Assembly: GCA_964631205.1 (NCBI GenBank) | Contig: CAZVWU010000006.1 | Coordinates: forward strand, 4,955 to 68,954 | Direction: 5' to 3' | DNA from: an uncultured archaeon | GTDB lineage: Archaea > Aenigmatarchaeota > Aenigmatarchaeia > QMZP01 > JACQNV01 | Length of the DNA stretch: 64,000 nucleotides | Shown here: positions 1-64,000 of the stretch, one piece after another | Position numbering within the stretch: position 1 is the first letter of the stretch | Layout of the letters: each line of letters opens with the position of its first letter | The notes under the pieces: model-generated | What the model saw: only the letters and a program-made list of their open reading frames with translations | Database searches by the model: none | What the model was told of the DNA's origin: nothing | Position numbers and translations under genes: made by a program

Positions 1-66
1 TATATAACATTGTTATATTAAGATGTCGTTTTCTTTAAATCTCTAAACATTCAAAATAGTAAGATT

Positions 67-1326
67 ATGTCCGAACAGACTGTTGTGAAAGGCTGGGTTG
101 ACAGCATAAGGGAATTAGGCGGCCTGAAATTTTTTATCGTGAGGAACAGGGAAGGCAAAACACAGGTTGTTTTGAAAAAGGGCGATGTCAAGGAAGCGCT
201 TTTTGATCTTGTCGGAAAAATGCACAGGGAAGACTGCGTGATTGTTAAAGGCTCCCTGAAAGAATCAGATCAGGCGCCTGATGGGAAAGAACTAATCCCA
301 GATTCCATTGATGTTGTGAACAAAGCAGACGTCCCGCTGCCAATTGAACCGGGTGAATCCAATAAGGACAAGAGGCTGGATTACAGGTACATGGATTTGA
401 GGGACCCTAAAGTTTTGGCTATTTTTAAAGTAAGGGCTGAAGTTCTCAGGCTGATAAGGGAATATTATACAAAGGAAGGTTTTTTTGAAGTGCAGACACC
501 TGTAATACAGGCAGCTGGCGCTGAAGGCGGCGCTGAGCTGTTCCCGCTTATCTATTATGGAAAAGAAGCATTTTTGAGGCAGAGTTCACAACTATACAAG
601 CAGATGTTAATGGCTTCCGGGTTAGATAAAATTTGGGAAGTTGGTCAAAATTTTAGAAGTGAGAAGAGTCATACGCGCAAGCATGTTTCTGAGATTACAA
701 TTGTAGATGCAGAAATTTCATGGGTTGAATCTGAAGAAGATGCGATGAAAGTTGTTGAAGGCTTAGTGCATCACGTTCTAAAAGAAGTTTCTAAAAATTG
801 TGAAGAGCAGTTAGAAACTTTGAATGTAAAAATGAAAATCCCGGAACTTCCATTCCCACGTCTCCATTACGATGAAGTTTTAGAAATGCTCCAAAAAACA
901 GAAGCAGGGAAGCATTTAAAATGGGGATCTGATTTCGCAGATGCAGAGGAAAGGGTTGTTGGAGAAATAATGGCAAAAAAAGGACACGAACTTTACTTCT
1001 TCACAAAATATCCATCACAGATAAAACCGTTCTACATAATGATGGATGGGAAATATTCAAGGGGGTTTGATTTGGATTTCAAAGGCATGGAAATAACGTC
1101 TGGCGGACAAAGGGAACATAGGGTGGATGAGTTAGTAAGAACAATGAAATCAAAGGGATTGGATCCGCACAAATTTGAATTTTATTTAAATGCCTTTAAG
1201 GTTGGTCAGCCTCCCCATGCTGGTTTTGGTCTGGGAGCTGATAGATTAGTCCAGCAAATCCTAAACTTGCCTGACATTAAGGAAGTTGTTCTGTTTCCAC
1301 GAACTGTTGAGCGTTTGGTTCCTTAA
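67..1326 (+). CDS. aspS: Aspartate--tRNA ligase, archaeal type (likely non-discriminating)
   Basis: N-terminal OB-fold, class II motifs FRSEKSHTRKHVSE, EITSGGQR, PPHAGFGLGADR and terminal LFPR. Confidence 0.9.
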   Translation: MSEQTVVKGWVDSIRELGGLKFFIVRNREGKTQVVLKKGDVKEALFDLVGKMHREDCVIVKGSLKESDQAPDGKELIPDSIDVVNKADVPLPIEPGESNKDKRLDYRYMDLRDPKVLAIFKVRAEVLRLIREYYTKEGFFEVQTPVIQAAGAEGGAELFPLIYYGKEAFLRQSSQLYKQMLMASGLDKIWEVGQNFRSEKSHTRKHVSEITIVDAEISWVESEEDAMKVVEGLVHHVLKEVSKNCEEQLETLNVKMKIPELPFPRLHYDEVLEMLQKTEAGKHLKWGSDFADAEERVVGEIMAKKGHELYFFTKYPSQIKPFYIMMDGKYSRGFDLDFKGMEITSGGQREHRVDELVRTMKSKGLDPHKFEFYLNAFKVGQPPHAGFGLGADRLVQQILNLPDIKEVVLFPRTVERLVP

Positions 1327-1477
1327 ATTGAATATGATCAACAATATAATCATGGATAAGATTGACTTACATGCCCACGTCCAGGCTATAGTTTTATAAA
1401 TTTTTAGATAATTCTATAAATAGTAAGATCTTTCTACAAATAGAAAGGTTTATAAGCCTCGAATACAAGACTTTTGT

Positions 1478-2473
1478 ATGATAGAGAGTATATTCAGTTC
1501 CAGAGTAGGCACAAAAATCCTGCTCCATTTTGGAAGGTGGCCATACAAGGAGTTTTACCTAAACGAGCTTTCCAAGGAATTAAAAATAGGCCTTGGCAGA
1601 ACTAAAACCCTTCTGGACAATTACACGAAAGAAGCCGTATTGATAAAAAGGAAAAACGGAAACAGGCTGCTCTTCAAGCTAAACCCAAACAACCAAATAA
1701 CATTTGAGATAATAAGGCTTGCCAATTTTGATTGCGTACGGGGGTTTCCAGAAAGGTTTGGAACAGCCCTCTCGAAATTTGTAACCAGGTATAGGGAGAT
1801 AATTGGAAACAATCTCTATTCTCTCGTGATATTTGGCTCTGTTGCCAAAGGGACTGCGGGAAAATGGAGCGATATGGACATATTTGTTATAGTTAAAACC
1901 AAGCCAGATAAGGGCACTTGCGACAAACTAAGGGGCGTGAATTCCGAAGTTTCAGAAGTGTTTTTAGAAACCCCCGAAGACGTGACATATACGTATAAGG
2001 ATTTTATTGAAAATTATAGTATAGGCGATGATTTTTTGATAAACATAATGAAGGACGGAATAATCCTCTTTGACAGAGACGACGTTTTCTCAAGATACCT
2101 TATAAAAGGCTTGCCATCTGTCACAAAAAAAGCAATACAGCAGAGACTGGCTTTCGCAAAACAAAGGCTTGACGAATGCATAGAGAATTTTCAAAAATTC
2201 ACTGATGTAACGGCATCCATGCTTTCCGGAGTTTCTATTAATCTTTCTAGGGGAATCCTGCTCCTGAACAACATGATCCCCGGTTCAAAACATGAAATTC
2301 CAGGCCAGTTGAAAATTGCCGGAGAAGCAAAACTTTCAGGCGTGTATAAAAAAACAAGGAAATGGTTCAATGAAGTCCATCCTGATGCCAGCAAAGATGA
2401 GGTGTGGGAAACCATAAGTTTTCTAAAAGAAAAATATAGGCAGGCAGCCAAAAATCTGGAGGCTTGGAGATGA
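1478..2473 (+). CDS. HTH + minimal nucleotidyltransferase (MNT) with HEPN-like C-terminus, putative antitoxin
   Basis: FGSVAKG..SDMDIFV MNT motif after an N-terminal wHTH; overlaps downstream HEPN gene. Confidence 0.8.
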   Translation: MIESIFSSRVGTKILLHFGRWPYKEFYLNELSKELKIGLGRTKTLLDNYTKEAVLIKRKNGNRLLFKLNPNNQITFEIIRLANFDCVRGFPERFGTALSKFVTRYREIIGNNLYSLVIFGSVAKGTAGKWSDMDIFVIVKTKPDKGTCDKLRGVNSEVSEVFLETPEDVTYTYKDFIENYSIGDDFLINIMKDGIILFDRDDVFSRYLIKGLPSVTKKAIQQRLAFAKQRLDECIENFQKFTDVTASMLSGVSINLSRGILLLNNMIPGSKHEIPGQLKIAGEAKLSGVYKKTRKWFNEVHPDASKDEVWETISFLKEKYRQAAKNLEAWR

Positions 2474-2868
2474 AAGAGGTTGTAGAGGCTTTTAAAAGAT
2501 GTGAGGAAGCCCTGAGAATATCAGAAAAAACAGTGGATATTGACCTGCCGACTTCAGCTAGCAGGCTGTATATAGCCGGTGAAAATTTAGCTGCTTGCAT
2601 GCTGCTTCTTATTGAAGGCTCTGCTTCGAGGGATCATGGGAAACTCTGGAACGGAATCCAACGCCTTTTTGAGAAGGGGGATTTGAAAAAGAATTATAGG
2701 CCTGTCCTTGAAACTTCATATCGGCTGAGGATAAAAGGGGATTATGGCAGGGATATTGAAGGGGTTGTTTTAATAAGCAGGGAGGCAATAGAAGAGCAAA
2801 TAAAATGCCTGAAGGAGTTTTCAGAAGAGGTTAGGCAAAAAATGAAGACAGAGGGCCATGTAGTCTAA
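2470..2868 (+). CDS. HEPN domain protein (UPF0332-like), putative toxin
   Basis: SRLY..A, RDHG and R..GDY pattern; ATGA overlap with MNT gene. Confidence 0.75.
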   Translation: MKEVVEAFKRCEEALRISEKTVDIDLPTSASRLYIAGENLAACMLLLIEGSASRDHGKLWNGIQRLFEKGDLKKNYRPVLETSYRLRIKGDYGRDIEGVVLISREAIEEQIKCLKEFSEEVRQKMKTEGHVV

Positions 2869-2888
2869 AGGGCTACAACCAATAAACA

Positions 2889-2944
2889 CTGACATGAAAA
2901 AAGTAGCTCTGTTCCCAAGGACCACTGAAAGGCTCGTCCCATAA
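2889..2944 (+). repeat. Diverged duplicate of the aspS 3' end (copy of 1271..1326)
   Basis: Encodes DMKKVALFPRTTERLVP* versus aspS DIKEVVLFPRTVERLVP*. Confidence 0.85.
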
Positions 2945-2945
2945 C

Positions 2946-3266
2946 CTATCCTATATAGCTTCCATCGGTTTCCTGGGGGCCGAATTTTGAAAACCTTTCC
3001 AATAATTTTTCAAGCAAAGTTTTGAGGTCGTTGTTTATCGATTCTTCTTTATGGCCTTTTTCCTTAAGGCTTGCTATTATCTCAGAGACTTCGTCGTCTT
3101 CGTTTATTGCATGAATAATACTGGATAAATTCTCTTCTGTTATTCCAGACGCAATCATTGGCTCCAGAACTTCCCTCCGAAAATCAGAATCATTTATCTT
3201 GAGTGCAAGCTTTTCCTGAAAAACTATAAGCAGCTCTATTCTCTCTTCAAGCGAATCATCAGCCAT
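2946..3266 (-). CDS. Hypothetical acidic protein
   Basis: 106-aa ORF with TATA-like sequence upstream; no motif recognised. Confidence 0.6.
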   Translation of the reverse strand: MADDSLEERIELLIVFQEKLALKINDSDFRREVLEPMIASGITEENLSSIIHAINEDDEVSEIIASLKEKGHKEESINNDLKTLLEKLLERFSKFGPQETDGSYIG

Positions 3267-3302
3267 ATTATATATTTAACAAACAGATATATAGTCGCAT
3301 AT

Positions 3303-3421
3303 GGGGCCGTAGTCTAGCTAAATTATCTTCAAGCTTCTGATTTGATAATGAAGAATTCTAGAATGGTTTAGGATTCCAGCTTGGGGTGCTGGCGACCTGA
3401 GTTCAAATCTCAGCGGCCTCA
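3303..3421 (+). tRNA. tRNA-Pro(GGG) with 44-nt D-loop intron (3320..3363)
   Basis: Acceptor GGGGCCG/CGGCCTC, anticodon arm CCAGC-TTGGGGT-GCTGG, TTCAAAT T-loop; BHB CTAG CT|A ... CTAG AA|T. Confidence 0.92.
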
Positions 3422-3559
3422 TCGGGATTTCATATAATGTTAAAAATATTCTTAACTCTATTTTGAAATAAAAATAAAAAGATAATGGAACAGAGTTCAG
3501 GCTTTGTACGTCCCACTACTCAACTAAAATTTAGATTTTTTTCCTTCCGCAAGATTTTT

Positions 3560-3727
3560 TTATCTTCCTCTTTGCTGTTTGAAGCAGTCCAGGCAATATA
3601 CTGGTCTGTCGCCTGAAGGCTTAAAGGGGACTTGTGTCTGCTTGCCGCAAGATGAGCAAACTGCGTCGTGCATTTCTCTTGGGCCGCCAAATCCGCCACC
3701 GCCACCGCCTCTCCTATCGAATCCCAT
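3560..3727 (-). CDS. CxxC-x17-CxxC zinc-ribbon protein with Gly-rich N-terminus
   Basis: REMHDAVCSSCGKQTQVPFKPSGDRPVYCLDCF; SD-like AAGGAG before ATG at 3727. Confidence 0.85.
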   Translation of the reverse strand: MGFDRRGGGGGGFGGPREMHDAVCSSCGKQTQVPFKPSGDRPVYCLDCFKQQRGR

Positions 3728-3843
3728 TTCTCTCCTTACAAAACCTGAGTCCAAAAACTTAATTCAGGTTTGTTTTACAAGTACTGTGGAACTATTCCAG
3801 TTCCGCGCCTTGTGCTAAAGAGTTGTACTGAGGCTTTATAAAC

Positions 3844-5124
3844 TTAATTGGCCTCCTCGGTTAGCACTACCTCCTTTCCTGATCCGGCCAGAACCAGCTC
3901 CCTTATTTCAGCCTTTTGCTTTTCAAGGCCTTCTTTAATAAGATTTTTCTCTTTGCCTGCCTTTTCAGCCTCGTTTTTAGCGTTCGCAAGGTCTGCTTCT
4001 ATTGATTTGATTTCAGACTCTTTCTGGCTTTTAATTTCTTCTATTGCTTTAAGGCTGCTGTATTTTGATTCTAGAATTGCTTTGTTTTCAAAAAGCCTTC
4101 TATACTGGTTTCTGGATGCGATGATTTCACCAGACTCTATTTTTTTCTTTATTCCTGCTATATTCTCCAGCTCATTTTCTTTCAAATCAAGGCTTTTAGA
4201 CGAGATTATTGGGTTAAGGGATTCCAGAACAGAATAAATAATCTCTACATTCTCCGTTTCAGCGCCTTCCGAAAACACAGTTTTCTGCTCTTTTGTTAGC
4301 ATTAAATTTTCAGAATCATGGATAAGCTTTTTCATCGGCCTCCTTATCGAAGAGATGTCGCTGATCAGGCCTGATTTTATTCTGCCTATCTCATGTTCTG
4401 TTTTTTCCAATTCTGATTTTGTTTTGTAAAGCTCATCCCACTTCGCGTCAGAACTAATTTCACGAAGCTCTTTTTTCTGGGCATCAAAGGATGCGTTATG
4501 CTTGTTTATTTCCATAGATATTTCCAATTGTAGTTTTTCTGTTTCCTTGAGTTGCCCCAGGAGTTCATTCCTCTTTCCTAGCTTTTCTCTTACATCATCA
4601 ATTAGTTTTAAAATAGTGCAACCCTGCAATTTTTTATCAAAAGAATTTAACACCTGCTCTATACTTTTTAAATTTTTGATTATATTATCGGCCTCTTTTT
4701 TGAAGTAATTGGATATTACATAGGCTTGCTTTTCATTGGCATCTTTAATTTCATTTATAATTTCAAATGTTTTATTGCATGTAGATCGCATTTCGGTAAA
4801 AGTGATGCCAGAAGATTTAGGGATCTTCTTTAGTAGCTGCGATTTTTTTGCAAACAGGTCTTTTGTCATGTTTATCGCTGAATAAGTTTTGTCTGTTGGC
4901 TCGAATTTTGCTTTTTCAAGCTCCTTTATGGCATACTCCAGATAGGAAACTAGGTCTAGCAATTCTGCCCATCTCTCTGAAAGCTCTGTGTTAATCGAGC
5001 TTATATTTTCTTTATTGGTCTCTAGCAGCCATGGAACAAGGCTGTCTATCTCTATTTCGATTTTTTCTTTAGTCTGCTTCTCCTCCATTGGCTGCTTTTT
5101 AAAGAGCTTATTTAGTAGACCCAT
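3844..5124 (-). CDS. Long coiled-coil hypothetical protein
   Basis: 426-aa K/E-rich heptad ORF. Confidence 0.7.
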   Translation of the reverse strand: MGLLNKLFKKQPMEEKQTKEKIEIEIDSLVPWLLETNKENISSINTELSERWAELLDLVSYLEYAIKELEKAKFEPTDKTYSAINMTKDLFAKKSQLLKKIPKSSGITFTEMRSTCNKTFEIINEIKDANEKQAYVISNYFKKEADNIIKNLKSIEQVLNSFDKKLQGCTILKLIDDVREKLGKRNELLGQLKETEKLQLEISMEINKHNASFDAQKKELREISSDAKWDELYKTKSELEKTEHEIGRIKSGLISDISSIRRPMKKLIHDSENLMLTKEQKTVFSEGAETENVEIIYSVLESLNPIISSKSLDLKENELENIAGIKKKIESGEIIASRNQYRRLFENKAILESKYSSLKAIEEIKSQKESEIKSIEADLANAKNEAEKAGKEKNLIKEGLEKQKAEIRELVLAGSGKEVVLTEEAN

Positions 5125-5125
5125 A

Positions 5126-5272
5126 GTATATGTTTTTCTTTTGGGTTATAAGGTCGTGAGGCTTTGACTCACGAGATGTGCCGGACTCAGCTGGAAACTG
5201 ATCTGCAGATCAGTTTCGGTCTTTAAATGTGCTGTGGCACACGACTTTTTCTTTAGAAAGAAAAAGGGTATA
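5126..5272 (-). repeat. Module A element (TATACCC-TTTTCTTT/AAAGAAAA-G[insert]CCTTATAA-CCCAAAAGAAA), intergenic copy carrying an insert that contains module C
   Basis: Same termini as 30770..30880 and the D-loop introns of both tRNA-Glu genes. Confidence 0.85.
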
Positions 5273-5392
5273 AAGCTTATAAACCATATTATTCAATCCA
5301 ATATCAGGCTATGATGACAACGCTCCAGAATGAGGCAGATTGCTGTTTGCCCTTGAATTCCGTGATAGCTGCGGAGCCCTATTTCGAGTCAT

Positions 5393-5962
5393 ATGGTGAC
5401 ATCCAAAATACAGGATCTTGGAAATCTTTTAGAAATTGATGAGATATTAATTTCTGCATTATCAAGCAGATGGAATTACAAGAGTCTGGTTACAGAAAAT
5501 GCAGAAACGGGTTTTTTGTGTATCGACCGTCCTCATTTAGAAGACAAAAAGAAAAAGGATATTTTAAAAGAATTGAGTGAAGAAGTTGAGCTAGAAGATT
5601 TGGATGAGGAGGGGAAGGAGAAGCTTGCAACTCTTGGGAATGATAATTATCTTGTACGCGTTAAATATGTTGAAGAGGATTATAAAAGAGGCGACCTCGA
5701 CAGAATAGCTCCTGGAACCTATCTCGAAGTTATCAGGGTGCACCCAATTTATATGGAAGATGGGCTTTTTGGATACACTTATCCTGAAGGCGGGCTTGCA
5801 GTCTATGTGAGGTCAGATTTGAGAGGAGAGGCATTAAGAAGGGTTATAAAACATGAAGTTGCGCATCATGCCATGAGGCTTGGTGAAGAGGCTGCGCGGG
5901 ATTTGACAGGGACGCACATGCACGAATTTTTGCCTATTTTTGAGAGGAGCAGGTATAATTAG
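5393..5962 (+). CDS. Hypothetical protein with HExxH metallopeptidase-like motif
   Basis: GLFGYT...RRVIKHEVAH..GEEAAR. Confidence 0.55.
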   Translation: MVTSKIQDLGNLLEIDEILISALSSRWNYKSLVTENAETGFLCIDRPHLEDKKKKDILKELSEEVELEDLDEEGKEKLATLGNDNYLVRVKYVEEDYKRGDLDRIAPGTYLEVIRVHPIYMEDGLFGYTYPEGGLAVYVRSDLRGEALRRVIKHEVAHHAMRLGEEAARDLTGTHMHEFLPIFERSRYN

Positions 5963-6017
5963 AGGCAGTAAGGTTTTTTGCTGAACTTGCCCTGCCATAT
6001 ATTTGGCGACTCTATAA

Positions 6018-7337
6018 TTAACCAAAAACACTTTTCTCTTTTATTGCTGAGGGGGACCCGCCAGCATGCCAGCTAAGCCTTGGCCTGATTTGGACAGAAA
6101 AGATTCGCTCTGAGTTGTCATCCAGTATAATCGCAGAGCCTTTATTTCTTGGGAGCATGTTGATGTAATCCTGTATATCCTCCATCATGTAAGTCTGCAT
6201 TATTGACCTGAGTGCTTCTAGATCCGATCTGGAAGTCAACCTATGGGAGATAATAAGGTCTGATTGCGCCAAAACATCCTCATGGAGTTTTCCTGGCCTT
6301 TGTGTGATCAATAGGACTGAGATTCCAGGTTCCCGGCCTTCTTTAATTAACGTCAATAATGGGTCTGTGGCTGCTGTGGTTTCTGCGTTTCCAACAAATT
6401 GGTGCGCTTCGTCAATCATTATCCAGACCATTGGAGCTTTTTTCTTTTTTTCGCCTGTCATTGTTTCAAATTCTTCTGATTTTCTTGCTATTAACCGTTC
6501 CATGAAAATTCTTCTGGATAGCAGCCCTACCAGCAGGGAACGCACGCTCCAGCCGCCAGAAACCCTCATATAATGCGAGACGTCTATGACAGAAACTATG
6601 CCTGGCTGAAAAAGGTCAGAAATGGGAGTCCCTTCTTTTTCGAAAATCCCCCACTCCTGTGCAGCTTCAAACCTGTTTATAAGGGCTTCTTTCACAACAG
6701 GCTCTATTCTTTTGTCGGCTTCCAGTATTTTGGTTATATCTGAAAGATCGTATTTGGTTCCATATTTTATCTTGGCTTGCTTGATAGCGCGTTCGATGGC
6801 AATCCCGTGAGAGTCTATTGAGGTGAACCCAAAGGTGACGATCCAGTCGGCGGCAGCCAATTCGCCGCATGCAAGCGTAAGGCTATGGTCGACCTCTACT
6901 CCCGAATCTTTGTATGAATTGGCATAGGCTTTTGGGACAAAGAGTTTTGCAGGCATTCCCATGGGTTCAAGGGGCTTTTTTTCATCAGGTCTTTTCCAGT
7001 CCCTGAGAAGGCTTCTTCCTTTTTCGTTGGGACTTTTCATACTCCAGAAGATTCCCATAGTGTCTATCATCAGGACTGAAAGGTTTTCCCTGATATCTTT
7101 TGGGAGTAGGGCCATCTCTTCGGAAATCACAGCCGCCGAGTAGGATTTTCCTGTCCCTCTTTTGCCGACAATCAAAACAACATGCGGTTTAGTCACATCC
7201 ATTAAAACAGCATTTGTAAGCTTTGATTCCTCCCCCTCGCCAACAATATGCATCCCTATAAAAGCAGTCCCTTTGTCGCCGAACTTTGCAAGGTCATCTT
7301 GGTCTCTTCCAACAACAATGTTTTCTAGAACAGGCAT
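6018..7337 (-). CDS. HerA/FtsK-like P-loop ATPase (DUF87)
   Basis: GKRGTGKS, IDEAH, EGREPG, TQRP motifs. Confidence 0.85.
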   Translation of the reverse strand: MPVLENIVVGRDQDDLAKFGDKGTAFIGMHIVGEGEESKLTNAVLMDVTKPHVVLIVGKRGTGKSYSAAVISEEMALLPKDIRENLSVLMIDTMGIFWSMKSPNEKGRSLLRDWKRPDEKKPLEPMGMPAKLFVPKAYANSYKDSGVEVDHSLTLACGELAAADWIVTFGFTSIDSHGIAIERAIKQAKIKYGTKYDLSDITKILEADKRIEPVVKEALINRFEAAQEWGIFEKEGTPISDLFQPGIVSVIDVSHYMRVSGGWSVRSLLVGLLSRRIFMERLIARKSEEFETMTGEKKKKAPMVWIMIDEAHQFVGNAETTAATDPLLTLIKEGREPGISVLLITQRPGKLHEDVLAQSDLIISHRLTSRSDLEALRSIMQTYMMEDIQDYINMLPRNKGSAIILDDNSERIFSVQIRPRLSWHAGGSPSAIKEKSVFG

Positions 7338-7384
7338 ATGACTTATATATTGTTTACGTCTATAATATAATTAGAGGGATTATT

Positions 7385-7585
7385 ATGACATTGGTGGACG
7401 AAGTAATAAAAAACAAAGAGGAGATTCTCATAAAGGTCCTGCAGTTTTTGGAGGGGAAGGAAGCCACAACAAAGCTCAATCTCAGTGGGATGAAGTTCAC
7501 TCTAGGCAACATGCTTGTAAAGCTCAATGGGCAAGTTGAGGTAACTGTTTTAAAGCTGGAAGAAGGCAAGAAAAAGAAAAAATAG
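7385..7585 (+). CDS. Small hypothetical protein
   Basis: ATG at 7385 after TATA-like sequence; protein-like composition. Confidence 0.6.
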   Translation: MTLVDEVIKNKEEILIKVLQFLEGKEATTKLNLSGMKFTLGNMLVKLNGQVEVTVLKLEEGKKKKK

Positions 7586-7652
7586 ACTTTCTTATTAAAA
7601 CAGGCGGCGGAAGTGAGAATAAGCTTAAAAACCTCCACCTCGTAGATAATCC

Positions 7653-7913
7653 ATGCCTATTCTTGAAGATATCCTCAAAAGCGTGGACGGGAGTCTGGAT
7701 TGTTCAATTCATTTCCACGGAAAGCAGGCCGCGATTATTTCTCTTGAGAATAAGGAGATAGTTTTTGATGTGAAGGACCCCTTTGCCTTTATGGACTTCG
7801 GGCTGATGAAGGAATTTATGAAAAGGCGCGGGGATTCAGGGGCAATGAAAAGGCTGAAAGATGCCGGGTTCAAGGTTAGCCTAAAGTACAAGGGATTTAA
7901 GGTGGATTTGTAG
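7653..7913 (+). CDS. Small hypothetical protein
   Basis: 86-aa ORF co-oriented with neighbours. Confidence 0.6.
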   Translation: MPILEDILKSVDGSLDCSIHFHGKQAAIISLENKEIVFDVKDPFAFMDFGLMKEFMKRRGDSGAMKRLKDAGFKVSLKYKGFKVDL

Positions 7914-7923
7914 TGGGTTGTTT

Positions 7924-8766
7924 ATGAAAGCGCTTGCAATAAGCTACATGCATGGCACAATGCCTGCAGGATTAAAAAAGTTTGTAAAAAATAATTCTAT
8001 CGATCTTATAATCTCTATGGGCGACCATGCAGATGGCGATGAAAGAAGAAAATTAATTTTCAAAAATTGGGGATACTTTAAAAAGAAAGATAATTATTAT
8101 AAGGCTTTTGAAAATCTTATAGGGAAAAATAAATGCACTGTCCTGCATAAAAGATATGCTTTATCCGGAAAAAATTTATTAGAAAAATTGGATTCTATCG
8201 GTGTTCCAGTCTTAATTCTGGATGGAAACAATGATTTTACAGAGAAAGACAGGAAAGACTCTGGTTACAATTTTCCTACTTTAGAAAAAACTGTGAAATG
8301 TTCAAAAAACCTAAAGTTGGTTGATGGGGAAAAATTCAAGATACAAGGCTATACTTTAGTTGGGATCGGCGGATATAGGGATGTTCCTCGATCAGATACT
8401 AAAGCTTCTCAAAAGAAAAAATATGACGAATCAAATAATTTTTTCAGGAAAAAGCTGGGAAAACTTTTAAAAAATTTAGACCAGAGAAAAACAATCTTAA
8501 TAGGCCATGACCAGCCAAGGAATACTGTTTTCGATAAGGTCAATTATCCATCGAGCCCTAATAATGGGAGATCAGTAGGCGATCCAATTATAAGGGAATT
8601 CCTCGGCAGTTTTCGTCCAGCACTCTATATCGGCGGCCATATGCATGAACATCACGGGGTATCAAAATTGGGGGAAACCACACTTGCTGCAGCAGGTCAT
8701 GGGAGAGAAGGCCAGTGCCTGATTTTAGAAATACCATCTTTAAAAATTGAAAAGGTTGTTTTATGA
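7924..8766 (+). CDS. Calcineurin-like metallophosphoesterase (Icc-like)
   Basis: S.MHG, GD, GNND, GH.P and GHMHE motifs. Confidence 0.8.
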   Translation: MKALAISYMHGTMPAGLKKFVKNNSIDLIISMGDHADGDERRKLIFKNWGYFKKKDNYYKAFENLIGKNKCTVLHKRYALSGKNLLEKLDSIGVPVLILDGNNDFTEKDRKDSGYNFPTLEKTVKCSKNLKLVDGEKFKIQGYTLVGIGGYRDVPRSDTKASQKKKYDESNNFFRKKLGKLLKNLDQRKTILIGHDQPRNTVFDKVNYPSSPNNGRSVGDPIIREFLGSFRPALYIGGHMHEHHGVSKLGETTLAAAGHGREGQCLILEIPSLKIEKVVL

Positions 8767-9230
8767 ACACACTAGAAAATGTTTTGAAAATTCTGGATGA
8801 GAACAAAATAGAATATAAAAAATTCGACCATGAGCCTGTCAAAACAAGCGAGGAGGCAGCCAAAGTCAGGGGTGTTGAATTAAAAACAGGTGTAAAGGCT
8901 ATGCTGCTCAAGACGTCAGAAGAAAAGTTCATAATGGTCCTTATAGAAGCTGATAAAAAGGTTGATTTGAAAAAGATAGCTGGGATGGAGAATACTAAAA
9001 AAGTTCAGTTTGCCAAAACAGATGAGGTTTTGGCTGAAACAGGCTGTGATACAGGAGCTGTTCCTCCCTTCGGCCACACCAAAAATGGCGCGCCAAATAA
9101 AATAAAGACTTATCTTGACAAAAATATTTTGCTGAATGGATCTGTTAATTTTAATGCAGGGAACAGAACGGTTTCTGTTTCAATGGAGGGCAAGGACCTT
9201 GAAAATGTTGTTGACTATGTGCCTTTCTAG
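8763..9230 (+). CDS. YbaK/ProX aminoacyl-tRNA editing domain protein
   Basis: HEPVKTSEEAA, VKAMLLK, GAVPPFG, FNAG motifs. Confidence 0.85.
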   Translation: MNTLENVLKILDENKIEYKKFDHEPVKTSEEAAKVRGVELKTGVKAMLLKTSEEKFIMVLIEADKKVDLKKIAGMENTKKVQFAKTDEVLAETGCDTGAVPPFGHTKNGAPNKIKTYLDKNILLNGSVNFNAGNRTVSVSMEGKDLENVVDYVPF

Positions 9231-9970
9231 CCTACAAAATAAAATTTGTCTTTTCCTTCTTCCTGCTTTAAAAATTTGCAGGATTTGAGGAAAAGAAGGG
9301 CTTCCTCTTTTTTGAGGCCAAATTTTTCTGAGGCCTGTTTTATTGTTATTGCTTGCTTGCCATGCGCTTTTTCTTTTGCAAATTCCTTCAATATCTCTTT
9401 AAGCTTTTGCGGTGCCTTTGATGAATCAAGCCAAGCAGAATACATTTTCGTTACCGGCTTTTCATCCATAAAAATGACATGTTTTGAGGGCTCAACCAGA
9501 AAAAGCGAAGCATTAGGGTTTTTGAAAGAATCTGCGTACTGCAGGGCTCCCAGATCAAATTCTTTTCCTATAACTACAAGAAGATGGTATATGCCTGGTT
9601 CATTTTTTATTGATGAGAGCATGAGGTCCAAATCTTTTTCATGAGTTCCGTCAACTGTTTTTACAACGATTTTAACCTTGTCTTTTTTTGACATTAGGCT
9701 TTTTTCTGAAACAGTTATTTCAGCTCCATTTCCATGCCTGATAAATCTTGTTTTGGGGTTTTGTATTTGGCCGTCTGCGCACCAGTCTGGAGACCATCCT
9801 GAAAACCTTTGGTTCAGGAATTCTATATATGTTTCTGCGAGGTTCTCTATATTTGGTTTCTTATTTTCTTCTTTTTGATTAACCTTTTTAAGGAAAAGGT
9901 TATTTTCTTCAGTTTTTCTTTTATCTTCATCCATATTCTGTATATCATTTCTTTTTCGGTACAGTAGCAT
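9227..9970 (-). CDS. Hypothetical protein (true start may be 9934)
   Basis: Long ORF in a minus-strand run; no motif recognised. Confidence 0.6.
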   Translation of the reverse strand: MLLYRKRNDIQNMDEDKRKTEENNLFLKKVNQKEENKKPNIENLAETYIEFLNQRFSGWSPDWCADGQIQNPKTRFIRHGNGAEITVSEKSLMSKKDKVKIVVKTVDGTHEKDLDLMLSSIKNEPGIYHLLVVIGKEFDLGALQYADSFKNPNASLFLVEPSKHVIFMDEKPVTKMYSAWLDSSKAPQKLKEILKEFAKEKAHGKQAITIKQASEKFGLKKEEALLFLKSCKFLKQEEGKDKFYFVG

Positions 9971-9976
9971 TTTTCT

Positions 9977-10051
9977 TTTCTAGTGCAGGTCTTTGCTAAA
10001 GGGACGAAACTGGTCTGCAGACCAGTTTCCATTCTTCCTTCAAAGAAGTGC
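9977..10051 (-). repeat. Module B element (GCACTTCTTT-[stem-loop]-AAAGACCTGCACTAGAAA), intergenic copy carrying module C palindrome at 10006..10029
   Basis: Identical termini to two copies in the tRNA-Ile intron and one in the tRNA-Ser 37/38 intron. Confidence 0.88.
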
Positions 10052-10055
10052 AAGG

Positions 10056-10544
10056 CTACCTTTTTAATTTGATTATTTCAGCTCTCTCGAGGAATATTAC
10101 TCTGGAACTGCTCAAAAGCTTCCTGAAATTTTCAAATTTGGCTGGAAAATTTTTCTCCTCTGGAGTCCCTGTTTGCGAGTGGAGGCTTTTTGCCGCATTT
10201 GCAAGCGAGTCGAGATTTCCCAGCAATACAAGATCGGCTTTAATTATTTTACCCAAAAGCTGCTCATCTTCCGGAAACTTCCAGTAAGCAAGCGTTTCCA
10301 TTTCTTCCATTGCAAAATTGATGTCGTCGATTATTCTTTTTGTTTTTTCCTGCTGGCTGGCTTTTTGTTTTTTAGCCACATCCTCGAGCAATGCCTTCAT
10401 TTCCTTCAGCTTCGAAATCCATAATCTTCTGGCCTTTTCATCTGTTTGGTTGGCTTGGATGTCTGAGTATTTATAGGGGTAAATGAACCTTTTCATTATT
10501 GAAATCTCTTTCGAATATTCCGGTTCTATTTTTTCCCAGCCCAT
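10056..10544 (-). CDS. Hypothetical helical protein
   Basis: 162-aa ORF, operon-like spacing. Confidence 0.6.
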   Translation of the reverse strand: MGWEKIEPEYSKEISIMKRFIYPYKYSDIQANQTDEKARRLWISKLKEMKALLEDVAKKQKASQQEKTKRIIDDINFAMEEMETLAYWKFPEDEQLLGKIIKADLVLLGNLDSLANAAKSLHSQTGTPEEKNFPAKFENFRKLLSSSRVIFLERAEIIKLKR

Positions 10545-10548
10545 ATGA

Positions 10549-11142
10549 TTAATTTTCCTCCCCTTTTTCTTGGATTTCTTTTTTATCTGGCTTCATTTTC
10601 TTGTTCTTTTGGTATTCTTTTGTATTGCCTTTTTCAGCTTTATTTTCTTCAGGATCCAGGTTGATGGAAAAATTCAACAGTTCGATCCCCCATTCCTGGA
10701 GTGTTTTCTTGATTTCTTCTTTCAGGAAGGTTTCAATATCTTGATTTTTCTGGCTGCCTTCAAGGATTTTTGGAATTGCCTGTTCATATAATTCTGAATA
10801 AATTTCATCAACGGTAAGCAGGGCTTTGCCTGCCATGAGGGTTCTTGCGAGCTTTTCTGGAAGGTAGACTGCAAAACGTATTTCGATATTTGAACCATTC
10901 TCTGTTGGCAAATTTTCAATCCTTTTGGTGATAATTTTTTCTGCAGTGTCTACAAGAATTATTTCTGAGAAGTCTTTTATCGAATGTTTTCCAGCTTCCA
11001 GCTCCTCTTCAACCGAGCCTTTCCTGATCACAAGGGCAATTTCCTTTTCTTCAAGAAATATATTTTTATGCAGAACTCCAGGTATCTGGCTTGCATGTAT
11101 CCTCTGCGCCACTACTTCGTCTGGTTTTCCCCATTTTTTCAT
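10549..11142 (-). CDS. SPFH/band-7-like hypothetical protein
   Basis: EKEIALVIRKG..LEAGKH and LQEWGIELLNFSI resemble SPFH; start chosen from TATA spacing. Confidence 0.55.
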   Translation of the reverse strand: MKKWGKPDEVVAQRIHASQIPGVLHKNIFLEEKEIALVIRKGSVEEELEAGKHSIKDFSEIILVDTAEKIITKRIENLPTENGSNIEIRFAVYLPEKLARTLMAGKALLTVDEIYSELYEQAIPKILEGSQKNQDIETFLKEEIKKTLQEWGIELLNFSINLDPEENKAEKGNTKEYQKNKKMKPDKKEIQEKGEEN

Positions 11143-11183
11143 GCTTGTATTATGGTGTTTAGTTTTATATTTGGGGCCTTGAT

Positions 11184-11196
11184 ATAACAGTGTTAT
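11184..11196 (-). promoter_or_regulatory. Palindromic operator candidate ATAACACTGTTAT (copy 1)
   Basis: Identical 13-mer at 14384, 37758 and 46366; lies just upstream of a TATA-like box. Confidence 0.6.
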
Positions 11197-11241
11197 ATTC
11201 AAGAGCATCAATTTAAATAACTTGCAATATTTTATTTACAC

Positions 11242-12003
11242 ATGGTTTACTCTGCAATTGTTTCAGACTGGAACGGAACTTTATTTCAATATCCTGCAGA
11301 CGACGTGCAAAACAAAAAATTGGCTGTTGCTGCTTCAATTAATGATGTCCTGTATTTAAGATTAGGAAGCTTTTATAGGCTTCTCAAAACAAAAAAGAGG
11401 CTTCACCTGATGTTAGAAGAATATCGTGCAGGGAAAAGGCCTTTGCAGGATCTTTATGATGTTTTCAATAGGGAGGTTCTGGCTGGTAGGTCCCCTGAAT
11501 TTGTACATAGGGTTATCGATCAGTATGCGAGAGAGTCTGCAGATAAAGTAGATGGCAGGGTTCTCAGGCCAATTAGAAGTGAGAAATCAAGAGGGAAAAC
11601 TACTGCTATTCTGTCTGTCTCATACGACAGAAGCATACTTAAAATTTTAGAGCGAGCTGGCTTTTCAGACGTCTTCGGACCCGGAGATGTAGTAGCCAAC
11701 ACCCTTAAATTGGATGGCGATGGAAAAGTTGAAGGATTAACCCTCGGTATTTACGGGAAAAAACCTGAAATAATGGAAGCGGAGTTTTTTAGGGGAAGGG
11801 GTCTAAGGCCTGAAACAACAGTTTATCTGGACGATACTGCAGACGGTGAAGGTGTTGCTCAGATGTTGCCGGAAGGGAATTTTATTGTCCCGTTCCTTGC
11901 TTCTGAAACTTCTCCTGACTTTGCGCAGCGGATGGCTTCCAGACACGGGGCTTTTGTTCCTGCAAGCGAAGAGGATCTTGCCAGATATTTAAAATCCAGA
12001 TAA
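11242..12003 (+). CDS. HAD-superfamily hydrolase
   Basis: SDWNGT motif I, LS motif II, K, YLDDTADG motif IV. Confidence 0.7.
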   Translation: MVYSAIVSDWNGTLFQYPADDVQNKKLAVAASINDVLYLRLGSFYRLLKTKKRLHLMLEEYRAGKRPLQDLYDVFNREVLAGRSPEFVHRVIDQYARESADKVDGRVLRPIRSEKSRGKTTAILSVSYDRSILKILERAGFSDVFGPGDVVANTLKLDGDGKVEGLTLGIYGKKPEIMEAEFFRGRGLRPETTVYLDDTADGEGVAQMLPEGNFIVPFLASETSPDFAQRMASRHGAFVPASEEDLARYLKSR

Positions 12004-12121
12004 ATATGGGATTTTTAAAAAGGCTTGTATTTTTTCTCTTCATCGTTGTGGCTGGTTTTAATCCCAGAATTAAACAAATCCATGTTTATTTGTTAGAAGC
12101 AAGGTTTAAGAAATGCGATCC

Positions 12122-14215
12122 TTACACCATTATCTTCAGTTTTTTTGCAGCCAGACCCTGCAAAATCTTTGCGCCTATATCAGAGTTTTTGCGGACACTT
12201 ATCCTGCCTTCTTTTCCTACCATAGGTGATAAGAGGAATTCATCTCCGTAATATATATCAACTTGTTTACCTGTGAGGCTGGGTTCTACGAGCAAATTGA
12301 ACTTTCCTCCTGTTTCTTCGTAAACAAAGCTGACAGGTTTTTTGAAGGTTTTCTCTTTCGGCTCCACGTTTATATGGATTCCTCCCAGATGCCTTTCAAC
12401 AGCTTCTATGTTAGATCCCCCCTTCCCGATAAGAGGCGCTATTGAATCGTTTCTTACTCTTACGATAACTTCATTATCAGAGATTATTTCGACTTCTGGA
12501 TCTTTGTCATATTTCCTTAGCTCATATTTTATAACCTCTTGTGCAAGGGTTTTCACAGCAGAACTTTGCTGTTTTATTTCTCCTATAGGGATGACTACAT
12601 TCTCTTCGCCATAGCTGTAGATTTCGTATTCTGGTTTCTTTGTCTCGAAATCCCTTATCTCGACTACAGGCCTTGCAAGGTCAGCTTCTGTCATACCGTG
12701 AGGAACTTTGACTGTCAATGCGAGTTCGTACACCTGGACTATCTTCCCATCCTTGATGTAAATAACGACATCTATTACATGGGGTATTACGCCAAGCTCA
12801 ATCCTTCCAATAAATCTCTGTATTGCGTTGATGGGGTCTGTTGCATGCATGACTCCAATCATCCCTACTCCAGCCAACCTCATGTCCGAGAAGACGCGGA
12901 AATCTGTTGTTTTCCTAATTTCATCGAAGATTGTGTAATCTGGCCTGACTAACAAAAGTATCTCAGATGTTTTTTCCCAGCTGCCTTCCAAAGGAGCATA
13001 TTGCGTCACTTCTGCCCCAACTTGCAAGTCCCTTGGCTGTTCAAATGTTTTGACTATTTTATTTTTCTTCACAAGCATTTCTGCAACGCTGGCTGCGAAT
13101 GTGGACTTTCCTGAACCAGGGGGACCTGCTATAAGGACTCCTGCTGACTGGTCTGAAAGCATTTCCTCTAGTTTTTTGTGCAGTTTGTATTCTGAAAGGT
13201 CGACTTTTGCAATTGGCCTTACAGCTGTGACTTCCACGCCATCTGAAAATGGAGGCCGTGCAATAGAGATCCTAAACCTGCCTAGCTGGATTATCAAAGA
13301 ACCATAGCTGCTCATCTCGATAAACGCATCTTTTTCAGATCTTGCTTTCAAGGCTATCTGGTCTGTTATTGACCTCATCTCAAGTTCTGTCATCAGCTCT
13401 TCCCGCAATTTTACTAATTTCATTGAGCCTGGCTTCCCTTTTTTAGCAAAAGGGGCTACACCCTCTTTTAGATGGACAGATTGTGTGTCTTCTGTAAAGA
13501 AATCGTCTAGCTTGAGCTTCTGTTCCCTCAAAGGGACTGGAGTGTATTCAACTGAAATCCCTTCAACTTCTGCAATCAAAGCCTGCACATAATCAGAAGT
13601 CATTAAGATTGCTTTTTCCCTCGCAGCTGTATCCCTTATCAAGGCATCAATACGGCCTTTCTTTGCAAGCTGTATCTCCTCCATTGTAGGCCTTCTTCCT
13701 GTGAAAGAGATTGTGATCCCTTTGTCTTTTCCAAGTTCCCTTATCCTTTTTATTTCTTCTAGACCTTCGAAACCAATATCACGGCTCCTGCTTGCCTGAG
13801 CCTGGAGTTCATCAAGGACCATCACAGGTATGACTATTCTTGTATCCTTGAATTTCCCTTCCTTAATAAGCTTGGAAATTTTCCCCTGTATAAGAACAGA
13901 TGTGTCTGGCACAATTGTTTTTTTTGTTTGTTTTAGTTCCAGCCTGTCCTCTGGTTTTCCTGGCTGTTTTGTCTCATTTTTTTCCAGTTTTTTGTCCTCT
14001 GGTTTTTTCTCTTCAGTTTTATTTTCTTTTATTTCTGTTTTTTGTTCCTTTTTTTCTTCCTGTTTTTCGGTTATATTTTTCTTTGGGATCTCAACACTTT
14101 CTTTTTTTAAAAGAAAGGGCTGATTCTCTTCTGGAATTTTTATAGAGGTTTCAGAACCCTCTTTTTCTACAGGTTTTATAGAAGCTGTAGAGCCTTCATT
14201 TTCTATTTTTTTCAT
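12122..14215 (-). CDS. PIN-domain/PilT-like ATPase with KH domain (PINA-type)
   Basis: VPDTSVLI PIN start, GPPGSGKS, DEIR, GMIGVMHA, LIGKGG KH motif; K/E-rich N-terminal extension. Confidence 0.88.
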   Translation of the reverse strand: MKKIENEGSTASIKPVEKEGSETSIKIPEENQPFLLKKESVEIPKKNITEKQEEKKEQKTEIKENKTEEKKPEDKKLEKNETKQPGKPEDRLELKQTKKTIVPDTSVLIQGKISKLIKEGKFKDTRIVIPVMVLDELQAQASRSRDIGFEGLEEIKRIRELGKDKGITISFTGRRPTMEEIQLAKKGRIDALIRDTAAREKAILMTSDYVQALIAEVEGISVEYTPVPLREQKLKLDDFFTEDTQSVHLKEGVAPFAKKGKPGSMKLVKLREELMTELEMRSITDQIALKARSEKDAFIEMSSYGSLIIQLGRFRISIARPPFSDGVEVTAVRPIAKVDLSEYKLHKKLEEMLSDQSAGVLIAGPPGSGKSTFAASVAEMLVKKNKIVKTFEQPRDLQVGAEVTQYAPLEGSWEKTSEILLLVRPDYTIFDEIRKTTDFRVFSDMRLAGVGMIGVMHATDPINAIQRFIGRIELGVIPHVIDVVIYIKDGKIVQVYELALTVKVPHGMTEADLARPVVEIRDFETKKPEYEIYSYGEENVVIPIGEIKQQSSAVKTLAQEVIKYELRKYDKDPEVEIISDNEVIVRVRNDSIAPLIGKGGSNIEAVERHLGGIHINVEPKEKTFKKPVSFVYEETGGKFNLLVEPSLTGKQVDIYYGDEFLLSPMVGKEGRISVRKNSDIGAKILQGLAAKKLKIMV

Positions 14216-14383
14216 ATTAAATTACTCTCTTAATTCATCCGGCGCTCAAAAGCAGCCAGTGAGTTGATTTATTTTAAAATACTAGGTTAAATATCACAGA
14301 ATCAGACTGTTTGTCTGTGTTCCTTATTTGCCTGTATTCATCTAGATATAGTAATAACTAGTATATAAAGGTTGGCCTCATTA

Positions 14384-14396
14384 ATAACAGTGTTAT
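14384..14396 (-). promoter_or_regulatory. Palindromic operator candidate ATAACACTGTTAT (copy 2)
   Basis: 14 bp upstream of TTTATATA box on the minus strand. Confidence 0.6.
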
Positions 14397-14710
14397 TTTC
14401 TCTCTCTTGTTTCCCTCTCAACGCTATCCAGAAATGTATTCCTGCTTTCAGAAGTTGATTGCCTTAATGGGCTATAGAATGGCAAACCCCTCTTTCTGCA
14501 GAATTCCTTAAGCTCAGTATCGCTTGCAATCCCGTCACAATTGCCTTCCTCGTCAGCAATTTTCAAGGCTTTTCTGTAAATCTCTTCCCTTTCAGCCCTA
14601 TGGGCATTGGAATCGTAGCTGTAAAAAGCGCCCAAAAAAGCCAAATAGCCTGCTACCAGCCCTGTTATCACTTTTTCAGGCTGCCTTTCCTGCAATGAAT
14701 AGTTTGCCAT
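14393..14710 (-). CDS. Small membrane-anchored hypothetical protein, EF-hand-like motif
   Basis: N-terminal TM segment; DEEGNCDGIASDTE. Confidence 0.55.
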   Translation of the reverse strand: MANYSLQERQPEKVITGLVAGYLAFLGAFYSYDSNAHRAEREEIYRKALKIADEEGNCDGIASDTELKEFCRKRGLPFYSPLRQSTSESRNTFLDSVERETRERK

Positions 14711-14796
14711 CCATAGTATTGGAACAAGCCTTTATAAAGCTTTATATAGCATTACTACATAGTAACATTATGAGCCTCCAAGTATAACAGGGGATT

Positions 14797-16080
14797 ATGC
14801 AAGAGGCGAGGAAGAGTTTATTAGAGAACTGGATGAATTGGGAGTTTAATATGGAAATAGATAAAATCGGTGCATTAGCGGCTGAAAACAAGCAGCCTGA
14901 AAAAGAAGGGTGGGGCAGATATTTAGGCAGGAAGGCTTTAGATTACGGAGTTTCTGCAACAGCAGGGCTTGCAGCAGGATATGCAGCACTTGGATTAACT
15001 GATATTTCCAGATTTGATTTTAATGACCTTACATTTGAATTAGAACAGTATAAAGCTTCTGCAATGGTCGCCGCATCTTTGGCAGCTGGTTATGCGACTC
15101 ACAGGCTGTTGCCCAAGATTTTGAGGAAAACAAAAGAGTCTGCCAAAAGGGTAGCAGGCTATCTTTTTGAAGATGAAGTTCCATTAAAAACTAGAAAGCC
15201 AAGGGTAGGTTGCATTATAGGCCTGGCTGGATTGATTGGTTCATGTTCGTTGCCTTTCTTCGGGGCAAAAATGCCTTATATTGACCATGTGCCGTATGTG
15301 AAAAAAGCAGTTGACAAAATAGATGAGCCAAATCCTGTGAGGAAAAGGAACATCCATTTTTTCAGGTATTATATAAACCCTCTAGAAAGAATACCAATAC
15401 CCCCCGACGATTTCTCTAAATTTCAGGATTGGCATAGAGAGAACTATGGGCACACAGGCTTACCTATGGGATCAGACACTATAAGGGGAAATGTGGAACT
15501 TAAAATTAGGAAAAACTCCAGGACAGGGACGTGGGTACCTCGTAGCCTAGTCAATGCTAAACCAGTATATGAAGTATATAAAGCGACAGGAGATGAAGAC
15601 TCAAACCACAGTATCTTTGCAGGCTACTACTCTGGGCACTTTTTTATACTCTATGACAATCTAATGTGGAACCATCCTGACGTTGTTGATATTGACTATC
15701 CATCTATCGAAGCCCGTGAAAATTCTGGAACAGTTTTTTATCATATGCGTAAACTTAAAGGTGAGAGGGCAGTGGTAGACACTATTGGCCCTTTGTCTGC
15801 AGACAACTGGACTGCCTTAATAAAAATTATAGGGAAACCCGGATTGGCTTTTGGGGGACCTATTGATAATTTAATTTTGTCGATTCAGTATAAAAATCGG
15901 CAGCCTGAAAGATGTTCGGTGAAATACGAAGAAGTTGACGGTAAGACAACAATTTTATATCACACATATAGAGATAATCGTATAATGCGTTTAAGGAGAT
16001 TACAATCGGGGGAGGAAAAAGAAATAGATCTAGAGGGTAGGTTAAAAAAATTTATAGACGACGTGAATCAACAGAAATAA
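14797..16080 (+). CDS. Membrane-anchored hypothetical protein
   Basis: 427-aa ORF with several hydrophobic segments. Confidence 0.65.
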   Translation: MQEARKSLLENWMNWEFNMEIDKIGALAAENKQPEKEGWGRYLGRKALDYGVSATAGLAAGYAALGLTDISRFDFNDLTFELEQYKASAMVAASLAAGYATHRLLPKILRKTKESAKRVAGYLFEDEVPLKTRKPRVGCIIGLAGLIGSCSLPFFGAKMPYIDHVPYVKKAVDKIDEPNPVRKRNIHFFRYYINPLERIPIPPDDFSKFQDWHRENYGHTGLPMGSDTIRGNVELKIRKNSRTGTWVPRSLVNAKPVYEVYKATGDEDSNHSIFAGYYSGHFFILYDNLMWNHPDVVDIDYPSIEARENSGTVFYHMRKLKGERAVVDTIGPLSADNWTALIKIIGKPGLAFGGPIDNLILSIQYKNRQPERCSVKYEEVDGKTTILYHTYRDNRIMRLRRLQSGEEKEIDLEGRLKKFIDDVNQQK

Positions 16081-16147
16081 CTAAGATTATGAAACCTGAA
16101 GAATTGATTAAACTGTGCAAGGGAGCCCCCGAATTTCTGCTAAAAAC

Positions 16148-16224
16148 CAAATGAATCTGTATATTCTAATTTTAAGCTTCCAGAACAATTATGATTATAT
16201 AAACTACTCCACCCTTGTCCAACC
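16148..16224 (+). repeat. Degenerate duplicate of the lig promoter and 5' end (copy of 16735..16812)
   Basis: caaatga.tctg.at...aattttaa...aacaattat...aactactccacccttg.ccaa in both; ATG is ATA in this copy. Confidence 0.8.
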
Positions 16225-16273
16225 AAAGACTCAGTTTGCTGACCTATTTAAAGGGCAAATTCGTATGTTAATT

Positions 16274-16507
16274 ATGGTATCGCTGACAGCAGTGCTTCAT
16301 AAGGATGAAGATATGTATGTGGCAAGGTGCCCGGAAGTAGGCACAGCCAGCCAGGGCAAAACAGTGGATGAAGCTCTGTCAAACCTAAAAGAGGCAACTG
16401 AGCTATACCTAGAAGAATTTCCTCTCAAGGAGACCGATAAACCGATTCTTACTGTTTTTGAGATAACTGGATATGGCCAACCAACTAAAGAAGCAATCAG
16501 GGCATGA
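16274..16507 (+). CDS. hicB: HicB-family antitoxin (UPF0150)
   Basis: YVARCPEVGTASQGKTVDEALSNLKEATELYLE. Confidence 0.85.
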   Translation: MVSLTAVLHKDEDMYVARCPEVGTASQGKTVDEALSNLKEATELYLEEFPLKETDKPILTVFEITGYGQPTKEAIRA

Positions 16508-16706
16508 TGTCATTAAAATTCTTGCCAATAAATTTGGGTTCACTCCAAGAAAAACCAAAGGCAGCCATGTTGTACTGGTCAAATTTCTAAACAACGAAAA
16601 GATAGGAACAGTAGTTCCATTGCACAAAGAACTGAAATTTTCAATGCTAAAAGAAATTCTTAAACAGGCGAAGTTGACTGAAGATGAATTTGCCCAGCAC
16701 CAATAA
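16473..16706 (+). CDS. hicA: HicA-family toxin
   Basis: FGF...KGSHVVL...TVVPLHKEL..ILKQA. Confidence 0.85.
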   Translation: MANQLKKQSGHDVIKILANKFGFTPRKTKGSHVVLVKFLNNEKIGTVVPLHKELKFSMLKEILKQAKLTEDEFAQHQ

Positions 16707-16785
16707 ACTGGCAGATGGAATTTAATATAACAATCAAATGAGTCTGCATGCTTCAATTTTAAACTCCAAAACAATTATTTAGGAT

Positions 16786-18474
16786 ATGAACTACTCCACC
16801 CTTGCCCAAACCTATGAAAAGCTTGAGGAGACTTCCGGCAGGCTTGGCAAGGTTGATATTATTTCTGAGCTTCTAAAAGAGGCGGATACAGGGATCCTCC
16901 CGAAAGTTGCGCTTCTAATACAGGGGAGAATTTTCCCGTCTTGGGATGAGCGAGTTATTGGAATTGCAAGGCAGCTGGTCATAAAAATAATTGCGCAGAC
17001 AACTGGTTTTGGGGACAAGGAAATTGTAAGCAGGTTTAATAAAATTGGGGATCTGGGCTTGGTTGTGGAAGAATTAATTTCTGAAAAAAAACAAAAAACA
17101 TTTTTGAAAAAATCCTTGACGGTTGAGAAGGTTTTTGAAAACCTGCAGTCTGTTGCAGGGATAGAGGGAGCCGGCTCGCAGGATAGGAAGATTGGTTTGA
17201 TCTCAGAGCTTTTGAGTTCAGCTTCGCCTAAAGAAGCAAAATACATAATCAGGACTGTTCTTGAAGAGCTCAGGGTTGGGGTTGCAGAAGGTGTTTTGAG
17301 GGATTCTATTGGAAAGGCGTTTGATGTGGATCCAACCGATGTTGAAAATGCATGGTTTATACTTCCTGATTATGGTGAGATTGCAAAGATTGCGAAATTG
17401 AAAGGTGAAAAGGGGTTAAAAAACGTAGAGATAGAACTTGGAACACCAATAAATGTTTTACTTGCAGAAAAATCACCAACACTGGAAGAGGCCCTCAACA
17501 CTTTTGAAAATCTCGCTTTAGAATTCAAGTATGACGGGGCAAGGACAATAATACACAAAAAAGGGAATAAAATCTGGGTTTTCACAAGGCGGCTGGAAGA
17601 TGTCACGAAAGCGTTCCCTGATATTGTTGAGCTTGTGAAGAAAAATGTAAAAGCAGGGGATTGCATACTCGACTCTGAAACAATTGGGACCGAGCCAAAA
17701 ACAGGCAGGCCTGTCCCTTTTCAGGTTTTGTCAACACGGATAAAAAGGAAATATGACATTGAAAAGGCTGCAAAAGAAATCCCTCTTAAAGTTAATTTAT
17801 TTGACATAGTTTATTTAGAAGGAAAGAGTTTATTTGATTTGCCTTTGAAAGAAAGATATGATTTATTAAAAAAATCAATCAAGTTAACAGACAGGTTTAG
17901 GCTTGCTGACCGCTTGGAAACAAAAGACCTAAAGGAAGCTGAAAAATTCTACAAAAAATCATTGGATGCAGGCGAGGAAGGGTTGATTGTAAAAAACCTT
18001 GATGCAAAATACCAGCCTGGAAGAAGGGTCGGATATTGGCTAAAAGTCAAGCCAACTTTAGAAAACCTGGATTTGGCAATAATCGGCGGTGTTTGGGGAA
18101 CTGGTAAAAGAACTGGCTGGATAGGTTCGCTTATTCTAGGATGCTTAGATGAAAAAAATGAAAATCATCTAACATGTGGGATGTTAGGTACAGGCATAAA
18201 GGAGAAAAAGGAGGATGAAAGCGACCTTACATTTGAGGAATTGACAAAGTTGCTTAAACCATTAATACTTGGAGAAAAAGGCAACGAAATAAAGGTCAAG
18301 CCAAAAATAGTGATTGAAGTCGCGTATGAAGAGATACAAAAATCACCTACCTATGACAGCGGCTATGCATTGAGATTTCCCAGATTTATCAGATTACGTC
18401 CAGAAAAGAGGGCTGCAGATAATCTTGCTAGACTTAAAAAAATATACGAAATGCAGAAAGGGAGAGGCAAATAA
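16786..18474 (+). CDS. lig: ATP-dependent DNA ligase
   Basis: EFKYDGAR, EGLIVK, WLKVK, LRFPRF. Confidence 0.95.
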   Translation: MNYSTLAQTYEKLEETSGRLGKVDIISELLKEADTGILPKVALLIQGRIFPSWDERVIGIARQLVIKIIAQTTGFGDKEIVSRFNKIGDLGLVVEELISEKKQKTFLKKSLTVEKVFENLQSVAGIEGAGSQDRKIGLISELLSSASPKEAKYIIRTVLEELRVGVAEGVLRDSIGKAFDVDPTDVENAWFILPDYGEIAKIAKLKGEKGLKNVEIELGTPINVLLAEKSPTLEEALNTFENLALEFKYDGARTIIHKKGNKIWVFTRRLEDVTKAFPDIVELVKKNVKAGDCILDSETIGTEPKTGRPVPFQVLSTRIKRKYDIEKAAKEIPLKVNLFDIVYLEGKSLFDLPLKERYDLLKKSIKLTDRFRLADRLETKDLKEAEKFYKKSLDAGEEGLIVKNLDAKYQPGRRVGYWLKVKPTLENLDLAIIGGVWGTGKRTGWIGSLILGCLDEKNENHLTCGMLGTGIKEKKEDESDLTFEELTKLLKPLILGEKGNEIKVKPKIVIEVAYEEIQKSPTYDSGYALRFPRFIRLRPEKRAADNLARLKKIYEMQKGRGK

Positions 18475-18499
18475 ATACCCCTATTCACAACAACATACT

Positions 18500-19624
18500 A
18501 TGCCAGAAACAAAAGCAGATTTTAAAGTCACGCCTTGGGAAGTTGAAGGGGAGGTTGATTATGATAAACTTATACAACAATTTGGGATTGAAAAGTTTCC
18601 GTATCAAAAACTAAAAAATGCTCCAACTTTCATGAGGAGGGGGTTGGTTTTCGGGTCTAGGGACTTTGCGCCTATTCTGAATAAAATTTCTAAAAAAGAG
18701 CCATTTGTTGTCTTAACTGGTTTAATGCCTTCCGGAAAATTCCATATAGGGCATAAAATGGTCGCAGACCAACTTATTTATTATCAAAGCCTAGGTGCCC
18801 ACATTTACTTGCTAGTTGCTGATATTGAAGCTTACAACATGAGAAACAAGTCCTTAGAGGAACTTAGGGAAACAGCAATAGAAGAATATCTTATCAATTA
18901 TATTGCATTGGGGCTCAAGCCGAAAAACTGCGATTTTTATTTTCAAGGATCAAGATCGGATGACGCAAAAAAATCAAACGCTTATTATAGATTAGTTGGA
19001 TTGGTTTCAAGAAAAGTTACAGCAAATGAGTTTCAAGGAATATATGGGGATTTGATGCCTGGAAAAATAGTTTCAGTTTTTACTCAAATAGCCGATATTC
19101 TTCATCCACAGCTTCCAGAGTTTGGGGGGCCAAAACCGGTTCTAGTTCCAGTAGGCATAGATCAGCAACCACACATCAATCTAACAAGAGAAGTTGCGTC
19201 AAGGATGAAGGAATTTGGCTTCGTCCAGCCTAGCGCCACTTACCACAAGTTTATGGTTGGTTTGAAAGGTGATAAGATGAGCTCTTCTGATCCTTATTCA
19301 TATATAGCGTTAACCGATAGCCCGGAAGACGCCAAACATAAAATATTTAAATATGCTTTCTCAGGCGGCCAAGATAGTGTGGAAAAACACAGGAAGTTAG
19401 GCGGGAATCCTGAGGTAGATGTTGCATTCCAGATGCTCTACTACATGTTTGAGCCAGATGACAAAAAGATTGAAAAAATAAGGCAAGATTACAAATCGGG
19501 CAAGCTTTTGACAGGCGAATTAAAACAAATCTTGATAGAAAAACTTACAAAATTTTTGGAAGATCATCAGAAAAAAAGGAAGAAAGCTAAATCGCAGATA
19601 GACAAATTTTTGAATTTGGGTTGA
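18500..19624 (+). CDS. trpS: Tryptophan--tRNA ligase
   Basis: VTPWEV, PSGKFHIGH, GIDQQPH, KMSSS. Confidence 0.93.
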   Translation: MPETKADFKVTPWEVEGEVDYDKLIQQFGIEKFPYQKLKNAPTFMRRGLVFGSRDFAPILNKISKKEPFVVLTGLMPSGKFHIGHKMVADQLIYYQSLGAHIYLLVADIEAYNMRNKSLEELRETAIEEYLINYIALGLKPKNCDFYFQGSRSDDAKKSNAYYRLVGLVSRKVTANEFQGIYGDLMPGKIVSVFTQIADILHPQLPEFGGPKPVLVPVGIDQQPHINLTREVASRMKEFGFVQPSATYHKFMVGLKGDKMSSSDPYSYIALTDSPEDAKHKIFKYAFSGGQDSVEKHRKLGGNPEVDVAFQMLYYMFEPDDKKIEKIRQDYKSGKLLTGELKQILIEKLTKFLEDHQKKRKKAKSQIDKFLNLG

Positions 19625-19697
19625 GAGGTATCTGAAAGAAAGTTTTATTTCTTAAAGCAGCCTTGGACGCCAGTTCGCTATCCATATTAATCTTTAG

Positions 19698-19913
19698 TGC
19701 GGGAGATGGGATTCGAACCCACGAAGGCACTACTCACCCTTTTCCGTGAACGCTTTTGTGATTTATGCACGGCAAAAGGGTTCTAAGCCACAGGATAACT
19801 TATCATAGTCAGCTTTAGCCAACTCAAAACTTAAAATTTTGACCTTAAGTGTAGCAATTATTCAACAATAAGTCGAATACTACCTGCCCCTTTGGCCACT
19901 CGGGAACCCCCGC
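19698..19913 (-). tRNA. tRNA-Leu(TAA) with three introns: 30/31 (19851..19882), 37/38 (19797..19843), variable arm (19730..19782)
   Basis: Spliced product GCGGGGG...CAGGA CTTAAGA TCCTG TGGCTTAGTGCC...TTCGAAT...CTCCCGCA; each junction forms a BHB-like motif. Confidence 0.88.
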
Positions 19914-19960
19914 ATCTTGTATTATTATAAATACCTATTTATTATACTATTAGTGTTTTT

Positions 19961-21022
19961 ATGAAAGCGTACATAGCGACCTGCATGATCGGCGTGTTTG
20001 CATTTGATGAGAAAAAGAACATGCTTACTTATAGGTTTTTCCCTAAAATCCCTGAGGAGATTGCTGAGGCACTCGATTCCGAGAAACTCTGCCCTGAAGA
20101 AAAGCAGGTAATAAAGGACCTTATTAATTCAGGATATACGCAGGCAGTGCTGAATAAAAAAGCAGACTACGAGGGCATAGAACTTATTTTTGAAAAGGAA
20201 AATATCGCTTCAGACATCTTAAAGGAAGGGATGAGAAAGTTTGCAACAGACCTTGGGTTTGTAGAATCCCAGCAAGAACTGAATGAGCTTCTTTCAAAAA
20301 TAAATATTGCGATAAACCAGGCAAAACTCCAGAAGCCGAAAAAAGACAAAATTCTCATGGGCGTTATCGGGATAATAGACGAACTGGATAAAACAACAAA
20401 CACTTTTGTAGAGAGAGTAAGGGAATGGTATGGGCTTCACTCCCCTGAAATTGTGAGGGCTATACCTTCAAATGAAAAGTTTGTAGAGCTGGTTTCAAAG
20501 TATGGCCACAGGGACCAGATAAAAGATGAGAAAGTCAAAGTTAAATCGGCTTCTGGGATGGATTTCGAAGACACGGATATAGAAGCAATAAAAACGATTT
20601 CAAAATCAGTTGAAAGCATGTACGAGGCTAGAAAAAAACTTGAAAAATATCTGGAATCTGTTGCAAAAGAGGTTATACCAAATACATCTGCGGTTGCTGG
20701 CCCTTTGCTTGCATCAAGACTTCTACAATTGGCTGGTGGTCTTGAAAAACTGTCAAGGATGCCTTCTTCAACAGTCCAATTACTGGGAGCTGAGAAGGCC
20801 TTGTTCAGGCATCTGAAGCAAGGTGGAAAGCCTCCTAAATTCGGTGTTTTATTTGCACATCCATACATACAAAATGCGAAGCAAGAGTTTAGGGGAAAAG
20901 TTGCAAGGCTGATTGCCGCAAAAATAACAATTGCAGCAAGGGTTGACATGTATTCTCAGAGGGACGACGGCGAGAAGATGAAAAACGAATTGGAGGAGGA
21001 AGTTAAAAAGGCTACAGGTTAA
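19961..21022 (+). CDS. nop5: Box C/D sRNP protein Nop5/Nop56/58
   Basis: RVREWYGLHSPE, PSSTVQLLGAEKALFRHL, PPKFG. Confidence 0.93.
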   Translation: MKAYIATCMIGVFAFDEKKNMLTYRFFPKIPEEIAEALDSEKLCPEEKQVIKDLINSGYTQAVLNKKADYEGIELIFEKENIASDILKEGMRKFATDLGFVESQQELNELLSKINIAINQAKLQKPKKDKILMGVIGIIDELDKTTNTFVERVREWYGLHSPEIVRAIPSNEKFVELVSKYGHRDQIKDEKVKVKSASGMDFEDTDIEAIKTISKSVESMYEARKKLEKYLESVAKEVIPNTSAVAGPLLASRLLQLAGGLEKLSRMPSSTVQLLGAEKALFRHLKQGGKPPKFGVLFAHPYIQNAKQEFRGKVARLIAAKITIAARVDMYSQRDDGEKMKNELEEEVKKATG

Positions 21023-21638
21023 CACTGCTGACAGTTAAACTTTTCCCTGACTTTTTTAATTTCCAGCTTCCGAAAACAACAAGCAGGATGCCTATTGTAA
21101 TAATCATAATAGATATTAAAGGTAAATCGATTTTTTTGATTTTTAATTCCTCTATTTTGGTCGCTTCAGGCAAACCGGCTTGTGGAATTATTTGGGAACT
21201 TGTTAAAACCTCTTCTGGACTTGTTGGCTTGGCGACAGCTTGCTGTACTTCTGAAATCTGTTTTTGTTCAACTATAGTCTCTGTTCCAGGAGAAGTTAAT
21301 TGTGTTTGAAAGCCGGAAGTCAAATAATAAGAAAATCCCCCGATTATAAAAATTAATCCTATTCCCAAAGTTAATAAAATATTCACTGGGTATCTGGGCT
21401 GGACAATATTGGATCCTTTTGCTGACAGTTCATAATATATCCACTTGTGCCCAGTGTCTTTTTTCTGCACCAATCCCACACTTTCAAGATTCTTCAGGTG
21501 TTCTGCAATGGTGGAAGGGGCGAGATTTAATTCTTTGGCCAGCTCCGCAGGCATTTTCCTTCTGGATTTCAGGCTCTTCAATATATCTATTCTAGTGTCA
21601 GCTGACAGCGCCCTTATTGTCTGCTTATCTAACTCCAT
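21012..21638 (-). CDS. ArsR-type wHTH regulator with two TM segments
   Basis: ALSADTRIDILKSL...STIAEHLKNL..GLV...WIYYEL followed by hydrophobic helices. Confidence 0.8.
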   Translation of the reverse strand: MELDKQTIRALSADTRIDILKSLKSRRKMPAELAKELNLAPSTIAEHLKNLESVGLVQKKDTGHKWIYYELSAKGSNIVQPRYPVNILLTLGIGLIFIIGGFSYYLTSGFQTQLTSPGTETIVEQKQISEVQQAVAKPTSPEEVLTSSQIIPQAGLPEATKIEELKIKKIDLPLISIMIITIGILLVVFGSWKLKKSGKSLTVSSVNL

Positions 21639-21742
21639 AAACTAAATTCTATTTGATTGATTAATATACTATTCCTGTTTGTTTCGGCCAAAACCTAACA
21701 AAAACTGCCCTTTTTAATATGCAGGATAGGCAAAGTATAAGC

Positions 21743-23956
21743 ATGAAAATGAAACTCGCGTCTTTGCTTGTAATAGCAGTGATATTGGTTAGCGGTTGCG
21801 CAATTAAACCGAATAAGCCTTCAGTATCGCCTAGCCCGACACCAGACCAGCCCAAAGTCCAGCTTGCTGATCTGAAGAAATTTTCTTCTGTGGATGAAAT
21901 TAAAAGTTTTATAAAAAACAATACAGTTGATTATTATGGGTATGAAGGAGGTTTTGGGGTAAAGGGCTCTGTGATGCCCCTTGCCGCGACAACCGGTGTT
22001 GCAGAAAGCGCAGCTGATGCTAGCAAAACATCTTCTGTTCCAGATTACTCTAAAACAAATATACAAGTAGAGGGCGTTGACGAGCCTGATATTGTAAAAA
22101 CAGACGGCAAGTATATATACACAGTTTCTGGTGGCAAGACAATAAATATAGTTCAGACTTATCCACCTGAAAATGGAAGGTTATTAGCTACTATAGAAGT
22201 AAATGGAACAGTAAAAGAGATTTTTGTGAATAAAGATAGATTGATTGTTTTTGGAAAGGAGGACAAGAATACGCAACTTGTTCCAGAAGTTATACCAGAA
22301 AAGGTTGTGGAATCTACACCTCAAAAAATTGCTGTTCCTGTCGCAGGTTTTGCTGCAAAAGAAATGATGATGCCTCAATACTATTCACAAAAACAATTCG
22401 TGAGGGTTTATGATTTGGTAGATAAGGAAAAACCTGTTTTGAAAAAGAGTGTAGAATTGGAAGGGAATTATTTTGATTCCAGAATGATTGGGAACTGGAT
22501 TTATTTTATTGTAAATACCAGAATTTATGGGGAGGATACTGTGCTTCCGCTAGCTGACCAGAAAGAGGTTTACTACATGGATATTCCTTCAGATTCCTAT
22601 ATGCTCACTCTTGTGGGGGCTTTGAACACAGAGAGCGAGGAATTCACATCAAAAATATTCCTGATACCTTCAACTCAAAGCATCTTCGCCTCTTTGGATA
22701 ATATTTACATAACACATAGAAAATTCCAGACCTATAAAGAAAGTTTGGAAGAAGATGTGGAGGTTTTGCTGTCTGCTGTCCCTGAAAATCTAGGAAATGA
22801 AATAAAAACCATAATGCAAGGCAATTCGACAGACCAGGAAAAAAGGGTTTCTATAAATCATTTAATGGTTGATTTTCATCAGAATAGATCAAGAGAACAG
22901 ACAGAAGAATTTTGGAATAAAAGTGGAGAAAAACGGAATGAGCTAAGTAATAAGAGGGAAAAAACTGCTGTCTACAAAATCTCTGTAAAAGACAGTGAAA
23001 TAGTCTTAACAGCTAAAGGAGAAGTTCCCGGAAGAGTTTTGAATCAGTTTTCCATGGATGAGTTTAATGGGAACTTCAGGATAGCCACAACAACACGGCA
23101 TCCTTGGGACAAATCTCCCAGAAATCATGTATACGTTTTGGATGGCGGCCTTAAGGTTATCGGCAAATTAGAAGACCTTGCTCCCGGAGAATCCATATTC
23201 TCTGCAAGGTTCATTGGCGAGAGAGCTTATCTTGTCACATTCAAAAAGGTTGACCCTTTGTTTGTAATAGATTTAAAGGATCCTACAAACCCTAGAGTTC
23301 TGGGCAAATTAAAAATACCCGGATTTTCAGATTATCTTCATCCTTATGACCAGAACCACATAATCGGTATAGGAAAAGAAGCAGTAGAATCTAAAGAAGG
23401 AGATTTTGCATGGTATCAGGGGGTCAAGCTCGCCTTATTTGATGTATCTGATCCAGAAAATCCAAAAGAACTTTCAAAGTTTGTGATCGGAGACAGGGGA
23501 ACAGATTCTTATGCTTTAAAGGATCACAAGGCCTTCTTGTTCAGCAAGGAGAAAAATTTGTTGGTACTTCCAGTCCTGCTTGCTGAGATAAAGGATAAAA
23601 CACAAACAACTGCTGGCTTCGAGAGTAGTGATAATGATAAAACACAGATAACTGTTGGTGACTTCCAGTATGGAGAATACACATTCCAGGGAGCCTATAT
23701 ATTTGAACTAACAAAAGAAAAAGGCTTTGTATTTAAAGGAAGAATAACCCATGTCGCAGATCCAGAAATCTTCAAAAAAAGCGGCTACTATTATTATGGA
23801 TCTGGCGACTCTGTTAAAAGATCCTTATATATCGGGGATTTCCTTTACACAATCTCAGACAAGTTTTTGAAAGCCAACAAACTTTCAGACCTTTCTGAAG
23901 TAAAGGCAATCGAACTGCCATACGAGGAAGGGGCGGGATTACTGGAGAAACGTTAG
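21743..23956 (+). CDS. Secreted beta-propeller domain lipoprotein
   Basis: Lipobox VSGC, YSKTNIQVEGVDEPDIVKTDG, NQFSMDE, DPLFVIDL, LKIPGFSDYLHP. Confidence 0.85.
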   Translation: MKMKLASLLVIAVILVSGCAIKPNKPSVSPSPTPDQPKVQLADLKKFSSVDEIKSFIKNNTVDYYGYEGGFGVKGSVMPLAATTGVAESAADASKTSSVPDYSKTNIQVEGVDEPDIVKTDGKYIYTVSGGKTINIVQTYPPENGRLLATIEVNGTVKEIFVNKDRLIVFGKEDKNTQLVPEVIPEKVVESTPQKIAVPVAGFAAKEMMMPQYYSQKQFVRVYDLVDKEKPVLKKSVELEGNYFDSRMIGNWIYFIVNTRIYGEDTVLPLADQKEVYYMDIPSDSYMLTLVGALNTESEEFTSKIFLIPSTQSIFASLDNIYITHRKFQTYKESLEEDVEVLLSAVPENLGNEIKTIMQGNSTDQEKRVSINHLMVDFHQNRSREQTEEFWNKSGEKRNELSNKREKTAVYKISVKDSEIVLTAKGEVPGRVLNQFSMDEFNGNFRIATTTRHPWDKSPRNHVYVLDGGLKVIGKLEDLAPGESIFSARFIGERAYLVTFKKVDPLFVIDLKDPTNPRVLGKLKIPGFSDYLHPYDQNHIIGIGKEAVESKEGDFAWYQGVKLALFDVSDPENPKELSKFVIGDRGTDSYALKDHKAFLFSKEKNLLVLPVLLAEIKDKTQTTAGFESSDNDKTQITVGDFQYGEYTFQGAYIFELTKEKGFVFKGRITHVADPEIFKKSGYYYYGSGDSVKRSLYIGDFLYTISDKFLKANKLSDLSEVKAIELPYEEGAGLLEKR

Positions 23957-24033
23957 ATGATTCCAGAAAGTGTGGCCGCAGAAGGCTCTATAACAGGCGA
24001 CTGATATTTAATTCTTCTTTCTTCTATATTCAT

Positions 24034-24687
24034 ATGCAAGAAATTTTCCCTGGCCTATTCAGAGAAGGCAAGAAGCTGCTTACAGAAAACCTTGTTCCCG
24101 GAAAAACCCAGTATGCAAAAAGCGTGATCAGGAAAGGCGGCAAAGAGTACAGAGAATGGGACCCTTATCATTCCAAGATGGCTGCTGCTGTTGCAAAGGG
24201 GTTGAAAAACTTTCCAATTAAAAAAGGATTAAAAATCCTTTACCTCGGCATAGCAAGCGGACAGACTGCATCCTTTTTCTCGGATATAATTGGAAAAGAT
24301 GGAATAATTTATGGAGTCGAGATCTCCGAAAGGTGCATGCAGGACCTTAACCCAGTGGCTGCAGACAGGAAAAATATCGTCCCTATACTTGCGAATGCAA
24401 AACTGCCTGAACAATATGGCTGGATAGAAAAAGTGGATGTAGTTTATCAGGATGTCGCGTCAGATGACCAGTCTGAAGTCCTTATAAGAAACTGTGAAAA
24501 ATTCCTGAAGCCTGATGGCTTTGCGGTAATGGTGATAAAAGCAAGGTCAATCGATGTTGTGAAGGATCCGAGAGAAGTGTATAAGCAGGAGTTAAAAAAA
24601 CTGGAAAAATATTTTAAAATCCTTGAAAGAATTGAACTACAGCCTTTTGAAAAAGACCATATGTTTTTGGTTATGAAATTTAGATGA
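24034..24687 (+). CDS. flpA: Fibrillarin-like rRNA/tRNA 2'-O-methyltransferase
   Basis: YREWDPYHSK, LYLGIASG, YGVE, YQDVA, KARSID. Confidence 0.93.
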   Translation: MQEIFPGLFREGKKLLTENLVPGKTQYAKSVIRKGGKEYREWDPYHSKMAAAVAKGLKNFPIKKGLKILYLGIASGQTASFFSDIIGKDGIIYGVEISERCMQDLNPVAADRKNIVPILANAKLPEQYGWIEKVDVVYQDVASDDQSEVLIRNCEKFLKPDGFAVMVIKARSIDVVKDPREVYKQELKKLEKYFKILERIELQPFEKDHMFLVMKFR

Positions 24688-24689
24688 AT

Positions 24690-25760
24690 TTACTGGACTA
24701 ATTTTGTCAATCTTTCCTTGAATTTTTCCCAGTCTTCTACAAAAGCGCCTGCTGCCTGAGGATGGCCGCCGCCGTATCCAATCCCTTCAACTGATTTTTT
24801 TACGGCCTCGGCCAAATTTAATTTTTTGCCTGCAATGTTCTTGGGGCTCCTTGCAGAGATTTTCCAGCCATCGGAAACATGCTTGCTTATTACAACTATT
24901 TTGTCTTCGTATTTTCTTGACAATATATTGGAAATGATCGAAGCAAGGTTTAATTTTGATTTTATTTCAAAAAACAAAATTCCATCCAGGATTTCTTTTT
25001 TGTCTTCCGAGTCTTTTACAACCTTTTCTATTTCCTTGTCAACTTTCTGCCTCCATCCATTAAGCGTTTTGTTCTCGCTGAAATCCTCGAATTTGCCGGC
25101 TTTCACCAGCGCATCAAGAACTTTCTTCACCCCATATTCGCCTTTCAATATTATTCCAGAATATATTGTTTTTGCCGAATCGCCTATTGTGGAGTCTATC
25201 AGTTCTTTGGAGTCGAGGAGCCCTGGATACATCTTTTTGCATGCTTCAATAAATTCCGGGTTGTCTTTTTGACCGTAATCGCTTATCACGCCTATGCAGG
25301 CTAGCCATGAATCTTTTTTGTTTTCAAGGCCAAAATAGGAAAGGATGTCAAAAACCATAAGGCTGGCCGGGATGTAGATTTCAGGATCCTGGAATCTTGG
25401 GTTTATGTGGACCATCCCTTTTTTTGAAAGATCGTTTTGTATCATGTGGTGATCTACAATGAAAAATTTTGTTTCAGGCAGAATGTCTTTCAGTTTTTCA
25501 AGCCTGTCCGCATGCTCATCTACGCCAACATCAACAAAAATAATCAGCTCTGGCTTCAGTACTTTTAATTCGCTCATTAAGTCGTCTGGAATAAAAGGGT
25601 CTTTTATTGAAAATGTCCTGAAATCAGGATAAAATTTCAGGAACTGTGCTGCGCAGCAGGAGCCATCCACATCGCGGTGCTGCACAAGAACTTTGTTTTG
25701 CGATTTCAGCAATTGTTTTAATTCGCCCAATTCTTTTTTGTAAAAATCTATCCAATTCAT
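24690..25760 (-). CDS. DHH/DHHA1 phosphoesterase (RecJ-like)
   Basis: HRDVDG, VDHH, ISAR, GGGHPQAAGA. Confidence 0.88.
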   Translation of the reverse strand: MNWIDFYKKELGELKQLLKSQNKVLVQHRDVDGSCCAAQFLKFYPDFRTFSIKDPFIPDDLMSELKVLKPELIIFVDVGVDEHADRLEKLKDILPETKFFIVDHHMIQNDLSKKGMVHINPRFQDPEIYIPASLMVFDILSYFGLENKKDSWLACIGVISDYGQKDNPEFIEACKKMYPGLLDSKELIDSTIGDSAKTIYSGIILKGEYGVKKVLDALVKAGKFEDFSENKTLNGWRQKVDKEIEKVVKDSEDKKEILDGILFFEIKSKLNLASIISNILSRKYEDKIVVISKHVSDGWKISARSPKNIAGKKLNLAEAVKKSVEGIGYGGGHPQAAGAFVEDWEKFKERLTKLVQ

Positions 25761-25774
25761 TTCAAATATTAAAC

Positions 25775-28627
25775 CTATATCTTAATAAAGCCTATTTCAA
25801 CCCTCTTTCCTTCAAATTCCAGCTCGCCTTTTTTGGCCCTGATTTCTTTCAATAGAATTTGTTTAGCGCCTACAGCAGCCAAAAGCTCTTTTTCAAATTT
25901 CTTGAGTATTTCAAGCGTGGCTTTATCGGAATTAAACTGAGCTTCTATTGCATCGCGAACCTGAAGGTTGTTTTGTTTTCTCAGTTCTTGGACCTTCCTT
26001 GTAAGCTCTCTTATCATTGCTTCGTCTTTTAAAATTGAACCCAGTTTGATTTTCCCCCATTCAAATTCTTTGCCATCTTTTAACTCTCTAACAAAATTTA
26101 CTTCCCTGGCATTGCTGAGGGTTTTTATTATCTCAACTGCAGTATCCGTCTCCGTAGACTCTTTGAGCGATATGGAAACGTCGGCCAGAGGCCATCTTAT
26201 GGGAATTTTCAAGTCCTGCCTGCACGAGTTAACGCCTTCCACAATTTTTCTTGCAAAATCTACTTGTCCTTCTAATTTTGCATCGATTTTTTTGTTGTCT
26301 GGCCTAGGCCATTTGAAAAGATGTATGCTTTCCTCTTTCTCGAATTTTTTAAAGAAATCCTGGTATATATGCTCTGTTATGAAAGGTGCAAAAGGCGCAA
26401 GCATTTTAAGGGTCTCCAGCATCCCTGAATACAAAGATTGCAAAACCTCATTTTTATCCTGATCTGAATAGGCCATCTTCATTTTGCCCCTTATGAGATG
26501 CACATAGAATCTTGAAAAATCATTCAGGAAAAAATTTTCTAAACTCTCGGCTGCCTTATGCGGCTGGAGCGAATCCATTTTTTCTGCCACAGATTTCTTG
26601 ACTGATTCTATCCTTGAAAAAAACCATTTTGCCAGTACATCCCTGCTCTCCACTTTCTTTTTCCTGAAATTATTTGCTTCTAGGTATGTCTTCACGTAGT
26701 TTGCCAGATGTTGGAGTATATCTATTTTTTTCCTGGCTTCATCAGCGATGCCAAAGCCAAATCTTAAATTGTATTGGGGATTTTGGGAAGCATAGACCCA
26801 TCGCATTACGTCCGCGCCCATTTTTTCAACTGCATCATCAAACCATATGGCATTGCCAGCGCTCTTGTGCATTGGCTTGCCTTTTTCATCCCTGACCTCT
26901 TCGTAAGCAAGAACAGATTTATATGGGGATTTGTTTTCTAATGTTACCGACATGAAGAGCATTGAATAAAACCACAATCTGACTTGCGCCCTCATCTCGC
27001 AGATAAAATCTGCTGGATACCATTTTTCCCAATATCCCCTGTCTTCTAAATATTTTAATGTTGAAAATGGAACTATTCCGGCATCCAGCCAGCAATCCCC
27101 TACATCTGGTATCCTATTCACTTCTGCATGGCATTTGATGCATAATATTTTTATTTTATCTACCCATGGCCTGTGTAGTTCAGGGAGCTTATCAACTTCT
27201 CCAGGGTTTTTGGCTTTTTGTTTTAGCTCTTCAATGGACCCTATAATATCCACGTGTCCGCAAGCACACTCAAAAAACATTAGAGGTAGGCCCCAGAATC
27301 TTTTTCTGCTTATGCACCAGTCTGCCATGTTATCCAGCCAGTCCTGCATCAGCTTGCCAACATGCTCTGGATACCAGTCAACTGTTTTTGCGGCCTTCTT
27401 CATTTTTGGCCTTATTTCCTCTGCTGATATAAACCATTCAGAAACCAGCCTGAATACCAATTCATGCTTGCACCTCCAGCAAACAGGATACCTGTGCGTG
27501 TAGTTTTCTGTCTTATACAAGATATTCCTGTTTTTAAGATCGTCTATTATTTTTTCAGCCACGTTCCTAACATTTTGTCCAGTGAGCCAGTCAAACCCCT
27601 CAATATAATTCCCAGATTCGTCCAGCGGAGCTATCTCAGCTAATTTTTGTTTTTTTCCAAGTTCGTTGTCCTCTTGCCCGCAGCCTGGCGCAATGTGCAC
27701 AATTCCAGTCCCTTCAGCATCCCCTACAGCATCCCACATAATGACTTTATGGGCGATATTTTTTTGCGCTGGCAAATGATCATAAGGGCCTGTATACTCA
27801 AGCCCTATTAGATCTTTTCCTGTTATCTCTTGGAGAATGGAATAACCCTCTTTTAAGACTTTAGCAGATCCTTTTGAAAGATAATATATCTCTTCTCCCT
27901 GTTTGACTTTGACATAAGTGAGTTCTGGATGCACAGCCGCAGCCACATTGGAAGTCAAGGTCCATCCTGTAGTTGTCCATACCAGAAGGTATTCTTTTTC
28001 TCTACCGCGTATTGGAAATTTGGCAAAAATTCCTGGGTGGGTAAGCTCTTTCCATCCCTCATCGCTCTGCTCGTGGTTGGATAATGAAGTCCCGCATCGT
28101 ATGCACCAAGGCATTACTTTTGTGCCTTTGTACAGCCAACCGTTTTCATGGCATTTTTTCAGAAAGTGCCAGATATATTTTATATTCGTGTCAGAAAAAG
28201 TATAGTAGCTGTTTTCCCAGTCCATCCATTGGCCTAATCTTATAGACTGGCTTGTCTGGATCTTGGAGAATTTATCCACTCTCACCCTGCAGGCTTTGGA
28301 GAATTTATCCAGGCCAAAGTTCAGGATATCTTTCTTGGAATTAAATCCGAGATCCTTTTCAACCTCCACTTCCACCCACAAGCCCTGGCAATCAAAGCCG
28401 TTCTGGAATCTCTGGTCAAAACCCTGCATTGCCTTGAATCTCTGATAAATGTCTTTATAGGTTCTGCCCCAAGCATGGTGGACGCCCATTGGGTTGTTTG
28501 CGGTTATCGGCCCGTCCAGGAAAAACCATTTCCTTTTTCCTTTATTTCTTTCCCTAAGTTTATCAAAGATATTATTTCTTTCCCAGTATTCCAATACTTT
28601 TTTCTCAATTCCCTCTGCATTGTACAT
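25775..28627 (-). CDS. ileS: Isoleucine--tRNA ligase (type 2; GVHH and PMHKS signatures)
   Basis: DGPITAN, WTTT editing motif, GTGIVHIAPG, DWCISR, C-terminal anticodon domain. Confidence 0.92.
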   Translation of the reverse strand: MYNAEGIEKKVLEYWERNNIFDKLRERNKGKRKWFFLDGPITANNPMGVHHAWGRTYKDIYQRFKAMQGFDQRFQNGFDCQGLWVEVEVEKDLGFNSKKDILNFGLDKFSKACRVRVDKFSKIQTSQSIRLGQWMDWENSYYTFSDTNIKYIWHFLKKCHENGWLYKGTKVMPWCIRCGTSLSNHEQSDEGWKELTHPGIFAKFPIRGREKEYLLVWTTTGWTLTSNVAAAVHPELTYVKVKQGEEIYYLSKGSAKVLKEGYSILQEITGKDLIGLEYTGPYDHLPAQKNIAHKVIMWDAVGDAEGTGIVHIAPGCGQEDNELGKKQKLAEIAPLDESGNYIEGFDWLTGQNVRNVAEKIIDDLKNRNILYKTENYTHRYPVCWRCKHELVFRLVSEWFISAEEIRPKMKKAAKTVDWYPEHVGKLMQDWLDNMADWCISRKRFWGLPLMFFECACGHVDIIGSIEELKQKAKNPGEVDKLPELHRPWVDKIKILCIKCHAEVNRIPDVGDCWLDAGIVPFSTLKYLEDRGYWEKWYPADFICEMRAQVRLWFYSMLFMSVTLENKSPYKSVLAYEEVRDEKGKPMHKSAGNAIWFDDAVEKMGADVMRWVYASQNPQYNLRFGFGIADEARKKIDILQHLANYVKTYLEANNFRKKKVESRDVLAKWFFSRIESVKKSVAEKMDSLQPHKAAESLENFFLNDFSRFYVHLIRGKMKMAYSDQDKNEVLQSLYSGMLETLKMLAPFAPFITEHIYQDFFKKFEKEESIHLFKWPRPDNKKIDAKLEGQVDFARKIVEGVNSCRQDLKIPIRWPLADVSISLKESTETDTAVEIIKTLSNAREVNFVRELKDGKEFEWGKIKLGSILKDEAMIRELTRKVQELRKQNNLQVRDAIEAQFNSDKATLEILKKFEKELLAAVGAKQILLKEIRAKKGELEFEGKRVEIGFIKI

Positions 28628-28693
28628 AAAATTAATAGAATTAGTATGTCTATTGATTATTTAAATAAAAGGCTGGATACCAAATATATCGCT

Positions 28694-29296
28694 ATGAAAA
28701 AGTCAAAGGTTCTCCTTGATGTCCCGCATGTCCAGCAGATATCCGCTAATACATCTCTAGCGGCATGCGCCGAGATGGTTCTGCGGCATAATGGGACTGA
28801 GCTTAGCCAGAGGGAGATCTACCAAACAGCGAAATCCGGGGATAGGGGGCCTGCCACAGATGTCGGCATTTCCCTTGCAGTAAAGGATCTCGGATATAAA
28901 GTCGTCAGCTGGTGGGATGAGAACAAGAATGCCCCAGATGGGTGGGCGGACATGATGCAGAATTTTTATTGGCCGATTTACTGGAGGGCTGTGCAGCTTG
29001 GTGTGCTTGAAAAAAAGGAGGACGCAGATCTATTTTTGATAAAGGAGATGATAGATAAAGGTCTGCCTGTTATTGTTGAGGTGGATAGCGGAAAGCTGCA
29101 TAATAAGAAAACTTCCCTGAACCATGCTATAGTTATTAAAGGCTACAGCAGAACGCACTTTACTTACAATGATCCCTACCTTGCAAATGGCGCGAACAAA
29201 AGGATGGATTTGAAGAAATTTGAAGAAATCTGGGTTGATACGCCATTTGTTAACAGGTCCATGTTTGTGATTTTGAAGAATGACAGGAGCGTTTAA
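28694..29296 (+). CDS. Peptidase C39-like protein (expected catalytic Cys appears to be Ser)
   Basis: LDVPHVQQ..TSLAACAEM, GLPVIV, HAIVIKGY, NDP. Confidence 0.7.
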   Translation: MKKSKVLLDVPHVQQISANTSLAACAEMVLRHNGTELSQREIYQTAKSGDRGPATDVGISLAVKDLGYKVVSWWDENKNAPDGWADMMQNFYWPIYWRAVQLGVLEKKEDADLFLIKEMIDKGLPVIVEVDSGKLHNKKTSLNHAIVIKGYSRTHFTYNDPYLANGANKRMDLKKFEEIWVDTPFVNRSMFVILKNDRSV

Positions 29297-29601
29297 CTTA
29301 GTATCTTTGCCTGTTTTTTATAAAAATCCAGGACTTTCTGTAGCTCATTTTTCCCTTTTTGCGTAATCCTGTAAATCTTTTTCCTGCCATCTTTTGTTTT
29401 TTCCACAAGGCCCTGATTTTTAAGCAAGTATAAAACTTTATAGCAAGTTACAGGTCCGACTTTAAAGCCAAACCTTTTTTCTATAGCTGTTCTCAAAGTA
29501 TAAGCATGTGTAGGGCTTCCTGATATTATTTTCAGAATATAAGGGTAGAGGCATTCTACAGTATTGTTAATTCTCAACCGCTCAAACCCTCCTTTAGGCA
29601 T
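29293..29601 (-). CDS. PadR-family transcriptional regulator
   Basis: YILKII..PTHAY..Y.VL..L...GLV..RKKIYRITQKG. Confidence 0.8.
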   Translation of the reverse strand: MPKGGFERLRINNTVECLYPYILKIISGSPTHAYTLRTAIEKRFGFKVGPVTCYKVLYLLKNQGLVEKTKDGRKKIYRITQKGKNELQKVLDFYKKQAKILS

Positions 29602-29653
29602 ACTATTTCCCCATGGGAAAATATATAAACTTGCTGGTATAAATATCTTAGAT

Positions 29654-30757
29654 ATGGGCAAGGAGATAAGGCTGGCTATCACGGGCATAGGCAATTGCTG
29701 TTCGAGCCTAATCCAGGGCTTATTTTATTACAAAAATGTGTCCACAAATAATGAGCTTGTTCCAGGATTAATGCACAATGTTTTAGGCGGTTACAAAATC
29801 TCGGATGTCAAGCCTGTTGCTGCTTTTGACATCGATTCAAGGAAAGTTGGAAAGGATTTGTCAGAAGCTGTCTTTGAAAAACCAAACTGCACAAAAATCT
29901 TTCAAAAGGAAATGGCAAAAATGGATGTTGAAGTAAAAATGGGGCCTGTATTGGACGGTGTCGCTTCCCACATGAAAGATTATCCGGAAGACAGGACATT
30001 TGTTGTTTCAAAGGAGAAGCCGGTTGATGTTGCAAAAGAGCTGAAGAAATCTGGAGCAGAAATCCTGGTAAATTATCTCCCTGTCGGCTCTGAAGAGGCT
30101 GTAAGATATTATGCTCAGGCAGCTTTGGATGCGGGATGCGCATTCGTGAACTGCATGCCTGTTTTTATCGCATCAAATTCAGAGTGGGCTAAAAGATTCC
30201 AGGATAAAGGTTTGCCTGTTGTTGGTGACGATATAAAAAGCCAGGTTGGAGCAACTATAGTCCACAGGGTGCTTACTAAATTGTTTTCTGACCGAGGTGT
30301 CAAGATCGACAGGACTTACCAGCTTAATACCGGAGGGAATACGGATTTTCTAAATATGTTAGAGAGATCAAGGCTAAAATCCAAAAAAATAAGCAAAACC
30401 CAGTCTGTCCAGTCGCAGCTTCCTGTCCCGCTTGAACCGGAAAATGTGCATATAGGGCCGTCAGATTACGTCCCTTGGCAGAAAGACAATAAAATATTTT
30501 TTATCAGGATTGAAGGGAGGAAATTTGGCGATGTGCCAATAGAATTGGAATTAAGAGGCTCTGTTGAAGATTCTCCTAACTCAGCAGGCGTCGCAATAGA
30601 TGCAATCAGGTGCGCAAAGCTGGCTTTGGACAGGAAAGTGGCCGGGCCTTTAACTTCCATAGCCTCCTACACAATGAAATCCCCGCCGCAACAGTATCCT
30701 GACTCTGTGGCAAGGCAGATGGTGGAAGATTTTATTAAGGGAGAAAGGGAAAGATAA
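29654..30757 (+). CDS. ino1: myo-inositol-1(3)-phosphate synthase
   Basis: GIGNCCSSL, NYLPVGS, GDDIKSQVGAT, QLNTGGNTDFLNM, DSPNSAG. Confidence 0.93.
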   Translation: MGKEIRLAITGIGNCCSSLIQGLFYYKNVSTNNELVPGLMHNVLGGYKISDVKPVAAFDIDSRKVGKDLSEAVFEKPNCTKIFQKEMAKMDVEVKMGPVLDGVASHMKDYPEDRTFVVSKEKPVDVAKELKKSGAEILVNYLPVGSEEAVRYYAQAALDAGCAFVNCMPVFIASNSEWAKRFQDKGLPVVGDDIKSQVGATIVHRVLTKLFSDRGVKIDRTYQLNTGGNTDFLNMLERSRLKSKKISKTQSVQSQLPVPLEPENVHIGPSDYVPWQKDNKIFFIRIEGRKFGDVPIELELRGSVEDSPNSAGVAIDAIRCAKLALDRKVAGPLTSIASYTMKSPPQQYPDSVARQMVEDFIKGERER

Positions 30758-30769
30758 TATTATAGTCTT

Positions 30770-30880
30770 GTAAATTCCTTTCTTTTGGGTTATAAGGTCG
30801 TGTCTGGTAGACACGCGACATCTCATCACCCATCAGAATAGAAGATTATGACTTTTCTTTCTCGAAAGAAAAGGGTATAT
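30770..30880 (-). repeat. Module A element, intergenic copy with insert 30798..30851
   Basis: Same termini as 5126..5272 and the tRNA-Glu D-loop introns; abuts ATG of next gene. Confidence 0.85.
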
Positions 30881-31505
30881 GGTCTTATCAAAAAACCGTG
30901 ACAAATTCGCCGGCTTCACAGTAAAGGTAGGAATAGTTTTCAGTAAGCTCGGGCTTTCCCCAAACCAATGGACACTAATAAGTTTAATCCCTACTTTTAT
31001 TGCACTCTATTTTTTAATAAAAGAGTCTTTTTTGGCAGCTGCAATACTGTTTATTGTGGCCTCGTTCATCGATATTGTGGACGGATCTGTTGCAAAAGTG
31101 ACAGGGAGGGTCACAAAATTCGGTGGATACTTAGATAATATAGTTGATAGATATGTAGAAGGGATAATTATATTTGGTTTACTTTTTGCGTCTCTTCCTA
31201 ATTTAGTTATTTCAGGATTCACAATCCCGATATCAGCACTCATTGTTATTTACTTGTTTGGGGGGATGATGACTACTTATACAAAAGCCGCAGCAAAGGA
31301 GAGGGAGATTGTAGAAAAAGAGATGAGAGGAGGTTTGCTTGAAAGGGCTGAAAGGCTGATAATACTTTTTGTCGGAATTTTGTTGGCGATCTTTGATCCT
31401 TTATATCTAACTTATGTAATTGCGCTTCTTGCTGTTTTGACTAATATAACGGCTATACAGAGAATTTTTATGGCTTTCAGATTGTCAAAAGAAAATAAAA
31501 ATTAG
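30879..31505 (+). CDS. CDP-alcohol phosphatidyltransferase (probable archaetidylinositol phosphate synthase)
   Basis: DIVDGSVAK....TKFGGYLDNIVDR motif; adjacent to ino1. Confidence 0.85.
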   Translation: MVLSKNRDKFAGFTVKVGIVFSKLGLSPNQWTLISLIPTFIALYFLIKESFLAAAILFIVASFIDIVDGSVAKVTGRVTKFGGYLDNIVDRYVEGIIIFGLLFASLPNLVISGFTIPISALIVIYLFGGMMTTYTKAAAKEREIVEKEMRGGLLERAERLIILFVGILLAIFDPLYLTYVIALLAVLTNITAIQRIFMAFRLSKENKN

Positions 31506-31506
31506 A

Positions 31507-32175
31507 TTAACTGTACAGTTTTATAATGGCCGGGAGTTCTTCAAAACTTGTAATAACATGTGTTGCTCCAGCTGATCTTAATTCAGCTTCGCTAAGCATA
31601 CCCTTTCCTTTCCCTGTTCTTCCGACAGTGATAATCTTGTCTTCGTCTATCTTGCTAAGTTCAACATCTTTCCCCGAATCTCCTGTAAAGACAATTCTTC
31701 TAGGAACCCAAAGCTCGTCAGCTCTTTTTATATGGTCGCTTTTAACTCCGTATTCTGTTCCCCAAACAGCATCGAAATGGGTAAGTATTCCGTGCCTCTT
31801 CAGAAGAGCTGATGTAACATCTGTCTCTGTGCCTGTGTTAATCAAAATTGGAAATCCATATCTTTTTAGTTCAGGTAGTATTTCCTTTATTTCTGGGAAA
31901 AGCTCAGCAGCTTTGTAAACTTCCCGAATTTTCCTTCTGTGGTATTCTGCAGCACAAGCATCTCTAAATCGTTTCTCATATCCTTGGAAAATTGATCCGA
32001 GCTGTTTATCAAAAGAAATGCCTGTAGTTGCATGATATTTTTCTTCAGCTTCATCTTTAGGCATGCCAAAACATTGGTTCATGCAATCAGCAGCCAGTCT
32101 CCCGTGAGCTTCCATTGTGTTTAGTACGTTCCCATCAAAATCGTTCATCAAGACTAACTGTGTTTTGTAACCCAT
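31507..32175 (-). CDS. HAD-superfamily hydrolase (phosphoglycolate phosphatase-like)
   Basis: DFDGN, NTG, K, GDSGKD motifs. Confidence 0.8.
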   Translation of the reverse strand: MGYKTQLVLMNDFDGNVLNTMEAHGRLAADCMNQCFGMPKDEAEEKYHATTGISFDKQLGSIFQGYEKRFRDACAAEYHRRKIREVYKAAELFPEIKEILPELKRYGFPILINTGTETDVTSALLKRHGILTHFDAVWGTEYGVKSDHIKRADELWVPRRIVFTGDSGKDVELSKIDEDKIITVGRTGKGKGMLSEAELRSAGATHVITSFEELPAIIKLYS

Positions 32176-32203
32176 TACACAAATAATACGACAAGACATT
32201 TAA

Positions 32204-32296
32204 GCGCATACCACAGGGGAGCTTATGGACGCAGGCGCTGCTTATGTTACAAATGATTTTAGAACCCTCCTGGAATTTTTAAAGAGTTATGCTTAA
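32204..32296 (+). pseudogene. Orphan 3' fragment of a HAD paralog
   Basis: TGELMDAGAAYVTNDFRTLLEFLKSYA* resembles neighbour's EAELRSAGATHVITSFEELPAIIKLYS*. Confidence 0.55.
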
Positions 32297-32337
32297 GCTT
32301 TATTTTTGGATTTAAACTAAAATCACAATATCTTATC

Positions 32338-33471
32338 ATGAAAACTCTTTACAGTCTTTATGCAATCTTCTCAACAGGCTTTAATCTCGTCTGGAAAATT
32401 TTGCCTGCTTTTCTCGCAGCGTTTCTAGGCGCATTCGATATCTCCCTGATATTCACAGCCTTTTTTGCATCGAGGGTTTTGATTATACCAATTGGGATGA
32501 CCTCTGATAAAATAGGTGCTGTGAAAAGCATAAGGCTGTCTTTTTCTCTAATGATCTTACTGATTTTAGGGTTCCTGTTTTTCTTTGGTGTAAAAAGTTT
32601 CGCTGGCTGGATTCTTTTTGCTCTGGTCGCAGGTGTTATTGTGAACCTGATAGAGATTGCAGCAAATACCATAGCTGCCAGAGAAAAAAAGAAAACTAAG
32701 GCGCTTTTTGGTCTCGAAAGCATGTATCAGGTTGGTGTTGTTCTGGGGCCTATTTTAGGTGGTCTGCTTGCAGCTTCTTTTGGTATGGAGGCTGCTTTGT
32801 TAACCTGGGCTGTTCTCAATATTTTAGGCATCTTTACAACTACCAGATTGAATGTTGAGACTGAGAAGAAAGAAAGGCTTTCAGGCGGATTGTGGCAAGC
32901 AATCAAGGAAAAGAGACTTCTTTTTATTATTGTTCTTATTATAGGCTCTTTTATGACTGGTTTCCTGCAGTCAATGCAGGAACTTATTTTGCCGCTATTT
33001 GCAAAAGAAATTGGTTTCGATATTGCGCAGATAGGTCTGATGATAGGATTGGCTTCTGTTATAACAATTTTTGGGCTTCTGGTGATAGGCAAAAAAGTCG
33101 ATAATGCTCCCAGATTCCATCTTCTATTTATCTTTTTTCTTCTGATGCTGAGCTTCCCTTTAGTAGTCCCTGTTTTTAATGATTTTATTACACTAACAGT
33201 CATAGGCGGGATTTTCCTTATAGGAAGAGCATCCAACCTCAACATCTCCCGCGGCTTTTTCTCAGAATTCAGCGACAAGTACAAGGCGACTGCTATTGGA
33301 ATAGGAGAGACGGTATATTATTTATCAAGGTCTGTTGGCTCGGTCTCAACAGGATTATTGATAAAAGATGTAGGTTATCTTGGAACTTTGTTCTCTATGG
33401 TTGGTATAACTTTTGTTGCACTGATTGGATCGCTAGTTCTGATAGTTTACTCGAAAAGAAAGGGGGTTTAA
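32338..33471 (+). CDS. MFS transporter
   Basis: ~12 TM segments, GMTSDKIG motif, GPILGGLLA. Confidence 0.85.
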   Translation: MKTLYSLYAIFSTGFNLVWKILPAFLAAFLGAFDISLIFTAFFASRVLIIPIGMTSDKIGAVKSIRLSFSLMILLILGFLFFFGVKSFAGWILFALVAGVIVNLIEIAANTIAAREKKKTKALFGLESMYQVGVVLGPILGGLLAASFGMEAALLTWAVLNILGIFTTTRLNVETEKKERLSGGLWQAIKEKRLLFIIVLIIGSFMTGFLQSMQELILPLFAKEIGFDIAQIGLMIGLASVITIFGLLVIGKKVDNAPRFHLLFIFFLLMLSFPLVVPVFNDFITLTVIGGIFLIGRASNLNISRGFFSEFSDKYKATAIGIGETVYYLSRSVGSVSTGLLIKDVGYLGTLFSMVGITFVALIGSLVLIVYSKRKGV

Positions 33472-33495
33472 ATTATTTTCTGTCTAAAAAGACAT

Positions 33496-33846
33496 ATGAT
33501 CAAAGTCCTCTGCGGCGGCAGGTTTAATTTTCTCCATGAAGGCCATGAGTATTTTCTGAAAAAAGCGAAATCTCATGGAGATTATTTAATTGTTGTGATA
33601 GCCCATGATGTTCACAATATAAAAAAATCAGAAACAATCGAGATGGAGAAAAGAAAAGAGAATATAGAGAAATTAAAAATAGCAGATGAAGTTGTGATTG
33701 GGGATTCGGATGATTTTTTCAAAGTTGTTGAAAAATATAAGCCGCAGGTGATTGCGTTGGGTTGGGACCAGAGATTGCCTTTTGATGAAAATAAAATAAA
33801 AAATTTAGGGATAAAGGTTGTGAGTATAGGCAGGCTTGATTATTAG
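33496..33846 (+). CDS. Cytidylyltransferase-family protein (FAD synthase RibL-like)
   Basis: GGRFNFLHEGH, LIVVIAHD, PQVIALGWDQ. Confidence 0.8.
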   Translation: MIKVLCGGRFNFLHEGHEYFLKKAKSHGDYLIVVIAHDVHNIKKSETIEMEKRKENIEKLKIADEVVIGDSDDFFKVVEKYKPQVIALGWDQRLPFDENKIKNLGIKVVSIGRLDY

Positions 33847-34145
33847 CTGGATTTTACATTGGGGTTTATTATTTTGAATCCTCCGTCTGCTTCTATATAC
33901 TCTATCCTGCAGCCTTCTAGGAGTTTCAAATTCCCTTTTGGAATAAAAATTTTCAGGCCATTTTCTTCTAAAACAATTTCATCTTTTGTCGCCTTTTTTT
34001 CAAAATCCATATTGTATACATAAGACACGTGGCCAGCCTTTTCTATTGAGAACCTAAGGCCATATCCTGCAAGTCCTTTTGATTCCATCAGCTCCTTTAT
34101 TTTTTTGGTCGCCTCAGGAGTTATTTCAAGGGTTTTTCCTTCCAT
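33843..34145 (-). CDS. HesB/IscA-fold protein lacking the conserved Fe-S cysteines
   Basis: LEITPEA..KIKEL, GLRF, Y.MDF, GFKIINPN; no GGCxG or CGCG. Confidence 0.75.
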   Translation of the reverse strand: MEGKTLEITPEATKKIKELMESKGLAGYGLRFSIEKAGHVSYVYNMDFEKKATKDEIVLEENGLKIFIPKGNLKLLEGCRIEYIEADGGFKIINPNVKSS

Positions 34146-34198
34146 ATTTATTTCTAACATGTGTTATATGTAAATCAAATCTTTAAATTTGGGTATAG

Positions 34199-35137
34199 AT
34201 GAAAACAATTCTTGTTGCCGGCGGGGGAGGGTTTTTGGGGAGCCACCTCTGTGATTACCTTATAAACAAAGGTGAAAACGTGATTTGTATAGACAACCTG
34301 TTTACAGGCAATAGGAAAAATATTGAACATCTCATAGGGAAGGAAAATTTCCAGTTTCTGATGCATGACATAATAGACCCGCTTTACATGGATGGAATGA
34401 AAATAGACCAGATATACAACCTTGCATGTCCTGCCTCGCCTGTCCATTACCAGTTCAACCCGATCAGGACAGTCAAAGCAAATACTATCGGCGTAATCAA
34501 CATGCTTGGGCTTGCAAAAAGGCAGAAGGCAAGGATTTTGCAGGCATCAACATCGGAAGTTTACGGAGACCCTATAGAACATCCGCAAAAAGAAAGTTAC
34601 AGGGGGAATGTGAACACTATCGGGCCGCGGGCAAATTATGATGAAGGGAAAAGGGTTGCGGAGACCTTGTTTTTTGATTATCATAGGGCACATTCCATGG
34701 AAATAAGGGTTGCGAGAATTTTCAACACATATGGACCCAGGATGGCAGTAAATGATGGAAGGGTTGTCTCCAATTTTATTGTCCAGGCGTTGAAAGGGGA
34801 GGATATTACAATTTATGGCGACGGAAAGCAGACAAGGTCTTTTTGCTATTATTCTGACCTTATAGAAGGGCTTTACAGGTTGATGAATGCTGAAAATTTC
34901 ACAGGGCCTGTGAATTTAGGGAATCCCGGGGAATTTACTATAATGGAGCTTGCAGAAAAAATAATTAAATTAACCGAGTCAAAATCAAAAATAATTTTCC
35001 GCCCGCTCCCTACCGACGACCCCAAACAGAGAAGGCCTGATATAGGGTTGGCAAAAGAAAAGCTTGGCTGGGAGCCGAAAGTTTTTTTGGATCAAGGGCT
35101 TCCTGCTACAATAGAATATTTCAGGAAGGTTTTGTAA
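34199..35137 (+). CDS. UDP-glucuronate decarboxylase-family SDR
   Basis: [40 protein letters not shown]. Confidence 0.9.
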
Positions 35138-35138
35138 T

Positions 35139-35456
35139 ATGAAAATTCTCTGCCTTTTCACTGATATTTTCTTTTTACCTGCAATAAGGGAAGCGTTCAA
35201 GGATCATGAAGTGCAGGTTTTGGAAAATTATAAAGATGAAAAATTCGACCTTCTTATTATAGATATGGACCATTTCCAGAGTTATGACGTGTGCAAAAAA
35301 TTCCCTGAGAAATCTTTCTGCTTTGGGTCTCACATGGATACAAAGAAAATGAAAAAATTCAGGGAAACTGGCTGCAAAAATGTATATCCGAGATCGGTGT
35401 TTTTGAAAAAATTAGAACAGCTTAAGCAATCTTTTCCCCAGTCCCAACATTTGTAA
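35139..35456 (+). CDS. Small hypothetical protein (receiver-like fold possible)
   Basis: DLLIIDM...FGSHMD pattern. Confidence 0.55.
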   Translation: MKILCLFTDIFFLPAIREAFKDHEVQVLENYKDEKFDLLIIDMDHFQSYDVCKKFPEKSFCFGSHMDTKKMKKFRETGCKNVYPRSVFLKKLEQLKQSFPQSQHL

Positions 35457-35682
35457 TGTGTATCACTTTTTTGGGACAGCCGTCTGCGGCCTTTTTGTTT
35501 GAGTCGAAATCTTTTTCTTCGATTAATTTTTCAAACATCTGCGTCTGCTCATTAAAAACAGAAGAACCTTTCATTTTGGCTTTCCCTGTCGGCTCCATCT
35601 CCCATTGGTCTGGCGCGACTGCTGCGCAAGTCCCTGCGCCTATGCATTTTTTCCTGTTATATTCTATTTTGAAAGTTGCCAT
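35422..35682 (-). CDS. Monocluster ferredoxin
   Basis: CIGAGTC...AADGCP. Confidence 0.85.
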   Translation of the reverse strand: MATFKIEYNRKKCIGAGTCAAVAPDQWEMEPTGKAKMKGSSVFNEQTQMFEKLIEEKDFDSNKKAADGCPKKVIHITNVGTGEKIA

Positions 35683-35725
35683 AGATAAAATTAAAATAAA
35701 TTAGTAGATAGGAAATAAAAATTAA

Positions 35726-37675
35726 CTAGCCGCATCCACAGCCGCCAGAAGACTTTTCAGGCTGGCCCCCGCCGCAACAGCCTGTTTCAGGATGCTGTTC
35801 AGAAACTGCTTTGCCTATTTGTATCAAATCTGCTGGTGATGAAGTGTGATTATGGCCTGCTGAGAAGGCTTCCTGTTCAGCTATTGCTTTGTGGCCCCAG
35901 TCAGGCTCTAATTTTGGCTTTTCCTTGAATTTTCTGTATTGGTCGTAATTGGCCTTTATTGCTTTCATCTGCTCTGGTGTCAGCTTCCTGTGATGTTTGT
36001 CGTCAACAAGCTTCTTGCCTGTTTTTGTTTCCCATTGGGATGCGGGTATGCTGTATTTTCTCTGGATTGCGTCCCTGTAAAGCTCTGGGATCACATTGAA
36101 TGTGCAGAACGGCAGGATCCTTCCGTCTGGCGATGCATAATGGATATCACATTTATGGATTCTGTCAATGTCCCAGTTGTAGGGATCCTGGAAGTGCATC
36201 ATCCCTAGGAACAGGGAATTGTGGTGGAAGTCTGCAAGGCCGTGATAATTTCCGCCCTGCATTGCCCCCATGAGCATCTTTTTGATGTGCATCCCTTTTG
36301 GGACATATTTTTTGTCAACAAATTTGTCAAACTTGAACATCAGTCTTGTGAGAGCCCAGCTCTTGCCTATTTTTTTGAATCTTGCTGTCTGGATGTCCCT
36401 TGTCAATTCCCCCAAATAGTTGAAGAATCCTTCCACATCAAAGAACTTTGGCAAAGGTATCATCTTTCCTGTTTCTTTTTCCTTGAAAACATAGGTTGCC
36501 ATTCCACATGCGAAGTGGATGCTCAGCCTGTATTTTGGCTCTGACTTCAGGGCTTCTATAAAGTCTGTGACCTGTTTTGCGCAAGGCACAGGGAACCAGA
36601 ACTCCCTTCCTATCTGGCCATCTGTCTGCTCTTCTATTCTTTTGATTGCTCCGGGTATTGTGATTCTTTGTTCCATTCTTAGCTTCTCGGGCATCCTCCC
36701 TACCAAGGACACTGGCTGGAAATTTACTGAACGAACAACATCTATGTTGCCCATTCCAAACCTGATAATGTCGCCCATTTCATGGTCGTTTACGTTGCCG
36801 ATAACTGTTGGGACCAAAACAACCCCAAGATTGGCCTGCCTGCAGGAGTCTAAAGCGCTCTGGGCTTCCCAGTAATTTTTTGGGTTTGTTGAGGGGCTCA
36901 TTCCGTCAAAGCTCATGTAAAGAACATGCGAGCCTGCTTCCCTTATTTTTTTTGCAAGCTCAACACTTCTTGATAAGTTTATTCCGTTGGTGTTTAACTG
37001 GACATGCTCATATCCTATCTCCCTTGCCGCTTTTATAATGTCAGCCAAGTCCTCCCTTAATGTCGGCTCTCCGCCTGTCAGCTGGACAGCATTTGCGCCT
37101 ACTGGCTTCTCATCCCTCATTCTCTGAAGCATGAATTTTATCTGGTCAAGCGTAGGCTCGTAAATCGGCTCGCCTTCTTTTGCATAGAAGAAGCAATACC
37201 AGCAAGTCAGGTCGCATCGGTTTGTAAGGACAATATTTCCCAATCCTGTATGGGATTCGTGCTCAACGCACAGACCACAGTCATTTGGGCAGTCAATCTC
37301 AAACTCGTTCTTGTCTATATTAGGATTCAAAATCTTTATTCCGGGGTCTTGGAACTTCTCGGCTTTCTTGAACATTCCGTAATCCCCCCAGTACAGTTCC
37401 CTGAATGGGCCGTGTTCTTTGCACTGCTTTGCAAGCCAGACTTTGTCGTCCCTTGCATAAGTCACAGAATCAATCTTCATTTTGTCCCATTTCTCTTCGT
37501 CCACGCATCCCGGACAGAGAGACTGGTGGAATTTGAGTAGCATTCCGCCTTCAGGCACAAGAGGCACTAACGCCTGTTTTCTTTCAATTGTGTAATCCTT
37601 TACATAAGGCGAGGTCGCAACCTCCAGAAATTGCTGTGGTGTCTTTTCAATTGCCTGCGGATATGCGGTTCCCAT
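35726..37675 (-). CDS. tes: Radical SAM protein of the tetraether lipid synthase (Tes/GDGT-MAS, MJ0619) family
   Basis: SLCPGC..CKEHG, CPNDCGLC..H.SH, TNRCDLTCWYCF, HFACG, MHFQD.YN.D..RI.KC.IHY.SPDGRILPFC. Confidence 0.8.
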   Translation of the reverse strand: MGTAYPQAIEKTPQQFLEVATSPYVKDYTIERKQALVPLVPEGGMLLKFHQSLCPGCVDEEKWDKMKIDSVTYARDDKVWLAKQCKEHGPFRELYWGDYGMFKKAEKFQDPGIKILNPNIDKNEFEIDCPNDCGLCVEHESHTGLGNIVLTNRCDLTCWYCFFYAKEGEPIYEPTLDQIKFMLQRMRDEKPVGANAVQLTGGEPTLREDLADIIKAAREIGYEHVQLNTNGINLSRSVELAKKIREAGSHVLYMSFDGMSPSTNPKNYWEAQSALDSCRQANLGVVLVPTVIGNVNDHEMGDIIRFGMGNIDVVRSVNFQPVSLVGRMPEKLRMEQRITIPGAIKRIEEQTDGQIGREFWFPVPCAKQVTDFIEALKSEPKYRLSIHFACGMATYVFKEKETGKMIPLPKFFDVEGFFNYLGELTRDIQTARFKKIGKSWALTRLMFKFDKFVDKKYVPKGMHIKKMLMGAMQGGNYHGLADFHHNSLFLGMMHFQDPYNWDIDRIHKCDIHYASPDGRILPFCTFNVIPELYRDAIQRKYSIPASQWETKTGKKLVDDKHHRKLTPEQMKAIKANYDQYRKFKEKPKLEPDWGHKAIAEQEAFSAGHNHTSSPADLIQIGKAVSEQHPETGCCGGGQPEKSSGGCGCG

Positions 37676-37757
37676 ACTAACCAGCTCCTTAATAACTAGT
37701 TTTAGAAGTTTTAATAAGTATTAAATACTGGGGTTTGGGGATATATAAACCTGTCAG

Positions 37758-37770
37758 ATAACAGTGTTAT
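37758..37770 (-). promoter_or_regulatory. Palindromic operator candidate ATAACACTGTTAT (copy 3)
   Basis: 8 bp upstream of TTTATATA on the minus strand, before the tes-like gene. Confidence 0.6.
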
Positions 37771-37852
37771 TTATGCCAACTTTCTTTAGATAATTATGCA
37801 TGTCAGAGTAACAAAGCCAAACCTTTTAAAATCCAGAATTCAAAGAGTTAAC

Positions 37853-38121
37853 ATGTTAGATGAAGATCTAAGTCCACTTAAGAGGCGCTTCAGGGAAACA
37901 CCAAATGATGCAGGTCTTGCTCTAGAGTATTCAAGAGCTTTGGAGCGAATAGGGAATAGAGATGATGCTCTAATGGTATTACTTGACGCATATTAATGGT
38001 ATTACTTGACGCATATTATAGGTCAAACAAAGATGACCCACTTTTAGGGGAGTTAACCCGAAGGATGGATGATATACACCCATCTGCATATTTGTTACGC
38101 GAGGCCCGCAATTGGGATTAG
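37853..38121 (+). pseudogene. Small TPR-like gene frameshifted by a 23-bp tandem duplication
   Basis: taatggtattacttgacgcatat at 37971..37993 and 37994..38016; removing one copy restores an 81-aa ORF. Confidence 0.65.
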
Positions 38122-38468
38122 TGAGATAATCAAACCCGCATATTTTGTCTCACGTTCAACAGCTCATTCAGGCTGCTCAGGAAGGCCAGAATGCTAGAAT
38201 TTAAGGGGTCAAAATATATTCCCCCTAACCTTGTATAAACATTTGTTATTGGTAAAAGCCAACTAATTTTCCCAAGCCAAATATATTTTGGAAATTCTCG
38301 GATATACAAGCTTTTTCTCACTTTTGAAAAACGATTTCTGCGAAGTTCCGAAAAAAAATTCTGCATTTATAAAGGGCTGAAACTAAAATATTATCAGTTG
38401 TTTTTGAAAAACAAAATTTTATTTTGAAGAGGCTATGTATAGCGGTTTTAAAAGGAAATAGGTAAACA

Positions 38469-41400
38469 GTGGCTATGATTACCAAGATTCAGAAAAGGGA
38501 TGGCAGGATTGTTGATTTTGACAAGGCGAAAATTGCGGATGCTATTTTTAATGCGGCAAAGGCTGTTGGCGGCAGCGACCGTTCGAAAGCAGAGAGGTTG
38601 GCTGAGCAGGTTGTTGTGCTTCTCCACAACAAAGGGTTTGGGTTTGAGAAGATCCCGGATGTTGAAACTCTTCAAGATTCTGTTGAGAAAGTTTTGATAG
38701 AAAACGGGCATGCAAGGACTGCGAAGGCGTATATTTTGTATAGGGAAGAAAGGTCGCGTGCAAGGTTCGAAAGGCAGAAGATAAGGAAAGAATCAAAGGT
38801 CATAGAAGAGATAAAGGAGCGGATTGAAGGGCCTGCTGACGATCCTCTTGAGATGATGTTCCGCCACAAGAGCAAGATGGCAAAGCTGATTTCGCAGAAA
38901 ACGCTGAACACATACAAAGAGCTTCTTTTCATGCTGAGGAAGATGCAGAAGAACAGGGAGATCCCGACGCATCCTGAAAACTCTTACCTCGGCGACAATG
39001 TGCTGGCAAAGGATATTTACTTAAGGAAATATTATGTGAAGGATTTGGATGGCAAGCCGATAGAGACAAGGCCGGAAGAAGTGTTTGCAAGGCTTGCGGC
39101 ATTTATGGCGGCTGTTGAAGATGCCGAGGAGAAAAGGGTCGCTTATGCAGTGAAGTTTTACAGGCATCTCTATGAAGGGCATTTCCTCCCAGGCGGACGT
39201 GTTATAGCTGGCGCAGGCGACCTTTACAGGCTGAAAACTCTGGCCAACTGTTTTGTTTCAATGATAGAGTCTGACAATATGGAGTCGATTTACAAGACTG
39301 CATACGAGTGCGCAAGGACATATTCCTATGGCGGCGGGATTGGGGTTGACATGTCAACTTTAAGGCCAAGGAATTCTGTTGTCCATAATGCGTCTGATTT
39401 CTCGACCGGATCAGTCTCCTTCATGGAATTATATTCGCTTACAACAGGCCTGATCGGGCAGTCAGGAAGACGAGGCGCGCTAATGCTGACTCTGGATGTA
39501 AAGCATCCTGATGTTTTCAATTTCATCAAAATAAAACAGGACTCGAATTGGGTCACAAGGCAGATAGTTGACCAGTGCAGCTGGTCTGGCATGTTTGACA
39601 AGGTCCAGCTTTCTGAAGTTGAAAGGCAGGTAAGGGAAAACACCCAGGTAAGGTTTGCCAACATCAGCCTCAAGGTTTGCGATGAGTTCATGAATGCAGT
39701 GGAGGAGCAGGCGAAATACAGCCAGAACACAATCCTTGTTTACAGGAGGCTGAAAGACGACACACCTGAAAAAACAAAGCAGGGCGAGATAAGGTATTCG
39801 ATTGGCATACCTTCAAAAGACCTTAATAATTATCAGATTGCTTACAAGGCTGAAAATATTGGCGACCTGAATTTGTTTTTAAAGGAGTATGGGAAGACTG
39901 TCGCGGAAGAGGAATTGAAGGATTTGAAGAACAGGACAATCTTCGGGGATTATATTGTGAAGGCTGCTGACGGGAAGGATCTCGCAATACATTATGCAGG
40001 GGATTTCATACTCTATTTCAATTCAGACCAGACAGGCGAAGTCAAAAAGCTTGTCAAGGCGCGGGAGATATGGAACCAGTTTGTCGCAAGCAATTACAAG
40101 ACAGCTGAGCCCGGCCTTATATTCTGGTCAAGGATGACAAAATATTCCCCGACAAATTACATTGGAAGGCCGATAATTTCGACGAACCCTTGTGGTGAGA
40201 TTCCTTTGCAAGACGGCGGCGCATGCAATTTGGGAAGTGTGAATTTGTCAAGGTTTGTAAATAATGGCTATACAAAGGGGGCTGAGGTTGATTGGGAAAG
40301 GCTGAGGACAGCTGTCCATGAGTTCACGAGATTTTTGGACAATACAATAACATGGAATGAGCAGCTTAATCCGCTTGAGAAGCAGCGGATTGCAACAGGC
40401 GAGACAAGGAGGCTTGGCCTTGGTGTGATGGGGATTGCTGACATGATGAACCAGCTTGGAATTGGGTATGACAGCGAGGAAGCTTTGGAGCTTCTTGAAA
40501 AGGTAATGAAGTTTATTGCAAATGAGTCTTACCGGTCATCTGCTGCGCTGGCAAAGGAGAAGGCGCCTGCGCCTTTGTGGGATTATCAGGCATATTCAAT
40601 GGGGCCTTTTTTCAGGGAATCCCTGACAGAGGATGTGAAAGATTTGATAAAGGACAACGGGCTGAGGAACCTTGCTATCCTGACAATAGCGCCTACTGGG
40701 ACCCTGTCCAATATAGTTTTAGGGTTTGTCAATGGGGTAAGGCATTATGCAGGCGTAAGCTCAGGCGTTGAGCCTGTATTTGCGTTATACTACAGGAGAA
40801 GATCGGAGACCCTTAACAAGGAAGAGAGCAGCAAGTTCTACACTGTTTTCCATCCAATTGTCGAGGCTTATGTTGAGATGGCAGGCCTCAAAGATTCGCT
40901 TGCGGACATCGAGGATTTGGAAGAGATGAGGAAAGTCCTGCCTGAGCATTTTTTCAGGACAGCGCATTTTATCGACCCTATGAAAAGGGTGCAGATTCAG
41001 GGGATCTGCCAGAAATACATAGACCATAGCATCTCTTCAACTGTCAACTTGCCTGAAAGCATAAAGCCTGATATTGTGTCGCAGATTTATTTTGAGGCGT
41101 GGAAAAAAGGTCTGAAGGGGATAACAATTTACAGGGACGGCAGCAGGTATCCGATACTTAGCGTTGCGACACAGCAGTCTGAATTCCAGAAAATGAAATC
41201 AAAGCCTTTCAAGGTAGTCACAGCTTCAGGCGAGCTTTTCGTAAAAGGGGATGAGGTGTTTGCAATGGACGATGGATCTCTAAGCACAGTCTTCCATTCG
41301 CTTGAGATGAACCATCCTGTGGAAATCATACATTTGGATCCAATCACACTGGAGCCTATTGGAAGCAACCTTGACAAATTTTTCACCCAGCAAAAACAGG

Positions 41401-41474
41401 GGACTTCCTCAGACCCGGCAATCTGCAAAATCGAGCTGAAGGACGGGAAGGTTGTGAAGACGTGCGAGGAATAG
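38469..41474 (+). CDS. nrdJ: Class II (B12-dependent) ribonucleotide reductase, ATP cone, with insertions
   Basis: IQKRDG ATP cone, LANCFV, RRGALM, TNPCGE, CNLGS, IAPTGT, SISST, GLKGITIYRDGSR. Confidence 0.88.
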   Translation: MAMITKIQKRDGRIVDFDKAKIADAIFNAAKAVGGSDRSKAERLAEQVVVLLHNKGFGFEKIPDVETLQDSVEKVLIENGHARTAKAYILYREERSRARFERQKIRKESKVIEEIKERIEGPADDPLEMMFRHKSKMAKLISQKTLNTYKELLFMLRKMQKNREIPTHPENSYLGDNVLAKDIYLRKYYVKDLDGKPIETRPEEVFARLAAFMAAVEDAEEKRVAYAVKFYRHLYEGHFLPGGRVIAGAGDLYRLKTLANCFVSMIESDNMESIYKTAYECARTYSYGGGIGVDMSTLRPRNSVVHNASDFSTGSVSFMELYSLTTGLIGQSGRRGALMLTLDVKHPDVFNFIKIKQDSNWVTRQIVDQCSWSGMFDKVQLSEVERQVRENTQVRFANISLKVCDEFMNAVEEQAKYSQNTILVYRRLKDDTPEKTKQGEIRYSIGIPSKDLNNYQIAYKAENIGDLNLFLKEYGKTVAEEELKDLKNRTIFGDYIVKAADGKDLAIHYAGDFILYFNSDQTGEVKKLVKAREIWNQFVASNYKTAEPGLIFWSRMTKYSPTNYIGRPIISTNPCGEIPLQDGGACNLGSVNLSRFVNNGYTKGAEVDWERLRTAVHEFTRFLDNTITWNEQLNPLEKQRIATGETRRLGLGVMGIADMMNQLGIGYDSEEALELLEKVMKFIANESYRSSAALAKEKAPAPLWDYQAYSMGPFFRESLTEDVKDLIKDNGLRNLAILTIAPTGTLSNIVLGFVNGVRHYAGVSSGVEPVFALYYRRRSETLNKEESSKFYTVFHPIVEAYVEMAGLKDSLADIEDLEEMRKVLPEHFFRTAHFIDPMKRVQIQGICQKYIDHSISSTVNLPESIKPDIVSQIYFEAWKKGLKGITIYRDGSRYPILSVATQQSEFQKMKSKPFKVVTASGELFVKGDEVFAMDDGSLSTVFHSLEMNHPVEIIHLDPITLEPIGSNLDKFFTQQKQGTSSDPAICKIELKDGKVVKTCEE

Positions 41475-41521
41475 GATTATAAGGTTCTCTTTCTTGTTGT
41501 TGGAAAACTTATCTCGCTTAA

Positions 41522-41677
41522 TTAATCCAATTGGACAAACCTGTCTCCTTCTTTCCTTACCACCATTTCTGCACCATATCGTCTTCTAATATCTTTATAA
41601 ATTGTTTCAGGAAGGTCCCACGTTTCCTGTTCAGCTTCACGACCCAAATTGCGCCATTGCCCTTGACAGAGTCGCAT
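41522..41677 (-). CDS. Possible 51-aa ORF starting inside site 1
   Basis: MRLCQGQWRNLGREAEQETWDLPETIYKDIRRRYGAEMVVRKEGDRFVQLD*; below ORF-track cutoff. Confidence 0.3.
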   Translation of the reverse strand: MRLCQGQWRNLGREAEQETWDLPETIYKDIRRRYGAEMVVRKEGDRFVQLD

Positions 41678-41695
41678 AACACACTTATGTGCAAT
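41669..41695 (+). other. dif/Xer-like site 1: GAGTCGCATAA-CACAC-TTATGTGCAAT
   Basis: Resembles E. coli dif (GGTGCGCATAA-TGTATA-TTATGTTAAAT) but with a 5-bp spacer. Confidence 0.65.
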
Positions 41696-41709
41696 ATTAC
41701 TCGGGCTTG

Positions 41710-42258
41710 CTAAGAAATGTGCGCAAAAATATCACTTAATTTTTTGATGGTTCTCTTTACATGTGTCCTCATTGGCTCGTATTCTGATTCAATTAGCAAA
41801 GCATCCACTCCTACATCTTCTGCAGATCGGTAATCCCACTTGTAACTGTCTCCCACCATCAGCGCTTTTGATTTTGGTATTTTTTTCTGTTTCAAAATCT
41901 TTAAAATAAGTTCTCCTTTCGACCTGGGGTCTACTCTTGTTGCATGGATTTCATCAAACAATTTTTCTAATCCAAAGTGTTTTATTTTGTGTTTGATGAT
42001 TGCATCTGCTTCTTTTGGTGGATGCGGGTGGGTCGAAAGAACTATGGTAATTATTCCAATTAGTTTTAGTTTCTTTAGTGTTGACAGCGCTGATGGTGTC
42101 ATGATAAGATGATTTGTATGATTTTTGAACCTGCGATCTTTGTAAAGCCAAACTGGATGCTTTGCATACTTTGTTTTCTGTGGATACCAAAGAGTTCCAT
42201 CACCATCAAAAAATATTATTTTCTTTTTCATGTTTATCATATTGATATTTTTGCGCAT
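41710..42258 (-). CDS. HAD-superfamily hydrolase (cassette 1 cargo)
   Basis: FFDGDGTLW, LST, K, MVGDSYKWD. Confidence 0.8.
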   Translation of the reverse strand: MRKNINMINMKKKIIFFDGDGTLWYPQKTKYAKHPVWLYKDRRFKNHTNHLIMTPSALSTLKKLKLIGIITIVLSTHPHPPKEADAIIKHKIKHFGLEKLFDEIHATRVDPRSKGELILKILKQKKIPKSKALMVGDSYKWDYRSAEDVGVDALLIESEYEPMRTHVKRTIKKLSDIFAHIS

Positions 42259-42327
42259 TGATAAATTTAACGCAAGCCCTGCGTCATACTGTGCCTACGC
42301 TTCGCTTCGGCATTTTTTCTTGCAGAA

Positions 42328-42355
42328 AAAACACATAACAGCGATTAAATGCAAT
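42328..42355 (+). other. dif/Xer-like site 2: AAAACACATAA-CAGCGA-TTAAATGCAAT
   Basis: 11-6-11 TAA-N6-TTA architecture. Confidence 0.65.
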
Positions 42356-42427
42356 CGCTGGCTCGCTAACTAATGCAAAGAAATCTAAGAAAATATTAAA
42401 AGGCTGGGCGTCTTAAAAGAAAACAAT

Positions 42428-42817
42428 TTATTTCCTTCTTTGTTCAATATAACGCCTTGCACCTTCACTTCCTTCTTGTGATGCAATTTGTCCTGCTTTG
42501 AAAGCATCTTCTGGAGAAACTGAGAACATATCTCTTCCGAAAATTGGATGACTTACATCAGGAAGAGCTCCAAACCATTTATCAGCAGTTGCTTTATCAT
42601 AATATCCAACAATATATCCTATGTTGCTATTTGCACATGCTTCTGGATTTGCTCTTACATTTTCAGAATCTCCGTGTTGTCTGAGATATCCAACATATTC
42701 TTGATAGAATTGTATCATTTCTGTTGGGTCTCTTAATGTTTCAACTGCTGTAAACACAGGGTTTCTTCCAGGTTTTGCTTTTTCAAGCCTTTCTAATAGA
42801 CTCATTTTGTATGCCAT
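42428..42817 (-). CDS. Hypothetical protein (cassette 2 cargo)
   Basis: 129-aa ORF with its own TTTATAAA box at ~42839..42846. Confidence 0.7.
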   Translation of the reverse strand: MAYKMSLLERLEKAKPGRNPVFTAVETLRDPTEMIQFYQEYVGYLRQHGDSENVRANPEACANSNIGYIVGYYDKATADKWFGALPDVSHPIFGRDMFSVSPEDAFKAGQIASQEGSEGARRYIEQRRK

Positions 42818-42972
42818 ACATTTAGTAGTAGGTTAAGCTTTATAAAGCTTTCGGTTGTTCACTACTCTTACGATACGATGCCCCGCCCTAAAACGAACGC
42901 TCGCCAGCGACTTCTTCGTCGGGCTTCGCCCTCCTCGACCACGTTGCACTCTCCTCAGCCTTCGGCTTCTTC

Positions 42973-43000
42973 GGGGCATTTAACAGGCATTAGTCGACAT
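42973..43000 (+). other. dif/Xer-like site 3: GGGGCATTTAA-CAGGCA-TTAGTCGACAT
   Basis: 11-6-11 TAA-N6-TTA architecture. Confidence 0.65.
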
Positions 43001-43016
43001 AAGCCTCCTAAAGGGC

Positions 43017-43274
43017 TCACAATCCTTTGTATATTCTTGAGCGGTGATCTACAACAAGAATTTCCAATGCTTTGGTTTTCTGATCGACGTCTATGAGAAC
43101 ACGCCAATCACCGACTCGCAGTTTGTACATCTTAAGATTTGGATAGTAATCCAAATAAATTAATGGGTCATCTTTGATGCTGTCTACCTTTTTGACAATT
43201 CGGCTAGAAACAGTAGGGTCACATTTGCGAAGAAATTCTTGGGTTCTTGGATGCCATTTAATCGTGTATGTCAT
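43017..43274 (-). CDS. relE: RelE/ParE-family toxin (cassette 3 cargo)
   Basis: YTIKW...RIVKKV..IKDDP...YKLRVGDWRVL...VDHRSRIY. Confidence 0.85.
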   Translation of the reverse strand: MTYTIKWHPRTQEFLRKCDPTVSSRIVKKVDSIKDDPLIYLDYYPNLKMYKLRVGDWRVLIDVDQKTKALEILVVDHRSRIYKGL

Positions 43275-43277
43275 CTG

Positions 43278-43478
43278 TTATTTTGCAAACTCCTTCATCA
43301 TTTCTTCATGTGCGACAAACTTTGTTTTGATCTCTTTGCGGGCTTGTTTTATCTGTTCAATCGCTTCTTCTCTTAGCTCAGGTTCGTGGAGAAGAAGTTC
43401 CCTTATTTCATGCACGTCTTTTTTTACCTCTGCGACTTCCCTATGAAGCTGTTCCAATGTAGTTTGCATAATTTTCAC
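43278..43478 (-). CDS. Putative antitoxin of the RelE-type pair
   Basis: Small helical ORF directly upstream of the toxin, ending FVAHEEMMKEF. Confidence 0.7.
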   Translation of the reverse strand: MKIMQTTLEQLHREVAEVKKDVHEIRELLLHEPELREEAIEQIKQARKEIKTKFVAHEEMMKEFAK

Positions 43479-43562
43479 CTTTTTATAGTTGGTTTGGAGT
43501 ATTTAAAAGTTCGCCCTTTCTCCGGCTTAGCTCTGCTGAAACCCCTTAAAGAGATCCCATAG

Positions 43563-43590
43563 GTGTTGCATGACAGAGGAAAGAGGCAAT
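43563..43590 (+). other. Degenerate site 4: GTGTTGCATGA-CAGAGG-AAAGAGGCAAT
   Basis: Left arm matches site 1 left arm at 8/11; right arm ends GCAAT like sites 1 and 2. Confidence 0.5.
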
Positions 43591-43650
43591 TCTTAGTTAT
43601 TTGAACGGGATTTTATAAACCATTGAAGAATATTATAGTATGGCTAATTT

Positions 43651-45789
43651 ATGCCCAGCATAAAGCAGATCAGGAAAAGGGACGGGAGGATTGTAAAGTT
43701 TGAGAAATCGAAAATTACAGACGCTGTGCTGAAGGCGCTGACTGCGACTGGGGAACAGGACGGAATACTTGCAGACAGGTTGGCAGGCAAAGTTGTTGAG
43801 CATCTGGAAAGCCAGACTCCGAAAAACAGGATCCCGAATGTTGAGGAGATACAGGATATTGTTGAGCATGTGCTTATGTCTGAAGGGCACGCGAAGACTG
43901 CGAAAGCGTATATTTTGTACAGGAGAGAGAGGGCTAAGATAAGGGAGGCGAAAGCCCTTCTAGGTGTGCAGGATGACCTGAAGCTGACTATAAATGCGGC
44001 AAAGGTTCTGGAAAAAAGGTATTTGAAAAGGGATGGGGATGGCAAGGTTGCAGAAACCCCAAGCCAGATGTTCAGGAGGGTTGCGGACAATGTCGCAAAG
44101 GCAGATGAGTTTTATGGGGCAAAAAAAGAGGAGATAAAAAAAATTGCTGATGAGTTTTATGGCATCATGTCTAAACTAGAGTTCCTGCCAAATTCCCCCA
44201 CCCTGATGAATGCAGGGACTCCAATACAGCAGCTGTCTGCTTGCTATGTGATGCCTATAGAGGATTCCATTGCAGGGATTTTCGACACGCTAAAAAATAC
44301 AGCCCTGCTCCAGCAGACAGGCGCAGGCACTGGGTTTTCTTTTTCAAGGATAAGGCCAAGGGGGAGCCTTGTCAGGTCAACAGGCGGATCGTCGTCAGGC
44401 CCTGTTTCCTTCCTGAAAGTTTACAATTCTGTGACAGACGCAATAAAATCCGGTGGCAAGAGAAGGGGAGCGAACATGGGCATATTAAGGGTTGACCATC
44501 CTGACATAGTCGAGTTCATAATCTCAAAAGAAAAGGATGAGAGCCTTGCAAGCTTCAACATCTCTGTTGCAATTACGGATAAGTTTATGAAAGCTGTCCA
44601 GGAAAATAAAACTTATAATTTAATTGATCCCCATACAGGGGAGCTTGTAAATAAATTGGATGCTGGGAGAGTTTGGGACCTGCTTATGACAATGGCATGG
44701 AAGTCAGGAGATCCTGGGATTGTTTTCATTGACAGGATAAACCAGACAGAGTCAAACCCAACACCGAAGCTCGGGATGATAGAATCAACTAACCCGTGTG
44801 GTGAAACTCCATTATTGCCGTACGAGTCCTGCAATTTGGGTTCGATAAATCTTTCCAAGATGGTGAAGGAGGAAGCAGGCAAAAGCGCCGTAGACTGGGA
44901 TAAAATAAAGGATGTTGTCTGGAAGGCCGTCCATTTTCTGGATAATGTGATCGACATGAACAAATACCTTATGCCGGATATTGAGAGCATCACAAAGGCT
45001 AACAGGAAAATAGGGCTGGGTGTGATGGGATTTGCAGATCTGCTTATAGAGCTCTGGATTCCTTACAATTCTGAGGAGGCTGTGAAAATAGCTGAAAAAG
45101 TGATGAAGTTTATAGACGAGGAGTCTAAAAATGCGTCAGCTGAATTGGCAAAGGGAAGGGGACAGTTCCCCAACTTCAGAAAAAGCATCTGGCCAAAGAA
45201 AGGGTTTAAAATGTTAAGGAACGCTGTGACAACAACAATTGCCCCAACAGGGACAATTTCAATCATCGCCGGCTGCTCTTCCAGCATAGAGCCGCTTTTT
45301 GCTGTCTCGTATGTCAGGAATATTCTCGACCAGACAGAGCTTCTGGAAGTGAACCCTATATTTGAAAAGGTTGCCAAGGAAAAGGGTTTCTATTCAGAAG
45401 AGCTTATGAGGCTTGTTGCAAGGCAAGGGTCTATACAGCATATAAAGGAAATTCCAGAAGATGTAAAGAAGATTTTTGTGACTGCCCATGACATAGGGCC
45501 TGAAGACCATGTGAACATACAGGCTGCTTTCCAGAAGCATATTGATCTGGGGGTTTCAAAAACAGTTAACTTCCCGAACGAGGCTACTGTTGAGGATGTT
45601 GAAAAGGTTTTCCTGATGGCGTACAAGAGCGGATGCAAAGGCATAACAATTTACAGGGACAGGAGCAAAAGCGAACAAGTCCTGAATATTGAACTGGTCA
45701 GGAGTAAGATCAGGCCAAGGATGAGGAGATTAAAAACCGGGAAAAACAAGCCTTCTGATTTATCTGCCAACAAGTGCGACGTGTGTTGA
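43651..45789 (+). CDS. nrdJ: Class II ribonucleotide reductase with ATP cone (second copy)
   Basis: IRKRDG, PNSPTLMNAG, LSACYV, RRGANM, TNPCGE, IAPTGT, KGITIYRD, terminal CxxC. Confidence 0.92.
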   Translation: MPSIKQIRKRDGRIVKFEKSKITDAVLKALTATGEQDGILADRLAGKVVEHLESQTPKNRIPNVEEIQDIVEHVLMSEGHAKTAKAYILYRRERAKIREAKALLGVQDDLKLTINAAKVLEKRYLKRDGDGKVAETPSQMFRRVADNVAKADEFYGAKKEEIKKIADEFYGIMSKLEFLPNSPTLMNAGTPIQQLSACYVMPIEDSIAGIFDTLKNTALLQQTGAGTGFSFSRIRPRGSLVRSTGGSSSGPVSFLKVYNSVTDAIKSGGKRRGANMGILRVDHPDIVEFIISKEKDESLASFNISVAITDKFMKAVQENKTYNLIDPHTGELVNKLDAGRVWDLLMTMAWKSGDPGIVFIDRINQTESNPTPKLGMIESTNPCGETPLLPYESCNLGSINLSKMVKEEAGKSAVDWDKIKDVVWKAVHFLDNVIDMNKYLMPDIESITKANRKIGLGVMGFADLLIELWIPYNSEEAVKIAEKVMKFIDEESKNASAELAKGRGQFPNFRKSIWPKKGFKMLRNAVTTTIAPTGTISIIAGCSSSIEPLFAVSYVRNILDQTELLEVNPIFEKVAKEKGFYSEELMRLVARQGSIQHIKEIPEDVKKIFVTAHDIGPEDHVNIQAAFQKHIDLGVSKTVNFPNEATVEDVEKVFLMAYKSGCKGITIYRDRSKSEQVLNIELVRSKIRPRMRRLKTGKNKPSDLSANKCDVC

Positions 45790-45793
45790 TTCT

Positions 45794-46369
45794 ATGAAAA
45801 CTGCGATTAAAGTTTACATAGCAGGCAAGGTCAATCCTAATTCAGTTTTTGGAACTCATAAATGGCGGGATAAATTCTGCGAAGTGCTATCAAAAAAATC
45901 TGGGTTTGAAATAATAAATTTGGATCCAACTAAACACGAAAAGGATTTTGATCTTGACGAAGGAAACGCAAAGCTTATTTTTGGACGAGATAGTTTCATG
46001 ATAAAGATATCTGATATGGTGGTGGTAAATCTTACAGACGATATCAGTGTTGGCGGCTCCCAGGAGATGTTGATAGCCAAATATTACAAAAAACCGCTTG
46101 TCGGGTTGGCTCCCAAAGGAGGGAAATTCAACAAGGAAGAAAAAGAAATTCTAGGCAGAACTTACAAAAACTGGGTACATCCATTTGTGGCAATCCCCTG
46201 CGATAAAGTCGTTGAAGATATTGATCAGTTGGCTTTTTTTATCAAAACTTTCTTTTCAGGCGAAAACGATACTAAAACAAAGAACATCTCTGTCATAGAC
46301 GATGCTGAGGCGTATTACAAGAAAAAACATTATAAAAAAGACAAGCAACTCCATGTAAAGGAGAAATAA
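45794..46369 (+). CDS. Nucleoside 2-deoxyribosyltransferase-like protein
   Basis: VYIAG, WR, RD..IK.SDMVV, SVGGSQEM.IA...KP. Confidence 0.6.
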   Translation: MKTAIKVYIAGKVNPNSVFGTHKWRDKFCEVLSKKSGFEIINLDPTKHEKDFDLDEGNAKLIFGRDSFMIKISDMVVVNLTDDISVGGSQEMLIAKYYKKPLVGLAPKGGKFNKEEKEILGRTYKNWVHPFVAIPCDKVVEDIDQLAFFIKTFFSGENDTKTKNISVIDDAEAYYKKKHYKKDKQLHVKEK

Positions 46370-46378
46370 CACTGTTAT
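46366..46378 (+). promoter_or_regulatory. Palindromic operator candidate ATAACACTGTTAT (copy 4)
   Basis: Upstream of the TrmB-family regulator gene. Confidence 0.55.
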
Positions 46379-46531
46379 TCCACATTTAGGCAAAAAGGAC
46401 ATCACCTTTAGGTGACAAAAAGCTTTATAAAGCTTACTGCCTTAACTTGTGCATGGGAAAATTGTTCCCAGCAGTAAGTGGTTACCCTGAATAAGTATTT
46501 AAATACAGGAATTTAATAATATTAAACGGTT

Positions 46532-47311
46532 ATGGTAGTTACAAATGAAGTGTTGGATGCGCTGAAAAGCATTGGTTTGAACCTTTACGAGAGGAAAATT
46601 TATGTCTCTCTTTTAGCCAAAGGCATAGCCACAGCCGGTGAAGTTTCAGGCATTGCAAAAGTCCCCAGATCACGTTCCTATGATATTCTTGAAAGCCTTG
46701 CTGACAAGGGGTTTGTTGTCTTGCAGCCAGCCAAGCCAATAAGGTATGTTGCTTTGGAACCGAGGGATGCTTTGGAAAGGATGAAGGTAACACTAGAAAG
46801 GAAGCACACTGAATTGCAGGAAAGAGTCGATAGGCTTGCAGCTTCTCCTATTTTGACTCAGCTTGAAGCTGTATACAAAGAAGGGTTAAGCCTTGTCCAG
46901 CCATTCGAGATGACAGGCACAATTAAAGGCAAGGATTCAGTAAACCAGCACCTTAGGTCTCTATTCAAGAAAGCAAAAGGCAGCATAACAATTGTCACAA
47001 CAAAAAATGGCCTCGCAGACCTTCATTCTTCGCAGCACACAATTCTAAAGAAAATCGCAAAGAAAGGGGTCAAGATAAAGATTTATGCCCCTTTGGACAA
47101 GGCATCTCCTGATTTTGGCGGGATTGCAGAGGTTAATCATATTGAACAGCCTGCAGGAAGGATATGCACAATAGACAACGACCATGTTGTCCTCGCTTTG
47201 ACAGACGACACCAAAACGCACACATCCCAGGACGTTGTTTTCTGGGCCCAATCTCCCCATGTCGTGAAAGATATAATGGAGCCTTTCTTCAACCAAGTTG
47301 TGAAGAAATAG
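46532..47311 (+). CDS. TrmB-family transcriptional regulator
   Basis: LKSIGLNLYERKIYVSLL...VPRSRSYDILESL..KGFV. Confidence 0.9.
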   Translation: MVVTNEVLDALKSIGLNLYERKIYVSLLAKGIATAGEVSGIAKVPRSRSYDILESLADKGFVVLQPAKPIRYVALEPRDALERMKVTLERKHTELQERVDRLAASPILTQLEAVYKEGLSLVQPFEMTGTIKGKDSVNQHLRSLFKKAKGSITIVTTKNGLADLHSSQHTILKKIAKKGVKIKIYAPLDKASPDFGGIAEVNHIEQPAGRICTIDNDHVVLALTDDTKTHTSQDVVFWAQSPHVVKDIMEPFFNQVVKK

Positions 47312-47462
47312 TACTTTTTCTTTCTATGCACTCTATCCAAAGAAAACCTACACTAAAAGAAAACATGCAATTGGTTTCAGATAATTTTTTCTTTAAGAGA
47401 TGAATTAGAAAAAACAATAAACTTATAAGCCTACTTGCTCCTAACTTAAAAACTATTGAAGT

Positions 47463-49523
47463 ATGTATACCCTCATAATCAGCGAAAAGCCGTCAGCTGC
47501 AAAGAAACTAGCCGAATCGCTGGCTGAAGGGAGCGTCAGTGAGCAGCCAAAAAATGGGGCGGTTGTGTATAAAATAAAGAGGGGCGGCAAAGACATAATC
47601 ATAGCCTCTGCTGCAGGCCATTTGTTTGTTCTGGCTGAAAAAAATTCGGGCAGGGATTGGACTTATCCTGTATTTAATATAGACTGGGTTCCGATTTTTG
47701 TCGCAAATAAAAACAACACATGGTCGAGAAAGTACTTCGAGGCTCTCCAATCGCTTTCAAATGAAGCGGTTGATGTTGTCTCTGCGACAGACTATGATAT
47801 TGAAGGGAGCGTGATAGCATACAATATAATCAGGTTCATCTGCAACAAAACAAACGGGAGGAGGATGAAGTTTTCCACATTGACGAAATCCGACCTTATT
47901 GAAGCATATGAAAACTCTTCGCCCAACCTCGATTTCCCCCAGATAGAAGCCGGAATTGCCAGGCACTTTCTCGATTATTTCTGGGGAATTAATATTTCAA
48001 GGGCTTTGACGCTTGCGTTAAGGGCAGCAAGCGGTTATAAGATCCTGTCAACAGGCCGTGTGCAGGGACCGACCCTTGAAATACTTGAAAAAAGGCAGAG
48101 GGAGATTGAAATATTCAAGCCTGAACCCTATTGGGAAATCCTTGCAAAAACGCCTGATTTCACAGCAGAGCATGAGAAAGGGAAATTCTGGAAAAAGGAA
48201 GAGGCCGACCTGGTATTCCAAAAAATAAAGGGGGTTGAAAAAGCCTCTGTAGAACGGGTTGAAAAAAAAGAAAGCAAGCTGCAGCCTCCGTTCCCATTCG
48301 ACCTTACAACACTACAGAGGGAGGCATACAGCCTTTTCGGTTTCTCCCCAAAACAGACCCTTGACACAGCGCAGTCGCTTTATGAGAGGGGATCCATATC
48401 CTATCCGCGAACATCATCCCAAAAGCTTCCTGCAAAACTAGGCTATGTGGAAATAATAAAAACCCTGTCCAAAAAAATCCAATATTCCAGTCTCTGCGAA
48501 AAGTTGCTGGCAAAACCCCAGATAAAGCCAAACGAAGGCCTGAAAGACGACCCTGCCCACCCGTCTATTTTCCCGACTCAGGACATTCCAAATATGAAAG
48601 AGCTTACCCATCAGCAGGCAAAATTATACGACCTGATTGTGAAAAGGTTTTTGTCTGTGTTTGCGGACGCTGCTGTCAGGGAATCTGTAACAGCAATCCT
48701 TGACATCAAAGGCGAGAAATTTATTGCAAGGGGGGTGAGGACCGTTCAGGCCAATTGGATAGACTTCTACAAGCCTTATGCAAAGTTTAAAGAGCAAACG
48801 CTCCCTCCAATGAAAAAGGGGGATTGTATAGCCATAAAAAAAATCGAGATGCTGCAAAAACAGACTCAACCGCCTGCAAGGTTTACACAGGGCACGATAC
48901 TTAAAGAGCTTGAAGATTTGGGGCTGGGAACAAAAGCCACAAGAGCCCTCATATTGCAAACCCTTTATGACCGCGGCTACATTAAAGACAAGTCAATAAC
49001 CGTGACCAAGCTTGGTGAAGCTGTTGTCACTTCTCTTGAAAGATATTGTCCGGACATAGTTTCTGTTGACCTTACAAAGCAGTTTGAAGAAGGCATGGAA
49101 GCAATACAGGATGAAAAGAAAACCAAAGAAGAGATCATAAAGTCTGCCCAGGAGGCTCTGGCAAAAACACTGAAAATTTTCAAGAAGAATGAAAAAAATA
49201 TAGGCTCTGACCTTATGAAGGGGATAAAGGAAGTTATGAGGGAAGAATCTACGATAGGAAAATGCGTATGCTCAGGCGACCTTGTCATAAGGATGTCAAA
49301 GGACAAAAAGAGGTTTGTGGGCTGCACTGGTTACCCAAACTGCACACAGACATTCTCGCTGCCGCATAAGGGCACAGTGGCAATAATAAGGGAGACCTGT
49401 TTGAAATGCGGCCTCAAGGTTGTTTCAGTGAAATTATACAAAAAACGCCCATGGAAGCTTTGCGTCAGGTGCGGATTTGTGAATAAAAAGAAAGGTGAAG
49501 AAAAACCTCCAGAAAATCCGTAA
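47463..49523 (+). CDS. topA: DNA topoisomerase I (type IA)
   Basis: LIISEKPSAA, ATDYDIEG, STGRVQGPTL, ISYPRT, GLGTKATR, C-terminal zinc ribbons. Confidence 0.95.
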   Translation: MYTLIISEKPSAAKKLAESLAEGSVSEQPKNGAVVYKIKRGGKDIIIASAAGHLFVLAEKNSGRDWTYPVFNIDWVPIFVANKNNTWSRKYFEALQSLSNEAVDVVSATDYDIEGSVIAYNIIRFICNKTNGRRMKFSTLTKSDLIEAYENSSPNLDFPQIEAGIARHFLDYFWGINISRALTLALRAASGYKILSTGRVQGPTLEILEKRQREIEIFKPEPYWEILAKTPDFTAEHEKGKFWKKEEADLVFQKIKGVEKASVERVEKKESKLQPPFPFDLTTLQREAYSLFGFSPKQTLDTAQSLYERGSISYPRTSSQKLPAKLGYVEIIKTLSKKIQYSSLCEKLLAKPQIKPNEGLKDDPAHPSIFPTQDIPNMKELTHQQAKLYDLIVKRFLSVFADAAVRESVTAILDIKGEKFIARGVRTVQANWIDFYKPYAKFKEQTLPPMKKGDCIAIKKIEMLQKQTQPPARFTQGTILKELEDLGLGTKATRALILQTLYDRGYIKDKSITVTKLGEAVVTSLERYCPDIVSVDLTKQFEEGMEAIQDEKKTKEEIIKSAQEALAKTLKIFKKNEKNIGSDLMKGIKEVMREESTIGKCVCSGDLVIRMSKDKKRFVGCTGYPNCTQTFSLPHKGTVAIIRETCLKCGLKVVSVKLYKKRPWKLCVRCGFVNKKKGEEKPPENP

Positions 49524-49718
49524 TCACAGCTGCCTTTTTCTTGCTTCTATTGGTATGAGGCCTTCTTTCCATTCAAGATTGGCTATATCAATGGGGTTTG
49601 AGGCTCCTTTTGGAACCTTTACCAATGGGGGCGCGCCCTGAGCTATTTGCAAAGCCCTGGATGAAATAATCCTCACCTTCTCATATTTCGAACTGATATT
49701 TCCATTTGGCATATTCAT
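49524..49718 (-). CDS. rpoK: RNA polymerase subunit K (Rpo6)
   Basis: SKYEKVRIISSRALQIAQGAP. Confidence 0.9.
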   Translation of the reverse strand: MNMPNGNISSKYEKVRIISSRALQIAQGAPPLVKVPKGASNPIDIANLEWKEGLIPIEARKRQL

Positions 49719-49767
49719 ATAACCCTTACCTTCTAAATAACCAGCATATAAATATAAACCTTTTAGA

Positions 49768-50553
49768 TCAGCCTATATACCTTGTCTCGTCTTTTGCAGG
49801 CTTCCCTTCCTTTGTCAGCTGCACAAGGGCCTTTTTCTGGAGGGATTCAACTTTCTTTATGAAGTTTTCCATTTCCTTTACTCTCTGGTCTAGCTTGCCC
49901 ATGTCTATTTTCAAATCCATTAGCTTTACCAAAGTTGATAATACCACCTCAGCTGATTTTGGATCTGTAACTATCGGGAATCCAGAAGTCTCGCCAAGCA
50001 GGCACATCCCTTTCATTCCACGTTCCTTTCCAAGGCCAAGAAGCAGGCCTGCTGCGCCCACAATATAACCTACCTTTTCACCTGCATTGAAATCTATTCC
50101 ATGCTTTTTATAATTTTCAATAAGCTCTTTATGGGTCACTGCCCCAACAACTTTTGGGGTTTCCTCTATTTCGCCTGTTGCCAGGCCTCCGACAGTTATT
50201 ATCTCAGAGCAGCCAAAGGTTGTTGCCAGTTCAAGAATTTTTTCAGAGACCTCATAATGTCCTTGGGGGGTTAGAGACTGGCAATCTCCAACCAATAATA
50301 CAAGGTCCCTCTCGCCCTTTTTCCTTGCCTTATAATAATAGAACTCGTTGTTCGGGAGGTGTATCATGTAATTATCATGCAGCATCACAAAAGGGAAAAA
50401 CCATTTCGAATACATTGTTGCAAACTTTTTAGCTTTCAGTTCTTCAACTAAATAGCCGACAGCGACCCTCCCTATATTCCCTACACCAGGAAGCCCTTCA
50501 ATCAGAACAGGGTTTGCCAGCTTCGGCTTTTCCTTGTAGATTATTTGAGTCAT
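49768..50553 (-). CDS. PAC2-family proteasome assembly chaperone
   Basis: LIEGLPGVGNIG, GDCQ, IVGAAGLLL, LLGETSG..DP, C-terminal YIG. Confidence 0.88.
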   Translation of the reverse strand: MTQIIYKEKPKLANPVLIEGLPGVGNIGRVAVGYLVEELKAKKFATMYSKWFFPFVMLHDNYMIHLPNNEFYYYKARKKGERDLVLLVGDCQSLTPQGHYEVSEKILELATTFGCSEIITVGGLATGEIEETPKVVGAVTHKELIENYKKHGIDFNAGEKVGYIVGAAGLLLGLGKERGMKGMCLLGETSGFPIVTDPKSAEVVLSTLVKLMDLKIDMGKLDQRVKEMENFIKKVESLQKKALVQLTKEGKPAKDETRYIG

Positions 50554-50600
50554 AAAAATCAGTCAATCAGTCTAATATTGCTTTTCAACATTAATAAATG

Positions 50601-50915
50601 CTATTTGGCATCCTCACCAGGGTATTTGCCTCTTTTTGCAAGGGAGAGATAGACTCTAAGATTGTATTCCCTCCATTGAACCATAAACTCCAGCATTTCT
50701 CTTTCTTCATCAGGTATTTCAGTTTCCGATAAGCGGTTCCTGAAATCTTTGATATATTCCAGGCAGCCATTTATGGTTCTGGCAGTATACTGTCTTCCTT
50801 CTTCTGTTGACACGTTATATCTTCTCTCCAGAATCGGGGCTTCCACTCTTGAAACGCATTCCCTTAATTCTGATGCAAGAGACCCTGCATTTTCAGACCA
50901 TTTGTAAAGTTCCAT
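50601..50915 (-). CDS. Hypothetical protein
   Basis: ATG 3 nt after the tRNA-Glu(CTC) 3' end; the longer track start overlaps the tRNA. Confidence 0.55.
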   Translation of the reverse strand: MELYKWSENAGSLASELRECVSRVEAPILERRYNVSTEEGRQYTARTINGCLEYIKDFRNRLSETEIPDEEREMLEFMVQWREYNLRVYLSLAKRGKYPGEDAK

Positions 50916-50918
50916 TGA

Positions 50919-51204
50919 TGCTCCCAACGGGATTTTCAAATGCTGGATCCACTTCGGTTATGTAAACCTTCTTTTGGGATCTCAAACCTTTTCTTGGAAG
51001 AAAAGGGCTGAATTTGAACCCGTGTCAGGGGATCGAGAATCCCCTATCCTTGCCGGTTCCTATATTTCTTATAATCCTGCAACTTTTCTTTCTTGGGTTA
51101 TAAGGTCAGCATCTCATCAGAGATGATGAGATGTCTCGTGTCTACGAGACACGACTTCTTTCTTTTTTTAAAAGAAAGAAGGGTATATGCTAGACGATGG
51201 GAGC
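50919..51204 (-). tRNA. tRNA-Glu(CTC) with 132-nt D-loop intron (51057..51188) and 80-nt T-loop intron (50933..51012)
   Basis: GCTCCCA/TGGGAGC acceptor, GGGGA-TTCTCGA-TCCCC arm; BHBs TCTA/TAGG and TTCA/TGAA. Confidence 0.88.
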
Positions 51205-51213
51205 ACTTAAATT

Positions 51214-51429
51214 TTATTTCTTCTCTGGTATGAATATGGACCTCACTGCCATGATAACACCTGCAACCAACAAATAGATTAAAGGGGATAAAGCGTCTGC
51301 TATATCATAGCCAGAAATTACCATCCTTATAATAAAGGAAGCCAGAGCCATGCCTAAAATAAAAACTGTTGCTTCTCTCCATGTCCTTCTGTCAAGATGT
51401 TGTTTCTGCTTTTTTCTCATATTTATCAT
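51214..51429 (-). CDS. Small 2-TM protein (LDRRTW paralog)
   Basis: Basic N-terminus, LDRRTW, two hydrophobic helices. Confidence 0.6.
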   Translation of the reverse strand: MINMRKKQKQHLDRRTWREATVFILGMALASFIIRMVISGYDIADALSPLIYLLVAGVIMAVRSIFIPEKK

Positions 51430-51700
51430 AAGCCCTAGGTTTTTTGCCTTTGGTCACAATAAAGCCTAATATTATTAGTATAATACCGCTTATAACATGG
51501 GACTTTACAGCAAGATCGAAGGCTTGCTCGAGTTTATAGCCCAAAATCATCATGTTTACTGCAAACGCTATTATACCGAAGAGTATCACCAAAACCGAGA
51601 CGTACATCCATGTCCTTCTGTCAAGCTCATTTTCCTTCTTCTTACTTTCTTGCGGATCACTTTGCTGTTTTGGGACTTTTTTAGGTTTATTTTGCGCCAT
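51392..51700 (-). CDS. Small 2-TM protein (LDRRTW paralog)
   Basis: Shares ccatgtccttctgtcaag and topology with the neighbour. Confidence 0.6.
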   Translation of the reverse strand: MAQNKPKKVPKQQSDPQESKKKENELDRRTWMYVSVLVILFGIIAFAVNMMILGYKLEQAFDLAVKSHVISGIILIILGFIVTKGKKPRAYDKYEKKAETTS

Positions 51701-51736
51701 ACTCCACCACCGAAGACTCGACACTCAATACTGTTA

Positions 51737-51903
51737 TGGGCCCGCTGAGGATTGAACTCAGGGCCTCTGCATTATCAGTGCAGCGCGCTACCAATACGCA
51801 CGTTCTTTCTAGTGCAGGTCTTTGCCTCAGCAAAGAAGTGCTTTCTAGTGCAGGTCTTTCTTGGGTTTATGCCCTGAAGAAAGAAGTGCTGCGCCACGGG
51901 CCC
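51737..51903 (-). tRNA. tRNA-Ile(GAT) with 93-nt D-loop intron (51795..51887) made of two tandem module B copies
   Basis: GGGCCCG/CGGGCCC, CTGCA-CTGATAA-TGCAG; BHB CGCA GC|A ... TGCG TA|T. Confidence 0.92.
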
Positions 51904-51939
51904 GCAATCTATGATTCTATTCTAACTTTATATAAATAA

Positions 51940-52022
51940 TGGACCCGCTGGGATTTGAACCCAGAGTCACTTGGATTCCCGTACATTGCGAACCAAGCGT
52001 GTTGCCGTTACACCACGAGCCC
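51940..52022 (-). tRNA. tRNA-Ala(CGC) with 11-nt 37/38 intron (51976..51986)
   Basis: G3:U70 pair, CTTGG-TTCGCA|ATGTACGGGAA|T-CCAAG. Confidence 0.88.
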
Positions 52023-52060
52023 ATTACTATTAATTCTATCAATATATTATATACAAAAAT

Positions 52061-52621
52061 ATGTCACTAATGGAGATATTCGGCATTTTCAATGTGATTG
52101 AGGCCTTTTGGATAATTATTCCAGCTTATGCCGCAAATGGGTTGGCGCCTCTTGCAAAATTCACTGCTAGGCACCCTTTGGATGGAGGGAAAAAACTTTC
52201 TGACGGCAGGCCTGTTTTCGGGAACGGAAAGACTTGGGAAGGGTCAATTCTTGGAATTTTAATCGGAACCCTAATAGGGAGCTTTATGGGTTTTGCTTAT
52301 TTTTTCCTTCCATGGGATCTTTCACCTATTCCCCTTCAAACAGCAAAAATGGGCATTGTTTTAGGCTTAATGCTGTCTGCAGGCGCGATCGTTGGCGATT
52401 TATGCGGCAGCTTTATAAAAAGGAGGATTGGGTTGGAAAGGGGCCGGCCTTTCCCTGTTTTAGACCAGCTGGATTTTATTTTAGGCGCTTTTATTTTTGC
52501 GAGCTTTGTAACACCAATAAAAATTAACTGGATAATCCTGATCGCAATCGCCACGCCGCTATTACACTTGTCCGCGAATTACATGGCTTATCTTCTTGGT
52601 GTGAAGAAGGAGCCTTGGTGA
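52061..52621 (+). CDS. carS: CDP-archaeol synthase
   Basis: PAYAAN, PLDGG...DGRPVFGNGKTWEG, GDLCGSFIKRR, LDQLDF, KKEPW. Confidence 0.9.
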   Translation: MSLMEIFGIFNVIEAFWIIIPAYAANGLAPLAKFTARHPLDGGKKLSDGRPVFGNGKTWEGSILGILIGTLIGSFMGFAYFFLPWDLSPIPLQTAKMGIVLGLMLSAGAIVGDLCGSFIKRRIGLERGRPFPVLDQLDFILGAFIFASFVTPIKINWIILIAIATPLLHLSANYMAYLLGVKKEPW

Positions 52622-52629
52622 ACTAATTT

Positions 52630-53040
52630 ATGGTAAAAAAGATGAAGTGTATCCCAATAGCATGCGGTGTAATAAGAGACGGAAACAAGTTTCTTATTTT
52701 AAAAAGATCATCAGACTCCAGAATGCCTACTATCTGGGAATTTCCAGGAGGAAAAGTCGAACTAAATGAAAATGTAGTTAACTGCTTAAAAAGAGAGGTC
52801 AAGGAGGAAACTAATTTAGATGTAAATAATATATCTTTTTTAGGTTTTCATGACAGATATGATGGTAATATGTATAAAATTATATTTGGATATATTGTAG
52901 AGAGCTATGCTGGGCAGATCAGATTATCTGAAGAGCATCGGGAGCATAAATGGGAAACCCTGTTAGAAATTTTAAAGATGGATATAGGAATTGACACTAA
53001 ATTTTTCATTGAAAATTTTTTGCTTAATAAGCAATTATAG
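52630..53040 (+). CDS. NUDIX hydrolase
   Basis: WEFPGGKVE......LKREVKEETNL. Confidence 0.88.
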   Translation: MVKKMKCIPIACGVIRDGNKFLILKRSSDSRMPTIWEFPGGKVELNENVVNCLKREVKEETNLDVNNISFLGFHDRYDGNMYKIIFGYIVESYAGQIRLSEEHREHKWETLLEILKMDIGIDTKFFIENFLLNKQL

Positions 53041-53046
53041 TCAATC

Positions 53047-55485
53047 TTAGTTCTCAGGCAGCTTGACAGACATCACTTTCGACTCGCCGTCGTCCATGCT
53101 GATCCCATAGACTTGGTCTGCATTTTTTATAATTTCGTCGTTGTGTGAGATGAGCAGGAACTGTGTATATTTGGATTGTTTTTTTATCAGCTCTCCAAGC
53201 TTCTGCGAGTTTGTCTTGTCAAGAGCTGCGTCCGCCTCATCCAAAATATAGAACGGGCATGGTTTGTATCTTTGAATTGCAAAAAGGAATGCTATAGCTG
53301 TGAGCGTTTTTTCCCCTCCTGACATCGCATCCAGATTCAAGAGCTTTTTCCCGCTTGGTGAAGCTGATATTACCAGGCCAGATTCAAGATTTTCGGGGTT
53401 CTCCAGTCCCAAATCAGCTTCGCCTTTTGTAAGATCAACCCAGATTTCTTTGAAGCCTCTGACAACTTTGTTCAGGGCATTCATAAAGACTTCCCTTCTT
53501 TTCTGCTCTATTTCATTTACAGAGGCCTCAACAACCTGCTTCTCCTCAACAATCTTGTCAAATTTCTGCTTGAAAATCTCAAAGTCTTTTATCAGGCTGT
53601 CAAACTCATCTGTTGCCTTAAGATTAACAGGACCGAGAGAGTCAATCCTTTGTATAATTGATTTCTGCCTCTCCTTTAGGTGCCCTTCTTTCTGGTTGAG
53701 GAAAGTCCCAAGTTTTTTCTCCCACCCCTGGTATTTCTCCCACTGCTGTTTGACATTTTCAAGATTAGCCTCGATCCTGGCTCCGCCTATTTTTGTCTCA
53801 TTCAATTTTTGCAGCAAGTTAAGTCTCGTTTCGTAAAGTTCTTTTCTCCTCTCCCTGAACTTTTTCATCTTGTCATCGAATTTTATTTTCCTGACTTCAG
53901 CGCTTATTGATTCGGATTTTGTTTCTTCCTTTGAAAGCTTTGAAAGATCCGCTTCCAGTTTTGTCGTCTCTGCTTGTAAATTCTGGTTTTCCCTTTCCAA
54001 TCTTTCGATATCCTGCAAAAATTTTGAGTCCTCTATCTTTTTCCTGTAAAAGCCGCCTGTTATCGAACCTGATGGCTCTATCAGATCGCCGTCGAGGCTG
54101 ACTAACCTTAACCGTTCCCTGTCAAAGATCCTTTTTGCTTTTTCTATATTTTCTACACAGGCTGTCTGGCCAAAAACAAAATTTGCAATATTCACATATC
54201 TTGGATCGAATTTTATCAGGTCTGAAACCCATCCGATCGCATCTTTTGGGAGGGTCTTTTTTCCAGGCGAATTTATTTTGTCAAGAGGCAAAAACCGCGA
54301 CCTACCAAGCCTGTTTTGCTTAAGGTGGTTTACACATTTTAAAACATTTTCTGCTGTATCAACAACAATATCCTGCATGTGCCCCCCGCCAGCGATCTCT
54401 GCGGCTATCCTATATTTTGGAGGCACAGTTATCAGGCTGTCTAGAGTTCCTTCCACTCCCTTGAAAGTTTTTAACTCTTTTAAAAAAGGGGAGCTGCTTT
54501 CTTTTATCCTGCTCATGACCTCCCTGATCCTTTCAATCTCCCTTATATTCAGATTTATCCTGTCTTCCTTCCTCTCCAGCTCAGATTTTAACTGTGTAAT
54601 TTTTTTGACAGATTCTATTCTGCTCGAGGCCTTCATGACCTCACTTGTGATGTTTTCTATTGCCTTTTCCTCCTGTTCCAACCCCGTATCAAGCTCTTTT
54701 AATTCAGAATCTATCTTTGTTATTTCTTTTTCTTGTATGGCTGCTTTCACATTAACATCTTTTAATCCCTCTTCCAACCTCTGATATTCCTTCCAGATTA
54801 CAGTAGCCCTTATAAATTCTAGCTCTTCTTGAAGCTGCTTGTGCTCCTGCGCAGCGTCCTTGTCTTTTTTTATCCTGTCCAGAATCTGCATCCTCTCATT
54901 CAATATGATCTCAGCTTCCCTTAACTTCTCGGCAACTGTCTCCAATTCCTTATTCGCCTTCTGCTTCTTGTCCTCATATTCAGCAATGCCTGAAATCTCA
55001 TCAATAACCTGCCTTCTTTGTATCGGGTTCATCTCAACTATCTGCGCAACATCACCTTGGTGGATTATGTTGTGGCCTCCGGGTGTTATCCTGATCTGCG
55101 CGAACATGTCAACAAGCTGCTGTTTTGTGACAGTCTCCCCGTTAATTTTATATGTGCTGACCCCATTCGTGTTTATCTTTCTGGATATGACAATTTCGGG
55201 ATCGTCTATAGGCAGGGTCTTTTTCGAGTTGTCAAAATGGACAGACACCCTCGCATGATCAGATCCAGATTTCGCCTTGCTGCCATGGAAAATAAGCTCC
55301 TCTGCTTTCTTGGCCCTAATCGACCGCGACTGCAGGCCAAAAACAAAAGACAGGCTCTCTGCTATATTTGACTTTCCAGATCCATTCGGGCCAGTGAACA
55401 CAGTGAAACCTGGAAGTACAGGTATGGCAACCTTTCGTTTGAATGACTTGAAGCCTTCCATTGAAATTTTTTGGATGTAAGTCAT
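53047..55485 (-). CDS. smc: SMC protein with short coiled-coil arms (~812 aa)
   Basis: GFKSF, GPNGSGKSN, Q-loop, hinge (G..RFLPLD, LDGD..G.ITGG), MSGGEK, LDEADAALD. Confidence 0.9.
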   Translation of the reverse strand: MTYIQKISMEGFKSFKRKVAIPVLPGFTVFTGPNGSGKSNIAESLSFVFGLQSRSIRAKKAEELIFHGSKAKSGSDHARVSVHFDNSKKTLPIDDPEIVISRKINTNGVSTYKINGETVTKQQLVDMFAQIRITPGGHNIIHQGDVAQIVEMNPIQRRQVIDEISGIAEYEDKKQKANKELETVAEKLREAEIILNERMQILDRIKKDKDAAQEHKQLQEELEFIRATVIWKEYQRLEEGLKDVNVKAAIQEKEITKIDSELKELDTGLEQEEKAIENITSEVMKASSRIESVKKITQLKSELERKEDRINLNIREIERIREVMSRIKESSSPFLKELKTFKGVEGTLDSLITVPPKYRIAAEIAGGGHMQDIVVDTAENVLKCVNHLKQNRLGRSRFLPLDKINSPGKKTLPKDAIGWVSDLIKFDPRYVNIANFVFGQTACVENIEKAKRIFDRERLRLVSLDGDLIEPSGSITGGFYRKKIEDSKFLQDIERLERENQNLQAETTKLEADLSKLSKEETKSESISAEVRKIKFDDKMKKFRERRKELYETRLNLLQKLNETKIGGARIEANLENVKQQWEKYQGWEKKLGTFLNQKEGHLKERQKSIIQRIDSLGPVNLKATDEFDSLIKDFEIFKQKFDKIVEEKQVVEASVNEIEQKRREVFMNALNKVVRGFKEIWVDLTKGEADLGLENPENLESGLVISASPSGKKLLNLDAMSGGEKTLTAIAFLFAIQRYKPCPFYILDEADAALDKTNSQKLGELIKKQSKYTQFLLISHNDEIIKNADQVYGISMDDGESKVMSVKLPEN

Positions 55486-55589
55486 AACAGGCATAAATGC
55501 TAAAAACACAGATTCATCTTTCGACCTGTTTTAGCAAGCTCTCTTGAAATATTAAGTATATTTAGCTGTCCCCATTTAATAATATAGAT

Positions 55590-55886
55590 ATGAGTAAAAT
55601 AGTGAAGCCTAATATAACCCAGAAGCAGAGGCTAAAAAGGCTGGCAGCCGGCTTTGTTTTTATTATTTTGGTATTCTATTTCTGGCTGGTTTTGGAGGTT
55701 AATAGCCTTTCTTCGCTTTACAGACTAGTTTTAATAATTCCCATATATCTAGCAGCCCTCTCATTCTTAGAATCTTTTTTCAGCTATTGTGTCTTAAAAA
55801 AGAAGACAAGCAAAGTTTCCATGAAAATTCATTTAATTTCTTTGTTGGTTGCTGCAATAATAGCTGTAATAGCAGTTTTTGTTTAA
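55590..55886 (+). CDS. Small membrane protein
   Basis: Three hydrophobic segments. Confidence 0.6.
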   Translation: MSKIVKPNITQKQRLKRLAAGFVFIILVFYFWLVLEVNSLSSLYRLVLIIPIYLAALSFLESFFSYCVLKKKTSKVSMKIHLISLLVAAIIAVIAVFV

Positions 55887-55955
55887 TTCATCAATAACTA
55901 TAAATTTCAATGTCTTCGGATAATCTTTAAAAGGGGGGAGTCTATTATAATCTGT

Positions 55956-56588
55956 ATGGCCCAATGCGAAAACTGCGGTTCCAAGGCTGACAAGAGCTGG
56001 GAGTTCTGCCCTAGCTGTGGAGCTAGCCTAAGGGTAGCAGATGCTGGCGATCTGTTTTCTGAAATTTTTGAGAGGTTTGGACAGGAATTTGCTGAGATGA
56101 ACAAAATGTTTGAAAGGCAGATTGAGGCTGTTGACATAACCCCGATGTTCAGGAAACCAAAAGGGATCCAGCGTGGTGGCGGGTTTATAATAAGCATAGG
56201 TTCTTCCGGGGATAAGCAGCCCCAGGTTTCTGTAAGGGCATTTGGTGATGTGGATGAAAGAAAAATAAAACAACAGGTTTACAATCAACTGGGACAAGTT
56301 GAAGAAAAGCCGTTTGAACAGAAGGCGCCTAAAAAAGTGAAAGCTTATGGAGAAACAGAGGAACCTAAAACAAGGGTTGAGAAGGTTGGAGATAAGGTTG
56401 TTGTTGAAATGGAATTGCCCGGGGTTAAAAAAGACAGTGATATAGAGATAAATGAATTGGAGAGTTCAGTCGAAGTCAAAGCCATTGCAGATAAAAAAGC
56501 TTTTTTCAAAATATTGAAAAAGCCAGGGGATAGAAGAATACTAAGAACTGGATTTAATAAGGGAATTCTAAAACTAGAATTTTCTTAA
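55956..56588 (+). CDS. Zinc-ribbon + Hsp20/alpha-crystallin protein
   Basis: CENCG...FCPSCG; EEP..VVVEMELPGVK...FNKGILKL. Confidence 0.8.
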   Translation: MAQCENCGSKADKSWEFCPSCGASLRVADAGDLFSEIFERFGQEFAEMNKMFERQIEAVDITPMFRKPKGIQRGGGFIISIGSSGDKQPQVSVRAFGDVDERKIKQQVYNQLGQVEEKPFEQKAPKKVKAYGETEEPKTRVEKVGDKVVVEMELPGVKKDSDIEINELESSVEVKAIADKKAFFKILKKPGDRRILRTGFNKGILKLEFS

Positions 56589-56612
56589 GATAGGAAACCG
56601 GAAAATAAAAAG

Positions 56613-56861
56613 CTATTTTTTTGGCTCAGCTGTTTTGCTAAATGCCTTGTTCGCTTTCATCTCATCCATTTCAAGCCAGAGTATAAACAATCCGACAAGA
56701 ATCAAAAAGATTGGTAATGTGCCTGTCAAGACCACAACAAAATTCTGCCACCACTGGATATTCCCAGGCAGCCTGTTCCACCCTAACGCTGAATCTGCAA
56801 ATAGATATAATCCTACCAGAAGGATTACCAAACCAAGCAAAAGCTTTGTTGTGGCTGCCAT
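56613..56861 (-). CDS. Small 2-TM protein
   Basis: Two hydrophobic helices followed by WLEMDEMK. Confidence 0.65.
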   Translation of the reverse strand: MAATTKLLLGLVILLVGLYLFADSALGWNRLPGNIQWWQNFVVVLTGTLPIFLILVGLFILWLEMDEMKANKAFSKTAEPKK

Positions 56862-56926
56862 ATTGATATAAGATTAGACGGTTATATTTATAAGTATTAC
56901 TGCTTTAAATATTCCACCAGTATATA

Positions 56927-57505
56927 ATGGATATGAAACGGTTAGATTATTTTTCCAGCATGAATAGTGATGAGTTCAGGCAAATTCAGAGCCAGAGGCT
57001 CATTCGGTGGAGGTCTGAGGATGTTGTCAAAAGGGTTGATGGCCCGACAAATCCGGCAAGAGCCCACAGATTGGGATACAAGGCAAAGCAGGGCTTTGTT
57101 ATTGTCAGGGCAAGAGTCCCGAAAGGTGGACGGAAGTCACGGAAACCGGCAGGGGGCAGGAAGCCTTCTGCTGCAGGAAGATTTTTTACACCAGCGAAAT
57201 CTAAGCAGTGGATAGCGGAGGAGAGGACCGCAGATAGATTTCCAAATCTTGAAGTATTAAATTCTTATTTTGTGGGAGAGGATGGAGTCTCAAAATGGTT
57301 CGAAGTCATACTTGTCGACAAGAACCATCCTGCAATCCAGAAAAATAAGGAAACCAGGTGGATTGCAGAGAAACAGCATAAAGGCCGTGTTTATAGAGGA
57401 TTGACCGGCGCAGGGAAAAAATCGCGGGGCCTTGCGAGGAGCAGGGGCAAAGGGGCCGAAAAGTTAAGGCCTTCTTTAAGAGCGCACGAGAAATCGGGGA
57501 AATAA
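56927..57505 (+). CDS. rpl15e: 50S ribosomal protein L15e
   Basis: [27 protein letters not shown]. Confidence 0.95.
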
Positions 57506-57545
57506 TTTTTGCTTCTTTTTTATAAACTGGATACAAATCTAATCT

Positions 57546-58784
57546 ATGTTCGATCTCCTAAAGGAAAAGCTGAAAGAGTCTATACAGAAGCTGAGTTCTA
57601 AGGGAAAGGAAACTGAGAAAACTGTAGTTGTTGAAAAAGTTCAGGGAGCGGAGAAAAGGACCAGCATAGACGATCTTCTTAAAAAAATAAAAGAGTCAAC
57701 TGAAGAAATAAAAAAAGAAGTTGAGCATATTTCTGAAGAGCAGCGAGGGGTTGGGGAAGAAGAAAGTGGAGAAGATGTTATTGAGGAACTCACAGAAGAG
57801 GAGCAGGAATCTGTCAAGGAACCTGTTGCTGAGCCTGTCCCAGTTGAGCCGGAAGAAAGGATTGAAGGAGATCTTCACATAAAACCTCAGGGGCCAAAAG
57901 CAGGCTTCAGGCAAAGGTTTTTGAAAAAAATAAAGGTAAAAACGCTTTCTGAACAGGACATAGAGGATTTTTTTGCTGAAATAGAGCCCGGGCTGCTTGA
58001 AGCGAATATTGCGGTTGAAGTTGTTGATTTTATAAAAATTGCGATGAAGAAGGAGCTTTCTGGGAAAGAGGCTAGGAGGATAAGATCGGCGGAAGATATT
58101 GGAAAGGCTTTTGGGGACGCTTTGGTTAAAGCAGTTGACCAAGGAGGTGTTAATATTGAAGATTTGATAAGAGAATCTAAGGGAAAAAACAAGCCTGCTG
58201 TTGTCTTGTTTTTGGGCTTTAATGGATCCGGAAAAACAACAAGCATAGCAAAATTGGCTAATTATCTGAACAATAAAGGGTTCAAGCCTGTGTTAGCTGC
58301 TGGCGACACTTTCCGTGCTGCGGCGATTGACCAGCTGGAAACACATGGCAACAAGATCGGCGTTAAAGTAATCAAGCACCAATATGGGGCTGATTCTGCG
58401 GCTGTAATTTTTGATGCAGTAAAGCATGCTCAGGCAAAAGGGTTGGATATTGTGTTGGCGGACACAGCTGGAAGGACGCACACAAATGTGAATCTGGTCG
58501 ATGAATTGAAAAAGGTTGTCCGTGTGAACAAACCAGACCTGAAGATTTTAGTTATAGACGGGCTGACAGGGAATGATGCAGTTGAGCAGGCGAAGCAGTT
58601 TAATTCAGAAATAGGGGTTGATGCAGTTGTGATAACAAAAGTAGATGTTGATGAGAAAGGGGGAGCAATATTATCTGTTGCTTACACAATCAAAAAACCA
58701 ATTTTGTTTTTGGGTGTGGGTCAGGGATATGAGGATTTCAAAAAATTTGAGCCAAGGGAGTTTGTAAAAACTTTATTGGAATAG
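57546..58784 (+). CDS. ftsY: SRP receptor FtsY
   Basis: Acidic A domain, GFNGSGKTT, DTFRAAA, DTAGR, GQGY. Confidence 0.95.
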   Translation: MFDLLKEKLKESIQKLSSKGKETEKTVVVEKVQGAEKRTSIDDLLKKIKESTEEIKKEVEHISEEQRGVGEEESGEDVIEELTEEEQESVKEPVAEPVPVEPEERIEGDLHIKPQGPKAGFRQRFLKKIKVKTLSEQDIEDFFAEIEPGLLEANIAVEVVDFIKIAMKKELSGKEARRIRSAEDIGKAFGDALVKAVDQGGVNIEDLIRESKGKNKPAVVLFLGFNGSGKTTSIAKLANYLNNKGFKPVLAAGDTFRAAAIDQLETHGNKIGVKVIKHQYGADSAAVIFDAVKHAQAKGLDIVLADTAGRTHTNVNLVDELKKVVRVNKPDLKILVIDGLTGNDAVEQAKQFNSEIGVDAVVITKVDVDEKGGAILSVAYTIKKPILFLGVGQGYEDFKKFEPREFVKTLLE

Positions 58785-58785
58785 T

Positions 58786-59256
58786 ATGAATATATCAAAA
58801 CTTACGCCAAGAGATGTGGATGAGTTCTCAAGACTTGTCACCGATGTAATCCAAAACACACCATATTATTCAGAATGGGGCAGAATAAGTGAATGCAGCG
58901 GGTACAAGTTTGAATCTATAAAAAATAGGATGTTGGATAAAAATTTTCTTTTTCTTGCGGCAAAAATCAATAAAAGGATAGTCGGTTTCAGTGCAGGCCA
59001 TCATGATTTCGGCACTTTCTGGTTAGACTGGATAGGCATAGACAAAAATTTTAGAAAAAGATGTATAGGAACCGGATTGCTGGTTTTTCTGGAAAAGTAT
59101 CTGAAAGGCAAAGGCGTCCATAAGATATGGCTTGATACTATCCAAACCAACAATGAAGCTATCAATTTCTTTAGGAAAGCAAAATTCAAAAGAATCTGTT
59201 CATTGAAAAATCATTGGTACAATCAGGACTTCTATCTTTGGGGGAAATTTCTTTAA
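58786..59256 (+). CDS. GNAT acetyltransferase
   Basis: IGIDKNFRKRCIGTGLL, N.EAINFF.K. Confidence 0.82.
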   Translation: MNISKLTPRDVDEFSRLVTDVIQNTPYYSEWGRISECSGYKFESIKNRMLDKNFLFLAAKINKRIVGFSAGHHDFGTFWLDWIGIDKNFRKRCIGTGLLVFLEKYLKGKGVHKIWLDTIQTNNEAINFFRKAKFKRICSLKNHWYNQDFYLWGKFL

Positions 59257-60074
59257 TCGGCTCCAAAAAAGTATTGCGTTGCTTGCTGTATATTCGCAAC
59301 TTCCCTTACCTCTATCCCGACATCTTTTGAAATGAAAATTTTTTCTCCGACTGTACGGGTTTCGCAGATTTGGAATCCTGCTTCAGAATAGCATGACCTT
59401 TCCGGCCTATAAATCTTTGAGCTGCCCTGTCCTATTGGGACAAGAAACAGGCTGGCACCGACTTCTTTTGCGCCTATTGCTTTTGCAACAACTTCCCCAA
59501 TCGGGCCGATTGTCCCGTCCTCCTCTATAGTTCCTGTAATCATTACGCTGTTGTTTATTGTTTTGTTTTGCAGGCCGGCAATTGTTGCAATTGTGAGCGC
59601 TGCGCCTGCAGAACCGCCTTCAATCACGCTTGCATTTGCTCTCACTGTATAGACTATGTCATATTTCGAGATATCTTTCCCTGTTATATCCTCGGCGACT
59701 TTGGTTGCCTTTCTTATGGAGTTTTGCGTGTCCACCCAAAAGAACAGCTTGTCTATGTTTGTCAATATTTTGCCTGATCCTGGGGAAACCTGCACATCCA
59801 ATGACGTCACGACCCCGCTCCCTTCTTCATCAACAGCAGGCACATAGATTGAAGTAAAAGTTGACTCGGTGCTAACAGGTGCATATTCTTTAATTATTTT
59901 TTGATCTGTTATCTCGTATGCCTTAATAGTAGGTTCTTTCAATCCGCCGACACTCTTAAAGTAGGCATTTTCTATGTTCAGCCCTATAAAGATGCCTAAA
60001 AGGAAAACTATTATTATTGAGCCTACAACAACGGTAAGGCTTACGCCCAACTCTGTATCCTTTTGTTTTGCCAT
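59253..60074 (-). CDS. Membrane-anchored Lon C-terminal (S16) protease domain protein
   Basis: IEGGSAGA, MITGTI..DG.IGPIG.V..K (Ser-Lys dyad). Confidence 0.85.
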   Translation of the reverse strand: MAKQKDTELGVSLTVVVGSIIIVFLLGIFIGLNIENAYFKSVGGLKEPTIKAYEITDQKIIKEYAPVSTESTFTSIYVPAVDEEGSGVVTSLDVQVSPGSGKILTNIDKLFFWVDTQNSIRKATKVAEDITGKDISKYDIVYTVRANASVIEGGSAGAALTIATIAGLQNKTINNSVMITGTIEEDGTIGPIGEVVAKAIGAKEVGASLFLVPIGQGSSKIYRPERSCYSEAGFQICETRTVGEKIFISKDVGIEVREVANIQQATQYFFGAD

Positions 60075-60156
60075 ATCTTAACTTAAACCAGCTGTTTATT
60101 AATTTATGCCATCCCCTCTTGCTAATATTTAAATTGAGATAGTAAATAATACAGTT

Positions 60157-60924
60157 ATGCTCGCGGATAAGAACGACTATTTGTCTGCAGGGATCCACAT
60201 AGGGATGAAAGCGTGCACTGCCTACATGAAGCGATTTGTTTACAAGACAAGGGAGGACGGTCTCTGTGTATTCAACCTTCAGGAAGTGGATGAAAGGATA
60301 GCCAAAGCAATAAGCATGCTTTCGAAATACAATAAAGTTCTGGTCGTCTCCCATAAAGACGCTTCTGCTGAAGCTATAAGGAAATTTGCAGAATTGGCTG
60401 GCGGAAAGGCTGTTTCAACAAGGTTTTCACCAGGGACACTAACTAACCCCTCTTACAGGGAGTTTTATGAGCCTGACATAATCCTTGTAGTTGACCCTTT
60501 AGTTGACAGGCAGGCCATTGAGGAGGCAAAAAAGAAAAGGATTCCTATAGTAAGCCTCTGCGGGACTTCCAGTGAAGCTGTGGATATAGACTTGGTTGTT
60601 CCGATAAATAACAACAGCAAAAAATCTCTGGCATTATTTTTCTGGATACTGGCGAAAGGTGTGATGAAATCAAAAGGGATCATAAAGGAGGATAGCGAGT
60701 TCACGGCCACACTTAAAGACTTCGGCGACATAGGCAAGGAAAAGAGGATCGGCCAACCAGGCCTGGATTTGGACAGCGGACTTGATGTAGATATAGATAT
60801 TGAGATAGAATCTGGTGATAGCAAAAAAGAGACGCCAAGAAAAGGCAGGCCTAAAAAAGCTACAACAGGGAAGAAATCTTCCAAGCAAATAAAGATTGAA
60901 AGCGGTGGAGCAGATGCTAAATAA
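60157..60924 (+). CDS. rps2: 30S ribosomal protein S2
   Basis: YLSAGIHIG, RFSPGTLTNP, PINN..KKSLAL. Confidence 0.95.
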   Translation: MLADKNDYLSAGIHIGMKACTAYMKRFVYKTREDGLCVFNLQEVDERIAKAISMLSKYNKVLVVSHKDASAEAIRKFAELAGGKAVSTRFSPGTLTNPSYREFYEPDIILVVDPLVDRQAIEEAKKKRIPIVSLCGTSSEAVDIDLVVPINNNSKKSLALFFWILAKGVMKSKGIIKEDSEFTATLKDFGDIGKEKRIGQPGLDLDSGLDVDIDIEIESGDSKKETPRKGRPKKATTGKKSSKQIKIESGGADAK

Positions 60925-61375
60925 AAAAAAGATTGCAGCGGACATTCTGAAGTGCGGTGTCAGCAGGGTCAGGATTCTTGATGAAAAGCAGGTAGGGGAA
61001 GCAATAACACGGCAGGATATAAGGAATTCCATAAGAAAAGGCCTTATTGTAAAAATCCAGAAAAAAGGGACATCGAAAGGGTTTTCAAAACAGCTTTACA
61101 GGCAGAAAAGGAAAGGCAGGCGAAGCGGTGTAGGGACAAGGAGAGGGACTTTTAGAGCGCGAAACCCCAAAAAATATCTGTGGATGAAGACTATCAGGCC
61201 GCTCCGAAAGCTGTTAAAAGAACTTCTCAGGAACGGCCAGCTTGAGAAAAAAGACTGGAAGCTGCTCTATTCAATGGCCAAAGGCGGCTCATTCAGAAGC
61301 AGAGGGCACATGCTTACTTACCTAAAAGACCACGACATGCTGAAGAAGAAAGAGGTTAAGAAGGCCAAGAAATAA
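60914..61375 (+). CDS. rpl19e: 50S ribosomal protein L19e
   Basis: IAADILKCGVSRV, AITRQDIR, WM..IR.LR, AKGG.F. Confidence 0.93.
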   Translation: MLNKKKIAADILKCGVSRVRILDEKQVGEAITRQDIRNSIRKGLIVKIQKKGTSKGFSKQLYRQKRKGRRSGVGTRRGTFRARNPKKYLWMKTIRPLRKLLKELLRNGQLEKKDWKLLYSMAKGGSFRSRGHMLTYLKDHDMLKKKEVKKAKK

Positions 61376-61609
61376 TTAAGAATACTCTTTTATTTTCGCT
61401 TCAAGATAGGCCGATGCCTGTGGAGATAATTTTGGGATTAATCTTTTTGCTTCCCTGAGATAAAATTCTCTTATGTTATGCAGCCCAAAGCCACATGGAT
61501 TATCCAGATGGTAGCCTATCCTTGCTGCTATCTCAAGGTCATCCATATCTTCAAGGGTTTTCCCGAGCAGATCCCTGATACCCTGTTCATTAGCGCCTGT
61601 TTTGTCCAT
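61376..61609 (-). CDS. Small hypothetical protein inserted between rpl19e and rpl18
   Basis: 77-aa ORF with its own TATA-like box. Confidence 0.6.
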   Translation of the reverse strand: MDKTGANEQGIRDLLGKTLEDMDDLEIAARIGYHLDNPCGFGLHNIREFYLREAKRLIPKLSPQASAYLEAKIKEYS

Positions 61610-61691
61610 AATCTTACAATACTCCGGAATTTATAAGCTTGATTCCATTCAAATTTATAGTATTTAAGTCATGTATTCAATATTCTGAGAT

Positions 61692-62273
61692 ATGCCATTG
61701 ATTATTGTCCCGCACAGGAGAAGAAGGGAAGGGAAGACTAACTACAGGAAAAGGCTGAAAACAGTAAAATCCAAAAAGCTCAGGTTTGTTGTAAGGAAAT
61801 CTTCAAGGCAAATCTATTGCCAGCTTATTGAATATCAGACAAAAGGCGACAAGACCCTTTTATCTTCGAATTCCCTTGAACTTGCAAAATTTGGCTGGAA
61901 CGCTGACGGCGGGAATTTGCCTGCGGCTTATCTGACCGGATTTCTCTGCGGCCTGAAGGCAAAGAAAAATAAAATTGAATCCGCAATCATGGATACAGGA
62001 TTGTATACTTCTGTCCATGGGTCAAGGCTTTACGCCACCTTAAAGGGGGCTGTAGACGCCGGTTTGCAGATCCCGCATTCAGAGGAGGCCTTCCCTTCAA
62101 CAGAAAGGATTTCAGGCAGCCACATTGCAAATTATGCAGCAAAGCTGAAGAAAGAGAAGCCTACTGTGTACAAAAAACAATTTTCAAAGTACCTTTCTTC
62201 GAAAGTAAATCCTGAAGACTTGACGAAGCTTTTCGAGGCTACAAAGGCGAAGATTCTTGCAGAAGGAACATAA
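61692..62273 (+). CDS. rpl18: 50S ribosomal protein L18
   Basis: RRRREGKTNYRKRL, NLPAAYLTG, KGAVDAGL.IPH. Confidence 0.95.
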   Translation: MPLIIVPHRRRREGKTNYRKRLKTVKSKKLRFVVRKSSRQIYCQLIEYQTKGDKTLLSSNSLELAKFGWNADGGNLPAAYLTGFLCGLKAKKNKIESAIMDTGLYTSVHGSRLYATLKGAVDAGLQIPHSEEAFPSTERISGSHIANYAAKLKKEKPTVYKKQFSKYLSSKVNPEDLTKLFEATKAKILAEGT

Positions 62274-62310
62274 AGTTAGTTTTTTAATTCTCTACATAAC
62301 TATATTCTAT

Positions 62311-62547
62311 GCCGAGGTGGCAGAGTGGCTAATGCACTAGTCTATCCTTTCTTTTCCAAAAAGAAAGGATACAGTACCCAAAGAAAAGGATTTACAAATT
62401 GGGCGTGAATCTCGAAAAGCACTTCTTTCGGTTCAAACGGACAAAAGACCTGCACTAGAAAACTAGCATCCGAAAGGATATACAGGTTCGAAAGAGTTGG
62501 AAGTTGATTTGCAAATCAACTTCAGTCTGAAACTCCTGTCCTCGGCG
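62311..62547 (+). tRNA. tRNA-Ser(CGA) with three introns: ~30/31 (62341..62409), 37/38 (62417..62460), 59/60 (62493..62533)
   Basis: GCCGAGG/CCTCGGC, spliced arm CTAGT-CTCGAAA-ACTAG, long V arm, G discriminator; first intron boundary uncertain by 1-3 nt. Confidence 0.85.
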
Positions 62548-62548
62548 C

Positions 62549-62619
62549 GGGCCCATAGTCTATCGGCAGGACGCGACCCTCACACGGTTGAGAGGGGAGT
62601 TCAATTCTCTCTGGGCCCA
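62549..62619 (+). tRNA. tRNA-Val(CAC), no intron
   Basis: GGGCCCA/TGGGCCC, CGACC-CTCACAC-GGTTG. Confidence 0.9.
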
Positions 62620-62621
62620 TT

Positions 62622-63069
62622 ATGAAAGGGGAAAATCTTATCAAGGGGGCAGATTTTACAGGGGTCGCTATAGTCTTCTTCTGCCACCATGGAAAGGGGA
62701 ATTTTATAATGGCAAAAAGGTCGCAGAATGCCAGAGATGAGCAAGGAAAATGGGACATTGGTGGTGGGGGATTAGATTTTGGGATTTCAGTTGAAGAAAC
62801 TTTAAAAAAGGAAATAAAAGAAGAATACTAGACAGATGTTTTGTCTTTTGAGTTTTTGGGATTCAGGGATGTGCACAGAGAACATGACGGATAAAAAACA
62901 CATTGGATTGCACTTGATTCCAAAGTGCTGATAGACCCTTCGAAAGTCAAAATAGGCGAGCCCCATAAATTTGATGAAATAAAGTGGTTTACTTTAGATA
63001 AACTGCCGGAAAACTTGCATTCACAGCTTCCTGTGTTTTTTGGAAAAATATAAAGAGGAGTTTATGTGA
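62622..63069 (+). pseudogene. NUDIX hydrolase pseudogene
   Basis: NUDIX box GGG.....SVEETLKKEIKEE; frame continues past TAG (62829) and TAA (62892); probable +1 slip in T-run near 63036..63041. Confidence 0.8.
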
Positions 63070-63099
63070 TTTAAGTATTAAGTTGGAAATAATGTCAGT

Positions 63100-63171
63100 G
63101 GGCTGGTGGTCTAGTGGCATGATGTCGCGTTGACGTCGCGAAGATTGCAGGTTCGATTCCTGCCCGGCCCA
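63100..63171 (+). tRNA. tRNA-Val(GAC), no intron
   Basis: GGGCTGG/CCGGCCC, TCGCG-TTGACGT-CGCGA. Confidence 0.93.
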
Positions 63172-63224
63172 TCTAGCTCCCTGTTTCTTAAAGGTTTTAA
63201 TATAAATAAGGTAAATATACGAAT

Positions 63225-63435
63225 GCTCCCATCGTCTAGCATATACCCCTTTCTTTTCCAAAAAGAAAGGCCTTATAACCCGAAAAAAAGGAGTTACAAA
63301 TACAGGCGGGTAGTATATAGGAACCGGTCAAGGATCCCGGACTTTCGATAATCATTTTAATTGGAAGTGATGAGTAGATTATATCTACAATGAAAAAGCA
63401 ATCCGGTAACGCGGGTTCAAATCCCGCTGGGAGCA
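63225..63435 (+). tRNA. tRNA-Glu(TTC) with D-loop intron (63241..63323) and 37/38 intron (63348..63400)
   Basis: GCTCCCA/TGGGAGC, CCGGA-CTTTCG|A-TCCGG; BHBs TCTA/TAGG and CTTT/AAAG. Confidence 0.9.
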
Positions 63436-63436
63436 C

Positions 63437-63557
63437 GCGGGGGTACCCAAGTGGTCAAAGGGGCTAGGCTTAGGTATCTAAGAGCCATGCTCAGAAATTA
63501 GCTATTAAGAAACCTAGTGCTTTAGTAGCTTCGCAGGTTCGAATCCTGCCTCCCGCA
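63437..63557 (+). tRNA. tRNA-Leu(TAG) with 37-nt 37/38 intron (63475..63511)
   Basis: CTAGG-CTTAGG|A-CCTAG; BHB CTTA/TAAG. Confidence 0.92.
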
Positions 63558-63601
63558 TCCCACTTTTTTTATTTATATAATACTAATAATAGATGTACGA
63601 T

Positions 63602-63836
63602 GGCCGCTATGGTGTAATGGTAGCATACGGGCCAGACGATTAGAAAAAATCTAGCTGTCCCCGAATGTGGAGCCTTTGGTCCGAGTTCGAATGCGCCCCT
63701 TTTCTTCAGAGGGATGACATAGATCCTAAACAATTGGATAAGATCTATGTCCGCCTGAATCAGAAAAGGCCCGCGGGTTCAAAAGAAAACATTTACTGAA
63801 CCACGGTAAGGTGATATGGGAATCTCGGTAGCGGCC
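63602..63836 (+). tRNA. tRNA-His(GTG), encoded G-1, introns at 32/33 (63634..63665) and 59/60 (63692..63822)
   Basis: GGCCGCTA/TAGCGGCC acceptor, loop C|TGTGGA, CCGAG/CTCGG T stem; anticodon stem weak. Confidence 0.82.
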
Positions 63837-64000
63837 CTATGATAATCCACATAGCGCTTTTTAGGTGGAAAAAAAATATCAGTAAAAATCATGTTGGAAA
63901 AATTGCCAGTGAGCTCAGGCTGTTGAAAAGAAAATCTGAAGGTTTAATTGATATTTTCTGTGGGGAGAATTTTTCTAACTATTCTAAAGGGTTTGATTAT

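Follow-up and report, generated by a model that had tools for sequence, protein, structure and literature searches.

A probable integron-type array in a DPANN-type archaeon, with cassette junctions that lack the usual attC hairpin

Background

Integrons are the textbook case of gene capture through a folded single-stranded site. The window examined here, a stretch of 64,000 nucleotides, belongs to a small-genome DPANN-type archaeon from groundwater, and in it three small accessory-gene cassettes sit between two ribonucleotide-reductase genes, which raises the question of what kind of element these cassettes form and how they came to be joined. A sequence-only reading had proposed that an integron-like array captures genes in this archaeon, and had noted that the window contains no recombinase; both points were borne out, while its interpretation as a whole was partly supported. 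We consider it probable that the region from 41.7 to 43.6 kb is a short integron-type array of three cassettes, without an integrase in cis, from a family that is widespread in the order. It points to a known gene-capture system in an unusual variant, in which a cassette's own two ends pair and the usual hairpin site between cassettes is absent.

Archaeal integrons became known only in 2022 (Ghaly et al. 2022, Sci Adv, PMC9668308). The available text of that report lists DPANN/Nanoarchaeota among the hosts, and accepts an IntI only when it matches both PF00589 and the profile of the IntI-specific domain.

Results

Three cassettes between two reductase genes

The flanking genes, both on the + strand and assigned by Pfam, are a ribonucleotide reductase of the large-chain type (38469..41474; 1001 aa, with ATP-cone and RNR domains) and a second reductase paralogue (43651..45789; 712 aa) that is conserved in the related genomes G001, G002 and G004. 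Between them lie four sites, whose AAC boxes terminate at 41680, 42339, 42984 and 43574. All motifs quoted in the sequence-only reading are where it had placed them, and the cargo is as it described according to Pfam: a HAD protein, a protein without a family and a ParE/RelE-type toxin, all encoded on the minus strand.

The segment from the stop codon of the first, nrdJ-type gene to junction J1 (41475..41684, + strand) contains a 51-aa ORF on the minus strand without a Pfam match (41522-41677) and a TTGCGCC block that resembles the conserved block B2 (see below), and it ends on the + strand in the J1 box GCATAAC (41674-41680) and a 4-nt spacer, ACAC (41681-41684). No recognisable TTA start is present at its 5' end, and the segment could be what is left of an older cassette, or else the array's edge. 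Cassette 1 (41685..42344, + strand) starts with TTATGTGCAAT and carries the HAD hydrolase gene (41710-42258, minus strand), enclosed by an outer stem, P0, of GGGCTTGC (41703-41710) against GCAAGCCC (42272-42279). Its 57-nt 3' module (42283-42339, + strand) terminates in the R'' box CACATAAC (42332-42339, + strand), which is followed by the spacer AGCGA (42340-42344, + strand); the module recurs in G010 and in other contigs from the source sample, always ending exactly at ...AAC.

Cassette 2 (42345..42989, + strand) starts with TTAAATGCAAT, and its gene (42428-42817, minus strand) encodes a 129-aa protein that has no family or domain in Pfam and is a member of an unnamed metagenomic family of 14 members; a TATA-like AAGCTTTATAAAGC lies at 42836-42850. 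Here P0 is formed by TCGCTGGC (42355-42362) and GCCAGCGA (42903-42910), and next comes a conserved 5' module composed of block B1 (42911-42918), a hairpin H1, the B2 core (42936-42953) and a hairpin H2 (42957-42967), before the R'' box GCATTTAAC (42976-42984, + strand) and the spacer AGGCA (42985-42989, + strand).

Cassette 3 (42990..43579, + strand, starting with TTAGTCGACAT) is less certain. It encodes the ParE/RelE-type toxin (43017-43274, minus strand) and, upstream of it, an antitoxin-like partner of 66 aa (43278-43478, minus strand), and has a P0-like stem of 43000-43016 against 43513-43529 (TAAGCC at 43000 and AAAGGGC at 43010, with GCCCTTT at 43513 and GGCTTA at 43524). Its 3' end is degenerate, the box TTGCATGAC (43566-43574) not being complementary to the cassette start, and the homology of the toxin-antitoxin unit to G004 spans only about 43008-43524, ending 19 and 55 nt inside the proposed cassette limits. 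The distal edge of the array would be junction J4 (43563..43591, + strand), which reads GTTGCATGAC, AGAGG, AAAGAGGCAAT; this assignment is uncertain. On its right side the ...CAAT spacing of a cassette start is kept, but with AAA instead of TTA, and it is the weakest of the four sites, with GAC rather than AAC. Alternatively, it could represent a relic of the conserved upstream block, with its GTTGCA core.

Within the order the cargo is sporadic: the 129-aa protein was found in none of the 90 other genomes, and the HAD protein, weakly, in one. A BLAST search of 41475-43650 against the whole genome returned no second copy, only promoter-like matches of 18-33 nt. An insertion sequence or a MITE would have terminal inverted repeats with a target-site duplication and a transposase, or many identical copies; there was no transposase domain among the scanned ORFs and no many-copy pattern in the genome. 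Rfam at gathering thresholds gave tRNAs as its sole matches in the window, none of them in the array region. IS200/605 ends and bridge-RNA elements were also considered, and were dropped once the attC structure and the array layout were clear.

The sites belong with an attC family of the order

Repeated elements from many genomes across the order align with positions 42900-43000. The window sites are the R''/R' core boxes of an attC family, which a covariance model finds in 37 of the 91 genomes. Ten full copies from relatives fold into R''/R' and L''/L' stems with 16 pairs, six of which show compensatory changes. The model has 13 matches in one genome (G028), where contig C9 has five sites in direct order, 660-830 bp apart, with co-directional genes for GNAT, NUDIX and other proteins and a divergent 269-aa recombinase. 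The sites are not dif-like in descent, as had been proposed; their homologues are the R''/L''/R' boxes of a true attC family, whose hairpins covary. In the window the model matches J3 only (42936-43002, 32.5 bits, E 2e-6), with the inner 84 of its 141 positions missing, and gives no match at J1, J2 or J4. A CALIN is defined by at least two recognisable attC sites within a few kb and the lack of an integrase in the vicinity; here the family model calls one site, and no integrase is nearby.

On the + strand, a cassette of this family starts with |TTAnnnn(C/A)AAT, about 10 nt after which comes the 5' arm of P0, a stem specific to each cassette. There follow a promoter and a gene belonging to the cassette, which can point either way, and then the 3' arm of P0. 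Next come a conserved module made up of CTTCTTCG, a hairpin, CGACCACGYTGCRCTCTC and a second hairpin, and finally the R'' box, nnnnYTAAC, which is complementary to the cassette's own first 7-8 bases. The 10-nt offset from start to P0 fits this polarity, in which the + strand is the attC 'top' strand; the polarity proposed earlier was the reverse, and all four window genes are consequently inverted relative to the sites. In most relatives R'' leads into an attC hairpin of the ordinary kind (L'', variable hairpins, L', GAT, G|), the R''-L''...L'-R' structure that follows each gene in an integron. In the window and in the metagenome contig L131 that hairpin is absent, and only a spacer of 4-5 nt separates R'' from the TTA with which the following cassette starts.

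Complementary cassette ends

It had also been claimed that the ends of each cassette are complementary. We compared the first 40 nt of a cassette with the 120 nt that precede its AAC box, summing the two best nested exact complements, over 2000 shuffles. The sum for cassette 1, 15, was reached in 20 shuffles and that for cassette 2, 16, in none; the sum of 13 for cassette 3 was reached in 137, and is therefore not significant on its own. The complementarity is non-random for cassettes 1 and 2, and marginal for cassette 3, for site 4 and for the 'empty site' that would be left without the cassettes. The start bases pair with the cassette's own R'' in cassette 1 (TTATGTG/CACATAA) and cassette 2 (TTAAATGC/GCATTTAA), and do not in cassette 3. 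By local alignment cassette 1 has, in addition, a gapped inverted repeat that includes P0 and is much longer than the one noted previously (41692-41758 against 42189-42291, score 39; reached in 0 of 300 shuffles, the best of which scored 29), whereas cassettes 2 and 3 do no better than shuffled sequence by the same measure (197 and 269 of 300 shuffles reach them).

P0 is a property of the wider set. Over 28 cassettes the longest exact complement between the start and the sequence before the site averages 9.5 nt, compared with 6.65 nt over 756 mismatched pairs, and a complement of at least 9 nt is present in 14 of the 28 own pairs but in only 56 of the 756 mismatched ones. The proposal that the structure is split over both cassette ends, and forms in the circle only, held in its first part; as for the second, joining the ends gives a single-stranded fold of greater predicted stability than the junction has in situ in six of seven cassettes, the exception being cassette 2, which gains nothing (-17.7 kcal/mol joined vs -18.3 in situ).

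Cassette 2 in other contexts, and the point of exchange

Copies of cassette 2 were found elsewhere with exact limits, in agreement with the expectation that cargo with the same ends should recur. L131 contains a copy of 42333-42992 that is 92% identical and lies amid different neighbours, bounded by short junctions (...CCTAAC-ACCGA|TTAAATGC on the left, GCATTTAAC-AGGCA|TTATATTC on the right). In contig L132 an 89.7% copy begins exactly at G|TTAAATGC, after an ordinary attC, which counters the notion that the window system is unlike attC. G011 has only the two ends of the cassette, beside rpiB and starting at G|TTAAATGC, and the ORF between them is unrelated in sequence. All three begin exactly at N|TTAAATGC. 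Contig record 12 of run X2, moreover, has J2 and cassette 2 joined to a different upstream sequence. The toxin-antitoxin unit recurs in G004 with other limits.

Taken together, the copies indicate that cassette 2 moved between contexts with breakpoints at N|TT. The exchange had been placed at AA|C; three comparisons instead support N|TT, 5-6 nt further to the right on the + strand, which in the window corresponds to 41684|5, 42344|5 and 42989|90.

One may ask whether a mobile element is needed at all, or whether AT-rich intergenic DNA with terminator- or promoter-like repeats resembles such an array by chance. The four sites have no more than about 7 nt of core sequence in common, the pairing of cassette 3 and of the empty site is not significant, and a search for single cassettes (AAC, 4-5 nt, TT[A/C], an end complement of at least 7/8 and a P0 of at least 8) gave seven matches in the genome, of which the one on C2 falls inside coding sequence, and eight in a reversed control. 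The heuristic is therefore not specific, and only chained cassettes are informative. A chance origin is nevertheless contradicted by the covariance-model match at site 3 and by cassette 2 occurring in three other contexts with exact boundaries, as well as by the shuffle tests that cassettes 1 and 2 pass, and we regard it as extremely improbable. In 880 kb of loci the only chains are L131 and the window, apart from two AT-rich ones, which are probably due to chance, and one in the reversed-sequence control. L131 is a chain of four cassettes with 8/8 end complementarity and a P0 of 8-16 bp, plus two ORF-less tandem units of 127 nt; a search of the order with all of L131 returned only gene-body matches to its cassette for a tRNA-binding domain, without the cassette ends.

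Decay or architecture

A further explanation is that the array is a fossil: ordinary attC sites would have lost the L''...L' hairpin, by deletion or by aberrant exchange at an L'' half-site, and the integrase would have been lost as well, leaving fixed cassettes whose short junctions were never a substrate. Such a history would agree with the failure to find an array-type recombinase in this genome, with the degenerate state of J4 and cassette 3, and with the base before TT, which is C, A and A in the window and G in the hairpin form. Each spacer plus TTA also reads exactly as the start of the L'' box of the hairpin form (e.g. AGCGATTAA in G028), and contig C37 of G001 presents a truncated attC, in which R'', L'' and the start of the hairpin are followed by unrelated DNA. 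Against this, the same short geometry is seen at three window junctions, at six in L131, on contig C12 of the same genome and on C14 of G001. The short 3' end of cassette 2 (R'' plus AGGCA) is kept in two arrays with different neighbours, the next cassette starting exactly at TT in each, and the tandem duplication of the 127-nt unit in L131, bounded by short junctions, looks like recombination and not decay. We therefore think a purely fossil array unlikely. Since the 92%-identical cassette 2 in L131 has other neighbours and the same short junctions, the short form appears to be a real architecture, not only a product of decay.

A recombinase in relatives, and the Xer/dif alternative

In this genome, which is 94% complete, no recombinase of the array clade was found, and none of any tyrosine type is present in the window. 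The only PF00589 match of the genome is an unrelated 396-aa protein on contig C1 (27% identical), and searching with the recombinase query found neither a canonical XerA nor an array-type paralogue. In relatives, a recombinase is linked to the arrays: a divergent, Xer-like tyrosine recombinase of 269 aa without the IntI-specific insertion. Nine of 14 full-length matches (at least 59% identity) lie 0.4-1.7 kb from a site match and are divergently oriented; for two of the remaining five, the contig stops within 170 nt. No short-junction chain adjoins a recombinase among the loci examined (880 kb; two chain places). The enzyme has 17 residues where VchIntIA (2a3v) has 62, scores 199 bits in two stretches on TIGR02249, whose cut-off is 265, and aligns in one piece with XerA. 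An integron integrase with the IntI-specific domain was found neither in this genome nor in the array-linked recombinase of the relatives. The suggestion of an Xer-type tyrosine recombinase is thus upheld for the site family, but host XerA itself is an unlikely candidate, as G001, from the same genus, has a canonical XerA (239 bits, above the cut-off) and a separate array-type paralogue.

These features invite another reading, namely double-strand Xer recombination at dif-like cores, as in Xer-exploiting elements or pdif modules, with inverted arms of 7-8 bp, a 6-bp overlap and cuts at AA|C and N|TT. No single strand would then need to fold, the complementarity of the ends being a by-product of palindromic sites in the circle. 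The junctions do consist of an arm, 5-6 nt and an inverted arm, the linked recombinase is Xer-like, without the IntI domain that reads extrahelical bases and aligned end to end with XerA structures, and it is the best XerA-like gene found in four of the five relatives checked. A duplex site read by protein would, on the other hand, need neither the cassette-specific P0 beyond the arms nor covariation, whereas the outer arm positions covary from cassette to cassette (GCAT/ATGC, GAAT/ATTC, CGCC/GGCG, GAAA/TTTC) and true hairpin attC sites with covariation occur in the same cassette family. The spacer, furthermore, is retained by the partner on its left, as expected of a single exchange at N|TT. 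According to the available text of PMC8371274, a dif site has the form 11-6-11 and is present in a single copy; the four sites found here within 2 kb, whose arms are 7-8 nt long, do not correspond to that, nor to an Xer-exploiting element inserted at it. We consider this reading quite improbable.

Empty sites and circles

No relative provided an empty site for comparison. In G001 the reductase genes are separated by different, tightly packed genes with no site of the family, and the locus therefore yields neither an empty site nor breakpoints. In G004 another reductase-like gene is followed by 64 bp and then the second reductase gene; the 64-bp spacer was rejected as an empty site, since its similarity to J4 does not go beyond GTTGCAT and AGGCAA. 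Of the pairing predicted earlier for the empty site, the motifs are present (ATTGCCCTT at 41656, AAGAGGCAAT at 43581), but they give only 6 exact bp plus mismatches, and by simple arithmetic this is expected by chance between two 40-nt stretches. Logan contigs of public runs, in which rare variants are dropped, contained no excised circle, empty site, skipped cassette or joined cassette ends, which is no evidence against excision; one listed joint was set aside as due to the similarity of the two reductase paralogues.

Discussion

As far as the available text of the reports on archaeal integrons, bacterial chromosomal integrons and CALINs goes, the present system resembles these in several features. 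They have tandem single-gene accessory cassettes, RYYYAAC ... GTTRRRY attC boxes with an imperfect hairpin (present here in relatives), cassettes whose first bases (TTRRRY) complement their own R'' (RYYYAA), with exchange at G|TT, a divergent tyrosine recombinase adjoining the array (again in relatives), and many arrays without a detectable integrase. Unlike the integrons of PMC9668308, as far as its available text describes them, the recombinase here lacks the IntI-specific domain and the window junctions lack the L''/L' hairpin, P0 and a conserved module of ~70 nt precede R'', a TATA-like promoter appears to be present in each cassette, and the orientation of every window gene is opposite to that of the sites.

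The pdif modules of Acinetobacter plasmids are small, often contain toxin-antitoxin genes, and are flanked by oppositely oriented sites. The present system is like these, and like dif and Xer-exploiting elements, in its recombinase, which belongs to the Xer family and lacks the IntI insertion, and in having short inverted arms around a centre of 5-6 nt; it differs in its direct sites and in its cassette-specific arms of 7-8 nt, which are homologous to attC boxes.

Another parallel for the junctions is the attI simple site with the delta-attI-type cassettes of mobile integrons, in bacterial class 1/2 contexts with IntI1 and truncated attI sites (Gonzales Machuca et al. 2026, Sci Rep, PMC12901181). 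According to the available text, those cassettes can still be excised and inserted by the integron integrase, and their boundaries too consist of a short site with two arms and no attC hairpin. Here, however, it is the R''/L''-like half of an attC family that forms the short site, the cassette ends are complementary and whole arrays are so built (L131).

The comparisons show the homology of the window sites to the family, the covariation of the hairpin form, the complementary cassette ends, the movement of cassette 2 between contexts and the linkage of the recombinase to arrays. We propose a mechanism in which a single-stranded or excised circular cassette would fold, bringing the R' start and the R'' end of the same cassette into a duplex. 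P0 would extend this pairing into a stem with the spacer as its loop, and a Xer-like tyrosine recombinase of the 269-aa clade would exchange strands at N|TT, the folded cassette ends being the putative substrate and the same enzyme presumably recombining the short form. In this genome the array may now be served only in trans, or be static. We tentatively propose, as a possibility somewhat short of even, that DPANN archaea have a second, hairpin-less cassette architecture, in which the attC is a split site formed by the cassette's own ends and is used by a Xer-like integrase without the IntI domain. It is the relatives that carry the broader pattern; what the window offers is one small example, which may be orphaned.

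The IntI-specific domain is thought to be necessary for attC recombination. If the proposal is true, folded-DNA recombination would not need the IntI insertion, and many archaeal 'integrase-less' arrays would have an overlooked integrase; if the features are functional, many archaeal "CALINs" might be complete integrons, and the minimal requirements of structure-specific recombination would be directly testable. Three features fall outside the published integron definition: the recombinase linked to the arrays, which is conserved but has no IntI-specific domain and would escape current integron finders; the outer stem particular to each cassette, together with the conserved module before every site; and arrays without any hairpin, in which the pairing partner of a site lies at the other end of the cassette. 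In the available text of the literature searched, the supplementary tables of PMC9668308 being outside its scope, neither an IntI-domain-less integrase beside archaeal attC arrays nor hairpin-less split sites are described.

As a separate observation, the conserved upstream module contains UUCG-type loops on the + strand, and is a candidate RNA on that ground.

The cassette region and its genes

Between two plus-strand ribonucleotide-reductase paralogues (38469-41474 and 43651-45789) lie four minus-strand genes, which encode a HAD hydrolase (41710-42258), a 129-aa protein with no Pfam family (42428-42817), a ParE/RelE-type toxin (43017-43274) and, upstream of the toxin gene, a 66-aa partner (43278-43478). 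A TATA-like motif is predicted from the window sequence upstream of each. Junctions J1 to J4 bound cassettes 1 to 3 (41685-42344, 42345-42989 and 42990-43579), cassette 3 and J4, the distal edge (43563-43591), being the less certain assignments. The 129-aa protein belongs to a small family of 14 proteins without a name, and scanning metagenome contigs with the alignment of this family gave 11 loci; the sequencing runs that bear the window are groundwater metagenomes.

The space 5' of the second reductase gene varies in the family. In the window (41475-43650) it has the three cassettes; in G001, a genome of the same genus (L014 1726-3186), it has a HAD gene of another kind together with a NUDIX-like fragment and a deoxyribosyltransferase-like gene, and in G004, another genome of the order, it is only 64 bp long, after another reductase-like gene (L002 1062-1125). 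The deoxyribosyltransferase-like gene lies between both reductase genes in G001 and downstream of the second in the window (45794-46369).

A family of attC sites

A DNA search of relatives revealed window 42900-42992 as an element repeated across many of the order's genomes, frequently where a contig ends, and its aligned copies have conserved blocks with hairpins of covarying arms between them. Five copies stand in direct order on contig C9 of G028, a genome of the order, spaced 660-830 bp with one gene per interval; their 3' part reads ATTTAAC (R''), A, the L'' box, variable hairpins, AACTT, the complementary L' box, GAT and G|TTAnnnn (R'). Judged by this order of boxes, the copies, taken to their 3' ends, qualify as classical attC sites. 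RNAalifold recovered the R''/R' and L''/L' stems from ten copies (16 pairs, six of them with compensatory changes), and a covariance model built from the ten folded copies finds the site family in 37 of 91 genomes of the order, including the window's own, with 13 matches in G028. Contig C12 of the own genome bears a complete site (111.9 bits); the match at 42936-43002 in the window (32.5 bits, E 2e-6) lacks 84 inner positions out of the 141 in the model. The window's sites are homologous to attC boxes. Among the genes carried by arrays of the family are GNAT, NUDIX, glyoxalase/bleomycin-resistance family, GmrSD, metallophosphoesterase and toxin-antitoxin genes, a cargo typical for integrons.

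Ahead of R'', in the window (42911-42975), in L019 and at many other loci, there is a conserved module of about 70 nt. Many of its hairpin loops read CTTCGG on the plus strand, and its block B2 is better conserved than the R boxes. The module runs from CTTCTTCG through a hairpin with covarying arms to CGACCACGYTGCRCTCTC and another hairpin; it could be a site for an accessory protein, or else act as an RNA or a terminator.

A recombinase linked to the arrays

Upstream of the G028 array, in divergent orientation, is the gene of a 269-aa tyrosine recombinase. Order-wide it has 14 full-length matches at no less than 59% identity, nine of which (G028, G068, G037, G033, G079, G063, G038, G011 and G022) lie within 0.4-1.7 kb of a site match on the same contig and are divergent. 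At G001:C5 and G085:C44 the contig ends within 170 nt; the gene on G024:C8 has no site match in the 743 nt upstream, and no site match was found near those on G010:C48 and G009:C2. Among 25 archaeal loci of the species collection, many of which begin at the recombinase gene, five more have sites upstream of a relative of the enzyme (L048, L053, L057, L058 and L059), L048 being the same place as G033:C12, already among the nine. Named relatives come from MAGs of Woesearchaeota, Pacearchaeota, Nanoarchaeota and similar groups.

The best NCBIfam model for this recombinase is archaeal XerA (209.7 bits; cut-off 220); on the integron-integrase model it reaches 199 bits (cut-off 265), in two stretches. 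Since it has 17 residues at the place where the integrase VchIntIA (2a3v) has 62, and aligns with two XerA structures in a single stretch, the IntI-specific insertion is absent. Arrays of this site family are linked to a Xer-like recombinase. G001 has a canonical XerA (239 bits) plus an array-type paralogue (208 bits). In G028, G037, G068 and G011 (84-95% complete) the array-linked enzyme is the top XerA-like gene found and none reaches the XerA cut-off, so that it might also resolve chromosome dimers there. Neither a canonical XerA nor an array-type paralogue was found in the window's genome (94% complete), where PF00589 matches only one protein, of 396 aa (contig C1; 27% identity); with the enzyme seemingly missing, the array there may be static.

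Short junctions and the movement of cassette 2

J1 reads GCATAAC-ACAC|TTATGTGCAAT, J2 CACATAAC-AGCGA|TTAAATGCAAT and J3 GCATTTAAC-AGGCA|TTAGTCGACAT, i.e. an R'' box, 4-5 nt and the start of the next cassette, with the L''...L' hairpin absent. One may consider such junctions to be fossils, sites that have decayed, as would suit a genome that seems to be without the enzyme; we find this improbable, because comparison with other loci argues otherwise. L131 has a 92% copy of window 42333-42992 whose neighbours differ on both sides, with ...CCTAAC-ACCGA|TTAAATGC as the left junction and GCATTTAAC-AGGCA|TTATATTC as the right. The whole locus is made up of cassettes chained by short junctions, four consecutive ones having 8/8 end complementarity, outer stems (P0) of 8, 8, 16 and 9 bp and genes in both orientations. 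In L132 an 89.7% copy (window 42345-42866), its gene inverted here too, lies within an ordinary hairpin-attC array and starts exactly at G|TTAAATGC, and beside rpiB in G011 the cassette-2 ends, starting at G|TTAAATGC, enclose an unrelated 129-aa ORF. The 57-nt module 42283-42339, which recurs in G010 and on further contigs from the source sample, ends exactly at ...AAC, and one contig of the public run X2 has 42284-42456 joined to other upstream sequence. Finally, single cassettes on own-genome C12 and G001:C14 end in short junctions and are both preceded by a full attC, so the two site forms mix.

The spacer goes with the R'' side, being AGGCA in both copies of cassette 2 and AGCGA versus ACCGA where the left neighbours differ, and the unrelated DNA of G011 and L132 stops at the base preceding TT. 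This places the exchange at N|TT on the plus strand, shifted 5-6 nt rightward from the AA|C crossover that the sequence-only reading had proposed. Cassette 2, as these alignments show, moved as a unit with N|TT bounds. Chains of short junctions were seen in two places only, and the recombinase adjoins neither.

The two unrelated 129-aa ORFs, in L015 (G011:C12, 464-853) and in the window (42428-42817), are of exactly the same length between the same conserved ends (81-85% identity over 73 and 124 nt), and the hexapeptide TLRDPT is the only stretch common to their proteins. Two units of 127 nt, both ORF-less, stand in tandem at 970-1227 of L131 (reverse-complement coordinates); bounded by the short junctions GAACCTAAC-AGTGA| and -ACCGA|, they look like duplicated empty cassettes. 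The second small cassette locus of the window's genome (C12:17000-17800; L026 2950-3800) has, in order, an inverted HAD-like fragment, the full attC, with A rather than G before TT, and a forward glyoxalase-family cassette with a P0 of 9 bp and the terminal short junction CACTTAAC-AGGCA|TTTTAC.

Pairing of cassette ends

In integrons the initial bases of a cassette complement its own R''. Here there is in addition P0, a cassette-specific stem in which an arm from about 10 nt after TT pairs with a stretch just 3' of the gene, directly before the block CTTCTTCG; an inner, second stem is often found besides. In a survey limited to 28 cassettes bounded by covariance-model matches, the longest exact end complement averaged 9.5 nt for own ends versus 6.65 nt for 756 mismatched pairs, and complements of at least 9 nt occurred in 14 of the 28 against 56 of the 756. 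The 10-nt offset of P0 in cassettes 2 and 3 fits only the plus strand as top strand, and all four genes are therefore inverted relative to the sites.

Every motif quoted in the sequence-only reading is present where it was placed, and what it called subterminal complementarities are the P0 stems of all three window cassettes. In a shuffle test, end-to-end complementarity is beyond chance for cassettes 1 and 2 (reached by 20 and 0 of 2000 shuffles) and marginal for cassette 3 (137 of 2000). Site 4 and the pairing of a reconstructed "empty site" do not exceed chance expectation. Cassette 3 and J4 fit poorly. A gapped inverted repeat of much greater length is present in cassette 1 (41692-41758 with 42189-42291); none of 300 shuffles reached it.

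We propose as most likely that in a short-junction cassette, single-stranded or as an excised circle, the R' start would pair with the cassette's own R'' end, the spacer forming the 5-6 nt loop of this R'/R'' stem and P0 lengthening the stem past a bulge that contains the conserved module. In the hairpin form P0 would seal the attC at its base once the cassette is circular; within an array the loop it makes would contain the gene, and neighbouring sites would be drawn together. Fold prediction with DNA parameters makes the joined ends more stable than the in situ junction in six of seven cassettes: cassette 1 (-31.1 versus -20.5 kcal/mol), cassette 3 (-16.4 versus -11.5 kcal/mol) and the four of L131 (by 5.5 to 11.8 kcal/mol), cassette 2 showing no gain (-17.7 joined versus -18.3 kcal/mol in situ). 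Cassette ends do pair, and the arm-specific covariation and P0 favour a folded substrate over a duplex site read purely by protein in Xer-type recombination, which we regard as very unlikely. No excision products were seen among the assembled contigs of public runs. Integron integrases cut one strand, and Xer cuts both edges of a 6-bp centre; the enzyme acting on the folded sites may do either.

Relation to known integrons

Archaeal integrons were reported in 2022, mostly without a detected integrase, Nanoarchaeota included (PMC9668308), and the lineage of the window may already be catalogued there. In that study an integrase call required the IntI-specific domain, whereas the array-linked recombinase described here is without it. 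In bacterial class 1 integrons, cassettes bounded by truncated attI rather than attC are functional (PMC12901181). The window is therefore a variant form within a known kind of system, the integron. In the literature searched, partly represented by excerpts, we found no description of a recombinase without the IntI domain, of an outer stem with an upstream module or of hairpin-less split sites.

Other features of the window

A promoter-like motif around AAGCTTTATAAAGCTTTCGG (42834-42866) has matches of 18-33 nt at several places in the genome, on six other contigs, and probably represents a strong TATA/BRE context of common occurrence. For tRNAs, Rfam reports one of 121 nt at 63437-63557 and part of another at 51745-51799, and ARAGORN calls a tRNA with an odd 4-base anticodon at 51939-52023; the calls at 51745-52023 and 63437-63557 probably reflect intron-containing or split archaeal tRNA genes.
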